Shown: positions 1 through 26,445 of the stretch, in pieces
Layout of the letters: each line of letters starts with the position of its first letter
Position numbering within the stretch: the first letter of the stretch is position 1
UHGV virus genome: UHGV-0139945
DNA: 26,445 nucleotides
Origin: a virus
Direction: 5' to 3' (one strand)
Position numbers and translations under genes: made by a program
The notes under the pieces: generated by a model
Told to the model about the DNA's origin: nothing
The model's input: the letters and a program-made list of their open reading frames with translations, nothing else
Databases searched by the model: none

Positions 1-8544: not shown

Positions 8545-8571
8545 ATAAAAAAACCCCGCCGAAGCGAGGTT
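8545..8571 (-). terminator. Rho-independent terminator (tR'-like), copy 2 of the identical 27-bp element
   Basis: Same sequence as 4513-4539; located between the Q-like gene and the late operon, where lambdoid phages place tR'. Confidence 0.55.
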
Positions 8572-8660
8572 ATTTATAAATATGGCAAAATATCAAATTA
8601 CCGTAAAATATGGCTCATTTTGTTGCATTTTGCAAGCCCGTTTGACGAAGATAGCCAACT

Positions 8661-9380
8661 TTAATCACACTTTTCCGTCCTGAAGTCTTCTATTTCCTCA
8701 TGAAGCTTATATATGCATTGCAACGCGCTGCTATCCATATCGATGAAAGCCATCTTTAACCGTTCCCAATGGCCTGCATACACCCTTTTCCAAGTGGACC
8801 GCTCAACTGAAACCAAACGCGCCAGTGCGGCACCCGCGTAGGCTTTATAGGTCTCATTATTGCGGGTAGCCGCAACTTCTTGTGCCGCCAGCCAGACCAG
8901 CCCTACCAGCTTTTTAATCACTCGCGATTGTAGCGGCTTGCTTATTTGGTAGTTCTGGTATTCAGTCCAGACGTGCTGGCACATTAATGTTTGATAATGG
9001 AAGTTTAGATCGAAGCCATAGCAATAGCGCACCCACGCTTGCTGGTAGGCTTCCAGTTGATTCACTGCACGGCGCCACGGCGAATAACCGAACTCAATAT
9101 CGTTAATGGGTGGCATTGGTCGGCGGCGGCTTCGGGTCTCCATCACATAAACTGGAGTAGTCAGTGCCTTAACCACCGACGGGCCACAACCAATTCCCCC
9201 ATCCAGATCGACAAAATGGCGAGAGTACCGCGGATTTTTATTCTTATCTGCTGGTGGGTTCTCGCTGAATGCCTCGAGTTGTCCCTTTGTTGTGCCGGAT
9301 AGATCCAACAACGCTCGACGAACTTCAATACGGGTATATTCCAGATTTTGTAGGTTCATACTGCTCAGTGCTCCATACAC
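8661..9380 (-). CDS. Putative late-gene antiterminator Q (QuuQ / Q82-family-like), 239 aa
   Basis: Positional call: last gene before the terminator and late operon, and immediately downstream of a DUF968-like gene as in E. coli Qin ydfU-quuQ (recollection). ORF-track start is GTG at 9380; ATG at 9359 (MNLQNLEY...) is an alternative. Confidence 0.5.
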   Translation of the reverse strand: MYGALSSMNLQNLEYTRIEVRRALLDLSGTTKGQLEAFSENPPADKNKNPRYSRHFVDLDGGIGCGPSVVKALTTPVYVMETRSRRRPMPPINDIEFGYSPWRRAVNQLEAYQQAWVRYCYGFDLNFHYQTLMCQHVWTEYQNYQISKPLQSRVIKKLVGLVWLAAQEVAATRNNETYKAYAGAALARLVSVERSTWKRVYAGHWERLKMAFIDMDSSALQCIYKLHEEIEDFRTEKCD

Positions 9381-10442
9381 TTATGATTTCACAATCACGC
9401 CGATCGCTATGGCTCTATCAAGAAAACGGAACAGCAGCTGCAGCTGTGAGCCGTTTTTCTCTTCAAACGCATTTACGTCGGCATGTAGCTCGTCGTGACA
9501 CTCTCTGCACAGAGGGAACACGAAGAGATCGTGGGCTTTGGTTGCGGTACCGCCCATGCCATGCCCGATAACATGATGCGGATCGTCGGCAGGTCGGCGA
9601 CAACATTCACATGGCTGACGTTTTACCCAGTCGGTGTAGGTCTTGTTAACCCAGCGGCGGCGCTTAGGTTTCAACATAAAGGATTCAGGTGATTCCGGGT
9701 CAACGGCCAGCGCCAACACCTTCGGCAGCTTCGGTAACGCCTGCACGTTTTCGTTGGACCAGCATTTCTGTATTAATCTTGCTGTTGGCAACCTCTCCTG
9801 CAGAATGCTGGTGGCTGGTACTGAAGGAACAATGTCGCTTTCTTTATATACAGATTGAAACGGCTCAGCAGGAAGGCGCAGGCCACGCTGCGCCATTGTC
9901 TCTGTGATAGCGTCTGCTGCACCGGCATATACAGCCCACCAGCATAGCTCCGCCAGCGATAGTTCCCGCTCCCGGCCCAGTTGCAGATTCTGCAGGGCAG
10001 TATCGATTATCCAGTTGATAACGTTTCGGCGCGCCAGCTCACTGAGTGTGTCGGTGGTCTGCTCACGAAGGAGGTTTTCACAATGCCAGCAGAGCATGAT
10101 AGCGCCGGGTGGATGGCGCATGCTTAAATGCTCATGATGATGATATTCAGAATGCGGATACTGGCATTCCCGGATGTTCTGCCGAAGCCAGTACTCAAGC
10201 CCCTGCAGACCTCCAGCAGCATTGATGACTTTCTCGCTGGTGAAAAAGGCTTCCAGTGCCTTATCTTCAGCCAGCGGCTGGCGCGCGTCAGGGATTCGGC
10301 CGGTCGCCAGCCCTGCCATGCTTTTTGGCTCAGACTCCACCAGCACCCTACCGCTGCGGAAAAGACGCATCAGCTCCTTTCCTGGCTTAAGCAGTACCAC
10401 GCCTAAGCGCGGCACAACTTCAGGAGTAAGCAGAGCTCTCAT
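9381..10442 (-). CDS. DUF968-like nin-region protein with Cys/His-rich C-terminus, 353 aa
   Basis: C-terminal CECCRRPADDPHHVIGHGMGGTATKAHDLFVFPLCRECHDELHAD looks like a zinc/HNH-type motif; size and position resemble E. coli YdfU (recollection); start overlaps C5 MTase stop (10439-10442). Confidence 0.6.
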   Translation of the reverse strand: MRALLTPEVVPRLGVVLLKPGKELMRLFRSGRVLVESEPKSMAGLATGRIPDARQPLAEDKALEAFFTSEKVINAAGGLQGLEYWLRQNIRECQYPHSEYHHHEHLSMRHPPGAIMLCWHCENLLREQTTDTLSELARRNVINWIIDTALQNLQLGRERELSLAELCWWAVYAGAADAITETMAQRGLRLPAEPFQSVYKESDIVPSVPATSILQERLPTARLIQKCWSNENVQALPKLPKVLALAVDPESPESFMLKPKRRRWVNKTYTDWVKRQPCECCRRPADDPHHVIGHGMGGTATKAHDLFVFPLCRECHDELHADVNAFEEKNGSQLQLLFRFLDRAIAIGVIVKS

Positions 10443-12409
10443 GCAACCTCCCTCTGCTCAGGAATACACATTTCCGGTAGGTTTGCCCTTACCAGAGCTT
10501 CAGCGAACGGCGGTGGGACGGCGTTGCCGCACCTAGCGACTTGTTTGTCTTTGGCGTAACGGTTGCCGCGGTAATCCTGATCGATGATGTAGCCCGCAGG
10601 AAAACCTTGCGCCCTGTACAGCTCGTGCGGCTGTAACATCCGCATGCCAATATCGACGATCTGATATTCAACCCCCTCAACCGTTACCAGACCAAAACGA
10701 TCGTTAGTGGTGACAGTTCCCAGCGGCTCATCCAGCGATACACCGCTTTTTTCGTTCCCGTAATACTTCATCAGGAAAGCTCGTACTTCCCCGACATGCT
10801 GACCGCCGGCGGTAATTGTTGGCACAGGTTCGTCAACTCTGCGACCGTCCTTGCAGGTGCCGCGAAGATGAACGAGGTGTGAAGTCACCATCGCCGCATC
10901 AGCTTTTGTTGTCAGAGTCTGCAACGGCTCATCAGCATCACGAGGGCGGCTTTGCCCCGCTCGACCACCAACGCCAACAATCTGGGCTGTCACTAAAGCG
11001 TGGTGATCGGTTGTCGTCACTGTGTGAGCAGGCTGATCTATTGCAGCGCCGGGGCCTGTATAATTCCCTCCGAAGTGTTTTGCCAGAAACGTGGTGACCA
11101 GCTGAGATTTACCGCCGCCCCCAGCTGTAATGGTTGCACTCGGCTCGTCGGCACCGTGGCCGACGCTGGCACCGAATTGACGTGCGATCACTGGTGCCAC
11201 TAAACAGGCTCGGGATTGTTTCAGGATGGTGTGGGCTGGCCTGTTGATTGCGCGTGGTTTGGCCTGATACTCACTGCCGCCATTGCCAGCGATGAACGGT
11301 ATCAACGTTGCTTTCACTATCCCTAGTGCATGTCCATTTCCCCCCGGGCGCTGCGAACTTCCCGCGGTAACGGTTGGTAATGGTTCAGTGCATTCCTGCC
11401 CGGTGGCGCCGGTACGAAATTTTGTGACATGTGGCGTCACTACGGCGTATCCGTGAGTTTTGGTAATGGTCTGCAGCGGGCTATCGATATCCTGCCCACG
11501 GAAACAGTCATACGAACTACGGGTGCTGGTGTGATTGCATTTGACGATGAAAGGCGTCGGATTATTCAGCACAAACCGCTCGATTCCGCGCGCAATGCGT
11601 TTCAGCGTGTTTTCTGCAAGCGGCTTTTTACGATCAAAGATGCTTTGGCACGGGATAGACCAGTCGATACATTCAGCTGCTGTACGCCACCCTGCCAGTT
11701 TGCCGCTTTGTACTTCGAGCGATTTGGGATCCCCATGAGTCGGCGCTGGCCAGTGGATAGTTTCACCGTCGCAGCGCATCACCATAAAGAATCTCTTCCT
11801 TATTGTCGGCGCCCCGAAATCACAGGCACGCAACTCGCGATAATCGATGGTATACCCAAGGCCAGATATCAGGGCCTTTGCCTGCTCACTGTCGGGAGGA
11901 ATAGACAGAAACTCGCAGGCTTCGGCCAGCGCGGGGTGATCGACCGGGATCCCCGTAGACAACATCCCGACAAATGCAGCGAAGGTTTCCCCTATGCGTG
12001 TCGGGTCCGGACGTGCCTCATCCTCCAGCAATGGCCCCCACGTCTTGAACTCTTCAACGTTCTCCAGCATTACAACGCGCGGACGCTTCGCCAACGCCCA
12101 GCGGACAACGATCCACGCGAGACCGCGAATCTCTTTCTTCACGGGCTTTGCACCCTTCGCCTTAGAGAAATGCCTACAGTCCGGGCTAAACCACGCCAGG
12201 CCAACCGGATTACCGCCGGTCGCCGCGACCGGGTCAACATCAAATACGGACTCACAATAATGGAGCGTATCTGGATGGTTGGTTTTGTGCATGGCAATAG
12301 CGTTTTCATCATGGTTTATCGCAATATCAACGCTGCGCCCGATCGCCAGCTCAATCCCTGTGGACGCGCCACCGCCACCAGCAAAATTATCGACAATAAT
12401 CTCACGCAT
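10439..12409 (-). CDS. DNA (cytosine-5)-methyltransferase with enlarged repeat-containing variable region, 656 aa
   Basis: Motif I FAGGGG, catalytic Pro-Cys (SPDCRHFS), ENV (VVMLENVEEF), QGFP (motif VIII) and GNAV (motif X); about 7 tandem DEPxxT[IV]T-like repeats between; 8-nt overlap with the upstream MTase gene. Confidence 0.9.
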   Translation of the reverse strand: MREIIVDNFAGGGGASTGIELAIGRSVDIAINHDENAIAMHKTNHPDTLHYCESVFDVDPVAATGGNPVGLAWFSPDCRHFSKAKGAKPVKKEIRGLAWIVVRWALAKRPRVVMLENVEEFKTWGPLLEDEARPDPTRIGETFAAFVGMLSTGIPVDHPALAEACEFLSIPPDSEQAKALISGLGYTIDYRELRACDFGAPTIRKRFFMVMRCDGETIHWPAPTHGDPKSLEVQSGKLAGWRTAAECIDWSIPCQSIFDRKKPLAENTLKRIARGIERFVLNNPTPFIVKCNHTSTRSSYDCFRGQDIDSPLQTITKTHGYAVVTPHVTKFRTGATGQECTEPLPTVTAGSSQRPGGNGHALGIVKATLIPFIAGNGGSEYQAKPRAINRPAHTILKQSRACLVAPVIARQFGASVGHGADEPSATITAGGGGKSQLVTTFLAKHFGGNYTGPGAAIDQPAHTVTTTDHHALVTAQIVGVGGRAGQSRPRDADEPLQTLTTKADAAMVTSHLVHLRGTCKDGRRVDEPVPTITAGGQHVGEVRAFLMKYYGNEKSGVSLDEPLGTVTTNDRFGLVTVEGVEYQIVDIGMRMLQPHELYRAQGFPAGYIIDQDYRGNRYAKDKQVARCGNAVPPPFAEALVRANLPEMCIPEQREVA

Positions 12410-13301
12410 GAGCGGCCCCCTGCATACTCCCTACCAGGCCACCAGCAACGGTGATGATCTCGCTGGTGGGCATGCGCTCCAGCCACAACTGGTTAATGTG
12501 GGCCTTCAGCTTGTTCTGCTGGGACAATTCCAGATCCTCAGCGCCTTCAACCTGGTTGAACACCAGCCCAACTTCCAGTGGCCATATCCGTGATTCAGCC
12601 TCAGCCAATGCTGCAAATCCAGCTTCGGGGATGATCACTTCAGGAGACTGAGCTGGCGAAGCTGGTGACAGGAATTTTCCTGCTGCAAACTCAGCCAAAG
12701 CCATACTTGCGCGCCCTTTCGCTTCAAGCTCTACACGATCGATATAGCTAAAGTGCTCGCCGCGCCAGGTCTTATCGAATACCACAATGGCCCCGGCAAA
12801 GAAGGCGCTGGTGGGCTTCTGCTTTTCGTCGGCCGGCACAAACCACGTAGGGAGATCGAAACCAATACGACCACGAATAAACATGATGTGATCGGCATAT
12901 TCCGGCCACCATGTTTCACTAGTTGCTGACTTCACGAGGTAAATGTAGCGACCGCCCTTTTCACGCTGCTCGGCGGTGTATTTCATGATATGAGTCATGC
13001 CAGTTATGGCTTGTTTTTTATGGTACTGCGAGCGGCTGTAGGGCGGATTAGCAAAGGCTGCACCGCCGAGTTCTCCTAGGCGACCAGACCAGTCCTGCGT
13101 CAACGCATTATCCTCAGCGGTGTACCATGCCGGGCATTTCGTGTTGCTGTCGTCAGCAAACAGATCCAGAACAAGAGGACCAAATAACGAATTAATTCCC
13201 CAGAACAAAAGATCAGGCGTACGCCACTGATCACCAACTTCTTTCAAATAATGGGACGGCGCAACACGCATTGCTTCCAGCGATTCACAATATGCATTCA
13301 T
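12402..13301 (-). CDS. Phage-type DNA N6-adenine methyltransferase (YfdM/phage Dam-like) with C-terminal extension
   Basis: WRTPDLLF...LDLFADD...AFANPPYSRS pattern typical of the phage N6-adenine MTase family (recollection); ATG at 13301 overlaps the upstream stop (TGATG); track start 13304 is GTG. Confidence 0.75.
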   Translation of the reverse strand: MNAYCESLEAMRVAPSHYLKEVGDQWRTPDLLFWGINSLFGPLVLDLFADDSNTKCPAWYTAEDNALTQDWSGRLGELGGAAFANPPYSRSQYHKKQAITGMTHIMKYTAEQREKGGRYIYLVKSATSETWWPEYADHIMFIRGRIGFDLPTWFVPADEKQKPTSAFFAGAIVVFDKTWRGEHFSYIDRVELEAKGRASMALAEFAAGKFLSPASPAQSPEVIIPEAGFAALAEAESRIWPLEVGLVFNQVEGAEDLELSQQNKLKAHINQLWLERMPTSEIITVAGGLVGSMQGAAHA

Positions 13302-13558
13302 CACGCCAGTACCTCCTGCACTACTTTCTCGACATGCGACACTCGGCCTTCCAGATCTGCAACGCTATCAACAAGCTCATCAACTGCCAGCTGTGCACGA
13401 TGTTTGGCCTGCATCAGTTCACGCAACGCCGGTACCAGTGCTTTTTTAAGCGCGTCCTTTGTGGCCCCCGTTTTTTCCAGCTGTTCGGCACGTTTGAGCA
13501 TGTCTTCAGCCTGGCGGCGCAGTTGTTCAGGGGTTGGTGATATAACCTGCGATTTCAT
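13301..13558 (-). CDS. Hypothetical coiled-coil protein, 85 aa
   Basis: ORF-track ORF; ATGA overlap with replication gene stop at 13555-13558; helical, charged sequence. Confidence 0.45.
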   Translation of the reverse strand: MKSQVISPTPEQLRRQAEDMLKRAEQLEKTGATKDALKKALVPALRELMQAKHRAQLAVDELVDSVADLEGRVSHVEKVVQEVLA

Positions 13559-14433
13559 GAGCGGAATCCTTTTGGAACGGTGTACTTAACGTCTGAGTAA
13601 CTGGATCTGAACGCTGGATCTTCAGCCCCTCCTTTAGCCCATTTCCCGTTTTTCTTCTCCGGGCGCCCGGCCTTGTCCCAGTTACCTGCACGCTTGAGAT
13701 AGCCAGGAAAATTTTTCGGGATGAACAATGTCGTCGGGCGGAGATATTCTTCCTGTTCTGAGTCTTTCCAGTCCTCGTTTTTGTAGTCCACCACCAGCGC
13801 CATTTCTGCAACGGTAAATCCTTCACGGAGACGAGCCCTGATATGTTCAAGCGACGTAGCGCAGACCTGAAAGCGTGAGCCAGTGGTTTGGTTTAGATAG
13901 GTCAGAACCTGTTTTGATAAATCAGTGAGCACCACTTGCGGGTCTGGTTCCGCAGGAACCGGACAAGAGGGTTTAGATCCTACTGATGGATCTGTATTTG
14001 AATTTACTGACGGATCGTGTCCAGTTTCTGGACCCTGAAAACCCTGTTTTTTTGGCTCTTTCGGACATTCAGATTTTGGACGTCCAGCTTCCGAATGTTC
14101 AGATTCTGTACGTCCAGATTTTGGACCCTCATAATGTTCATTTGCAGCCTGACGCAGCTTAGCCACATTCAGGGTGTAGAGGTTGCTGGTACTGCGCTGA
14201 CCGACACGGCGCTCTTTTTTGGTCAGCCAGCCATCTTTAACCAGCTCGCCGATCAAAGTGATAACTGTGCTACGTCCGGCACCGAGCTGGCGCGCAATCG
14301 TCGCAACGCTTGGATATGCGATCCCCTCATCGCTGGCATAATCAGCCAGGCGAAGCATGATCAGTAATTTATTGCCTTTGATGCCTGCCGCAGCGCAACC
14401 ATCCCAGACATATGCGGATAATTTAACGCTCAC
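13555..14433 (-). CDS. Replication initiator / replisome organiser (lambda O-like: N-terminal winged HTH, low-complexity linker, conserved C-terminal domain)
   Basis: Start assigned to GTG at 14433 (AGAGGATAGG upstream, GTGA overlap with the preceding small ORF); HTH-like LLIMLRLADYASDEGIAYPSVATIARQLGAGRSTV; iteron-like DNA repeats inside the linker-coding region. Confidence 0.7.
   Translation of the reverse strand: MSVKLSAYVWDGCAAAGIKGNKLLIMLRLADYASDEGIAYPSVATIARQLGAGRSTVITLIGELVKDGWLTKKERRVGQRSTSNLYTLNVAKLRQAANEHYEGPKSGRTESEHSEAGRPKSECPKEPKKQGFQGPETGHDPSVNSNTDPSVGSKPSCPVPAEPDPQVVLTDLSKQVLTYLNQTTGSRFQVCATSLEHIRARLREGFTVAEMALVVDYKNEDWKDSEQEEYLRPTTLFIPKNFPGYLKRAGNWDKAGRPEKKNGKWAKGGAEDPAFRSSYSDVKYTVPKGFRS
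14019..14134. repeat. Iteron-like repeat cluster inside the replication gene (putative origin)
   Basis: Palindrome GTCCAGTTTCTGGAC (14019-14033); direct repeats TTCAGATTTTGGACGTCCAG (14068-14087) and TTCAGATTCTGTACGTCCAG (14098-14117); further TGGACCCT units. Confidence 0.45.
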
Positions 14434-14609
14434 TTGCCTATCCTCTTGAATCTGGAACGAAAGATAATCTTCGGGGCAGCACATTCCCACTCATAGCCTG
14501 GGCGACGGTAGATCACGCGCTGGCGATCATCGTCATAACCAATGACATGCACGACGATGCCATGCTGATCACGGTAGTATTGGTCGAGGGACCGGATATT
14601 TTCTTCCAT
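14430..14609 (-). CDS. Small hypothetical protein, 59 aa (not in ORF track)
   Basis: ATG at 14609 preceded by GGGAGG; stop overlaps GTG start of the replication gene (GTGA) and start abuts antirepressor stop; product MEENIRSLDQYYRDQHGIVVHVIGYDDDRQRVIYRRPGYEWECAAPKIIFRSRFKRIGK. Confidence 0.4.
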   Translation of the reverse strand: MEENIRSLDQYYRDQHGIVVHVIGYDDDRQRVIYRRPGYEWECAAPKIIFRSRFKRIGK

Positions 14610-14610
14610 A

Positions 14611-15330
14611 TCAACCTCCCATCAGCTCAGAGGCGTAGCGCTGCGCAATCCACTGGACGCCGCGGGGTGTAACTCGGGTTTGGGTATAGGCATGACCAAA
14701 ATCTGAAGTGCCAGTTTTGACGGTAAACAAACCTTCGCGCTGGCGCAGGGCATGAGGGAGCAAATTGCCGGACTGACGAAAAAGCACCTTGTCACGCAAT
14801 AGCGTGTCGATCATGGCCTTTTCCGGCATGTTCAGGATTTTCGCTGTTTCACGCAGGCTTTTGGCGCCGCCGGCTTCAACGTATTGATTGACGAACGCGA
14901 CTTTCGGAGCATCCTGTTGGACCTTGTGAGACAGGCGCGCATTCTGCTCAGCCATATCGGCGGCCAGACGAAGCGCCTCCGGTAGCGTTTGTGGGATAGC
15001 ATTAGCGCTATCTTCCAACTCACGCAGGCGACGGATAATCTTCATGCGAAGTACCGCGCTGTAACCAGTGATCAGGCATTCGGTATGCTCACGATCGAGG
15101 CGATACTCGCGGTACTTCTGGCCGTTCTGGGGGTGTGTCCAAAGTTGGATATACCCCTCCGGGCTCTCTCCTAACTGTTTCAGCATCGCCTCAATATCCC
15201 GGCAAACATGCCCATGCTGCTTTTCAGTCAGCTCAGCAATCTCACGGCTGCTCATGGTTACGCTGCTAGCAGTAAAGGCAGGGACAGAAGCAACTGATGA
15301 AACCGGGAGATTATTTATCCATTGCGCCAT
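14611..15330 (-). CDS. Phage regulatory protein Rha / antirepressor with KilAC-type C-terminal domain, 240 aa
   Basis: Start set at ATG 15330 (GAGGAGGT upstream); Rha-like MSSREIAELTEKQHGHVCRDIEAMLKQL and antirepressor-like C-terminus (KVAFVNQYVEAGGAKSLRETAKILNMPEK...). Confidence 0.75.
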   Translation of the reverse strand: MAQWINNLPVSSVASVPAFTASSVTMSSREIAELTEKQHGHVCRDIEAMLKQLGESPEGYIQLWTHPQNGQKYREYRLDREHTECLITGYSAVLRMKIIRRLRELEDSANAIPQTLPEALRLAADMAEQNARLSHKVQQDAPKVAFVNQYVEAGGAKSLRETAKILNMPEKAMIDTLLRDKVLFRQSGNLLPHALRQREGLFTVKTGTSDFGHAYTQTRVTPRGVQWIAQRYASELMGG

Positions 15331-15508
15331 TGTGCTTACCTCCTCGTGCAATGAAGTCACCCACAGCCCACTCTGTAAAACTGTGGTTAACCTGGGCCCA
15401 TCCACCCGGTATTCTTACGGCATAGCAAAACGCAATAACGCTTTTACCACCGCGAACTGGTAACGCGCGAAGTTGCGATCGCTGATTATTTGCGGTTAAA
15501 TTGCTCAT
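15311..15508 (-). CDS. Small hypothetical protein, 65 aa
   Basis: ATG at 15508 overlaps the upstream stop (ATGA) with GGAG upstream; overlaps the antirepressor start by about 20 nt; no motif recognised. Confidence 0.3.
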   Translation of the reverse strand: MSNLTANNQRSQLRALPVRGGKSVIAFCYAVRIPGGWAQVNHSFTEWAVGDFIARGGKHNGAMDK

Positions 15509-16062
15509 GCGGATTTCTCCATACACATTGATTTATTCGCCACGACGCCCGGAGCTGCACACTCGCGGGCGTCACTATTTTCTGGCAGGCAATAAACACG
15601 AGAAATCAGGTTGAGAAACGTCATCAGCGTGACCCTGAACTGGTAGGCGATATCATTCAGACTTTGCCACTCGCCGTGTGTAACCACCCCATCATCGATA
15701 TATTCCCGATAAGCGCTGACCAGCTCGCCGAGCTGTCCCACCAGCTCCGCCAGCTTCAAACCAATCTCTTCGTTCTCGTCTTCATGAGCTGCACCAGATA
15801 CATGGATCCCGTTGTCGGTTTCACGTGAAAAAACATCGGCGATGTAGCTAACACCTGCTGCCTTCTGCAGGACCATTGCCCAGCCCATAGGGAATATCTG
15901 ATCTCCACCAGCACGCAGCCGGTTAAAGATCGCGTCCTGGGTGGTATCCAGAATCTCAGCTGCTTCGATATAGCCACCAGGTAATGCGGCTATTGTTTTA
16001 CGGATTGCTGCCACCAGCCACGCGGGCTGTTTTTCTACTTTCCAGGTTGGTTCATTACCCAC
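15505..16062 (-). CDS. Putative CII-like early regulator, 185 aa
   Basis: First gene after cro; GTG start at 16062 with AAGGGG upstream; weak resemblance to the CII (CP76-type) family (recollection). Confidence 0.45.
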   Translation of the reverse strand: MGNEPTWKVEKQPAWLVAAIRKTIAALPGGYIEAAEILDTTQDAIFNRLRAGGDQIFPMGWAMVLQKAAGVSYIADVFSRETDNGIHVSGAAHEDENEEIGLKLAELVGQLGELVSAYREYIDDGVVTHGEWQSLNDIAYQFRVTLMTFLNLISRVYCLPENSDARECAAPGVVANKSMCMEKSA

Positions 16063-16090
16063 GGCTTACCCCTTATCTCTGTGGTTCCTA

Positions 16091-16300
16091 TCAAACTTTT
16101 TGTTCTTTAAGCTTGCTATACAGCTCCGGTTGGAAAACAAGTTTCCCATCGGTGCGGTACGCAGCTTCAGCAGCCCTCCCTTTTGGGATCAAGCGACCGG
16201 GTCTGTTCCGCCACTGATAAACAGCTTCGCTGGATATGCCAAAGAACTCGGCTACCTTCTCAGCGTTTCCAAAGTACTTTTCAACTTCATCGGTGGTCAT
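16091..16300 (-). CDS. Cro / YdaS-like HTH regulator, 69 aa
   Basis: Pattern AEKVAEFFGISSEAVYQWRNRPGRLIPKGRAAEAAYRTDGKL matches YdaS/Cro-like HTH proteins (recollection); strong RBS AAAGGAG; divergent from the repressor gene. Confidence 0.7.
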   Translation of the reverse strand: MTTDEVEKYFGNAEKVAEFFGISSEAVYQWRNRPGRLIPKGRAAEAAYRTDGKLVFQPELYSKLKEQKV

Positions 16301-16400
16301 AATGGCTCCTTTAACTAAGTTTGATTAGATATTAATTACCAATCTATCTTTGGTCAATAAAAACTAAGATTGCTTAGCTTGATTGACTACTGGTGTGTAA
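16301..16400. promoter_or_regulatory. Divergent cro/cI promoter-operator region
   Basis: Palindromic sites CTAAGTTTGATTAG (16316-16329) and CTAAGATTGCTTAG (16364-16377, perfect CTAAG-N4-CTTAG); AT-rich; no SD before the cI ATG. Confidence 0.5.
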
Positions 16401-17027
16401 ATGGAAACTGTCGGACAACGAATAAAATCGCTTAGGCGAATCACCAGAACCTCACAAAAAGAGCTTGGGAAGTTTTGTGGGGTCAGTGATGTCGCAGTTG
16501 GGTATTGGGAAAAGGATGTAAACGTCCCAGGAGGGGAGTCTCTTTCCAAACTAGCAAAATTCTTCAATACATCAATTGATTACATACTTTTTGGCACTGA
16601 GTTTGAGGGAAACTTAATAACTAAGATGCGAAAAGTTCCCGTGATATCGTGGGTGCAGGCAGGATTATTCACAGAATCAAAGCCTGAAGATGTCTTGCAT
16701 AATGCCGAAAAATGGGTGGAAACGTCTCTCCGCATCAGCGATAACTCGTTTGCCCTTGAAGTAAAGGGAGACTCAATGACAAATCCTAATGGACTGCCCA
16801 CGATTCCTGAGGGCGCAACGGTCATCGTTGATCCAGACATTGAGCCAATTCATGGAAAGATTGTAGTTGCACGAATAGATGGGACCAACGAGGCCACGGT
16901 CAAAAAACTGGTTGTAGACGGTCCGCAAAAATTTCTTGTCCCGCTAAATCCCCGTTATCCGAACATCGCCATCAATGGTAACTGCGTCATTATTGGTGTG
17001 GTTAAAGGCGTTCAATACGAGCTCTGA
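16401..17027 (+). CDS. CI-type prophage repressor (HTH_XRE + S24 LexA-like peptidase), 208 aa
   Basis: N-terminal HTH (QKELGKFCGVSDVAVGYWEKDVNVPGGESLSKLAKFF) and C-terminal S24 domain with GDSM serine and a downstream lysine (TVKKL). Confidence 0.9.
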   Translation: METVGQRIKSLRRITRTSQKELGKFCGVSDVAVGYWEKDVNVPGGESLSKLAKFFNTSIDYILFGTEFEGNLITKMRKVPVISWVQAGLFTESKPEDVLHNAEKWVETSLRISDNSFALEVKGDSMTNPNGLPTIPEGATVIVDPDIEPIHGKIVVARIDGTNEATVKKLVVDGPQKFLVPLNPRYPNIAINGNCVIIGVVKGVQYEL

Positions 17028-17079
17028 TCTAAGCTAATCTACCTTCGACACCAAGCTAAGAAAAGTTTGGTGTTTTTCC

Positions 17080-17108
17080 TTGACGATAAAACTAAGTTAA
17101 GTTAGATT
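17080..17108 (+). promoter_or_regulatory. pL-like early promoter overlapped by an operator
   Basis: -35 TTGACG (17080-17085), 17-bp spacer, -10 TAGATT (17103-17108); operator-like CTAAGTTAAGTTAG (17092-17105) overlaps spacer and -10. Confidence 0.45.
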
Positions 17109-18088
17109 TTCATCTATCAACAGCGAACAGGCAGGACGCCCACGAAGTAGCCGCCGGTGGCGTATGAATGACCGGATGATTCGCTGACAGATGTCTTCGG
17201 GAGGGGTAACAGAGAAGCGGTTTGATTACCCGCAACTCGTAGTCAAATTCCTATAGCTGGTGGCGATACCCAAGCCAGGAATACCGAAAACCAGCAGGAG
17301 TGTTAAGGATAAGGGCTAATCACTCCCTTAGCACCCCGCCCGAAGATATCTGAAGAACATGGCGAAAGCCTACAGCGTTGAAGGCGATTTTCTCGGTTTG
17401 CGCGCTAAACAATAGCGGGGGTGAAACCGGGGCGGAGAAGCAGAATCCGCGATGTCGGGACTTGATACTTCCGGCCATACCAACAAGCCGAATGATCGCG
17501 TAACGGTCCTTTGCATCTGCCCCGGCGAGGTGGCGCCGCCGGACCGGGGTAGATGAATCGAACACAACATGAAAGCGCATTCCATCTTCATCCGTCGTGG
17601 GGACTGGTTTGTAACTGTAGGGGTGCGCTTCCAGTTGTGAGCGGCAATATTCACAACCGTTGTATGGCACATGCAGCGTTAGCAGCCCGGATGGTTCCCT
17701 TGAAGTTCCATGCGCTATCCGGATAACTGGAATGTGCAAGCCAGGTGTTTCAGGCACGACGTGCGCCCCACCAGCGCGGCGAAAAGGTGTGACGCCCGGG
17801 AATAGTCCGGGACACAACGATGAGGGCATTGACGAGCAAGGCACAGAGTCTGGTTCGATTCCAGACGCCAGGATAGTTCTATATCTGGTGATGGGCAGGG
17901 AAAAGGTCCGTTCGATTCGGACACCGGCAGTGCTCTCTTCGTTGTGGTAATTGCGGCTATGCGCACGTGACGAGCCAAACCCGTTCAATGAATGCGTTTC
18001 CGGGCAGTGTACGTCGTCGGTTATGGCTTAACCCGGCAGGTGGAGGCACCACCGCCACAACCTAGTTAACTGTGCTGTGTGTAGTCTT

Positions 18089-18158
18089 GGCGGTTATCCA
18101 GTTTTCCACTATCCAAAGGAGGAAGAGGATAACGTTCTGATGGATAACCGCCCTTTTT
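18089..18158 (+). terminator. Large hairpin with T-tract (terminator-like) upstream of the early-left operon
   Basis: Perfect 12-bp inverted repeat GGCGGTTATCCA (18089-18100) / TGGATAACCGCC (18141-18152) followed by CTTTTT; about 40-nt loop with nested TATCC...GGATA pairing. Confidence 0.4.
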
Positions 18159-18297
18159 ACACAATACACAAGAGCATCACCGGGCGACGGGCTCATTACC
18201 CAATCCACCCGGGCGGCTTCTCAACCGCAGGTGCTCTTCTGTGTTGTGTACGGAGAAATTCCCGGCGGTGGCAGCCGCCTTTCGAGAGGGTAAAACC

Positions 18298-18669
18298 ATG
18301 AGTAATGATCGCATGACAGTCGTGCCCGATTTCCTGGGCGAACTGGACGCCGGCGTATTCATGAACAAGATTGCGGCGGCTCTTAATACCACCGCGCTCG
18401 GCGTTCTGAACAACGGCAACAAAGGCAAGGTAGTCCTTACCTTTGATTTTGAGCGAATGGGCAACTCTGTTGAAGAGAAGCGCGTCAAGATTAAGCACAA
18501 GCTGAACTACAGCACCCCAACGCCCCGCGGCAAAGCGTCGGAAGAGGACACCACCGAAACACCAATGTGGGTTAACAAAGGCGGCAAGCTCACTATCCTG
18601 CAGGAGGATCAGGGGCAACTCTTCGGTATCACCGGTACGGTGGACGGAAAGCTTAAAGCGGCTCAGTGA
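18298..18669 (+). CDS. Hypothetical early protein (YfdP-like by size and position), 123 aa
   Basis: ATG at 18298 preceded by GAGAGGG; first gene of a YfdP/YfdQ/YfdR-like trio (recollection of E. coli CPS-53). Confidence 0.55.
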   Translation: MSNDRMTVVPDFLGELDAGVFMNKIAAALNTTALGVLNNGNKGKVVLTFDFERMGNSVEEKRVKIKHKLNYSTPTPRGKASEEDTTETPMWVNKGGKLTILQEDQGQLFGITGTVDGKLKAAQ

Positions 18670-18725
18670 TCCGCACGAACAAATTCACTGATACCACTTC
18701 GCTAATCAGTTAATAAGGAATTTTT

Positions 18726-19553
18726 ATGTCTCAGTTAGACAGCGGTACTTTTCAGCAGGTTAAAGACCTGGTGCTTTCCGGTTATCACCTGAACGATATC
18801 CACGGCCTGGCCTGCCCGACTGCCCTGCTACCTCAGAATACCAGCGTTGAAAGTCTGGAGCGTTATTCTCTTGAGCGCTTCCGTTTCCGCGGCGCCATGG
18901 ACACAACCAGCATTGACGATTTCGTTCGCTATTCTGTCGCTTACGCCCAGGAAGAAGAAAAAGCCCGCTGCTTTATTGATGCCGATAACATGCTGGCGCG
19001 CTCTATCTTCAATATCGGCACGCTGGATAACCCAGGTCATGCTGACAACGTCGCCTCGATCAAGCTCAAGAAGACCGCCCCATTCCGCGCGTTACTGGCG
19101 ACCAACGGCGATCAACTTAATCAGAAGCAAATCGCTGAGTGGCTCGAAGACTGGAGCGACTATCTGCTGGCCTTTGATGCTAGCGGGAACACGATGACGA
19201 TCGCCCAGGCAGCGCAGGCTGTTCGCCGCGTCACTATTCAACAGGCAACCCAAGCCGATCATGAAGATAGCGACTTTAGCGGCAAAAAATCTCTGATGCA
19301 AAGTATCGAAGCCAGCAGCAAGGAGGTTATGCCGGTGGCGTTCGAGTTTAAATGCGTACCGTATGAAGGTCTTGGCGAACGTCGTTTCAGTCTGCGCAAC
19401 AGCCTGCTGAAAAGTAGCGACCCGATATTTGTTCTGCGCATTGTCCAGTTGGAGGCGCAGGAGGAAGCGATCGCCAATGAGTTCCGTGACCTGCTTGTTG
19501 GCAAGTTCGACGGCAAACCAGTGGATACCTTTATCGGCAACTTCAAAGCCTGA
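18726..19553 (+). CDS. YfdQ-like protein (DUF2303-type), 275 aa
   Basis: 275-aa ORF with AAGGAA RBS; size and neighbourhood match E. coli YfdQ (274 aa, recollection). Confidence 0.6.
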   Translation: MSQLDSGTFQQVKDLVLSGYHLNDIHGLACPTALLPQNTSVESLERYSLERFRFRGAMDTTSIDDFVRYSVAYAQEEEKARCFIDADNMLARSIFNIGTLDNPGHADNVASIKLKKTAPFRALLATNGDQLNQKQIAEWLEDWSDYLLAFDASGNTMTIAQAAQAVRRVTIQQATQADHEDSDFSGKKSLMQSIEASSKEVMPVAFEFKCVPYEGLGERRFSLRNSLLKSSDPIFVLRIVQLEAQEEAIANEFRDLLVGKFDGKPVDTFIGNFKA

Positions 19554-19685
19554 TTGCTCTCCATTAAATCCCCGGCGCCGCGGGGATTTATTAAAGCGTA
19601 ATCCTGCAATTTATCGCCATCTGGCGAGGGATTCCTATACCCAAAAAACAGCGCTGTGCAGAGCGCAATTAAATGGAGAAATGCA

Positions 19686-20213
19686 ATGAGCTTTATTCAA
19701 ACGTTTACTGGCAAACACTTTAACTATCTCGATATCCAGCAGGATGCCATCGAAATAGAAGATATCGCGAACGCTCTCTCGAATATCTGCCGCTTTGCAG
19801 GCCATCTGCCTGAGTTCTATAGCGTAGCGCAGCATAGTGTTTTAACGAGCAACCTTGTGCCGCAGGAGTTTGCGCTAGAAGCGCTGCTGCACGACGCAGC
19901 CGAGGCTTATTTGCAGGATATCCCGGCACCGCTTAAACGCCTGCTCCCGGACTACCGCGCAATTGAGGATCGGGTTGATGCCACTATTCGCCAAAAATTC
20001 GGCCTTCCTACTGAGCAACACCCGACCGTGAAGTATGCCGACCTTGTGATGCTGGCCAGCGAACGACGCGACTTTGAGATCGACGACGGCACCCACTGGC
20101 CGATGCTCGACGGCATTATTCCCACCGACCAATTTGTGATTAATCCCGTCCGCCCTGGCCAGTCTTACGGCATGTTCATGAACCGCTTTAACCAACTGAT
20201 GGAGCGGTGCTAA
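19686..20213 (+). CDS. HD-domain phosphohydrolase (YfdR-like 5'-deoxynucleotidase), 175 aa
   Basis: HD-domain pattern (AQHSVL...LLHDAAEAYLQDIP); start taken at ATG 19686 (MSFIQTF...) rather than track start 19656. Confidence 0.7.
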   Translation: MSFIQTFTGKHFNYLDIQQDAIEIEDIANALSNICRFAGHLPEFYSVAQHSVLTSNLVPQEFALEALLHDAAEAYLQDIPAPLKRLLPDYRAIEDRVDATIRQKFGLPTEQHPTVKYADLVMLASERRDFEIDDGTHWPMLDGIIPTDQFVINPVRPGQSYGMFMNRFNQLMERC

Positions 20214-20410
20214 TGGCACACGTGAAAGTGAAAGAATTGGTTGCTGCAGCGTACGCTGCGGCACCGGGTCTACCACCAGCAGAAGCCCAATTGATGCAAG
20301 ACATAGCGTCAAGGCTGGATGTGACCTTTGTCGCCCTTACAGAGGCAATGGACCAGAACACAGCGCTGTCGGCTGAAATAGAAAAGTTATGCGGAGTAAT
20401 CAAGAAATGA
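20213..20410 (+). CDS. Hypothetical protein, 65 aa
   Basis: ATG at 20213 overlaps upstream TAA (TAATG); track start 20207 is GTG. Confidence 0.45.
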   Translation: MAHVKVKELVAAAYAAAPGLPPAEAQLMQDIASRLDVTFVALTEAMDQNTALSAEIEKLCGVIKK

Positions 20411-20535
20411 ACGAAGAAACTGATTACCGCGGATTCTGGCGCGCTGCTGTTGTGAGCTGTGTTCTTTGCATTATTTTGTTCTGGCTCCCGGCAATCATCA
20501 TTTCAGCTTACTACTACCTGGAGGCCCACAGATGA
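20407..20535 (+). CDS. Small membrane peptide, 42 aa (not in ORF track)
   Basis: ATGA overlaps at both ends (20407-20410 and 20532-20535); product MNEETDYRGFWRAAVVSCVLCIILFWLPAIIISAYYYLEAHR has one clear transmembrane helix. Confidence 0.4.
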   Translation: MNEETDYRGFWRAAVVSCVLCIILFWLPAIIISAYYYLEAHR

Positions 20536-20837
20536 AAAAACTTAAATTCTACGGCGTCAGCGATGACCTCTTCGAGTGTGAAGGCGCTATACGTGAAGAA
20601 ATCTGTATGTATAGCAATCCTGGTGTTTATCACCTCAGATCATCTGAAGGGCAAATGCTGGTTATTGCCTGCTATACGGACGAGGGATGCTGGGCGATTG
20701 GCGTCGGTCAGGTCAATGAAGAGACTCCGCTCCCCTCATGGCCTACATCATTTAGCCAGCATGAGCGCGGCTATAGCGTGGTCTTAACGCTGCAGGTACC
20801 TGACGACACCGAGTTGGTATCGGAGGATGACGAATGA
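20532..20837 (+). CDS. Hypothetical acidic protein (YfdT-like by size), 101 aa
   Basis: Start at MKKLKFYGV with GGAGG RBS; Asp/Glu-rich, C-terminus ...TELVSEDDE. Confidence 0.55.
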   Translation: MKKLKFYGVSDDLFECEGAIREEICMYSNPGVYHLRSSEGQMLVIACYTDEGCWAIGVGQVNEETPLPSWPTSFSQHERGYSVVLTLQVPDDTELVSEDDE

Positions 20838-21160
20838 GCACGATTACAGCGCTTCCAGTTGAACGAGATCCGGAATACGGCTTCTGGACCCACCCCGCAT
20901 TTGATGATCTATGCGGAGAGCGTGAGGGCGTTCCATTTTCCGAGTTTAGGGAATGGCTTGATACGAACGGACTGGAATCAGTTACAGAGTATATGGATAG
21001 CATCGATGATAAATCGGTGTTGGCGGAGCACGAACTGTTTGGGACGTTCATCCAATGGCAGCCTGAATCACCACATGGAGACGGTTGGTTTATCGGCTCT
21101 ATTCACGATACCGAAGATGGACCTGTTTGTATCTGGTTGCGCGAGGTGAAGTATGACTGA
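20834..21160 (+). CDS. Hypothetical acidic protein, 108 aa
   Basis: ATGA overlap with upstream gene; Asp/Glu-rich. Confidence 0.55.
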   Translation: MSTITALPVERDPEYGFWTHPAFDDLCGEREGVPFSEFREWLDTNGLESVTEYMDSIDDKSVLAEHELFGTFIQWQPESPHGDGWFIGSIHDTEDGPVCIWLREVKYD

Positions 21161-21587
21161 TATCACCAACGTAGTTAAGAATCTGCGCCACTGGGCAAAG
21201 ATGGCCTCACTGACCAGCGAACAAGTTTCCTGCTTAAGCGTTCAGCAACTCGAAACTATTGCGAATGAGCTTGATTCAGCCCACCAGCTGATCGCCGAAC
21301 TTGAGTCATTTCGTACCGCTTACATGGAATGGAGCGATAAAACTGATTGGATTCAGACGGACAGACGATTTGACATGGTGAAGCCGCTAGGCAAACACCG
21401 CGCTGATGTGCTGAAGACGTATATCGATCATTTGGAATCTCGCGCCGTGAAACTGCCGAAGCGTACCGTTGGTGAAGTAATGCATATGAGCGGATTTAGC
21501 CGCGACTACGCCGAGGGTTGGTGCTCAGGCAATGATAACGCCATTCATGAAATGCGTGCCGCTGGCATCAAGGTTGAGGGGGAGTGA
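21153..21587 (+). CDS. Hypothetical protein, 144 aa
   Basis: ORF-track ORF; start overlaps upstream stop; no recognisable motif. Confidence 0.55.
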   Translation: MTDITNVVKNLRHWAKMASLTSEQVSCLSVQQLETIANELDSAHQLIAELESFRTAYMEWSDKTDWIQTDRRFDMVKPLGKHRADVLKTYIDHLESRAVKLPKRTVGEVMHMSGFSRDYAEGWCSGNDNAIHEMRAAGIKVEGE

Positions 21588-21940
21588 TGCGCCAAATCGG
21601 AGAGCTGATTACAGCGGAGAGAGCCGCCACTGTTATATACGAAACATTCGGACACCTGGACGCGAAGCCGGGGGAGCGACATAAAGGCTGGTTCGTTTTT
21701 ATCAACGGTCAGCATGGCGATATGGACGTGGTGTACAGCGACTTTCCAACGTTTGGTGAAGGCCCTGGATATTTCACTGACAGAGAGGACTTCATCTGGG
21801 AGTTAATTCGTGATGATGGTCCATGCGCTGCTGTCGGCATCTACCGGTTCGATGGTGAATATCGCCTGCCCAAAAGAAAAGGTCCGGCCCGTTTCGTTGG
21901 TAAAACCACCTGCATTCAGACATTCGGGGAGGCTGAGTGA
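21587..21940 (+). CDS. Hypothetical protein, 117 aa
   Basis: ATG at 21587 overlaps upstream TGA (TGATG); track start 21584 is GTG. Confidence 0.5.
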   Translation: MRQIGELITAERAATVIYETFGHLDAKPGERHKGWFVFINGQHGDMDVVYSDFPTFGEGPGYFTDREDFIWELIRDDGPCAAVGIYRFDGEYRLPKRKGPARFVGKTTCIQTFGEAE

Positions 21941-22311
21941 TGTGGAGAGGAACCGATCGCACCAGAAGCCAGATGATACTGACCGAGTATCAGTACGACT
22001 ATCAGAAGAAAAACTCACGCTCTGTTTACCTGGTGCGACATAACAGCCGCATTCAGCAGACGGTTCTGGAGCAATTCCTGACGGTGGATCGCGATAGCTT
22101 CGGTCGCTTTATGCCGACTATCGAACTGAAAGACTTCCCTGAGCAGCTTAGCGACCGCGAGTCGATGCTCAAACTTGCCGACTGGCTGCACCGCTTACCC
22201 GCCACCAAGCAAAATATGTATCGGCAATCTGGCAGAAACTATTGCCTTCAAACGACGAATAATAACCCTAATCGCCCGGGTGCAGCCGGGCAATGGAGAA
22301 ATCTATGCTGA
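21940..22311 (+). CDS. Hypothetical protein, 123 aa
   Basis: ATG at 21940 overlaps upstream TGA; basic product; last gene before xis. Confidence 0.45.
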   Translation: MWRGTDRTRSQMILTEYQYDYQKKNSRSVYLVRHNSRIQQTVLEQFLTVDRDSFGRFMPTIELKDFPEQLSDRESMLKLADWLHRLPATKQNMYRQSGRNYCLQTTNNNPNRPGAAGQWRNLC

Positions 22312-22511
22312 GCCTCGATTGTGTTCCCATCTCAACTTATTGCAAAGAGACTGGCGAAACCCCTGATGCCATAAATAAGCGCATCCAGCGCGGCGTATGG
22401 CGTGAAGGGGTACAGGTGCTAAAGGTCGAAGGCGTTAAGGAAAGATGGATAGATCTTAGTGAGGTTGCAAAATGGGCTCGACAAAATCGCCTAAACTCCC
22501 GCGCGGCGTAA
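22293..22511 (+). CDS. Excisionase (Xis-like DNA-binding protein), 72 aa
   Basis: Small basic protein just upstream of int and overlapping it by 40 nt; winged-helix-like DAINKRIQRGVWREGVQVLKVEGVKERWIDLSEVAKW; ATG at 22305 is an alternative start. Confidence 0.65.
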   Translation: MEKSMLSLDCVPISTYCKETGETPDAINKRIQRGVWREGVQVLKVEGVKERWIDLSEVAKWARQNRLNSRAA

Positions 22512-23638
22512 CCATCAGGAAACATAGCAACGGAGAAACTATCAATATTACTTTTACATATAAGGGAGTTAAGTGCCGTGAACCCCTTTCTAATCTGGAA
22601 GTTTCTTCGAAAAACATTAAATATGCTGAGCGAACACTCGGAGAAATTCATAACAAAATCGAAAGAGGAACGTTTGTTTATGCAGAATACTTCCCCCGTT
22701 CTACCCGGTTAAAAATCTTTGGGAATGCTGCCTCCGGCAAAACGGTGAAAATGTATCTAGATGAATATCTTGTGATTTGCGAAACGAGGAAGTTATCCCC
22801 TTCAACGATCGGCGGCTACAAAAAATGCCGTAGCGCATTGTCATCGCTTCACGTTTTTCCCGCAAGTGAGTTAACGCCGGCTGCATTGAAGGCATGGATC
22901 CAAGATCAGAAAACGACCTTGAAGACCATCCGAAACCAACTTTCTTTCCTGCGCTCTGCAATGGATGAAGCGGTAACAGATGGTATTCTCCAGATTAACC
23001 CTGTTTCACTAGTAACAGCCTCACGTTACCAGAGTGACAAATCAGTGTCAGAAAGTAGTTATGTGGTTGACCCGCTATCACCAGCCGAAGTACATGCTTT
23101 GCTCACAGCTGCTGGCAATAAACAATGGGAGAACCTCTTTCGATTCGCCATCCAAACTGGCCTGCGTAGTTCTGAGCTGTGTGCTCTTCGTTGGCGTGAT
23201 ATCGATTTTGTAGGGAAGACAGCCCACGTTCAGAATGCCACCGTAGTTGGCGTAATCAAAGGGACCAAAACAAAAGCTGGAACACGGAAGGTTGAACTAA
23301 CTGACGAAGCAATGCTTGCGTTAGTTAGTCAGAAACCGTTCACTTTTATGAAAGATGATACGATCTTCGAAGATCCAAAAAGTAATAAAGCATGGGCAAG
23401 TGCTGATGCAATAAGAAAAAAAGCGTGGGTACCAACCTTACGAAAGGCAGGCATCCGCTATCGTAATCCATACCAAACCCGGCACACTTTTGCTACCCGT
23501 CACATTAGCCAAGGTGCCAATCTTTTTTGGTTAGCCACACAAATGGGGCATAAAGGACCAGAGATGCTTTTCCGTCACTACGGCTCATATCTGAAGGAAT
23601 ATGATGGACAAACAAGCCTGAAGAAGATAACAATATAA
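22472..23638 (+). CDS. int: Tyrosine recombinase / phage integrase (lambda Int-like), 388 aa
   Basis: Arm-binding-like N-terminus and C-terminal catalytic residues (TRHTFATRH, LATQMGHKGPEMLFRHYGSY); GC falls sharply immediately downstream. Confidence 0.9.
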   Translation: MGSTKSPKLPRGVTIRKHSNGETINITFTYKGVKCREPLSNLEVSSKNIKYAERTLGEIHNKIERGTFVYAEYFPRSTRLKIFGNAASGKTVKMYLDEYLVICETRKLSPSTIGGYKKCRSALSSLHVFPASELTPAALKAWIQDQKTTLKTIRNQLSFLRSAMDEAVTDGILQINPVSLVTASRYQSDKSVSESSYVVDPLSPAEVHALLTAAGNKQWENLFRFAIQTGLRSSELCALRWRDIDFVGKTAHVQNATVVGVIKGTKTKAGTRKVELTDEAMLALVSQKPFTFMKDDTIFEDPKSNKAWASADAIRKKAWVPTLRKAGIRYRNPYQTRHTFATRHISQGANLFWLATQMGHKGPEMLFRHYGSYLKEYDGQTSLKKITI

Positions 23639-23695
23639 TCCATGTCTGAACTATTGGCCACAATTTGTGGCCATTTCATGGAACAAGGTACAAAC

Positions 23696-26445: not shown

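Follow-up and report, generated by a model that had tools for sequence, protein, structure and literature searches.

The analyzed window, i.e. the complete stretch of 26,445 nucleotides of the virus genome UHGV-0139945, represented a lambdoid prophage with genes for CI, Ant, an O-like protein, Q, terminase and integrase. A complete gene for a C5-cytosine DNA methyltransferase (C5-MTase) was found in its early operon, which has the order Ant, replication protein, N6-adenine (N6A) methyltransferase, C5-MTase, DUF968/HNH and Q (Table 1). At its start the C5-MTase gene shares 8 nt with the N6A methyltransferase gene lying upstream, at its end the stop codon and the ATG of the DUF968/HNH gene downstream overlap within ATGA, and the two methyltransferase genes are apparently co-transcribed. 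The same gene pair was detected in Citrobacter phage phiNP and in a K. quasipneumoniae phage-plasmid, and the C5-MTase gene was also present in Klebsiella phages. A Klebsiella protein matched the enzyme of the window at 100%, and the identical protein was encoded on 46 contigs. At the nucleotide level no match was obtained among phage records, and a 194-nt stretch alone was found in 1 of 5,426 E. coli genomes. No restriction endonuclease gene adjoining the C5-MTase gene was recognised among its neighbours; the DUF968/HNH gene, which gave no PADLOC match, is widespread in lambdoid phages. The C5-MTase is hence an orphan enzyme of a temperate phage, as expected for a member of the multispecific phage C5-MTases. 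On the opposite (plus) strand of the C5-MTase gene, which has thousands of homologues, an antisense open reading frame of 341 aa was observed at 11429-12454.

Table 1. Features of the C5-MTase gene and its upstream neighbour (positions refer to the window).
Feature	Residues (aa)	Position	Strand	Remarks
N6-adenine DNA methyltransferase (phage), upstream		12402..13304	minus	PF05869 / TIGR01712
C5-cytosine DNA methyltransferase, complete gene		10439..12409	minus	656 aa + stop
N-terminal catalytic part	1-212	11774..12409	minus	AF2 pLDDT mostly >90; motifs
Motif I		12368-12385	minus	FAGGGG
Motif IV		12152-12187	minus	SPDCRHFSKAKG, with Cys78
Motif VI		12047-12067	minus	LENVEEF
Helical insert, family-specific	125-185	11855-12037	minus	
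Motif VIII	199-210	11780-11815	minus	GAPTIRKRFFMV
Conserved region ahead of array	213-308	11486..11773	minus	includes helix PLAENTLKRIARGIERFV
Unit 1, type A	309-340	11390..11485	minus	begins DSPLQTITKTHGYAVV
Unit 2, type B	341-388	11246..11389	minus	begins TEPLPTVTAGSSQRPGGNGHALG; longest unit
Unit 3, type C	389-420	11150..11245	minus	begins NRPAHTILKQSRACLV; degenerate, without second Thr
Unit 4, type D	421-457	11039..11149	minus	begins DEPSATITAGGGGKSQLV
Unit 5, type E	458-492	10934..11038	minus	begins DQPAHTVTTTDHHALV
Unit 6, type F	493-525	10835..10933	minus	begins DEPLQTLTTKADAAMV
Unit 7, type G	526-559	10733..10834	minus	begins DEPVPTITAGGQHVGEVRAFL
Unit 8, type H	560-589	10643..10732	minus	begins DEPLGTVTTNDRFGLVTV
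C-terminal catalytic part	590-656	10442..10642	minus	
Motif IX	590-604	10598-10642	minus	RMLQPHELYRAQGFP
Motif X		10508-10528	minus	GNAVPPP

Judged by profile, predicted fold and invariant residues, the protein is a bona fide C5-MTase. The Pfam profile PF00145 for C5-cytosine DNA methyltransferases gave 74.6 bits (cutoff 22); the score of 55.3 bits for TIGR00675 stayed under the cutoff of 100.65, and the long insert splits the match. The full set of motifs I, VI, VIII (IRKRFF), IX and X was found, and Cys78, E116-N117-V118, R204/R206 and G628-N629 were invariant among 70 diverse homologues. The large domain has the class I methyltransferase fold, and Foldseek matched it to 3G7U, DNMT1, M.HhaI and M.HaeIII with a probability of 1.0. 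Motif IV reads SPDC, with an Asp before Cys78 where the canonical form has P-C, and this was counted against a multispecific enzyme. Throughout the family D-C or E-C is found at this site; the single-unit relative of 304 aa introduced below has A-C, compared to D-C in the eight-unit protein of the window.

Between motifs VIII and IX, where C5-MTases canonically have their target-recognition domain (TRD), the protein carries an array of eight tandem units of 30-48 aa (aa 309-589, 281 aa; positions 10643-11485) with the core D-E-P-x-x-T-[IVL]-T. A C5-MTase with repeat modules between its catalytic motifs had been proposed in the initial annotation, and all motifs as well as the array were confirmed, the latter by shuffle and leave-one-out tests. 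The annotation had listed about seven units at 10730-11510. All seven quoted peptides were recovered, but the actual count is eight, as unit 3 had been missed, and the approximately correct range had left out the greater part of unit 8 (10643-10732). The pattern PxxT[ILV] occurred at eight sites (aa 311, 343, 391, 423, 460, 495, 528 and 562), compared to a mean of 0.66 and a maximum of 5 when the protein was shuffled 5,000 times; the unit starts (aa 309, 341, 389, 421, 458, 493, 526 and 560) are spaced by 32, 48, 32, 37, 35, 33 and 34 aa. Using a hidden Markov model (HMM) built each time from the other seven units, 7 of the 8 units scored 12.9-22.0 bits, with 200 whole-protein shuffles reaching 7.8 bits at best. 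Only unit 3 (NRPAHTILKQ, aa 389) remained at 4.2 bits. The units repeat at the protein level only; no direct or tandem DNA repeats and no signs of slippage or phase variation were found. Seven units measure 30-37 aa and one 48 aa. They are shorter than the TRDs of monospecific enzymes, a point which was counted against their acting as recognition cassettes.

Two AlphaFold2 (AF2) predictions were compared. With a shallow alignment (52 sequences, 77-90% identity) pLDDT values of 20-30 were obtained over aa 241-598, and with a deeper one (135 sequences, 50-90% identity) the core reached mostly >90 and aa 288-573 remained at 26-50. The pLDDT values of about 20-50 over the array in both runs allow no structural statement on it, which was counted against discrete folded cassettes docking on the catalytic domain. 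The best solved match to the protein was 3G7U, a putative methyltransferase of the E. coli prophage CP-933R (E = 2.3e-6, also by fold). Both proteins are prophage-borne and share the GAPTIR.R form of motif VIII; however, 3G7U with its 376 aa lacks a unit array and is only about 21% identical to the protein of the window. A profile of 123 units searched against all PDB sequences found no C5-MTase at E values up to 10. Its sole match in the PDB, a hydantoinase, was rejected as a chance match.

The TRDs of the monospecific enzymes M.HhaI and M.HaeIII, whose structures are solved, contain one conserved Thr-Leu/Val core (Thr250 in M.HhaI, NEPAFTVQ in M.HaeIII), in a form resembling D-E-P-x-x-T-[IVL]. 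We take the core Thr of each unit to be the counterpart of M.HhaI Thr250 in the conserved T-L dipeptide of C5-MTase TRDs. Both enzymes share the catalytic fold and the position of the variable region with the protein of the window, but they have one core in a TRD of about 85-100 aa, whereas eight are found here.

One relative, the 304-aa plasmid-encoded C5-MTase WP_179841161 (P. aeruginosa p1), is a complete enzyme with the single unit YYGNGSGLTGRSIDRPIGTITTVDRWAII. This unit is the sole element of its variable region and resembles unit 8 of the window. Both proteins are colinear; they share the pre-array region, which is also common to relatives with two and three units, and the motif IX flanking the unit on its other side. 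Aligned by BLASTP from the N-terminus, the unit of the small enzyme falls on the first unit of the window (E = 4e-19), aligned from the C-terminus on the last one (E = 6e-13). The protein of the window corresponds to the 304-aa layout with seven further units intercalated. From their position, their motif and this single-unit relative, we infer that the eight units are TRDs. The PADLOC models MTase_II (PDLC03378) and DrmMII (PDLC02654), likewise with one unit in place of eight, matched either the N-terminal 320 aa or the last units together with motifs IX-X. The DrmMII enzymes studied so far, possible members of the family described here, have one motif each (CCWGG or MTCGAK).

The family comprised 8,853 clusters at 50% identity, and the hosts of its phages range over Proteobacteria, Firmicutes, Actinobacteria and Bacteroidetes. 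Members are found in many phyla, on plasmids as well as in phages and prophages, among the latter common ones of Klebsiella, Enterobacter and E. coli. Repeat number across homologues, which the initial annotation had suggested comparing, ranged from one unit (304 aa) over two (418 and 430 aa, the former from B. thuringiensis), three (440 aa, KY197768) and the eight of the window to about 13 (835 aa). For cassette statistics 150 representatives mutually <50% identical were employed. The best match of a unit in another protein (<50% identical) showed a median identity of 63% over 19 non-motif positions, compared to 26% for the best match within its own protein, where none reached 60%. Grouping by average linkage yielded about 244 unit types, 119 of them recurrent; single linkage was dropped since it chained units into one giant cluster. 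A type was repeated within one protein in only 13 of 384 proteins, and all 150 representatives differed in their strings of types. Among relatives at least 67% identical, 18 architectures were built from 14 types via clean whole-unit insertions and deletions. Such natural variants were found between proteins otherwise 77-90% identical. The architectures ABCDEFG and ABCDIEFG of Klebsiella (656 and 695 aa), for instance, differ by a single unit. The 575-aa variant P0112 of Erwinia tracheiphila (NCDEGH) has lost unit 2 in one piece, and unit 6 was missing in this variant and in those of 619-622 aa. The phiNP enzyme likewise has 575 aa.

Conservation specific for the type peaked at positions +7 to +12 counted from the Pro, immediately beyond T-x-T, with an agreement of 0.71-0.82 within types and 0.06-0.15 between types, a peak which is partly circular since the type clustering uses overlapping positions. 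The order of units was largely colinear, with only 4 of 56 type pairs also occurring in reverse. The last two types were present in 43-57% of the representatives (G in 65 and H, the commonest of all, in 86 of 150), and type H is the one kept in the single-unit enzyme. Colinear order and frequent last types would also fit a structural role. Overall, the pattern of types agrees with interchangeable target-recognition cassettes like those of the multispecific enzymes from Bacillus phages SPR, phi3T and rho11s.

In C5-MTases of Bacillus phages, tandem TRDs confer multiple specificities (PMC8936443; PMC12707154). The likeness to these enzymes suggested by the initial annotation held for the architecture, i.e. 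TRD position, spacing and cassettes. M.SPRI, M.Phi3TI, M.Rho11sI, M.H2I and M.SPbetaI and the enzyme of the window are all orphan and phage-borne, possess one catalytic domain, have a conserved stretch of some 90 aa before the array and carry, between motifs VIII and IX, tandem units each built around a T-[LIV] core. The cores are spaced by 32-48 aa in the window, by 30 and 48 aa in SPR and by 47, 41 and 45 aa in rho11s. A last unit beside motif IX is common to SPR, rho11s and H2 and aligns with the last unit of the window; together with motif IX the latter gave 38% identity over 53 aa to the last such unit of SPR (BLASTP, best local match, E = 5e-4). For both groups, protection from many restriction systems is the presumed role (PMC12707154; PMC8936443). 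Motif IV reads SPDC in the window and SPCQ in SPR, the Bacillus enzymes have 3-4 T-[LIV] cores compared to eight units here and a maximum of about 13 in the family, and the framework of the window units (D-E-P-x-x-T-x-T ... L-V) is far more regular. Multispecificity has been demonstrated experimentally for the Bacillus enzymes only. Homology to the SPR group beyond generic C5 motifs was not found, as BLASTP returned short local matches only. The unit HMM scored at most 2.6 bits on SPR, rho11s and H2, within the range of shuffles, with matches falling on T[LIV] cores of the TRD region. An hhalign comparison placed the unit profile in register with Bacillus TRD units (P = 3.6e-4, probability 37%); this result is partly circular and was given little weight, since the Thr motif had served as anchor for both sets.

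A further prophage-borne pair is found in Bacillus cereus ATCC 10987. According to PMC3526280, the multispecific C5-MTase M.BceSV and the promiscuous m6A enzyme M.BceSVII (BCE_0392) are active when cloned and silent in the host genome. The specificities of M.BceSV (GGCC, GCNGC, CCGG and GGNCC) suggest that it belongs to the SPR group. In B. cereus a C5-MTase and a promiscuous m6A enzyme reside in one genome, and in the window the C5-MTase gene directly follows an N6A methyltransferase gene. In the literature, neither a description nor a methylome was found for any member of the C5-MTase family of the window. Bisulfite methylomes of 14 K. pneumoniae strains revealed only CCWGG and MTCGAK (PMC9684165), which is expected if the prophage genes are silent and provides no positive support for multispecificity.

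We consider it somewhat more probable than not (roughly 55%) that the gene encodes an orphan prophage C5-MTase with one catalytic domain served by eight different mini target-recognition cassettes, so that several motifs would be methylated. Each cassette would consist of a Gly-rich loop, the shared D-E-P-x-x-T-[IVL]-T core and, ahead of a beta-strand, a loop of about 6-8 residues specific for the type. Each of them, or most, would dock on the catalytic domain and set its own short DNA motif, leading to the methylation of several unrelated motifs. As the gene sits in the early operon, the lysogen would not express it and induction would switch it on. The methylation of replicating phage DNA would then precede packaging, and the DNA would enter the next host shielded from many Type II restriction systems. 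A bolder proposal, which we advance tentatively and with clearly less confidence, regards the whole family as a natural combinatorial library, in which well over 100 recurrent mini-TRD types of 30-40 aa, each an autonomous motif reader, would be combined up to about 13 per enzyme and exchanged among phages of many phyla.

Alternatively, the units might jointly form one extended beta-rich DNA-binding domain with a relaxed, very short or non-specific target, their number tuning affinity or processivity. We regard this as unlikely. The regular framework with one predicted strand of about 10 residues per unit and the colinear order of units would agree with it, and promiscuous prophage adenine methyltransferases such as M.EcoGII, M.BceSVII and M.CsaIII are known (PMC3526280; PMC12707154). 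Promiscuity, however, fits less well with the observation that the loop sequence characteristic of a type is preserved among proteins <50% identical. Moreover, types are not duplicated within a protein, which would be unexpected if the units were interchangeable structural repeats, and one unit suffices in the 304-aa enzyme.

Still somewhat less probable appears a monospecific enzyme, in which only the C-terminal unit or units beside motif IX act as TRD and the upstream ones are pseudo-TRDs, spacers or, e.g., protein-binding modules. Conservation is by far the highest for the last two types, the very last one is retained in the minimal enzyme, and unit 3 is degenerate. Furthermore, Lange et al. 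are said to have described inactive pseudo-domains in Bacillus phage enzymes in 1991. Nevertheless, the loops of the upstream types are about 60-80% identical across distant hosts, which argues for selection on each of them, and many K. pneumoniae variants have exchanged the last unit for a segment without the motif while keeping the upstream units. TRDs of the SPR type located away from motif IX are functional (PMC8936443). Finally, a chance or compositional artefact, or an open reading frame that is not a real gene, has nothing but the Gly/Thr/Ala-rich composition in its favour and was refuted by the shuffle and leave-one-out tests, the identical protein on 46 contigs, the thousands of homologues and the synteny conserved in sequenced phages.

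As textbook knowledge, tandem TRDs within a single cytosine methyltransferase are confined to a few Bacillus phage enzymes from the 1980s-1990s. Reviews of 2022 and 2025 cite only these enzymes for tandem TRDs (PMC8936443; PMC12707154). The family described here follows the same tandem-unit logic, is distinct in sequence and very large, and possesses more and more regular units than the Bacillus enzymes. Its natural presence/absence variants represent ready-made deletion mutants. If each cassette sets a motif, broad protection against restriction would result, with a bearing on host range in phage therapy and on horizontal transfer in Klebsiella; the 5mC patterns of virion DNA would become predictable from sequence, and the cassettes could serve as parts for engineering methyltransferase specificity. 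If the family is indeed a combinatorial library, no smaller autonomous cassettes for sequence recognition than its units would be known among DNA methyltransferases. Relating cassette content to methylated motifs across the variants could then yield a cassette-to-motif code, and the family would offer a tractable system for the old question of how a single catalytic domain can work with many alternative TRDs.

The window's C5-cytosine DNA methyltransferase (C5-MTase) possesses an intact set of catalytic motifs (see table). Its match to the Pfam family reached 74.6 bits at a cutoff of 22, and its catalytic residues showed no variation in an alignment of 70 homologues of 44-59% identity. The catalytic core of the AlphaFold2 model was mostly predicted at pLDDT >90, and Foldseek related it to the solved C5-MTases 3G7U, DNMT1, M.HhaI and M.HaeIII with a probability of 1.0. 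Motif IV deviates from the canonical P-C, as an Asp precedes Cys78 (S-P-D-C). This Asp is invariant in the close family; Mycobacterium phage Xavia and Cellulophaga phage phi4:1 have Glu at this place (E-C), and a 304-aa plasmid relative has Ala (A-C). A three-helix insert between motifs VI and VIII, predicted at pLDDT >90, is partly missing in this relative and in a 440-aa homologue from a phage phi105 record. An antisense ORF of 341 aa crossing the gene was regarded as a side effect of the coding sequence on the opposite strand.

Features of the C5-MTase gene and of its prophage surroundings (window coordinates)
Feature	Coordinates	Strand	Remarks
C5-MTase gene	10439-12409	-	656 aa; PF00145
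Motif I			FAGGGG
Motif IV	12152-12187		SPDCRHFSKAKG, with Cys78; aa 75-86
Motif VI			LENVEEF
Three-helix insert	11855-12037		aa 125-185
Motif VIII			GAPTIRKRFFMV
Eight-unit array	10643-11485	-	aa 309-589; exactly between motifs VIII and IX
Motif IX			RMLQPHELYRAQGFP
Motif X			GNAVPPP
Antisense ORF	11429-12454	+	341 aa
N6_N4 methyltransferase	7071-8123	-	PF01555; between Q and lysis/terminase region
DUF968/HNH gene	9381-10442	-	ATG overlaps C5 stop codon (ATGA)
Phage Dam-like N6-adenine methyltransferase	12402-13304	-	PF05869/TIGR01712; overlaps C5 gene start by 8 nt
CI-like repressor	16401-17027	+	
Integrase	22472-23638		
Low-GC two-gene block	23642-26390	+	GC 0.34-0.41
D12-class N6A methyltransferase	25509-26390	+	293 aa; PADLOC PD-Lambda-5_B, 408 bits

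The interval between motifs VIII and IX is the position of the target-recognition domain (TRD) in C5-MTases. The initial annotation had listed about seven tandem repeats between the catalytic motifs; the tandem array was confirmed, but its units number eight. The pattern PxxT[ILV] occurred eight times (unit starts at aa 309, 341, 389, 421, 458, 493, 526 and 560), whereas shuffled versions of the protein contained it 0.66 times on average and never more than 5 times. In a leave-one-out HMM approach seven of the eight units scored 12.9-22 bits and shuffles at most 7.8 bits, while the remaining, previously missed unit (NRPAHTILKQ) is degenerate and scored 4.2 bits. Roughly, a unit consists of a strand, a Gly-rich loop, the core D-E-P-x-x-T-[IVL]-T, a variable loop and an L-V strand. 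No repeats were found in the array at the DNA level; hence, the unit duplication is ancient, and a slippage or phase-variation device was ruled out. Both AlphaFold runs gave the array a pLDDT of only about 20-50, which may result from the mixing of paralogous units in the alignment or from an array without a single fixed conformation.

An exhaustive HMMER search yielded 8,853 clusters (50% identity) at E <=0.001 and 2,738 at E <=1e-30; the best-scoring 150 representatives were mostly 470-1113 aa long, plus one 403-aa fragment. With tblastn, family members turned up in 342 plasmid records as well as in 351 phage records; the phages include those of Gordonia, Mycobacterium, Pseudomonas, Arthrobacter, Vibrio, Cellulophaga and Klebsiella. 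Comparing repeat number across homologues, as the initial annotation had proposed, revealed a wide range: one unit in a P. aeruginosa plasmid enzyme (304 aa), two in B. thuringiensis plasmid and Cellulophaga phage enzymes (418 and 430 aa), three in an enzyme of 440 aa, eight in the window's 656-aa protein and up to about 13 in a family representative of 835 aa. The three-unit enzyme, 51-63% identical to the Klebsiella enzyme, lies unannotated at 1501-2820 of KY197768.1, a record labelled Bacillus phage phi105 that has one annotated feature.

The 304-aa one-unit enzyme was colinear with the window protein. In BLASTP, an alignment running in from the N-terminus paired its single unit (DRPIGTITTVDRWAII) with unit 1 of the window protein (E = 4e-19), and one running in from the C-terminus paired it with unit 8 (E = 6e-13). 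Judged from these alignments, the window protein is in effect the minimal enzyme with seven intercalated units; in that seemingly complete minimal enzyme, the entire variable region consists of one unit plus the conserved pre-array region. The eight-unit array occupies the TRD position, and the minimal relative has one unit as its only variable element.

Units were compared among the 150 representatives, mutually <50% identical, using identity over 19 non-motif positions. The best match of a unit in another protein had a median identity of 63% and reached at least 60% for 63% of the units. Inside the own protein the median was 26%, and no unit reached 60%; among all 9,066 within-protein pairs, 0.01% were at least 60% identical. 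Average-linkage clustering resulted in about 244 unit types, 119 present in at least 2 and 43 in at least 5 representatives. The same type occurred twice in 13 of 384 proteins, the type strings of the 150 representatives all differed, and the eight units of the window protein (types A-H in order) are eight different types. Relatives at least 67% identical displayed 18 architectures built from 14 types, the commonest being ABCDIEFG (61 clusters) and ABCDEFG (31), compared to ABCDEFGH in the window. Architectures differed by clean insertions or deletions of whole units in proteins otherwise 77-90% identical. The units fall into conserved types that are not redundant and are exchanged as cassettes. 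Type-specific conservation was maximal in the loop that directly follows T-x-T, at positions +7 to +12 counted from the Pro (agreement of 0.71-0.82 within versus 0.06-0.15 between types), and the segment upstream of the motif, left out of the clustering, was likewise type-specific. In the commonest K. pneumoniae variants (ABCDEFG and ABCDIEFG; P0046 in alignment A1 and related proteins) a motif-less segment of similar length, DYDEERAQQVLAFLQQYCGEDSTGLV, replaces the last unit, otherwise the most conserved type of the family.

The window is a lambdoid prophage. Its C5 protein was 100% identical to 'MULTISPECIES: DNA cytosine methyltransferase [Klebsiella]', which occurs on 46 contigs. On the minus strand, the gene order is Ant-like protein, O-like replication protein, phage N6-adenine methyltransferase, C5-MTase, DUF968/HNH, Q-like antiterminator, N6/N4 methyltransferase and terminase. 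The C5 gene resides in the early operon, adjoining the adenine methyltransferase gene, and the order from replication protein to DUF968 was matched in Citrobacter phage phiNP and a K. quasipneumoniae phage-plasmid. As no restriction endonuclease partner was recognised for it, the C5 gene of the phage early operon was regarded as encoding an orphan methyltransferase. The DUF968 protein carries a weak HNH signature (PHROG 96 'HNH endonuclease') and had no PADLOC match; its label 'antitermination protein Q' in phiNP looks like a mis-annotation. Just past the integrase, the low-GC block encodes a 595-aa AAA ATPase (PtuA/AriA/GajA-like) followed by the D12 methyltransferase and likely represents a defence island situated at the attachment site or at the end of the prophage. 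Altogether, four methyltransferases are located in or beside one prophage within 26 kb.

We propose that each unit is a mini-TRD able to dock on the catalytic domain. The conserved Thr of the docked unit would be placed at the site of the flipped base, a short motif would be recognised by the type-specific loops, and one enzyme would consequently methylate several motifs. It would be expressed after induction, methylate replicating phage DNA and, jointly with the prophage's adenine methyltransferases, protect the progeny against many restriction systems. We give this whole mechanism, as deduced from sequence comparison, a probability of about 0.55. Alternatively, the units might form one composite DNA-binding domain of relaxed specificity, which we regard as unlikely. 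Unit order was mostly colinear (4 of 56 type pairs found in both orders) and the last two types were the commonest (86 and 65 of the 150 representatives), which leaves room for a structural role of units. That only the C-terminal unit or units are active, the others being pseudo-TRDs or structural, appears somewhat less likely still. An artefact is extremely improbable. The interpretation given in the initial annotation, a multispecific or promiscuous enzyme, is partly supported and would best explain the comparative evidence, which is strong.

For the Bacillus phage enzymes, the sequences of M.SPRI, M.Rho11sI and M.H2I were compared. In the variable region, these enzymes carry 3-4 units built around a T-[LIV] core at a spacing of 30-48 aa, similar to the 32-48 aa of the window array. 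In BLASTP, unit 8 of the window protein together with motif IX matched the last such SPR unit (EPAFTVNTIDRHG...), which we take to be the GGCC TRD, with 38% identity over 53 aa (E = 5e-4); window unit 5 matched this SPR unit at E = 0.1. M.HaeIII presumably has NEPAFTVQ at the equivalent place, and the core Thr of the units presumably corresponds to M.HhaI Thr250 in the conserved T-L dipeptide. Aligned by hhalign, the two unit profiles were in register (P = 3.6e-4), although both sets had been anchored on the Thr beforehand. On the Bacillus phage proteins the unit HMM did not score above shuffles, and the unit profile search found no solved C5-MTase. The unit-to-TRD similarity is statistically weak, so the suggested likeness to the Bacillus multispecific enzymes appears to hold for the layout, but not demonstrably for membership of their sequence family.

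Among the PADLOC models, the C5 protein was best matched by a DrmMII model and by short models for Type II methyltransferases; the DrmMII enzymes characterised to date have one motif each. In 14 K. pneumoniae strains, bisulfite methylomes contained CCWGG and MTCGAK only (PMC9684165), which is compatible with silent prophage methyltransferases and uninformative on the window enzyme. Tandem TRDs are described for Bacillus phage enzymes (PMC8936443; 2025 review PMC12707154); beyond these, our full-text search found a description only for the B. cereus prophage enzyme M.BceSV. M.BceSV recognises GGCC, GCNGC, CCGG and GGNCC, is silent in the lysogen and shares its genome with the promiscuous prophage m6A methyltransferase M.BceSVII (PMC3526280). 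The tandem-unit layout of the Bacillus phage enzymes recurs here in a family without demonstrable kinship to them.

Follow-up and report, generated by a model that had tools for sequence, protein, structure and literature searches.

A candidate vegetative replication origin within the linker-coding region of a Klebsiella-type lambdoid prophage initiator gene

In phage lambda, the origin lies midway along gene O and consists of inverted-repeat iterons next to an AT-rich tract; there are four iterons, each an imperfect inverted repeat, and extra iterons lengthen the linker (PMC7466680). In lambda, Stx and other lambdoid phages, the middle of the initiator gene holds the origin, which separates the parts for the N-terminal origin-binding domain and the C-terminal domain; the element described here is placed likewise. 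SPP1- and Tuc2009-type initiators follow the same principle of an origin inside the initiator gene: G38P of SPP1 binds oriL inside gene 38, and the lactococcal Tuc2009-type origins are internal to rep. Iteron plasmid origins (Rep_3/RepA, pi, TrfA) are built from direct repeats of 17-22 bp in helical phase, are bound by Rep monomers and carry DnaA boxes. In Dam-dependent origins, GATC sites cluster in the unwinding region, namely in the 13-mers of E. coli oriC and the 7-mers of P1 oriR.

Here we analyse a stretch of 26,445 nucleotides (UHGV virus genome UHGV-0139945), called the window below, for which an original prediction had placed lambda-like iterons inside a replication initiator gene. 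The likeness to lambda gene O holds for the location of the sites inside the initiator gene, but not for the protein itself, as lambda O matches PF04492 (Phage_rep_O) and the window protein matches PF13730 (HTH_36) in its N-domain. Its C-domain, Phg_2220_C, also differs from that of lambda O. BLASTP found no significant alignment between the window protein and lambda O, and direct homology of the two was rejected on the BLASTP and Pfam results. The lambda origin has at least four sites with internal dyad symmetry and the window likewise has five units. However, the lambda sites are 18-19 bp long at a spacing of 20-24 bp, whereas the window units are 15 bp long and abutting, with a fifth site beyond a 33-bp gap, unlike lambda. 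In both cases the promoter-distal flank is AT-rich, but the tract of the window is shorter and less AT-rich, and it carries two or three conserved GATC sites, which distinguishes it from the lambda tract. The lambda initiator gene is followed by a P-type loader gene, whereas in the window an 85-aa protein and then Dam are encoded.

Comparison with the other systems gave a similarly mixed picture. Phg_2220_C is common to many 'replication initiation' proteins of Staphylococcus, Streptococcus, Bacillus and Lactobacillus phages. In these Gram-positive replisome-organiser phages, however, a DnaC/IstB-like loader usually adjoins the initiator, unlike in the window, and the sequence and geometry of the repeats are unrelated to those found here. 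As in oriC and P1 oriR, GATC sites of the window are packed into the AT-rich, least stable part beside the initiator sites, but their 24-bp spacing is a non-integral number of helical turns, in contrast to the oriC and P1 oriR types, and unlike Dam-dependent origins the locus has no DnaA box (0 mismatches in 13300-14700). No IHF-like site (at most 1 mismatch) was found either. An origin of the iteron-plasmid type was rejected because the units are palindromic and abutting, DnaA boxes are absent and Pfam detects no Rep_3 domain.

The prophage and its initiator

The window is an integrated lambdoid prophage of Klebsiella type. It is most closely related to Klebsiella phage KpnBHU6 and to a prophage of K. 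spallanzanii, and a near-identity search of the rep gene against E. coli genomes returned zero matches. We recognised an integrase (22472-23638), a cI-like S24 repressor (16401-17027), a P22-type Cro (16091-16300), a gene in the cII position (15505-16062), Rha/Ant (14611-15405) and a DUF4222 gene (14430-14609), which lies upstream of the initiator gene, rep. Directly downstream of rep is an 85-aa gene whose function was not recognised (13301-13558), and two genes downstream is a phage Dam-type N6-adenine methyltransferase (12402-13304, minus strand; Pfam Dam, E=2e-43). These are accompanied by a C5 methyltransferase (10439-12409), antiterminator Q (8661-9380), a DUF968 gene placed between these two in the gene listing, and the large terminase (1382-3490). 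The order cI, cro, cII-like gene, Rha/Ant, DUF4222, rep and Dam fits a lambdoid early-right operon. Neither the ORF list nor PHROGs revealed a helicase-loader gene after rep in the window. Rfam gave zero matches across the whole window and ARAGORN zero tRNA genes, so that these searches provide no evidence for an RNA-level explanation of the element.

The rep gene is on the minus strand at 13555-14433, as delimited by Pfam, PHROGs and the N-termini of homologues. The listed ORF extends to a GTG at 14490, but a GTG further in, at 14433, is probably the real start, because homologues begin there; this codon overlaps the stop of the DUF4222 gene. In the 311-aa protein of the listed ORF, Pfam detected HTH_36 at residues 36-89 (E=4e-12; 46.1 bits, cut-off 25) and, C-terminal to it, Phg_2220_C at residues 195-266 (E=9e-24; 83.8 bits, cut-off 27), both above the curated cut-offs. 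The same pair of domains was present in all 119 full-length matches among the 120 homologues listed. PHROGs matches were annotated as 'primosomal protein', 'replication initiation protein' and 'replication initiation O-like', with weak matches to 'DnaD-like helicase loader'. From its position and content, rep is therefore the replication initiator of the prophage.

To describe the domains we used an AlphaFold2 model of the protein, built from a 25-sequence alignment. It contains a winged-helix N-domain at residues 9-105 (pLDDT around 80-89), with a helix-turn-helix (helices 47-54 and 58-70) and a beta-hairpin wing (74-77 and 89-92), a disordered segment at residues 106-162 (pLDDT 31-41, below 50) and a helical C-domain at residues 169-258 (pLDDT 83-94). 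The N-domain, encoded by 14131-14433 on the minus strand, is the proposed reader of the repeats on the basis of the AlphaFold2 model, Foldseek and the covariation described below. Its best Foldseek matches were dimeric winged-helix regulators of the MarR/ArsR type, which bind palindromes, together with a weak full-length match to DnaD. Pfam likewise gave a weak match to DnaD_N. No closely related sequence was found among solved structures, where PaaX, GntR and the N-domain of DnaD matched weakly. The Phg_2220_C domain, of the DnaD-like or replisome-organiser type and encoded by 13693-13908 on the minus strand (Pfam, AlphaFold2), is presumed to be the contact to the host helicase-loading machinery. 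The disordered linker between the two domains is encoded by 14130-13960, which is the proposed origin region; the placement of the repeats in the linker-coding part of the gene was thus borne out. Constraint from the protein is weak in such a linker.

Repeat units and the conserved GATC block

The unit of repetition proved to be a palindrome of 15 bp, which reads GTCCAAAATCTGGAC on the gene (minus) strand. Repeat searches, palindromy and comparison with relatives defined an array of four abutting units, or iterons, at 14067-14126. Read on the gene strand, these are unit 1 (GTCCAAAATCTGGAC, 14126-14112), unit 2 (GTACAGAATCTGAAC, 14111-14097), unit 3 (ATTCGGAAGCTGGAC, 14096-14082), which is degenerate with four palindrome mismatches, and unit 4 (GTCCAAAATCTGAAT, 14081-14067). 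A gap of 33 bp (14034-14066), which is A-rich and contains a decayed unit, GTCCGAAAGAGCC, and the A-rich run AAAAAAACAGGGTTTTCAGG, separates the array from a distal fifth unit, GTCCAGAAACTGGAC, at 14019-14033 on the same strand. The distal unit is a perfect palindrome. Across the five units, three have at most one mismatched pair (including the perfect one), one has three and one has four. In relatives an equivalent gap is kept, the starts of the two units being 33 bp apart.

The sequences quoted in the original prediction were all present where it had located them. Its palindrome GTCCAGTTTCTGGAC at 14019-14033 is a perfect 6-3-6 inverted repeat and coincides with the distal unit, and its TGGACC half-sites were found at 14028-14033 and 14121-14126. 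The two 20-bp direct repeats that it had described, TTCAGATTTTGGACGTCCAG (14068-14087) and TTCAGATTCTGTACGTCCAG (14098-14117), exist as copies 30 bp apart with 18 of 20 bases identical, but the underlying unit is the 15-bp palindrome. Similarly, the repeats do lie within the proposed interval of 14019-14134, but the element reaches further, to about 13976.

Repeat searches recovered this periodicity. Tandem Repeats Finder reported a period of 15 with 3.4 copies, and a repeat-family search returned four copies at 15-bp spacing. Within 110 bp, GTCCAGNNNNTGGAC is matched at four distinct sites with no more than two mismatches, whereas 1,000 first-order Markov simulations of the window never yielded more than two. 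Two isolated unit-like matches at 9339 and 14694, each with three mismatches, were dismissed, as about 0.65 such matches are expected by chance.

Immediately downstream of the distal unit in the direction of the gene, stability, codon entropy and GATC spacing marked out a conserved block, GATCCGTCAGTAAATTCAAATACAGATCCATCAGTAGGATC, at 13976-14016 on the minus strand. It is rich in AT and its GATC sites are at 14016-14013, 13992-13989 and 13979-13976. Over 25-bp windows, duplex stability in the gene is lowest in the part from 14011 to 13980 (about 70% AT) and equally low near 14383-14356 in the part that codes for the N-domain, so that the AT-rich element expected just downstream of the repeats was indeed found. 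When family-average stability was anchored on the block, the minimum within 200 nt on either side fell at the block itself, although its AT-rich part is short, at about 35-40 bp. These properties make the block a candidate unwinding or loading element. On the plus strand, a terminator-like hairpin at 13974-13994 arises from a GATC inverted repeat and is confined to the clade of the window.

To examine relatives, we used a profile of the N-domain to retrieve 160 loci; species-representative genomes, nearly all labelled Enterobacterales, supplied 80 of these and IMG/VR the other 80. The family includes SfII/SfIV, phiP27, phiNP, YeP1, many Klebsiella prophages and a homologue in E. coli Nissle 1917. 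Whether the repeats are conserved in related phages had been named as the test that could refute the prediction; we found that in 145 of 146 distinct homologous genes the best autocorrelation lag at gene nucleotides 290-400 was 15, 30 or 45 bp. In the sole exception (L083), the gene is truncated and continues into terminase-like sequence through a fusion. YeP1, SfIV, SKA5 and Klebsiella phage 1 LV-2017, with 36-53% protein identity in the N-domain and linker, carry 15-bp-period repeats in the same place, with the unit CGTCAAAATCTGACG. The family unit consensus, nnTCA(A/G)A(A/T)TCTGAnn, is itself a palindrome. For finer comparison we used 64 representatives, which share less than 88% nucleotide identity in the N-domain. 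Their arrays have 3-10 units, most commonly five; about 19 units are present in one Tatumella prophage, and at locus L008 the array is expanded and shows a super-period of 30 bp.

The core of the distal unit, CCAGAATCTGG, is nearly constant throughout the family regardless of the half-site class of the array, with columns at least 90% conserved in the 64 representatives, and a near-invariant stretch comprises the distal CCAGAATCTGG site followed by GATCCGTCAGTAAATTCAAAACAAGATCCATCAG. Two GATC sites exactly 24 bp apart are found in 51 of the 64 representatives, and the window has a third. GATC density averages 1.97 per 47-nt block in the family compared with 4.2 per kb overall, about ten times background. 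Variants of the block include a stretch of about 40 bp made up of A and T alone at its position in Gilliamella homologues, a triplicated 24-bp GATCC unit in a Pectobacterium prophage, and minor changes at three loci (L079, L126 and L151). A Dam homologue lies within 2.5 kb of rep at only 27 of the 64 representative loci, which sets the family apart from Dam-dependent origins. In the window, the phage Dam may methylate the GATC sites of the putative origin.

Constraint on the DNA and covariation with the initiator

To separate selection on DNA from selection on protein, synonymous codons were resampled 20,000 times for the fixed peptide GPKSGRTESEHSEAGRPKSECPKEPKKQGFQGPETGH using the codon usage of the prophage itself. 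The unit-to-unit identity score was 112, compared with 75.6 +/- 4.6 in the resampled sequences, and the palindromy score was 50, compared with 33.1 +/- 3.9; none of the 20,000 resamplings reached either value. Constraint therefore acts on the DNA, beyond the needs of the amino-acid sequence. Slippage could explain the identity of the repeats, but it cannot explain their palindromy.

Codon choice across the family was in line with this result. In 330 array units from the 64 representatives, lysine was always AAA (176/176), glutamate always GAA (70/70) and the first serine nearly always TCA (269/284), whereas conserved lysine codons of the N-domain were divided between AAA and AAG at roughly 48:16, 28:36 and 36:23. 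In the GATC block, the codon entropy of conserved residues was 0.39 bits compared with 1.45 bits in the N-domain (Mann-Whitney p=5e-4; 64 representatives), and many codons were completely fixed, for example TCA (58/58), GAA (56/56) and TTT (55/55). In a 93%-identical fragment from KpnBHU6, substitutions inside the units shift them toward the consensus palindrome. GTACA is replaced by GTTCA, which makes the arms of that unit perfectly complementary, and AAGCTGGAC is replaced by AATCTGGAC.

The outer bases of the units fall into three classes, CGTCA...TGACG in the majority, GTTCA...TGAAC, and GTCCA...TGGAC in the clade of the window, and the mirror positions 1/15 and 2/14 agree with each other more often than in shuffles. 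We found that these classes follow the recognition helix of the N-domain: xSTVRT occurs with CGTCA-type outer bases in 51 of 51 representatives and RSTVI[TG] with GT[TC]CA in 9 of 9, although this covariation is weaker than the raw counts because it reflects few independent events, perhaps two or three clades. The wing varies in parallel, with GNRNASNVYQLN accompanying xSTVRT and CG-type units and GQRS..N.YTLN accompanying RSTVI[TG] and GT-type units. The helix/half-site covariation supports, and does not decide, the idea that the initiator may read the repeats.

Both half-site classes were seen with both types of C-domain (Phg_2220_C in 45 representatives, lambda-O-type in 15); the repeats therefore travel with the N-domain and not with the C-domain. 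The C-domain of the SfIV protein, for example, matches that of lambda O with E=1e-25, and a DnaC-like helicase loader adjoins the phiP27 homologue downstream. Lambda O is known to be built of modules, its N-domain binding the origin and its C-domain being a separate part, and the family matches this build, with an N-domain and its iterons combined with exchangeable C-domains.

A probable origin and its alternatives

On the sequence evidence, the segment 14126-13976, which lies where the initiator gene codes for its linker, is probably the vegetative replication origin of this integrated lambdoid prophage. The basis for this reading consists of the repeats, their palindromy, the constraint on the DNA, conservation, covariation, the disordered linker and low duplex stability. 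By analogy with lambda, we infer that the protein would bind the units, the origin fire, the GATC block unwind and the helicase be recruited, as follows. Winged-helix dimers of the initiator N-domain would bind the four abutting units and the distal fifth, recognising the half-sites GTCCA/TGGAC, whose centres are 10 bp apart. The bound units would form a nucleoprotein complex comparable to the lambda O-some, which may destabilise the adjoining AT-rich, GATC-bearing block, and the Phg_2220_C domain would then recruit the host helicase-loading machinery to the opened DNA.

The origin may be read as having two parts, a variable iteron array, which co-evolves with the winged helix and sets specificity, and a constant core. 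The core would comprise the distal CCAGAATCTGG site and two 24-bp GATCC...AAAACA repeats, and would be common to hundreds of Enterobacterales prophages with any iteron class or C-domain, with essentially no synonymous change. It is conceivable, though rather unlikely, that the core is a methylation-gated switch, in which host or phage Dam, perhaps together with SeqA, would control the timing of firing or helicase loading through the paired GATC sites; such a switch would explain why a Dam gene is so often beside rep. On visual resemblance, a relationship of the core to the right arm of ori-lambda is a possibility, because lambda has CGTCAGAGAATTCTGGCGAATCC on the corresponding side. A MAFFT alignment did not place lambda's CGTCAGAGAATTCTGG opposite the distal site of the family.

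Other readings of the element were weighed against a role as origin. The palindromic units might be operators through which the initiator autoregulates or roadblocks transcription of rep and the genes downstream, with the true origin elsewhere. An inverted repeat is the usual form of operators of dimeric winged-helix proteins, the fold of the N-domain resembles MarR/ArsR-type repressors according to Foldseek, and inverted repeats typically serve autoregulation in iteron plasmids. However, operators normally overlap a promoter, yet no sigma-70-like promoter was found in 13300-14700. Four to ten abutting copies together with a constant AT-rich, GATC-bearing block under strong DNA-level selection suit an origin better, and the inverted-repeat iterons that lambda carries at the same position of the gene are its origin. 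We therefore regard an operator in place of an origin as unlikely, although the two roles are not mutually exclusive.

The conserved DNA could instead be a recombination linker for exchange of N- and C-domain modules, or a centromere or host-factor site, and not an origin. The constant block does mark the exact boundary beyond which the C-domains are of different kinds (Phg_2220_C, lambda-O-type or other), and its conservation is independent of iteron class. Such a site would leave palindromic arrays that covary with the DNA-binding domain unexplained, and no partition genes were found among the neighbouring genes. An origin core and a recombination junction are both plausible for the same block, which makes recombination more an added role than an alternative; as a replacement for the origin reading we consider it very unlikely.

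Finally, we disfavour as extremely improbable the idea that the repeats are a slippage-born by-product of the tandem pentapeptide [A/P/T]-S-[K/E]-S-[D/G] with no DNA-level function: the 15-bp period does equal five codons, all 330 family units share one reading frame, unit number varies as slippage would yield and the peptide is predicted to be disordered, but palindromy within units has no protein-level explanation and exceeded all resamplings, synonymous positions are nearly fixed across the diverged lineages, half-site changes are mirror-symmetric, and the distal unit and GATC block are conserved even though they are outside the tandem array.

The lambda-style arrangement is known, so that the general lambda picture is unchanged and the layout will not surprise a specialist. 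For the widespread HTH_36 initiator family, we found no description of the origin in the open-access literature, which was also searched with the motif sequences, although older subscription papers may be missed by such a search; the SfIV and SfI genome papers mention the replication module and do not mention an origin. The analysis gives a precise candidate location of the origin in a large set of prophages and phages of Enterobacterales, whose initiator genes are mostly named 'conserved phage C-terminal domain-containing protein' at NCBI, and would be useful for annotation and engineering. It also points to two codes in one sequence, as the sequence of the disordered linker appears to be dictated mainly by a function at the DNA level. 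The pairing of recognition helix and half-site (xSTVRT with CGTCA, RSTVIT with GT[TC]CA) may amount to a readable specificity code. Such a code could help to build orthogonal phage-derived replicons, and it could predict replication incompatibility or cross-activation between prophages that reside in the same cell.

Methyltransferase genes and the prophage end

Four DNA methyltransferase genes lie within the single 26-kb window. Three of them encode an N6_N4-type enzyme (7071-8123), a C5-type enzyme of 656 aa (10439-12409), whose Pfam match falls in two separate stretches, and a Dam-type enzyme (12402-13304). The fourth encodes a D12-class N6-adenine methyltransferase (25509-26390) that matches PADLOC PD-Lambda-5_B with E=5e-123. 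It follows a gene for an AAA_15/AAA_21 ATPase of 595 aa, located directly after the integrase within 23642-26390, which gave weak PtuA/AriA/GajA-like matches. Together, at this end of the prophage, the ATPase and the D12 methyltransferase (23642-26390) may make up a defence pair of PD-Lambda-5 type.

We found no match in Pfam, PADLOC or Rfam for the stretch adjoining the cI-like repressor (17030-18200). Its longest ORF, on the minus strand at 17320-17988, has a translation that is not protein-like.

Variation and probable loss of the proposed origin

At the GATC block of rep, the replication initiator gene, a pair of GATC sites makes up the inverted repeat AGATCCATCAGTAGGATCT (window 13974-13994). 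This inverted repeat is confined to the window's clade, and prediction on the plus strand scores it as a terminator-like hairpin with a T-rich stretch behind it. Relatives show three variants of the proposed origin. In a Tatumella prophage (comparison locus L008, gene nt 320-600) the array runs to about 19 units and shows a 30-bp super-period, and a Pectobacterium prophage (L079, gene nt 465-540) carries three full copies of a 24-bp GATCC...AAAACAT unit. In Gilliamella prophages (L081, gene nt 465-520) that block gives way to about 40 bp of pure AT sequence. In the E. coli ECDA1023 chromosome (L083), the homologous rep is cut off after about 78 residues and is followed in read-through by terminase-like sequence; probably this is a decayed prophage that lost its origin through a deletion.

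Right arms of the lambda and SfIV-type origins

Immediately to the right of its AT-rich tract, lambda (L006, 1160-1185) carries CGTCAGAGAATTCTGGCGAATCC. Compared by eye with SfIV (L002, 1890-1915), this sequence appears to resemble CGTCAGAATCTGGCGGGGATCC, the constant distal site of the family of Enterobacterales prophage initiator genes with 15-bp-period repeats; MAFFT did not align the two. Since the lambda O C-domain is common to SfIV-type initiators, this likeness suggests that the right arms of the lambda and SfIV-type origins may be related.

Follow-up and report, generated by a model that had tools for sequence, protein, structure and literature searches.

A conserved structured RNA with two tRNA T-arm-like hairpins in the modular early leader of a temperate phage

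Introduction

Non-decoding tRNA-like RNAs include the tRNA-like domain of tmRNA and the TMER vtRNAs of gammaherpesviruses, which are joined to stem-loops. Among phage and prophage RNAs, GOLLD and ROOL are ornately structured, often lie beside tRNAs or contain them, and have no assigned function. DicF, a noncoding RNA made by processing within the repressor-controlled early operon (dicB) of the lambdoid prophage Qin, is a precedent for RNAs embedded in a prophage early leader. Both tRNAs and long stems punctuate rRNA operons or T7 early RNA for processing.

Two described systems bear closely on the locus reported here. YrlA is a circularly permuted, non-decoding tRNA mimic associated with Rsr/Ro60; its 5' and 3' ends pair into one long, conserved stem, and its interior holds a canonical T-arm, directly followed by a hairpin in the place of the acceptor stem and then by a G-rich, D-like region (PMC4201824). 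RNAs of the YrlA type also occur in phages (PMC4201824). The second system is that of the put RNAs, which show that RNA alone can antiterminate; HK022 putL begins at +3 of the transcript and folds into a two-stem V of about 70 nt (PMC9378689). Other prophage sRNAs are treated in a preprint on the Pas sRNA.

We analyzed a window of 26,445 bases (UHGV virus genome UHGV-0139945; one strand, 5' to 3', numbered from its first base). A first-pass annotation, made from the letters of the window, had pointed to a transcribed, ORF-poor leader of about 1 kb with two hairpins resembling tRNA T-arms, and had named as candidates a tRNA-like or Y-RNA-like noncoding RNA, an RNA antiterminator like HK022 put, and a decayed gene. 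We show that both hairpins are parts of one conserved, unannotated structured RNA of 134 nt, cassette F, within a leader that is a mosaic of separately conserved modules. The literature, searched in full text and with exact sequence strings, yielded no description of these elements.

Results

The leader lies between a repressor-controlled promoter and the first gene of the early operon

The intrinsic terminator of the cI-like repressor gene forms the boundary between cI transcription and the leader (Table 1). The sigma-70 promoter and overlapping operator that had been proposed to follow cI are both in place. The operator CTAAGTTAAGTTAG is similar to two CTAAG-N4-(C/A)TTAG sites that we read from the sequence of the cI/cro gap (16315-16328 and 16364-16377), and the same promoter/operator precedes the leader in relatives. 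The first convincing gene had been placed at 18298, and the homologue of sb37/YfdP found there is followed by a DUF2303/YfdQ gene.

Between promoter and first gene the leader runs for about 1-1.2 kb, is poor in ORFs and is predicted by RNA folding to be base-paired over nearly its entire length. None of the four leader ORFs scanned against PHROG had a match. The earlier description of the region as a transcribed leader without an N-like gene is supported. An ORF at 18077-18301, whose ATGA end overlaps the start of sb37, was rejected as a gene; its frame is lost across H1/H2 variants with indels of 21-25 nt.

Table 1. Features of the leader and its borders (window coordinates).
Feature	Position	Strand	Description
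Intrinsic terminator of the cI-like repressor gene	17047-17074	+	11-bp stem, then T run
Sigma-70 promoter, early-left (PL-type)	17080-17108	+	TTGACG-17-TAGATT
Operator-like CTAAGTTAAGTTAG	17092-17105		Overlaps promoter spacer and -10
Module A	17121-17186	+	66 nt, promoter-proximal; primary sequence nearly invariant; one covarying 5-bp hairpin
Module B, optional	17188-17352	+	Long closing stem, sequence unlike the CACAAC stems; folding (MFE)
Module C, optional multi-hairpin RNA	17353-17560	+
Cassette D	17563-17639	+	77 nt; closing stem CACAACAUGAAAGCGCA / UGCGCUUCCAGUUGUG
Module E	17655-17812	+	About 160 nt; 9 compensatory pairs, 30 distinct copies
Cassette F, double-T-arm tRNA-like RNA	17813-17946	+	134 nt
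F helix P1, 5' strand CACAACGAUGAGGGCAUUG	17813-17831	+	Pairs with 17928-17946
F invariant single strand AGCAAGGCA...	17835-17847	+	Invariant alignment columns; no D stem
F helix P2, T-arm-like hairpin 1	17848-17866	+	6-bp stem, loop UUCGAUU
T-arm hairpin 1, TCTGG-TTCGATT-CCAGA	17849-17865	+
F helix P3, variable hairpin	17867-17890	+	Abuts P2 without a linker
F conserved single strand AUGGGCAGGGAAAAG	17891-17905	+	Invariant U-GGGCA
F helix P4, T-arm-like hairpin 2	17906-17922	+	5-bp stem, loop UUCGAUU
T-arm hairpin 2, GTCCG-TTCGATT-CGGAC	17906-17922	+
F helix P1, 3' strand CAGUGCUCUCUUCGUUGUG	17928-17946	+	Includes the 'boxA-like' TGCTCTCTTCG (17931-17941)
Module G, optional	17947-18072	+	5 compensatory pairs, 31 distinct copies
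Module H1	18073-18158	+	Conserved single strand GCUGUGUGUAGUCUU, long hairpin 18089-18152, U5 18154-18158
Cassette H2	18160-18248	+	Three-way junction, closed by CACAAU...GUUGUG, immediately before the sb37 ribosome-binding site
First protein gene of the operon, sb37/YfdP homologue	18298-18669	+	phrog_204, E 1.6e-41; function not assigned

The two T-arm hairpins are not chance matches and belong to no recognizable tRNA gene

Both hairpins are present exactly as claimed, and each has the 5-bp stem, the G53-C61 pair and the loop U54-U55-C56-R57-A58-N-N of a tRNA T-arm. Scanning both strands of the window for a 5-bp stem with a G53-C61 closing pair and a TTCRANN loop returned these two hairpins as the sole matches. 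Dinucleotide-preserving shuffles (500) contained on average 0.12 matches, and a single shuffle had two or more; the hairpins are therefore not explained by chance.

The earlier failure to fold a full cloverleaf was borne out: ARAGORN detected no tRNA or tmRNA gene in the whole window, and the Rfam tRNA model (RF00005) did not match at its gathering score, nor at E <= 10 over the leader and F. ARAGORN and Rfam do detect the neighboring tRNAs in four relatives (L150, L205, L056 and L079). The complete Rfam 15 set returned nothing in the whole window at gathering scores. With the threshold relaxed to E <= 10 there was nothing relevant in the leader (a weak DicF-like match on H1 and two matches at chance level), and none of the 4,227 families matched F within 17805-17955.

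Cassette F is a covarying four-way junction

Folding of the region around the hairpins, which the first-pass annotation had proposed as a check, gave an MFE z-score of -3.56 for 17780-17965 and marks it as structured. The fold of F is a four-way junction with a closing stem of 19 bp, or 21 bp with its extension by C17833-G17926 and G17834-C17925. We aligned 46 distinct homologues, from Klebsiella, Citrobacter, Yersinia, Edwardsiella, Salmonella and Stx2a phages, and found covariation in all four helices. Standard pairs filled 95.6% of the pair cells, against 40-56% when partners were slid by 1-3 columns; compensatory changes occurred in 14 pairs, against 4-8 in the slid controls, and none of 500 shuffles reached any of the observed measures. 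The RNA strand is the + strand, as judged from G-U pairs at fixed helix positions and from the covariance model, which gives the + strand 172 bits and the - strand 18.5.

The closing helix P1 (20 pairs) has 98.8% of its cells paired and compensatory changes in four pairs. Its 3' strand includes the sequence TGCTCTCTTCG, which had been called boxA-like. The sequence is there but the label was wrong, since a boxA has to offer a UGCUCUUUAACAA-type single strand to NusB/NusE and this stretch is the covarying, paired strand of a 19-bp helix. In P2, three pairs show compensatory changes, the loop varies solely at R57 (G or A), and 20 of the 46 sequences leave the two outermost pairs of T-arm 1 open. 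Every pair of P3 covaries (CG/UA/AU, AU/CG/GC/UA and CG/GC), and this hairpin occupies the place that the acceptor stem has in a circularly permuted tRNA. P4 is paired in 99.1% of cells, again with compensatory changes in three pairs. Across the 46 homologues both T-loops keep G53-C61, U54, U55, C56 and A58 invariant or nearly so, with G or A at position 57, as in tRNA.

Two strands at the junction are conserved as well. The first (AGCAAGGCA) fits the tRNA D-loop pattern, A14-R15-...-G18-G19-...-A21. The second (AUGGGCAGGGAAAAG) is a candidate partner for a T-loop. The closing stem and the junction strands, which are the non-tRNA parts of F, are its most conserved parts. The putative contacts between T-loops and GG strands would involve invariant bases, so they lie beyond the reach of covariation.

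These data bear on the proposal that the region is a decayed gene, in which case the hairpins would be what is left of a protein gene, or of one or two tRNA genes of a phage, without a function now. F probably did descend from a tRNA sequence; relatives have phage tRNA genes at this site, and in some variants T-arm 1 resembles the T-arm of the adjacent phage tRNA-Arg. However, compensatory substitutions maintain all four helices across the Enterobacterales, conservation peaks in the non-tRNA parts, and unrelated phage backbones retain the element at full length. The ORFs over the region have no family match, and the length classes of F (127, 131, 134 and 136-138 nt) are not all mutually in frame. 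We therefore regard decay as highly improbable.

Three further candidates were considered for F and rejected. The core UUGACGAG...GAAA looks like that of a hammerhead ribozyme, but on inspection the helices are out of register and C3 is replaced. An HDV-like or theta ribozyme acting beside tRNAs does not agree with the order of the elements, F being upstream of the tRNA in SPC32H and downstream of it in L205. Nor does F fit an attP-type tRNA fragment, as it lies in mid-operon, 4.5 kb from the integrase gene.

The leader is a colinear mosaic of optional RNA modules

The region had been described as a single leader. A leader it is, but one made up of about nine separately conserved, optional structured RNA modules (A to H2) in colinear order rather than of one element. 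A comparison of architectures among relatives showed that modules are gained or lost whole, whilst those present keep the same order and orientation. Module B, for example, is gained or lost as one unit and has five compensatory pairs in 18 distinct copies, and in module C 20 of the 44 predicted pairs show compensatory changes (14 distinct copies). The third hairpin of the first reading, CCCGG-GAAUAGU-CCGGG, exists one base from where it had been placed (17795-17811, not 17796-17812) and belongs to module E, not to F. Module E adjoins F on its upstream side in the window as well as in Stx2a_1447 and SPC32H.

A CACAAC...GUUGUG closing stem is common to three cassettes, D, F and H2, and through it D matches the F model weakly. 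In L005, L070, L075, L079 and L229 this stem encloses differing interiors, and the long closing stem of D and H2 frames at least ten other types of interior in relatives. The interior types number about a dozen. H2 itself has 13 compensatory pairs in 78 distinct copies, and its inner hairpin reproduces at its tip (18188-18201) the anticodon stem-loop of initiator tRNA.

Arms of about 19 bp with conserved sequence around unrelated interiors, in cassettes that come and go as units, might also be expected of MITE-like mobile DNA, with the CACAAC...GTTGTG arms serving as terminal inverted repeats recognized at the DNA level. We find this hardly credible. F is present in a single copy and place in each of the 79 E. 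coli genomes that carry it, the order and orientation of cassettes within the leader are fixed, and no target-site duplications are evident at the borders of F, D or H2. Moreover, the fixed G-U pairs of the arms would be mismatches in DNA repeats, and the interior helices covary as RNA.

Downstream of F, the hairpin noted earlier at about 18089-18158 is real and belongs to module H1, a stem followed by U5. H1 has the shape of an sRNA or a terminator and eight compensatory pairs; the fold z-score for H1 plus H2 is -5.8. Against the Rfam DicF model (RF00039) it scores 16.5 bits, below the threshold of 48.

No N-like gene is present, and a hairpin shaped like a terminator, with U5, separates the promoter from the first gene; both would suit a role like that of put: the T-arm element would be a processive antiterminator that lets transcription read through the 18089-18158 hairpin and its U-run, and antitermination by RNA alone has its precedent in put (PMC9378689). 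We consider this very unlikely for F. It is a four-way junction of 134 nt located some 700 nt downstream of the start of transcription, as compared to +3 and about 70 nt for putL (PMC9378689). Neither F nor module A has sequence similarity to the HK022 nun/cI/cro region. Leaders that retain H1 but lack F are numerous, and F also occurs where no H1 follows, as in the A-F-H2 and cI-A-F-sb37 architectures. If any module were to act in this way, the promoter-proximal and nearly universal module A would be a better candidate.

Cassette F is accessory and in some phages lies beside genuine tRNAs

F was present in only 79 of 5,426 E. coli genomes, in one copy each, always unannotated and never scattered. 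Module A was found in 34% and H2 in 46% of complete E. coli genomes. In K-12 these modules are missing from the CPS-53 gap that precedes yfdP, and none of the phage and E. coli records examined annotates F or its neighbors. Many leaders of the sb37 type are without F; because F is optional among leaders, any function that it has would be accessory.

F adjoins a genuine tRNA-Arg(UCU) in SPC32H and L205, and the leaders of L056 and L079 contain tRNA or tRNA-like genes. In SPC32H, outside the cI-sb37 setting, F lies beside the tRNA in a gap of 700 nt that is free of ORFs, ahead of an intrinsic terminator; no consensus promoter was confirmed in front of this E-F-tRNA cluster, and we do not claim it as an independent transcription unit. 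In L205, F precedes an unrelated first gene.

The arrangement of the leader speaks in part for an action of F and its sibling cassettes in cis only. As compact folds they would shield the untranslated leader from Rho and nucleases, punctuate processing by RNases III, E and P, and set stable 5' ends of the early-left mRNA; the T-loops would provide tertiary compaction or recruit tRNA-processing enzymes and have no target in trans. This would fit the single orientation of all modules between promoter and first gene, the almost complete base-pairing predicted for the leader, the conserved closing stem around unrelated interiors, the position of H2 directly before the sb37 ribosome-binding site (2,522 of 5,426 E. 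coli genomes), and the presence at equivalent sites in relatives of real tRNAs, which are natural signals for RNases P and E. On the other hand, two exact T-loops, two invariant GG strands and a D-loop-like strand kept across genera are not expected of a mere spacer, F also occurs outside the cI-sb37 setting (SPC32H; L205), and many relatives without F, C, D, E and G keep the same downstream genes, which indicates that these modules are not needed for expression of the operon. An exclusive role in cis is, in our estimate, unlikely, though by no means far-fetched, and it is the principal competitor of the trans-acting reading given below.

Discussion

The first-pass suggestion of a tRNA-like or Y-RNA-like RNA has fared best, and the conservation check that accompanied it came out in its favor, with 46 distinct homologues and covariation in every helix of F. 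From its anatomy, F appears to be a tRNA-shaped four-way junction in which a permuted second unit of T-arm and acceptor-like hairpin replaces the anticodon arm, much as in YrlA. Each T-loop may dock on one of the GG strands in the fashion of the tRNA elbow. Alternatively, an interdigitated double T-loop might make F a binder of tRNA elbows and not an imitation of them, but this is less likely, since each loop belongs to a complete T-arm of the tRNA type and the RNA offers two invariant GG strands.

With due caution we favor a tentative reading in which F, a tRNA mimic without a decoding function, would titrate in trans, at an early stage of lytic growth, a factor recognizing the T-arm or elbow. 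The closing stem most likely keeps the cassette separate as the nascent transcript folds, and its length and conservation suggest a putative double-strand processing site of the RNase III type that would free the cassette. Once released, F could occupy or titrate a factor of the host, of a rival phage or of a defence system. That factor might be a nuclease directed against tRNAs, an enzyme that modifies or processes tRNA or, as for Y RNAs, a complex with an exoribonuclease. Many known tRNA-binding factors would refuse F, because it has neither a free acceptor end nor an anticodon loop. Neighboring cassettes may supply other parts of tRNA, or small RNAs, in a mix-and-match array.

A bolder version extends this to the whole early-left leader in this large group of enterobacterial temperate phages. 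Its cassettes, each enclosed by one common stem of about 20 bp, would display different pieces of tRNA and be released early as decoys or sponges against tRNA-targeting defence nucleases or toxins, or would reprogram translation initiation. F would then show two elbows and H2 the anticodon stem-loop of initiator tRNA, whilst relatives would add whole non-decoding tRNA-likes and real tRNAs. We regard this version as decidedly doubtful; if true, such arrays would be an RNA counterpart to protein anti-defence islands.

Whichever reading holds, F and its neighbors are conserved structured RNAs without an Rfam family in medically relevant prophages, among them the Stx2a-converting prophages of O157:H7, SfII, SfIV and SfV of Shigella, ST64B of Salmonella, and prophages of Klebsiella. 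Should F prove to be a mimic acting in trans, a phage-borne, Ro-independent relative would join the small set of bacterial tRNA-like noncoding RNAs and give a handle on how temperate phages engage tRNA-centred host functions and defences. Should it act in cis only, the leader would nonetheless illustrate plainly how RNA can evolve by modules, its cassettes being exchanged at a common stem, and would explain a recurrent "empty" gap of 0.25-1.9 kb that gene callers fill with spurious hypothetical proteins.

Of the known systems, GOLLD and ROOL resemble the leader in comprising roughly 1 kb of structured RNA; the leader differs from them in its lack of an Rfam match, its construction as a mosaic of independent modules and its Enterobacterales hosts. 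HK022 put and F are both RNA elements in early leaders of lambdoid phages without N, but differ in position, size and fold and have no common sequence. H1 and DicF both have a UUGGCGGU...CAGUUUU...CCGCCCUUUUU hairpin, a likeness limited to the terminator half, as the single-stranded 5' part of H1 differs; F itself has no similarity to DicF. The RNase III stems of rRNA operons and T7 early RNA are comparable in that repeated, sequence-related helices of about 20 bp bracket RNAs in one transcript, but those of the leader enclose cassettes of 77-134 nt with conserved interiors, and their cleavage is putative.

With tRNA, F has in common the two T-arm-consensus hairpins, the D-loop-like AGCAAGGCA strand and the outline of a four-way junction. 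It lacks a D stem, an anticodon loop and an acceptor stem of 7 bp with a free CCA end; its hairpin in the anticodon/acceptor place (P3) varies in length and loop, and its terminal helix of 19-21 bp is continuous with the flanking RNA.

As for YrlA, its covariance model, if it is one of the 4,227 in Rfam 15, did not match F at E <= 10, and none of the 20 window proteins scanned against Pfam has a Ro/TROVE domain. To our knowledge E. coli generally lacks Rsr, and F occurs in E. coli prophages. F differs from YrlA in having two T-arms and no D stem, in a closing-stem sequence that is also used by sibling cassettes which are not tRNA-like, and in its location inside a phage early leader, with cI, sb37 and DUF2303 as neighbors, instead of beside rsr. 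The two RNAs are alike in their size class of about 100-135 nt and their long terminal stem, and P1, P2, P3 and the GGGCA strand of F follow one another in the order of YrlA, from T-arm to acceptor-like hairpin to D region.

A modular leader downstream of the early promoter

The window comes from a temperate ST64B/phiNP/SfV-type phage, in which a LexA-type cI repressor gene and a cro-like gene diverge. Because the operator-like sequence CTAAGTTAAGTTAG overlaps the spacer and -10 of the promoter that follows the cI terminator hairpin, and its half-site pattern is that of two sites in the cI/cro gap, this promoter is predicted to be the early-left promoter under repressor control. The earliest gene with family support encodes an Sb37/YfdP homologue (sb37, start 18298), followed by DUF2303/YfdQ and 5'-nucleotidase-like genes and, further on, by the integrase gene; the rightward arm has cII-like, Rha/antirepressor, replication, methylase, Q-antiterminator and terminase genes. 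As the first-pass annotation had noted, there is no N-like gene among the annotated window genes and the leader is poor in ORFs: the four scanned within 17109-18297 lack a PHROG match. The ORF at 18077-18301 (+) ends in an ATGA that overlaps the sb37 start codon, resembling translational coupling; it spans modules H1 and H2 of the leader, has no PHROG match, is not kept in frame in relatives and is probably not a gene. Directly after the integrase gene (22472-23638) lie genes for an AAA_15/AAA_21 ATPase (23642-25429, +) and a D12 methyltransferase (25509-26390, +), the latter matching PD-Lambda-5_B (E 5e-123); together they appear to form a prophage-borne PD-lambda-5 pair for anti-phage defence.

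Using BLAST and nhmmer against all fetched loci to set borders, we found that 17109-18297 splits into modules (A to H2) that are gained or lost as units and are always colinear. The fullest set was seen in the window and one identical viral contig; common relatives have A-H2 only or A-F-H1-H2, and the cI-to-sb37 distance varies from about 0.25 to 1.9 kb. A purpose-written script detected compensatory changes at several predicted pairs in every module but D, which has one; covariation is densest in the multi-hairpin module C (208 nt).

Modules D, F and H2 have a common closing stem, CACAAC-(3-4 covarying pairs)-AGAGCA / UGCUCU-...-GUUGUG. In relatives the CACAAC...GUUGUG stem encloses about a dozen unrelated interiors, and mosaic breakpoints coincide with the stem ends. 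Such shared-stem cassettes, about 77-154 nt in size, occur in loci L005, L016, L024, L025, L031, L036, L038, L039, L050, L072, L079 and L229. We found no precedent for a cassette array framed by a common stem.

Features of the early region, the leader modules and cassette F
Feature	Position	Strand	Description
cro-like gene	16300-16091	-	divergent from cI
cI repressor gene	16401-17027	+	LexA-type
Terminator hairpin	17047-17074		after cI
Promoter	17080-17108		TTGACG-17-TAGATT
Operator-like sequence	17092-17105		CTAAGTTAAGTTAG
Module A	17121-17186	+	
Module B	17188-17352		5 pairs with compensatory changes
Module C	17353-17560	+	20/44 predicted pairs compensatory (14 distinct copies)
Module D	17563-17639		shared-stem cassette
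Module E	17655-17812	+	9 pairs with compensatory changes
Cassette F	17813-17946		shared-stem cassette
F, helix P1			19 bp, CACAACGAUGAGGGCAUUG / CAGUGCUCUCUUCGUUGUG; prolonged by two more invariant pairs
F, single strand			AGCAAGGCA, after P1; invariant
F, P2 (T-arm 1)	17848-17866		
F, P3	17867-17890		hypervariable hairpin
F, conserved strand			AUGGGCAGGGAAAAG, between P3 and P4
F, P4 (T-arm 2)	17906-17922		followed by two bases, then P1
Module G	17947-18072		5 pairs with compensatory changes
Module H1	18073-18158	+	8 pairs with compensatory changes
Module H2	18160-18248	+	13 pairs with compensatory changes; shared-stem cassette

Cassette F is a conserved structured RNA

Two hairpins with tRNA-type T-loops, located exactly where the first-pass annotation had placed them, lie in cassette F. 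Scanning both strands of the 26.4-kb window for a 5-bp stem with a G-C closing pair and the loop TTCRANN returned these two as the sole matches; dinucleotide-preserving shuffles gave a mean of 0.12 matches, and two or more in 1/500. ARAGORN found no tRNA or tmRNA in the window. Rfam 15 gave no match at gathering scores; at E <= 10 the leader had no relevant match and 17805-17955 alone had none.

Folding of 17780-17965 yielded a domain closed by a long stem (z = -3.56), which is also seen in homologues. These were collected from 65 species genomes and 80 viral contigs fetched via the adjacent sb37 gene, from named phages and by a search with a conserved 14-mer. The resulting alignment of 46 distinct copies covers Klebsiella, Citrobacter, Enterobacter, Erwinia, Izhakiella, Buttiauxella, Yersinia and Ewingella; phages with F include Edwardsiella EPP-1, Salmonella 118970_sal3, F1055, SPN1S/SPC32H, Citrobacter phiNP and Stx2a-converting phages. 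RNAalifold recovered four helices. With the structure fixed, 95.6% of pair cells held standard pairs and 14 pairs showed compensatory changes, compared with 40-56% and 4-8 when partners were slid by 1-3 columns; none of 500 column shuffles equalled any observed measure. Covariation supports the structured tRNA-like RNA that was among the candidates at first pass. Its fixed G-U pairs and the strand-biased model scores (172 bits on the + strand, 18.5 bits on the - strand) indicate that the + strand is the RNA strand. With the F model, a long hairpin in the late region (4997-5066, -; GGCAUUACAGCAGGCAUU...AGUGCCUGCGAUAAUGCC) reached 19.8 bits via stem similarity only; it is probably a terminator or processing hairpin unrelated to F.

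Put-like antitermination and a decayed gene, the other origins suggested at first pass, each fail specific tests for F, as does a reading of the cassettes as MITE-like DNA elements.

F combines two T-arms in a proposed tRNA-shaped layout

Both T-loops of F keep U54, U55, C56, A58 and the G53-C61 pair conserved or invariant across the 46 copies, with one exception at U55 and one at U54 in T-loop 1; position 57 alternates between G and A, as in tRNA. In tRNA the acceptor 3' strand comes directly after the T stem, and the junction in F, where P3 follows P2 with zero linker, mirrors this arrangement. The strand AGCAAGGCA fits the tRNA D-loop pattern, but without a D stem. The motif initially taken as boxA-like is the 3' strand of P1. 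We read F as a tRNA-shaped junction with P1 as acceptor stem and P4 as T-arm; instead of an anticodon arm it has a second T-arm/acceptor-like unit in circularly permuted order. That each T-loop docks on a GG strand can only be inferred, because the bases concerned do not vary.

F is repeatedly found beside tRNAs. The epsilon15-like Salmonella phages SPN1S/SPC32H carry E and F inside a 700-nt ORF-free gap. The next element, overlapping them by 3 nt, is a genuine tRNA-Arg(UCU), beyond which come an H1-like hairpin and then an intrinsic terminator. Contig L205 has, in this order, an H1-like hairpin and tRNA-Arg(UCU) between a cI-like gene and F; beyond F lie a third T-arm-like hairpin and then a first gene that is unrelated. 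L056 has a tRNA-Ile within the leader. L079 (2388-2513) matches the tRNA model at 40 bits; its acceptor, D and T arms are normal, but some 50 nt are inserted. L229 (reverse strand, about 2000-2200) has an equivalent element, whose hairpin at the anticodon-arm position is capped by UGAA, without a 7-nt anticodon loop. The loop of this replacing hairpin is not conserved, and we read both elements as non-decoding tRNA-likes between two cassettes. Together these results establish F as a conserved + strand structured RNA with two tRNA-type T-arms downstream of the predicted repressor-controlled early promoter, exchangeable as a cassette and repeatedly linked to tRNAs.

We tentatively propose that T-loop docking on GG strands would form elbows, that the closing stem would isolate the cassette and provide a double-strand processing site, and that F, once released by processing, would act in trans as a non-decoding tRNA mimic engaging a factor that recognises the T-arm or elbow. 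We hold this scheme as a whole to be possible, at somewhat less than even confidence. Its main rival is a role in cis only, in which the cassettes would fold compactly, resist Rho and nucleases, and punctuate the long untranslated leader for processing. We rate this rival as somewhat less likely than the scheme in trans. Against it, the tRNA-specific bases of F are conserved across genera, F is found in other genomic settings, and many relatives have the same operon without it.

Modules A, E, H1 and H2

Module A (66 nt) begins about 12 nt past the -10 and hardly varies in sequence, except at one covarying 5-bp hairpin. Heteroimmune early promoters precede it and more than 25 unrelated first genes come after it; it occurs in >120 IMG/VR contigs, in 1,837 of the 5,426 E. 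coli genomes and in phages ST64B, SfII, SfIV, SfV, ZF40, mEp460, mEp237 and others; its core also occurs in T5-like Providencia phages. It has no Rfam match, no annotation in any record that contains it and no similarity to the HK022 immunity region (put region). Module A may be a regulatory RNA close to the promoter, with antitermination or ligand sensing as candidate roles, and would be the first choice if any module is a put-like element directed at the polymerase.

Module E (about 160 nt) is a structured RNA in which several hairpins covary and the strands AAUGUGCAAGCCAG and GGUGUGAC are conserved. It is directly upstream of F in the window, Stx2a_1447 and SPC32H, whereas Kosakonia and Phytobacter prophages carry it without F.

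In module H1 the conserved single strand GCUGUGUGUAGUCUU leads into a long hairpin that ends in U5, a shape suggestive of a terminator or an sRNA of the Hfq type. Its resemblance to the terminator half of DicF, an ncRNA within a prophage early operon, scores 16.5 bits, below the threshold of 48. H1 may not end the transcript, because the tRNA in L205 begins 3 nt past the H1-like U-run.

Module H2 immediately precedes the sb37 ribosome-binding site; it is present, unannotated, in 2,522 of 5,426 complete E. coli genomes. The tip of its inner hairpin (18188-18201) reads CGGGCUCAUAACCC in most copies (CUCAUUA in the window), which equals 14 consecutive anticodon stem-loop bases of E. coli initiator tRNA (tRNA-fMet), including the three G-C pairs; the tRNA sequence was checked against all 5,426 E. 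coli genomes. The exact 13-mer occurs in 52 of 78 distinct copies and GGGYYCAUWMCCC in 71. The CUCAU loop is complementary to AUGAG at the sb37 start, and nucleases such as VapC cut initiator tRNA. H2 could be a translational operator, a P-site/IF-related mimic or a decoy for VapC-like nucleases.

Comparison with known RNAs

No Rfam family corresponds to F, A, H2 or the shared-stem cassettes, none of them is annotated in the 50,697 phage records and 5,426 E. coli genomes covered, and full-text literature searches found no paper describing them. In Salmonella phage 118970_sal3 (L003, 2090-2809), F1055 and several Escherichia phages, the deposited annotations have short 'hypothetical protein' CDSs over modules A, E and F on both strands; they are probably gene-caller artefacts on structured RNA.

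No test run places F in the YrlA family: no Rfam 15 covariance model matches it, and no neighbouring Ro gene is seen among the window proteins scanned. F appears to be a tRNA-like ncRNA not described before, and YrlA is nearest in layout. This bacterial Y RNA has a T-arm, an acceptor-like hairpin and a D-like region in order inside a long terminal stem (PMC4201824), and F shows the same order within its own long terminal stem.

Follow-up and report, generated by a model that had tools for sequence, protein, structure and literature searches.

A conserved terminator-like hairpin and two covarying RNAs in the early-left leader of an N-less lambdoid prophage

How lambdoid phages of the ST64B, SfV, mEp460 and LLS type, which have no N protein, pass terminators in their early operons is an acknowledged gap. 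The paper on LLS only guesses at a put RNA for terminator passage (PMC12315714). The question arises at a locus in UHGV virus genome UHGV-0139945, where an inverted repeat and a run of T stand ahead of the first early gene, and a small open reading frame starts inside the repeat. What is the hairpin, and is the small frame a gene? The whole stretch of 26,445 nt that was analysed is called the window here.

The early-left region of the prophage

As a lambdoid prophage without N, the window falls into the ST64B/SfV/LLS type, and its early-left order is cI, pL, a non-coding leader of about 1.2 kb, and yfdP/yfdQ-like genes (Table 1). A preliminary description had placed the hairpin just upstream of the first early gene. 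This is borne out: a cI-like repressor and a pL-like promoter lie on one side of the hairpin, and the first early-left gene lies on the other. The promoter is a match to the consensus, and its start site is a predicted one. The operator-like AACTAAGTTAAGTTAGATTTT at pL is also found in LLS and other relatives, at the equivalent position. The YfdP-like gene is homologous to sb37, SfV orf32 and LLS gene 39, and is followed by a DUF2303/YfdQ gene (Pfam and PHROG matches). Some other relatives have a different first gene behind the same leader.

Table 1 Features of the early-left region of the window
Feature	Position	Strand	Description or evidence
Cro-like gene, divergent from repressor	16091-16300	-	P22_Cro
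cI/LexA-like prophage repressor	16401-17027	+	Pfam HTH_3 and Peptidase_S24; homologue of ST64B, SfV and LLS cI
Terminator-like hairpin closing the repressor transcript	17047-17074	+	terminator scan: 11-pair stem, then TTTTCC
pL-like sigma-70 promoter	17080-17108	+	TTGACG / 17 nt / TAGATT; promoter scan, 9/12 matches
Conserved structured 5′ leader module	17122-17185	+	outer helix 17122-17127 / 17180-17185; hairpin 17154-17158 / 17171-17175
Long-stem domain (module X), directly 5′ of terminator	17941-18061	+	GTTGTGG...CCACAAC; both ends homologous to ST64B, SfV
Conserved single-stranded 5′ flank of terminator hairpin	18071-18088	+	TGTGCTGTGTGTAGTCTT; alignment consensus
Extended intrinsic-terminator hairpin and C-T5 tract	18089-18158	+	12-bp basal stem, internal helix, conserved GATAAYGTTCT internal loop
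53-codon frame, judged not a gene	18140-18301	+	no conserved frame, start or family match
Conserved three-way-junction RNA	18158-18250	+	alignment A2, covariance model R1, MFE fold
Junction P1	18158-18178 / 18230-18250	+	helix of junction RNA
Junction P2	18180-18184 / 18208-18212	+	helix of junction RNA
Junction P3	18189-18191 / 18199-18201	+	helix of junction RNA
Junction P4	18213-18216 / 18225-18228	+	helix of junction RNA
Conserved GGAGAAAY box just 3′ of P1	18252-18259	+	conserved in alignments
Small hairpin before ribosome binding site	18264-18279	+	GGCGG-TGGCAG-CCGCC; relatives' sequences; MFE-predicted
First early-left gene, YfdP-like	18298-18669	+	phrog_204, E = 1.6e-41; SD GAGG 18286-18289

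The leader between pL and yfdP has no annotated CDS in ST64B, phiNP or LLS, while in SfV one small hypothetical ORF is annotated. In the window, a 222-residue ORF on the - strand of the leader (17320-17988) has no family match. ARAGORN finds no tRNA or tmRNA in the window. Rfam gives nothing over the whole window at gathering scores, and over the leader at E <= 10 it gives chance-level matches and a weak match to DicF. Family searches find no N family among the early genes, and SfII, SfIV and SfV are reported to be without N (PMC3851460). The leader has been lost from CPS-53 of E. coli K-12.

The hairpin and its T-tract

The 5′ arm GGCGGTTATCCA (18089-18100) and the 3′ arm TGGATAACCGCC (18141-18152) form a perfect 12-bp stem, with GGCGG/CCGCC at its base and a 40-nt loop that carries AAAGGAGGAAGAGGA (18115-18129). 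C and TTTTT (18153-18158) follow directly after the 3′ arm. The perfect repeat and T-tract of the preliminary description are thus read directly from the sequence, and they go beyond chance. This is the sole perfect 12-bp inverted repeat in the window with a loop of up to 60 nt, against a mean of 0.115 such 12-bp repeats per window in 200 dinucleotide-preserving shuffles, only one of which had a repeat together with a T-tract. The fold of 18080-18165 has a predicted energy of -31.8 kcal/mol (z = -4.85), a stability reached by none of 200 shuffles.

The GC-rich stem with a U-tract on the transcribed strand is what defines an intrinsic terminator, and on the - strand there is no T-tract behind the 12-bp stem. 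The compact loop of 3-8 nt used in consensus scans is not found here, where the loop contains an internal helix. The consensus terminator scan missed the hairpin because it limits loops to 8 nt or fewer. In the short-loop relatives the corresponding hairpins have loops of 5-18 nt. It should be added that a branched loop of 40 nt is atypical of terminators and that the U-tract has just five U, both of which count against a terminator.

The hairpin and T-run are found at 123 of 126 related loci, and the stem table for these 126 shows that the T-run always ends 27 nt 5′ of the core of the junction RNA described below. The loops differ too widely in length to be aligned cleanly, and covariation was therefore assessed from the per-locus stem table, which holds at least 10 distinct compensating stem sequences, and from the fold of a nine-sequence long-loop subfamily, in which 7 of the 12 basal pairs show double changes. 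The stems seen, each with its complement, include GGCGGTTATCCA, GGCGGTACCAG, GTCGGCGTC, GCGGCATC, GGGGCGGTAACA, TGCCCATC and CTGGCGG. In the alignment of relatives the T-tract columns (T94-T98) are nearly invariant. The covarying stem and the near-constant T-tract strengthen the proposal that a terminator-like hairpin precedes the early operon, and we read the hairpin and T-tract as a conserved intrinsic (Rho-independent) terminator, at which transcription would stop.

The preliminary description also saw a Shine-Dalgarno sequence in the loop. A GGAGG-rich loop is indeed present, but the GGAGG run is one strand of the internal helix, and pairs with a YCUUC pyrimidine run within the hairpin in all nine long-loop relatives.

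Three of the 126 loci have the junction RNA with no preceding terminator, so the two parts are separable. Phage LLS grows lytically on K-12 although two terminator-like hairpins stand between its pL and yfdP, and therefore the terminator must be passable.

Covarying RNAs and other elements of the leader

The stretch immediately downstream of the hairpin forms a three-way-junction RNA with the invariant core GACGGGCTCATWACCCAATCC, and the MFE fold agrees with this structure. In alignment A2 (54 distinct sequences), 97.6% of the cells are paired, compared to 40-55% in slid controls, and 9 pairs are changed on both sides. The covariation score is 0.209 versus 0.118 for shuffled alignments, with 0 of 500 shuffles as high. 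A further alignment, A3, mixes both strands and is excluded from the pair counts. Covariance model R1 finds one strong copy in the window, with 111 bits on the + strand and 44 on the other. This asymmetry, and the frequent G-U pairs, point to an RNA on the + strand. No Rfam family matches it. The invariant single-stranded core suggests a specific partner (a protein, RNA polymerase or a ligand). This counts against the RNase III role proposed below, as a plain RNase III site would need none. Pairing of the loop AAUCCA with the GGAG box to form a pseudoknot was considered by eye and dropped, as it shows no covariation.

The 5′ module, close behind pL, is the second covarying RNA. Among 53 distinct relatives, 96.1% of its cells are paired, compared to 21-46% in slid controls, four pairs are changed on both sides, and its unpaired stretches are near-invariant. 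Covariance model R2, built on this module, scores 101 bits and finds a single copy in the window. The module sits behind several different promoter/operator sequences. It has no match to an Rfam family, and it is absent from LLS and mEp460 in the stretches examined. Both covarying RNAs are widespread in Enterobacterales: prophages of many genera carry them, Stx2 phages among them.

The analysis therefore places a conserved terminator between pL and the first early gene, and defines two RNA elements that are supported by covariation, neither matching Rfam. These are concrete and easily mutated candidates in tractable phages, namely LLS on K-12 and ST64B in Salmonella.

The remaining elements are smaller. 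The alignment consensus of the 5′ flank of the terminator hairpin is TGCTGTGTGTAGTCTT, which is kept in most lineages and is possibly the body or seed of a small RNA. The GGAGAAAY box has no start codon at ribosome-binding distance. The stem of the small hairpin varies among relatives while its loop keeps (T/G)GCAG, as in CGACC-TTGCAG-GGTCG, GCGCC-GGTGCAG-AGGCG and GGCGGCC-CGTGCAGGT-GGCCGCC. A reading of GCUCUU and this small hairpin as boxA and boxB was found to be unsupported, since the two are wrongly spaced and N is absent.

A working model and its alternatives

On the basis of these observations, we think it rather probable that 18089-18158 is a conserved Rho-independent terminator within the structured, untranslated leader of a repressor-controlled pL operon, with partial termination giving a small RNA and read-through giving the junction RNA. 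When the repressor is lost, transcription from pL would run through the leader. A fraction of the transcripts would stop at the T-tract, to give a small RNA, derived from the leader, that ends in a GC-rich hairpin and a U-tail. Such an end is the usual 3′ module of Hfq-type small RNAs, and the dicF terminator in Qin acts alike. The rest would read through, and their RNA would fold at once into the three-way junction, whose basal helix of about 20 bp is probably an RNase III-type processing site or a site of 5′-UTR control on the mRNA of the first gene. The small hairpin would follow, and then the real ribosome binding site.

The layout of terminator, long stem and ribosome binding site mirrors that of dicF-dicB in Qin, where both termination and RNase III processing are documented: termination produces the 53-nt DicF, while a 72-nt form arises when RNase III cleaves the read-through RNA (PMC9438474, PMC5069750). 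Both loci have a GC-rich hairpin with five U inside an operon, in an untranslated part under the control of a DicA/cI-like repressor, and in both a long stem (about 20 bp) with a branched domain comes directly behind the terminator, ahead of the ribosome binding site of the next gene; in Qin it is a 21-bp stem that encloses a branched domain before the dicB ribosome binding site. The two hairpins share UUGGCGG...CCGCCCUUUUU at the base of the stem. There are also differences. The DicF loop is 11 nt long whereas that of the window is 40 nt with an internal helix, the window hairpin lacks complementarity to ftsZ, and the long stem encloses an STnc100-like domain in Qin but the P2-P4 core in the window. 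Covariance model R1 finds nothing in Qin. If the elements mark only the 3′ end of a small RNA and an RNase III site, they would extend to live phages a paradigm set by DicF in a cryptic prophage.

A comparison can also be made with STnc100 (RF02076) and the PasD small RNAs, which associate with Hfq and have been confirmed on Northern blots (bioRxiv 10.64898/2026.05.13.724894). Like the window, these have a long-stem domain followed by a terminator, but their place is in the late region, close to the Q antiterminator (bioRxiv 10.64898/2026.05.13.724894). Homologues of 17941-18158 in SfV and ST64B score 39.5 and 35.1 bits against STnc100, and the Qin stretch just downstream of dicF scores 34.4 bits, all below the gathering score of 47; the window has no match to STnc100 at E <= 10.

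An alternative that overlaps with this model, and does not exclude it, is processive antitermination by RNA. Here a conserved leader RNA would modify RNA polymerase in the manner of HK022 put, to allow read-through at this point and later, and the hairpin would be the terminator that the system overcomes. The candidates are the 5′ module, which is made just after pL, and the junction RNA. Such a system would suit a group without N, as described above, and LLS with its two hairpins before the first gene. HK022 is likewise an N-less lambdoid, and the 5′ module, a conserved structured RNA of about 65 nt, stands right after pL as putL does, under several operators and with covarying helices and near-invariant unpaired stretches. 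However, this resemblance to putL was judged by eye, and R2 does not match HK022 putL or putR; neither R1 nor R2 has a match in the HK022 pL/pR region. The put sites occur once after each early promoter, while R1 and R2 are single copies, both in the pL leader, and the pR operon of the window has no further copy of either. LLS and mEp460 do not have the module in the stretches examined, the junction RNA is downstream of the terminator and therefore cannot act on it, and leaky termination, as at dicF, would be sufficient. Any put-like activity is thus putative, and we regard this alternative as unlikely.

The pL leader of lambda carries nutL, an RNase III-sensitive hairpin and the N ribosome binding site. 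In general terms the leader of the window resembles it: it is long, structured and untranslated, a long helix lies near the ribosome binding site, and there is a small hairpin whose loop is conserved. It differs in having no N gene and no recognisable boxA/boxB, and in carrying a terminator and shuffled RNA modules. A bolder proposal, for which the prospects look poorer still, is that the leader RNAs of the N-less group provide protein-independent control of early-left transcription through the 5′ module, the terminator and the junction RNA with its invariant GACGGGCUCAUAACCCAAUCC core. The junction RNA, the 5′ module or both would bind RNA polymerase or another conserved host factor, and so set read-through and processing. 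If true, put-like phage RNAs would comprise a second class unrelated to the first, and this would answer how LLS, SfV and ST64B manage without N.

It is improbable that the hairpin is a true DicF orthologue, a small RNA whose loop pairs with the ftsZ ribosome binding site and blocks host division after induction. Among Rfam families, only DicF matches any part of the hairpin, with 16.5 bits (E = 1.6 in a search of 1.4 kb and 0.32 in one of 281 nt). The two share UUGGCGGU.AUC.AGUUUU..AC and CCGCCCUUUUU and occupy an equivalent place in a repressor-controlled operon, with a long RNase III-type stem following, a match in structure and position only. In one relative (L026) the loop GUUUCUCUCC is exactly complementary to GGAGAGAAAC of ftsZ. 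But the score is far under the gathering score of 48 bits, and real dicF reaches 76.7 bits. The relatives that look most like DicF (L069 and L125) have no DicF match at E <= 10, and the DicF model does not pick up other members of the hairpin family. With the E. coli ftsZ initiation region, which may differ from that of the actual host, the window RNA is predicted to pair at -21.4 kcal/mol, less well than shuffled versions of itself (z = +2.0), compared to -37.6 kcal/mol (z = -2.1) for real DicF; antisense complementarity to the E. coli ftsZ ribosome binding site is thus lacking. In the window hairpin the pyrimidine run is also sequestered by the GGAGG strand.

A function at the level of DNA, such as a cruciform, a palindrome bound by a protein, or a site of recombination or packaging, might be suggested by the perfection of the repeat and by the coincidence of the leader module boundaries with recombination joints between phages, but is very improbable given that G-U pairs, which would be A-C on the other strand, are common in the conserved helices, that at every locus the + strand scores about 111 bits and the - strand 44, that the T-tract is conserved on one side only, and that the orientation is constant relative to pL and the downstream gene.

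We give almost no credence to the proposal of the preliminary description that an ATG in the 3′ arm starts a leader peptide or attenuator device, or a small arginine-rich N-like antiterminator, translationally coupled to the next gene. The 53-codon frame is present as described: its TGA (18299-18301) overlaps the ATG of the next gene (18298-18300), it has GAGGA 10 nt 5′ of its own ATG, and Arg makes up 8 of its 53 residues. Its ATG is at 18140-18142, one position from the 18141 given earlier, and it sits within a 74-residue GTG ORF (18077-18301). The proposal had been made to depend on conservation of the frame, and the frame is not conserved. The ATG is confined to the close lineage of the window itself (L003, L057 and L156), and at its position other relatives have CTACCTCGG, CTGCCGTGG or CTGGTACCG. 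Many relatives have stops within the homologous frame or no start for it; there is a TGA at GGGTGACGG in about 10 of them, and ST64B is without a start. The length of the element ranges from 98 to 125 nt, so that the frame is broken in 46 of 54 relatives and is congruent modulo 3 with the window in the other eight. Variable columns are spread evenly over the codon positions (15/33, 17/32 and 14/33). The peptide has no Pfam or PHROG match, the ATG is buried in the 12-bp GC-rich stem, and the GGAGG is base-paired. A leader peptide with a conserved start codon, ribosome binding site and frame is thus not what is seen; nor is the conserved Arg-rich protein with homologues, together with boxA/boxB (judged by eye), of the lambda N type. 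The false small gene can therefore be removed: the frame is a non-coding by-product, an accident of sequence over a conserved RNA structure, and the conservation beneath it is due to RNA base pairing.

The small ORF and the hairpin before it

The feature at 18089-18301 is real but was mislabelled: it is a conserved terminator, as judged from its sequence, followed by a conserved structured RNA outside the Rfam families. It lies in a lambdoid prophage, in the roughly 1.2 kb between a pL-like promoter and a YfdP-like gene, where there is no credible gene. The nearest records (Klebsiella phage Kp4866-6, ST64B, phiNP, SfV, mEp460, LLS and several Stx2 phages) all have the same gene order: cI comes first, then a long leader in which few or no genes are annotated, then yfdP/yfdQ. 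No N-type protein was found in the window. SfII, SfIV and SfV are likewise without N in the literature (PMC3851460), and LLS has been reported without N (PMC12315714). At 23642-26390, just past the integrase, are genes for an AAA_15/AAA_21 (AbiEii/OLD-like) ATPase and a D12 adenine methyltransferase; they could form a defence or cargo pair where the prophage ends.

Features of the prophage and of its early-left leader
Feature	Position	Strand	Remarks
Q antiterminator	8661-9380	-	
P22-Cro-like gene	16091-16300	-	
Rha/ANT antirepressor; replication gene; methylases; terminase		-	
cI/LexA-like repressor	16401-17027	+	
Terminator of repressor gene	17047-17074	+	
pL-like promoter	17080-17108	+	
5' module	17122-17185		about 64 nt, immediately 3' of the pL-like promoter; conserved in 53 distinct relatives
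Long-stem domains	17559-17633; 17813-17946; 17941-18061		
Junction P1	18158-18178 / 18230-18250		19 pairs, 5 with compensatory changes
Junction P2	18180-18184 / 18208-18212		5 pairs, 2 with compensatory changes
Junction P3	18189-18191 / 18199-18201		3 pairs, 0 with compensatory changes (invariant)
Junction P4	18213-18216 / 18225-18228		4 pairs, 2 with compensatory changes
YfdP-like gene	18298-18669	+	
YfdQ/DUF2303	18726-19553	+	
YfdR-like gene		+	
Integrase	22472-23638	+	farther along

The hairpin has perfect 12-bp arms, GGCGGTTATCCA (18089-18100) and TGGATAACCGCC (18141-18152), with a loop of 40 nt, and the 3' arm is followed by C and TTTTT (18153-18158). No other perfect 12-bp inverted repeat with a loop of up to 60 nt exists in the window. 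The chance expectation from dinucleotide shuffles is 0.115 per window, and just 1 shuffle of 200 held such a repeat with a T-tract behind it. The folding energy of the region is -31.8 kcal/mol (z = -4.85). The repeat and T-tract of the preliminary description are thus real and non-random.

In 123 of 126 loci the invariant core of the following RNA (GACGGGCTCATNACCCAATCC) is preceded, at a distance of exactly 27 nt, by the end of a run of 4-7 T. In front of this run is a GC-rich stem, whose sequence changes from lineage to lineage and whose pairing is kept (GGCGGTTATCCA / TGGATAACCGCC; GGCGGTACCAG / CTGGTACCGCC; GTCGGCGTC / GACGCCGAC; GCGGCATC / GATGCCGC; GGGGCGGTAACA / TGTTACCGCCC; TGCCCATC / GGTGGGCA; CTGGCGG / CCGCCAG). 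The T positions are nearly invariant alignment columns, and no T-tract follows the stem on the minus strand. Within the long-loop subfamily (the window and ST64B, Citrobacter, Mixta, Erwinia and Phytobacter prophages), 7 of the 12 basal pairs show double changes and an internal loop, GATAAYGTTCT, is conserved. The window's loop contains AAAGGAGGAAGAGGA (18115-18129). The GGAGG that had been read as a Shine-Dalgarno is one strand of an internal helix. Its partner in 9/9 long-loop members is a YCUUC/UUUUC run in the 5' part of the loop, and this helix varies on one side only. The purine run therefore has a structural role, and the ATG is part of the basal stem.

The 53-codon frame is present, and its TGA (18299-18301) does overlap the ATG at 18298-18300, although its own ATG is at 18140-18142, one base away from the 18141 that had been claimed. 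The homologous frame was traced in 104 distinct relatives, anchored on the invariant core, and it is not kept, which is the outcome that the preliminary description had itself named as counting against its leader peptide or N-like protein. Among these relatives the ATG is common only to the nearest kin of the window; in species representatives from other genera the site reads CTACCTCGG, CTGCCGTGG and similar. ST64B-type sequences have no start and a stop in frame, about 10 sequences have a TGA within the frame (GGGTGACGG), and others terminate early. The length under the frame varies from 98 to 125 nt; of 54 distinct sequences, only 8 agree with the window in length modulo 3. Codon positions 1, 2 and 3 have an even share of the variable columns (15/33, 17/32 and 14/33), and neither Pfam nor PHROG has a family that matches the peptide. 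By this comparison the small ORF is non-coding, with no leader peptide and no N-like protein.

Several phage records annotate a 'hypothetical protein' across this non-coding element. In mEp460, gp36 (L005 2434-2577, minus strand) covers, in antisense, the terminator hairpin together with the first part of the following RNA. These are probably spurious calls.

A three-way-junction RNA under the ORF

Searching with the core found more than 120 IMG/VR contigs and 26 species-representative genomes, mostly of Enterobacterales, in genera that include Escherichia, Shigella, Klebsiella, Citrobacter, Enterobacter, Kosakonia, Leclercia, Raoultella, Phytobacter, Mixta, Erwinia, Pantoea and others. When 54 distinct copies are aligned (A2), the result supports a three-way junction of helices P1 to P4, of which P4 is variable and often carries a hairpin insert. 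Standard pairs occupy 97.6% of cells, compared with 40-55% when the partners are slid, and at 9 pairs both partners change. Covariation scores 0.209 here vs 0.118 in shuffled alignments, with 0 of 500 shuffles as high, and the minimum free energy fold of the window is consistent with the junction. No Rfam family matches it.

Its covariance model (R1) finds one strong copy in the window, scoring 111 bits on the plus strand vs 44 on the minus strand, an asymmetry that holds in every other locus. This strand bias and the large number of G-U pairs suggest an RNA transcribed in the same sense as the early-left operon. Its single-stranded core is invariant, which suggests that it may have a specific partner.

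In a Mixta tenebrionis prophage (L136, around 1500-1700) the junction RNA lies directly 3' of a promoter-like TTGATT...TATAGT with no terminator before it, and two other loci (L058, L082) also have no terminator, which shows that the two elements can be separated. Contigs labelled Chryseobacterium, Prosthecobacter and Acidobacteriaceae (L138, L142, L143) contain the 21-nt core as well. L138 is probably contamination or mis-binning, because it carries a full Enterobacterales-type leader; L142 has the core alone, and R1 matches L143, with its different stem, weakly (34 bits). Just 3' of P1, a box GGAGAAAC (18252-18259) is conserved in the window and relatives. It resembles the ftsZ Shine-Dalgarno region GGAGAGAAAC, is partly complementary to pyrimidine runs of the terminator loops (GUUUUCC, GUUUCUCUCC), and is followed by no start codon at ribosome-binding distance.

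The remainder of the leader and its possible function

The 5' module is found beneath several unrelated operator sequences. It comprises a covarying hairpin and an outer helix, with 96.1% of cells paired, both-sided changes at 4 pairs and near-invariant unpaired stretches. BLAST matches come from phages of Pectobacterium, Pantoea, Yersinia and Aeromonas and from T5-like Providencia phages; the module is absent from LLS and mEp460 in the stretches examined, and matches no Rfam family. The junction RNA lies between 346 and 1801 nt away from it, and the leader is therefore a mosaic of RNA modules.

The leader belongs to a known type of phage leader, that of the DicF locus or the lambda N leader. 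The Qin dicF locus has the same architecture: within an operon under DicA control, an untranslated stretch holds a terminator, next comes a 21-bp stem with a branched domain inside it, and the dicB ribosome binding site follows. At that locus termination yields a 53-nt sRNA, and RNase III cleavage of the read-through RNA a 72-nt form (PMC9438474, PMC5069750). The hairpin itself is not a DicF member: DicF is the only Rfam model to touch it, at 16.5 bits vs a gathering score of 48, the relatives most DicF-like by eye have no match to the model, and against the ftsZ initiation region the window RNA shows no special complementarity, unlike real DicF.

We propose that on loss of the repressor, pL transcripts would cross the leader, and that part of them would end at 18153-18158, releasing a small RNA that carries a hairpin and a U-tail. 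The rest would read through and fold into P1 to P4, where a helix of some 20 bp could plausibly serve for RNase III processing or 5'-UTR control ahead of the real ribosome binding site (GAGG, 18286-18289). The main live alternative is that one of the leader RNAs acts in a put-like way, which is compatible with the rest of this mechanism. The covariance model of the 5' module (R2) has no match to HK022 put, and no second copy in the pR operon of the window. The leader RNAs would be of greater interest if they do act on RNA polymerase. LLS, which grows on E. coli K-12 and is reported without N, is a good test system; between pL and yfdP it has two terminator-like hairpins (L157, around 2702-2744 and 2980-3008), with a long-stem domain after each, and its junction RNA is at 3008-3130 (102 bits).

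In the mid-leader (17559-18061), long-stem domains with CACAAC...GTTGTG boundaries follow one another in a chain. The second holds two T-arm-like GTTCGATTC hairpins (17853-17861, 17910-17918), and R1 has a weak match at 17561-17648 (16 bits). ARAGORN and Rfam found no tRNA in the mid-leader. SPN9TCW has a tRNA-Arg annotated over the homologue of 17664-17948, and another locus (L098) has an Rfam tRNA match with a 64-nt insert at the corresponding place. The last domain, upstream of the hairpin, is homologous to stretches of SfV, ST64B and Qin with sub-threshold STnc100 matches (34-40 bits); the window itself has none at E <= 10. STnc100 and PasD are Hfq-associated prophage sRNAs built from a long stem and a terminator (bioRxiv 10.64898/2026.05.13.724894).

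Elsewhere in ST64B (L001, 745-946, minus strand of the locus), Rfam matches to C4 antisense RNA (79.7 bits), isrK (64.3 bits) and, weakly, c4-a1b1 all lie within sb41, an annotated CDS in the early-right operon. The matches suggest that a P1-type c4/ant immunity unit is present there and that the annotation of sb41 is doubtful.

Follow-up and report, generated by a model that had tools for sequence, protein, structure and literature searches.

Organization of the locus

The stretch of DNA analysed here (the window) spans 26,445 nucleotides of the virus genome UHGV-0139945 and is a lambdoid prophage of Klebsiella, of the ST64B/phiNP/LLS type, that is apparently complete from terminase to int. 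Within the phage collection it is closest to Klebsiella phage Kp4866-6, Citrobacter phiNP, Salmonella ST64B and E. coli LLS, Flotzy and Eeyore. Beyond a cro-like gene and an S24/HTH repressor gene lie a terminator-like hairpin, a promoter-like site and a 1.19-kb leader that is free of any credible ORF between the candidate pL and yfdP. The leader ends at a cassette of three genes, which encode homologues of YfdP and YfdQ and an HD-domain protein (Table 1). On the 3' side of the HD gene there are six small genes of unknown function, followed by xis and int, all of them on the plus strand. Defence-type cargo genes are present 3' of int.

This layout puts the cassette at the position of the lambda pL operon, so that the early-operon placement proposed in the first-pass annotation agrees with what synteny indicates, and the homologous region of ST64B and LLS has been named the early left operon (PMC12315714). 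The cassette appears to be transcribed from an early-left promoter, in the place taken in lambda by N and the recombination genes; we infer both the use of this promoter and the early timing from the layout. In the consensus scan, promoter-like sites in the region as a whole are fewer than in shuffles. Because there is no excess of such matches, the candidate pL was assigned by its position.

Table 1 Features of the repressor, leader and cassette region, with the downstream xis and int genes
Feature	Coordinates	Strand	Basis
cro-like gene (P22-Cro-like)	16091-16300	-	gene layout
S24/HTH repressor gene, cI-like	16401-17027	+	gene layout
Terminator-like hairpin just 3' of the repressor gene (stop 17027)	17047-17074	+	consensus scan: 11-pair stem, then TTTCCTTG
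Promoter-like TTGACG-17-TAGATT, candidate pL for the cassette operon	17080-17108	+	consensus scan, 9/12 matches
Conserved RNA element of about 65 nt at the 5' end of the predicted early-left transcript	17122-17184	+	conservation and covariation
YfdP homologue, 123 aa from ATG	18298-18669	+	59% identity to K-12 YfdP
YfdQ/DUF2303 homologue, 275 aa	18726-19553	+	56% identity to K-12 YfdQ; PF10065
Structured spacer with three hairpins	19554-19685	+	spacer alignment, folds
HP1, terminator-like	19566-19589	+	consensus structure
HP2	19614-19627	+	consensus structure
HP3	19651-19666	terminator-like on - strand (consensus scan)	single-sequence folds only
YfdR-type HD phosphohydrolase, 175 aa, putative 5'-deoxynucleotidase	19686-20213	+	66% identity to K-12 YfdR
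xis	22293-22511	+	gene layout
int	22472-23638	+	gene layout

Identity and order of the cassette genes

The three proteins were compared by BLASTP with the E. coli K-12 CPS-53 proteins from NC_000913.3, which gave E values of 2e-49 for YfdP, 3e-111 for YfdQ and 2e-88 for YfdR, the last in an ungapped alignment over 173 of 175 aa. The first-pass annotation had assigned the 123-aa and 275-aa genes as YfdP and YfdQ and the HD protein as YfdR type, and sequence, size and order all bear this out (123, 275 and 175 aa, against 120, 274 and 178 aa in K-12). The motifs by which the HD protein had been recognized, AQHSVL and LLHDAAEAY, are both present in it. The interval that had been assigned to the group, 18726-20213, does hold the YfdQ and HD genes, whereas the gene for the YfdP homologue lies outside it. 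The start of the HD gene also has to be moved. The GTG at 19656, taken from the ORF list, is probably unused, and since all homologues and the YfdR alignment begin at MSFI..., the start is almost certainly the ATG at 19686, with GGAG at 19675-19678 on its 5' side. On its sequence, the HD protein is an orthologue of CPS-53 YfdR and belongs to the class of putative YfdR-type HD phosphohydrolases (EC 3.1.3.89).

The order P-Q-HD is kept in all 80 IMG/VR loci as well as in K-12 and ST64B, and a YfdP homologue was found 5' of YfdQ in 81 of these 82 close loci, the exception being a locus (L027) that begins at YfdQ and is thereby cut short of the gene before it. Downstream of the cassette the content is variable, with a next gene that is common to 39 of the 82 loci and every other one to fewer than 8. 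Identities within the cassette are mosaic across the close loci (YfdP at 99% alongside HD at 68%, for example), which shows that recombination occurs within it.

The cassette is ordinary in the sense that it is already catalogued and found in many lambda-like phages. Entries that match the window proteins exactly or almost exactly already bear the names 'YfdQ family protein' and 'HD family hydrolase', and the 275-aa protein has a 100% identical counterpart in Klebsiella pneumoniae with the annotation 'DUF2303/YfdQ family protein'. It has previously been noted in CPS-53, SfV, ST64B and LLS, biochemical and genetic work on its HD member exists from E. coli, and the trio has been described as common in lambdoid early-left operons (PMC12315714). 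Novelty is therefore low, as the cassette has been both annotated and discussed in the literature.

The HD protein and its likely substrates

The proposal that the HD protein is a nucleotidase depended on conservation of the HD-motif residues, and in an alignment of 67 unique homologues with 40-97% identity H50, H69, D70 and D119 are invariant. Conservation of R36, F37, E73 and D78 extends to 66-67 of the same 67 sequences; R36-F37 align to the RW of Atu1052, and in the YfbR segment HDASEvltGD the counterparts of E73 and D78 are its E and D. Zimmerman is said to have found in 2008 that R18/W19, E72 and D77 are the substrate and catalytic residues of YfbR, an enzyme that is reportedly dNMP-specific. 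The pocket residues of the HD protein (R-aromatic, E and D) are presumably the equivalents of these YfbR substrate and catalytic residues.

The HD protein matches PHROG 318, 'deoxyribonucleoside 5' monophosphate phosphatase', with an E value of 5.4e-97, and its nearest solved structure is PDB 2gz4 (Atu1052; E 2.5e-11). It scores below the cut-offs of both Pfam PF12917 (YfbR-like; 22.1 against 25.9 bits) and NCBIfam PRK03826 (18.9 against 122 bits). These sub-threshold scores indicate that the HD protein is not a YfbR equivalog, so that substrate preference is not confidently transferable from YfbR. K-12 YfdR is annotated as a 5'-deoxynucleotidase (EcoCyc/RefSeq). It has been described as a structural homologue of YfbR that binds nucleotides with much lower affinity and whose function is elusive (PMC4776307, citing Zimmerman 2008), and both a weak dNMP phosphatase activity and DnaA binding have been published for it (PMC4776307). 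Its DnaA-binding activity had no place in the first-pass annotation.

The HD superfamily includes cyclic-nucleotide phosphodiesterases, and one Caulobacter phage homologue of the HD protein is annotated 'HD-domain/PDEase-like'. Together with the early-operon position, this counts towards the suggestion that the HD protein is a counter-defence enzyme, which would degrade the signals of CBASS, Thoeris, Pycsar or type III CRISPR systems or counter nucleotide-depleting defences. We consider this highly improbable. The PHROG annotation is that of a dNMP phosphatase, the conserved pocket residues match the mononucleotide-specific YfbR class, the PADLOC models give no match for the HD protein, YfdP or YfdQ, and full-text literature searches returned no publication that ties YfdR-type proteins to anti-defence.

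YfdP and YfdQ as a probable module separate from the HD gene

The HD protein had been presented as an enzyme with a YfdQ-like partner, a pairing that for the most part does not hold outside the close relatives. Distant YfdQ loci were reached by tblastn on the phage collection, in 13 phages: Xanthomonas CP2, Pseudomonas pAN and SC_9, five Vibrio phages, Hafnia yong2, E. coli ArgO145 and three IMG/VR contigs. In 12 of the 13 the gene directly 5' of YfdQ encodes a YfdP homologue (E 1e-17 to 1e-66). At the thirteenth locus (L095) phmmer missed an upstream 136-aa ORF that shows 22% identity on alignment. An HD homologue, by contrast, is near YfdQ in only two, adjacent to it in Hafnia yong2 and three genes further downstream in pAN. 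In the remaining 11, no HD homologue occurs within 3.5 kb of YfdQ. The neighbours of the YfdP-YfdQ pair in the distant phages are often Erf/RecT, an exonuclease and SSB.

The two families also have largely different distributions across the phage collection. The HD family occurs in 285 records, led by phages of Bacillus, Caulobacter, Escherichia, Vibrio, Pseudomonas and Stenotrophomonas and including jumbo phages, whereas the YfdQ family occurs in 181, led by Escherichia, Vibrio, Stx2a-converting, Stx2c-converting and Xanthomonas phages. From the constancy of the P-Q pairing and these separate distributions we conclude that the conserved functional unit is YfdP-YfdQ. As far as gene content can indicate, YfdP-YfdQ is a separate two-gene module that is much more widely conserved than its linkage to the HD gene, and the HD gene is best read as a module of its own that is linked to YfdP-YfdQ in enterobacterial lambdoid phages.

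These data bear on the possibility that YfdP, YfdQ and the HD protein make up one obligate functional complex, as might be expected from the invariant P-Q-HD order in the 82 enterobacterial loci and from the joint requirement for yfdQ and yfdR in the K-12 multicopy phenotype (PMC4776307). The lack of an HD gene beside P-Q in 11 of the 13 distant phages and the differing family distributions argue against it, as do the mosaic identities, which show recombination between the modules, and a conserved terminator-like hairpin between Q and the HD gene. In addition, judging from published pull-downs, neither YfdR nor DnaA is bound with high affinity by YfdQ, YfdS or YfdT (PMC4776307). An obligate complex is accordingly improbable.

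Both members of the YfdP-YfdQ module belong to named families. Residues 31-273 of the YfdQ homologue match PF10065 (DUF2303) at 214.8 bits against a cut-off of 26.6, and the AF2 model of this protein has a pLDDT of 90.9. The YfdP homologue falls in PHROG 204, and its homologues are labelled PF27127. The YfdQ family comprises 1363 clusters at 50% identity, and in the phage collection the YfdP-YfdQ pair extends over phages that infect Enterobacterales, Vibrio, Pseudomonas and Xanthomonas.

No fold relative of YfdP or YfdQ was found among the searched PDB structures, in a fold library that did not hold PDB 9o7m. The YfdQ family profile matches this entry, 'YfdQ Protein' with 36 chains, at an E value of 6e-87, and the 9o7m sequence is 93-99% identical to a protein of Xanthomonas CP2-like podophages. 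Full-text literature searches found no publication for 9o7m, and a Xanthomonas phage cryo-EM preprint that was considered as its source deposits other codes. CP2 YfdP and ORF36 were not found in the PDB. The proximity of Erf/RecT, exonuclease and SSB genes also led us to consider YfdQ as a hidden recombinase; we rejected this, given that a full Rec module is also present in ArgO145 and that the idea has no fold support, and it has been argued against elsewhere (PMC12315714).

Conserved RNA structure in the spacer and the leader

Between yfdQ and the HD gene, the 13 aligned spacers measure 127-141 nt, and the Hafnia yong2 spacer (L091) has only 90 nt and no HP2 or HP3. RNAalifold finds six pairs with compensatory (double) changes in the yfdQ-HD spacer. 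HP1 has a GC-rich stem between an A-tract and AUUUAUU, and the changes in its stem are compensatory between lineages. It may be a weak intrinsic terminator, one that uncouples transcription of the HD gene from that of yfdPQ.

A second conserved RNA element lies at the start of the leader, about 14 nt 3' of the promoter-like -10. The element is almost invariant and occurs in 61 fetched loci and 53 phage records. Its carriers include ST64B, SfV, SfII, SfIV, phiNP, ZF40, mEp460 and mEp237, together with YeP phages, one Aeromonas phage and T5-like Providencia phages. In the 53 phage records the region is annotated with no feature or only as a hypothetical protein, and never as an RNA feature. One stem (17154-17158/17171-17175) has three pairs with compensatory changes, and there are two short invariant helices in addition. 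Rfam gave no match in either the leader or the yfdQ-HD spacer, and blastn found no similarity between the element and HK022 putL or the HK022 pL-nun interval. An 11-nt match of the element to HK022 falls inside the HK022 cI gene and was discarded as spurious. The 1.19-kb leader has no N-like ORF. Phage LLS is likewise said to be without N, and put-like RNA antitermination has been suggested for it (PMC12315714). Since the leader is without an N-like ORF and LLS offers this precedent, the most economical reading of the element is a candidate put-like cis-acting antiterminator.

Function of the cassette

We put a probability of roughly three in four on the reading in which the window carries the YfdP-YfdQ-YfdR cassette in the early-left position, with the HD protein as a dNMP phosphohydrolase and YfdPQ as a separate module. 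The HD protein would then be a divalent-metal phosphohydrolase whose H...HD...D site is intact and whose pocket residues are those of the YfbR/YfdR deoxynucleotidase class, and would most likely hydrolyse deoxynucleoside 5'-monophosphates to deoxynucleoside and phosphate early in the lytic cycle. DnaA binding could be a second activity of the same protein, and the conserved terminator-like hairpin would separate its gene from yfdPQ. We infer the enzymatic activity, and with it any effect on nucleotide pools, from these features. The reshaping of dNTP pools that the first-pass annotation had raised is plausible; what the protein does for the phage, whether through nucleotide pools or against host defences, is at present speculation.

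A different emphasis would make the main role of the HD protein non-enzymatic. It would bind DnaA domain I (around Phe46), compete with DiaA and DnaB and so damp initiation at the host oriC, possibly aided by YfdQ. The HD protein is 66% identical to YfdR, purified YfdR binds DnaA, multicopy yfdQRS or yfdQRT has an inhibitory effect on initiation both in vivo and in vitro, and the authors propose that there was a part to play in an ancestral phage, comparable to that of lambda P (PMC4776307). However, the in vivo effect required yfdQ and yfdR plus yfdS or yfdT (PMC4776307), and tblastn with the K-12 proteins finds neither a YfdS nor a YfdT homologue in the window (no match better than E 0.35). 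YfdR alone inhibited moderately, deletion had no phenotype, and the effect of overexpression was perhaps an artefact according to the authors (PMC4776307). The strict conservation of the catalytic residues, moreover, speaks for selection on the enzyme activity. We therefore regard a mainly non-enzymatic role as unlikely, although DnaA binding is compatible with dNMP phosphatase activity and the two are not mutually exclusive.

Beyond the phosphohydrolase reading, a broader one can be sketched, which we hold to be distinctly unlikely. YfdP-YfdQ would be an ancient, self-contained early module, maybe a large homo-oligomeric machine (given the 36 chains of 9o7m) that acts on DNA or host replication, and with the HD enzyme recruited in enterobacterial lambdoid phages the trio would take over DnaA-dependent initiation and nucleotide supply. 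If this were true, the cassette would be a previously unrecognized host-takeover or counter-defence system and not a stray nucleotidase.

The cassette is very common in the early operon of temperate phages of clinically important Enterobacterales. Learning whether it acts on dNMP pools, on DnaA or on another target would close a real gap in what is understood of lambdoid phages, and in experiments YfdP-YfdQ and the HD enzyme are best handled as two separable modules.

Comparison with known systems

Phage T5 has an early-expressed dNMP phosphatase in Dmp, a pre-early 5'-deoxyribonucleotidase. The PHROG 318 name of the HD protein, 'deoxyribonucleoside 5' monophosphate phosphatase', shares the wording used for Dmp, which we take to be a likeness by description. 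T5, however, is a lytic phage that breaks down the DNA of its host, and the temperate phage of the window shows no evident sign of such a context.

Among the bacterial proteins, YfbR (PDB 2PAQ) has the same HD fold class, an HD..E..D segment that aligns and an R-aromatic motif upstream, but its similarity to the HD protein is marginal (E 0.31) and it is a chromosomal housekeeping enzyme. Agrobacterium Atu1052 (PDB 2GZ4) aligns to residues 7-170 of the HD protein, in an alignment that takes in RW, H, HD and D; as a structural-genomics HD protein, it informs on the fold only.

For YfdQ, the Xanthomonas CP2-like protein of PDB 9o7m belongs to the same DUF2303 family, and the CP2 gene also follows a YfdP homologue. 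The 9o7m protein, however, has only about 35-39% identity to enterobacterial YfdQ proteins, and CP2 has no HD gene beside YfdQ, where genes for a 511-aa protein, Erf, an exonuclease and SSB come next.

Further likenesses are those of the whole cassette. CPS-53 yfdP-yfdQ-yfdR (b2359-b2361) has the same three genes in the same order, with similar sizes and a Q-R spacer of about 130 nt, but CPS-53 is a decayed remnant without an immunity region and continues into yfdS and yfdT, whereas the window has a homologue of neither. In ST64B (Sb37/Sb36/Sb35), LLS (gp39/38/37), phiNP and Kp4866-6 the downstream accessory genes are others and the leader is mosaic, but these phages carry the same cassette in the same early-left position, with a DNA identity of 75-88%, downstream of an HK022-like repressor and a long ORF-free leader.

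Leader RNA element

Directly behind the candidate pL promoter of this lambdoid Klebsiella prophage lies a short conserved RNA element (Table), which is present in 61 of the loci we fetched and in 53 phage records from Enterobacterales and Aeromonas. In those records the annotation at the element is either nothing or a hypothetical protein only, and a search of Rfam returned no family match. Three pairs of one of its stems covary, and we regard the element as a candidate put-like antiterminator. Its central 40 nt also recur, at 90–92% identity, in T5-like Providencia phages.

Table: Positions of the features discussed.
Feature	Location	Strand	Remarks
Conserved RNA element, ~65 nt	17122-17184	+	immediately 3' of the early-left promoter-like site
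Leader, 1.19 kb	17109-18297	+	repressor gene to yfdP; no credible ORF
yfdQ–HD gene spacer	19554-19685	+	conserved length, three hairpins
HP1 (spacer hairpin)	19566-19589		terminator-like
HP3 (spacer hairpin)	19651-19666		terminator-like when read on the - strand
Six small genes	20207-22311	+	between HD gene and xis
Two low-GC (about 0.34) genes	23642-26390	+	directly downstream of integrase
Element, central 40 nt	Providencia phage PSTCR5, NC_055910.1 55457-55496		
Element, central 40 nt	Providencia phage vB_PreS_PR1, NC_041913.1 5191-5230		two places; copies inside annotated 'repeat_region'
ORF37 (YfdQ homologue)	Xanthomonas phage CP2 (locus L087) 3068-3892		DUF2303 family, like PDB 9o7m

yfdP, yfdQ and the genes downstream

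A solved structure titled 'YfdQ Protein' (PDB 9o7m; 36 chains, single sequence) represents a DUF2303 family member from a CP2-like Xanthomonas podophage; our literature search found no publication for it, and the PDB library behind the fold searches was without this entry. In the distant phages CP2, Vibrio 44E38.1 and ArgO145, the YfdP–YfdQ pair adjoins recombination and replication genes, its neighbours being Erf or RecT, an exonuclease, SSB and an RNase T-like protein, and because of this company there are hints of a role for the pair in DNA metabolism. The spacer between yfdQ and the YfdR-type HD gene measures 127–141 nt in the 13 aligned loci, compared with 90 nt in Hafnia yong2, and its three-hairpin fold shows compensatory changes.

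The small genes that separate the HD gene from xis vary among otherwise near-identical prophages, being found in 3–39 of 82 loci; their only matches are to PHROG families of unknown function, and the gene at 21584-21940 has no match at all. Beyond the integrase, at the prophage end, stand an AAA_15/AAA_21 ATPase of 595 aa, similar to PtuA, GajA and AriA, and a 293-aa D12 N6-adenine methyltransferase (PADLOC PD-Lambda-5_B, E 5e-123), a pair that is likely to be defence cargo.

Leader mosaic

The leader as a whole is a mosaic. Blocks such as 17552-17834 and 17764-18258 recur at 82–86% identity in Klebsiella and Stx2 phages that otherwise differ, in stretches annotated 'none', and the block directly 5' of yfdP (about 18150-18297) is kept in most loci. 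In lambda, the place occupied here by this leader is that of N.

What the first reader, a model, noticed from the sequence alone, without database searches (positions are those of the whole stretch)
20532..21160. Two consecutive small, strongly acidic early proteins
The 101-aa and 108-aa products are rich in Asp and Glu (for example ...VPDDTELVSEDDE). Small acidic early proteins in phages are often DNA mimics or other anti-defence factors (Ocr or ArdA-like logic). This fits a phage that also carries several MTases, but it is speculative.
Basis: inference. Interest (0 to 1): 0.4.

Follow-up and report, generated by a model that had tools for sequence, protein, structure and literature searches.

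The report
Two acidic orphan phage accessory proteins
Two adjacent small genes in the early operon of a temperate enterobacterial phage encode unrelated, unusually acidic proteins of unknown function; one belongs to a very large unnamed family carried by phages and about 2,000 conjugative plasmids, but nothing yet shows that either is a DNA mimic.

Summary
ORF A (20532-20837, 101 aa, net charge -13, pI 4.2) and ORF B (20834-21160, 108 aa, net -18, pI 4.2) are real, translationally coupled genes. They sit in the cI-to-xis/int early-left operon of an ST64B/phiNP-like prophage that carries four methyltransferases. They are by far the most acidic proteins in the window, and the acidity is conserved across both families.

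A and B are unrelated to each other and usually occur separately. A is PHROG 10666: all-beta, about 240 single-domain relatives, found in phages and plasmids of several phyla. B is PHROG 1372: alpha/beta, over 1,100 clusters at 50% identity, in 40 phage records and 1,988 mostly conjugative plasmids. B is often fused to other accessory modules, including Lar and Tad2.

My best reading, which is inferred, is that each is an independent charge-driven binder of a host nucleic-acid-binding protein, acting in counter-defence or host takeover. DNA mimicry remains untested. Interest is moderate to low.

The parts
20532..20837 (+). ORF A: 101-aa acidic all-beta protein (PHROG 10666, function unknown)
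20834..21160 (+). ORF B: 108-aa acidic alpha/beta protein (PHROG 1372, function unknown). Conserved motifs are RD..G.WTHP and W.P..P.GDGWFIGSIHDTEDGPVCIWLR.
20520..20524 (+). Shine-Dalgarno GGAGG, 7 nt before the ATG of A. The stop of the upstream 48-aa ORF overlaps A's start (ATGA, 20532-20535).
   Evidence: Read directly from the sequence.
20822..20826 (+). Shine-Dalgarno GGAGG, 7 nt before the ATG of B, lying inside the 3' end of A. A's stop and B's start overlap as ATGA (20834-20837).
   Evidence: Read directly from the sequence.
19656..20213 (+). Context: HD-domain 5'-deoxynucleotidase (YfdR/sb35-like), upstream member of the same chain of overlapping genes
   Evidence: PHROG 318, E 6e-98; Pfam YfbR-like, weak.
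21153..21587 (+). Context: 144-aa protein whose start overlaps the end of B. Its C-terminal part belongs to the commonest neighbour family, found next to both A and B in related elements.
   Evidence: PHROG 20344/1138 on the C-terminal part. Its C-terminal motif (RAVKLP...GIKVEGE) resembles that of the largest neighbour cluster.
22293..23638 (+). Context: excisionase (22293-22511) and integrase (22472-23638) at the end of the same operon
   Evidence: PHROG 2917 excisionase, E 5e-43. Synteny with phiNP and Klebsiella prophages.

Best explanation
A and B are two unrelated accessory genes that move independently. Both sit in the variable cassette of the early-left operon (repressor, YfdP, YfdQ, HD nucleotidase, ..., xis, int) of an ST64B/phiNP-like temperate phage, and are translated as part of a chain of overlapping genes. 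Each encodes one compact, strongly and heritably acidic domain with no recognisable catalytic fold.

The mechanism I think most likely is as follows. Each protein works alone as a stoichiometric binder. Soon after infection or induction, its negative surface occupies a positively charged, nucleic-acid-binding surface on a host protein. For B homologues on plasmids the equivalent moment would be tra-operon expression. Binding would block or divert the host protein. The target would be a defence nuclease or motor, or another DNA- or RNA-handling protein. This makes them counter-defence or host-takeover factors.

Shown here: the genes, the coupling, the acidity and its conservation, the folds, the distribution on mobile elements, the fusions and the independence of A and B. 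Inferred: that they act by binding, that charge is the key feature, and that defence is the target class.
For: Genes and coupling.

Acidity: extreme relative to neighbours. It is conserved over whole families and across phyla. In B most of the acidic residues lie in variable columns, a charge cloud of 20 variable against 7 fixed acidic columns.

Placement on mobile elements, always in arrays of small early or accessory genes.

B spans phages and plasmids: 40 phage records and 1,988 plasmids, 1,719 of them conjugative.

B is fused to known counter-defence modules: Lar_restr_allev in 3 of 59 fusion proteins and a Tad2-like domain in one, at E 1.5e-22.

The host phage also invests in self-protection, with four MTases.
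Against: No target, interaction or phenotype is known.

The electrostatic surface geometry could not be examined.

B carries about 20 nearly invariant residues, among them R11, D12, H20, H91, D92, E94, D95, C99, R103 and five Trp. That looks more like a fixed ligand or partner site than a drifting mimic surface.

On F-type plasmids B lies inside the tra operon or between finO and repA. It does not lie in the leading region where plasmid anti-restriction genes usually sit; that last point rests on my own knowledge.

The fusions to Lar and Tad2 are few, and most fusion partners are themselves unknown.

DNA mimics are a small minority of known anti-defence proteins: 11 of 268.
Confidence: 0.35

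Rival explanations
1. They are modulators of phage development or host physiology, not counter-defence factors. They would resemble the proteins of the lambda exo-xis region (Ea22, Orf63, Orf61, Orf73/TraR). On this reading A and/or B bind a core host machine such as RNA polymerase or a replication or nucleoid protein, and so tune the lysis-lysogeny decision or, on plasmids, the physiology of a conjugating cell.
For: The genes occupy the position between the recombination/accessory genes and xis on the early-left operon. Their neighbours in related elements include TraR/DksA-type and DUF1317/DUF1382 proteins, the latter listed in annotated relatives, and in close relatives a protein with a weak Ead/Ea22 Pfam hit. 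B occurs both in this region and inside F-type tra operons. TraR and lambda Orf73, which bind RNA polymerase directly, have the same dual distribution (PMC9239242). B's highly conserved motif fits a conserved core target.
Against: There is no homology or fold similarity to any solved chain, and the Ea22 C-terminal domain and Orf63 have published NMR structures. Extreme acidity is not a known feature of those proteins; that rests on my own knowledge. A is found in Actinobacteria, Cyanobacteria and Proteobacteria, so any target would have to be nearly universal.
Confidence: 0.25
2. B is a ligand-binding module, for example a sponge for a nucleotide-derived immune signal, or a very small enzyme. 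Its conserved Trp/His/Asp/Arg residues would form a pocket, and the acidity would be secondary.
For: About 20 nearly invariant residues in 108, rich in W, H, D, E and R. The fusion partners are biased towards nucleotide chemistry: Tad2-like, Rv2179c-like 3'-5' exonuclease (twice), DHHA1 and dUTPase_2. An HD 5'-deoxynucleotidase is a frequent neighbour.
Against: No fold match to Tad1, Tad2, Acb2 or any other solved sponge or enzyme. Each such fusion partner is seen only once or twice. Oligomeric state and pocket could not be examined.
Confidence: 0.12
3. B is the immunity or antidote partner of a nuclease. The window copy would then be an orphan antidote that neutralises a related nuclease of the host or of a competing element.
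For: In IncFII/IncFIB Klebsiella plasmids the B homologue starts 4 bp inside the end of a DUF2726 (PD-(D/E)XK superfamily) gene and is followed by a phospholipase-D-family gene (DUF2726 classification from PMC3424549). A small acidic protein downstream of a nuclease is the classical inhibitor arrangement; that rests on my own knowledge.
Against: In the window and in phage loci B has no nuclease partner of this kind, and its upstream neighbours are varied. In pEA49-KPC another gene lies between DUF2726 and B. The many plasmid records share one backbone, so they are not independent evidence.
Confidence: 0.08
4. A and B form an obligate two-component unit, as the heading 'two consecutive proteins' might suggest.
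For: They are translationally coupled here. All five loci holding the closest B relative also have A directly upstream. Where both occur in IMG/VR loci they are usually directly adjacent, in either order.
Against: Profile comparison shows no relationship between them. Only 15 of 80 A loci have B within 5 kb, and only 4 of 79 B loci have A. Of the 19 closest A relatives, only one has B. None of the 7 species-representative genomes with A has B within 6 kb. phiNP and ST16-OXA48phi5.2 carry A without B. B sits on about 2,000 plasmids, A on 5.
Confidence: 0.05

Closest known systems
PHROG 10666 (for A) and PHROG 1372 (for B), both annotated 'unknown function'
   Same: Full-length profile matches: E 1e-20 for A and 4.8e-35 for B. 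These are the families the two proteins belong to.
   Different: The families carry no name, function, Pfam model or NCBIfam model. No paper in the searched library mentions them.
DNA-mimic anti-restriction proteins Ocr (T7 gp0.3) and ArdA
   Same: Small size. Net negative charge per residue is in the same range; the values for Ocr and ArdA are from my recollection. Carried by phages or plasmids and expressed early.
Lambda exo-xis region proteins (Ea22, Orf63, Orf61, Orf73/TraR, Ea8.5)
   Same: Same kind of location: small, tightly packed, variable genes of the early-left operon upstream of xis/int. Like TraR/Orf73, the B family is shared between this region and F-type tra operons.
   Different: No homology or fold similarity. 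There are no data on lysis-lysogeny effects for A or B.
Lar (restriction alleviation) and Tad2 (anti-Thoeris sponge)
   Same: They occur as fusion partners of the B domain in some relatives. That places B among modules that phages combine for counter-defence.
   Different: B itself does not match either family. The window protein is a stand-alone B domain.

Membership tests
Ocr-type DNA mimic | Homology or fold of T7 Ocr (all-helical dimer) | tested here: not met
Ocr-type DNA mimic | Very high net negative charge | tested here: met
   Net -13 in 101 aa and -18 in 108 aa, pI 4.2. Conserved across both families. Outliers among neighbouring ORFs.
Ocr-type DNA mimic | Surface carboxylates arranged like the phosphates of bent B-form DNA | not testable with these tools
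Only the linear distribution of acidic columns could be examined.
Ocr-type DNA mimic | Inhibits type I R-M or BREX in vivo or in vitro | not testable with these tools
   Needs experiments.
ArdA (Pfam PF07275) | Match to the ArdA profile or three-domain fold | tested here: not met
PHROG 10666 | Full-length match to the family profile | tested here: met
   A: E 1e-20, residues 1-98 on profile positions 3-101 of 104.
PHROG 1372 | Match to the family profile | tested here: met
   B: E 4.8e-35, residues 1-106 on profile positions 55-157 of 194. The longer profile reflects fused relatives.
Lambda exo-xis accessory proteins (Ea22, Orf63, TraR/Orf73) | Position in the early-left operon upstream of xis/int | tested here: met
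   Gene order is repressor, YfdP, YfdQ, HD..., A, B..., xis, int on one strand.
Lambda exo-xis accessory proteins (Ea22, Orf63, TraR/Orf73) | Sequence or fold homology to one of the named proteins | tested here: not met
Nuclease-immunity pair (DUF2726 plus B, as on IncF plasmids) | Cognate nuclease gene immediately upstream | tested here: not met
   In the window B is preceded by A and followed by a 144-aa protein with only unknown-function PHROG hits. The pair exists on Klebsiella plasmids.

The most novel reading that the evidence does not exclude
B would represent a very large, unnamed domain family that phages and conjugative plasmids of Proteobacteria share as a general entry or wake-up factor. 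The family has over 1,100 clusters at 50% identity and sits on about 2.7% of catalogued plasmids, including Tn4401 (KPC-type) carbapenemase-transposon Klebsiella plasmids. It would be either a DNA or nucleic-acid mimic with a new fold, or a new sponge-like binder built around its invariant Trp/His/Asp motif, and it would disable a widely conserved defence or DNA-handling protein. A would be a second, independent, cross-phylum inhibitor with another new fold.
Probability: 0.15. Interest if true: 0.7.

Novelty: new member of a known kind. Interest (0 to 1): 0.33.

Why it matters
If either protein proves to be a counter-defence factor, it would add a new fold to the anti-defence repertoire. For B the consequences would be wider. 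The same domain sits on nearly 2,000 sequenced plasmids, 1,459 of them from Klebsiella and most of them conjugative. A function in establishment or host manipulation would therefore bear on the spread of resistance plasmids as well as on phage biology.

As things stand, the finding is a well-documented pair of uncharacterised accessory genes. It is useful as a candidate for screening, but it does not resolve any open question.

Tried and rejected
- **Family libraries.** Pfam, NCBIfam and PADLOC scans of A and B found nothing.
- **PDB sequence profiles.** Nothing for B. For A there were summed weak hits to Photorhabdus propeller lectins, E 1e-6 for the whole chain. These come from one roughly 22-residue beta-hairpin motif matching each blade, with no single stretch significant (i-E-values above 100). 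I rejected them as a local motif resemblance.
- **A versus B.** BLASTP and profile-profile comparison show they are unrelated.
- **E. coli genomes.** Megablast found no match.
- **Obligate A-B pair.** Rejected on distribution.
- **Fusion partners of B.** Most are unknown to Pfam and PHROGs, including a recurrent 'ERQRQ...WWKP...AEIERLDR' domain.
- **Failed lookup.** The context lookup for P0050 found no record.
- **Promoter and terminator scan.** It found nothing inside the gene chain, and counts are at or below the shuffle expectation.
- **Literature.** No paper mentions either PHROG. The polyvalent-protein survey does not mention Lar, DUF2829, DUF2726 or Ea22.
- **Surface-charge analysis.** It could not be done because model coordinates are not exposed.

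Full report
**Observation**

A runs 20532-20837 and encodes 101 aa ending in ...VPDDTELVSEDDE. B runs 20834-21160 and encodes 108 aa. A has 19 acidic and 6 basic residues (net -13, pI 4.23). B has 24 acidic and 6 basic residues (net -18, pI 4.16).

Each ATG is preceded at 7 nt by GGAGG. The junctions with the upstream ORF and between A and B are both ATGA overlaps, and the next ORF starts 8 nt before B's stop.

From the HD nucleotidase gene (19656) to the ORF ending at 22311, every gene overlaps its neighbour. No promoter-like or terminator-like site lies inside this chain.

Per residue, A (-0.129) and B (-0.167) are the most acidic products in the window; the next is -0.084. Among 273 distinct ORFs flanking their relatives in other elements, only 0.4% match A's acidity and none matches B's.

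**The element**

The window is a temperate phage of Enterobacteriaceae related to Citrobacter phage phiNP, Salmonella phage ST64B and Klebsiella prophages. It is not found in complete E. coli genomes at the DNA level.

On the + strand the order is:
- an S24-type repressor
- YfdP-like and YfdQ/DUF2303 proteins
- an HD 5'-deoxynucleotidase
- a 67-aa protein and a 48-aa hydrophobic protein
- A, then B
- a 144-aa protein with only unknown-function PHROG hits
- two more small proteins
- excisionase and integrase

This arrangement is the counterpart of the lambda early-left operon, so 'early' is a reasonable inference from synteny. The phage does carry several methyltransferases, four in all.

**The two proteins are unrelated and move separately**

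BLASTP and profile-profile comparison find no relationship between A and B.

All five loci holding the closest B relative (93% identity, Klebsiella michiganensis and others) have A directly upstream. Elsewhere the two separate:
- phiNP and Klebsiella phage ST16-OXA48phi5.2 have A without B.
- Only 15 of 80 IMG/VR loci with A have B within 5 kb. Of the 19 closest A relatives, only one does.
- Only 4 of 79 loci with B have A.
- None of the 7 species-representative genomes with A has B within 6 kb.

When both are present they are usually adjacent, but mostly in the order B-A, often with B as the N-terminal half of a 172- or 209-aa protein.

A and B share the same set of neighbour families. These include a family resembling the window's 144-aa downstream protein, ASCH-like, ParB-like and TraR/DksA-like proteins, the HD nucleotidase, RecT and excisionase (several of these names are my reading of the sequences). 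Both are therefore interchangeable modules of one shuffled accessory cassette, not a two-component unit.

**Protein A**

A belongs to PHROG 10666, function unknown. A profile search finds 243 relatives, all about 100-115 aa, single-domain and unnamed.

The conserved core is FYG.SDDLFE.EGAI.EE near the N terminus, then YHL, W.IGV, P.W and VPDD.

A weak, repeated sequence resemblance to the blades of Photorhabdus propeller lectins involves one hairpin only. No single stretch is significant.

The family is rare but taxonomically wide. Members occur in:
- enterobacterial prophages
- 93-kb Gordonia phages
- plasmids of Prescottella, Chroococcidiopsis and Variovorax
- metagenomic phage contigs

In every case the gene sits within arrays of small genes, and the protein is acidic. 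Half of A's acidic residues lie in fixed columns.

**Protein B**

B belongs to PHROG 1372, function unknown. An exhaustive profile search finds 1,113 clusters at 50% identity.

About 20 of its 108 positions are invariant or nearly so. They fall in RD..G.WTHP and in the hairpin W.P..P.GDGWFIGSIHDTEDGPVCIWLR. Most other acidic residues sit in variable columns: 20 variable against 7 fixed.

Among the 150 best hits of the profile search, 59 proteins of about 200 aa or longer were taken for analysis; each carries the domain at one end of a larger protein. Identified partners among these 59 fusion proteins are:
- Lar restriction-alleviation domains (3)
- Rv2179c-like 3'-5' exonuclease (2)
- a Tad2-like domain (1; E 1.5e-22)
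- dUTPase_2, DHHA1 and KTSC (1 each)

Other partners include coiled-coil segments and several domains unknown to Pfam and PHROGs.

B occurs in 40 phage records. These include mEp213, mEp460, Rac-SA53, an Stx2k phage with the same YfdP-YfdQ-HD synteny, PY54 and D6, and phages of Klebsiella, Erwinia, Pseudomonas, Burkholderia and Nitrincola.

It also occurs in 1,988 plasmids, of which 1,459 are from Klebsiella and 1,719 are conjugative. On F-type plasmids it takes three different positions:
- between traB and traV
- just before traU
- between finO and repA, overlapping the end of a DUF2726 (PD-(D/E)XK) gene and followed by a phospholipase-D-family gene, on a Tn4401-carrying IncFII/IncFIB Klebsiella plasmid

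**Mechanism**

Nothing here identifies a target, so the mechanism is inferred. Four facts constrain it:
- Neither protein is an enzyme of a recognisable fold.
- The negative charge is extreme and maintained by selection across deep divergence.
- Both families live only in the accessory, early-expressed parts of mobile elements.
- B is combined by fusion with known counter-defence modules.

The simplest reading is that each is a stand-alone binder. It would use a negative surface to occupy the nucleic-acid-binding surface of a host protein, most plausibly a defence component. I give this 0.35.

The main rival (0.25) is that they are developmental or physiological modulators like the lambda exo-xis proteins. 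The precedent is TraR/Orf73, a small protein family shared by the exo-xis region and the F tra operon that binds RNA polymerase (PMC9239242). That precedent matches B's distribution strikingly well.

B's dense set of invariant polar and aromatic residues, and its nucleotide-related fusion partners, keep a ligand-binding or sponge-like function open (0.12).

The DUF2726-B arrangement on plasmids suggests a nuclease-antidote relation for that subfamily (0.08). The window has no such partner.

**Comparison with the known, and novelty**

The proteins are members of two catalogued but uncharacterised phage protein families. They are not members of the Ocr, ArdA, Lar, Tad2, Ea22, Orf63 or TraR families.

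They share charge, size and timing with DNA mimics, but the defining feature, the geometry of the charge, was not testable. Only 11 of 268 catalogued anti-defence proteins are DNA mimics.

I rate the finding as new members of a known kind: uncharacterised early accessory proteins of temperate phages. The open possibility is that B in particular hides a widespread new function.

Interest is moderate to low (0.33).

Noticed in passing
window 23642-26390 (+): Directly after the integrase lie a 595-aa ABC-type ATPase and a D12-class adenine methyltransferase. The ATPase hits AAA_15/AAA_21 and PtuA/AriA/GajA-like PADLOC models. The methyltransferase matches PD-Lambda-5_B over its full length (E 5e-123). 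This looks like a PD-lambda-5-like defence pair carried as prophage cargo. phiNP and a Klebsiella prophage have the same ATPase position.
   Followed up: partly
window 7071-8123, 10439-12409, 12402-13304 (all -), 25509-26390 (+): Four DNA methyltransferase genes in one 26-kb stretch: N6_N4, a 655-aa protein whose N terminus carries a C5 methyltransferase domain, Dam-type and D12-class. A DUF968/HNH protein sits at 9381-10442 next to the C5 enzyme.
   Followed up: partly
L010 8351-9961 (CP067963.1), L181 2129-4706 (pEA49-KPC): On IncFII/IncFIB Klebsiella plasmids carrying Tn4401, a B-family gene overlaps the end of a DUF2726 (PD-(D/E)XK) gene. A phospholipase-D-family gene follows, and the whole set lies between finO and repA. 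This could be a nuclease-inhibitor module on a very common resistance-plasmid backbone.
   Followed up: partly
proteins P0245, P0249, P0260, P0291, P0325 and others (partner regions of B fusions): A domain of about 100 aa recurs in 17 of 58 fusion-partner pieces, on either side of the B domain. Its motif is AERQRQ..EGWT.EHDD.H..GEL..AA.CY...WPW...WWKP...R.LVKAGALILAEIERLDR. It matches only unknown-function PHROGs (6628, 9763, 11504 and others) and no Pfam family.
   Followed up: partly
window 21584-21940 (+): The 118-aa ORF two genes downstream of B has no hit in Pfam, PHROGs, NCBIfam or PADLOC. It appears to be a true orphan within the same gene chain.
   Followed up: no
window 20389-20535 (+): A 48-aa ORF with one hydrophobic segment (weak Pmp3-like hit) overlaps the start of A by ATGA. 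It may be a small membrane protein translationally coupled to A.
   Followed up: no
L185 3001-3318 (Gordonia phage Smoothie gp96), L184 4022-4333, L183 4001-4348, L182 4001-4327: The A family reaches Actinobacteria (Gordonia phages, a Prescottella plasmid), Cyanobacteria (a Chroococcidiopsis plasmid) and Betaproteobacteria (a Variovorax megaplasmid, overlapping a DUF6283 gene). Identity is 30-38% and the proteins remain acidic. That is an unusually wide spread for a roughly 100-aa phage accessory protein.
   Followed up: partly
L008 5001-5324, L180 3495-3833: B-family genes are inserted at different points of F-type tra operons: before traU in Enterobacter, and between traB and traV in Yersinia. 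This recalls the placement of traR.
   Followed up: partly
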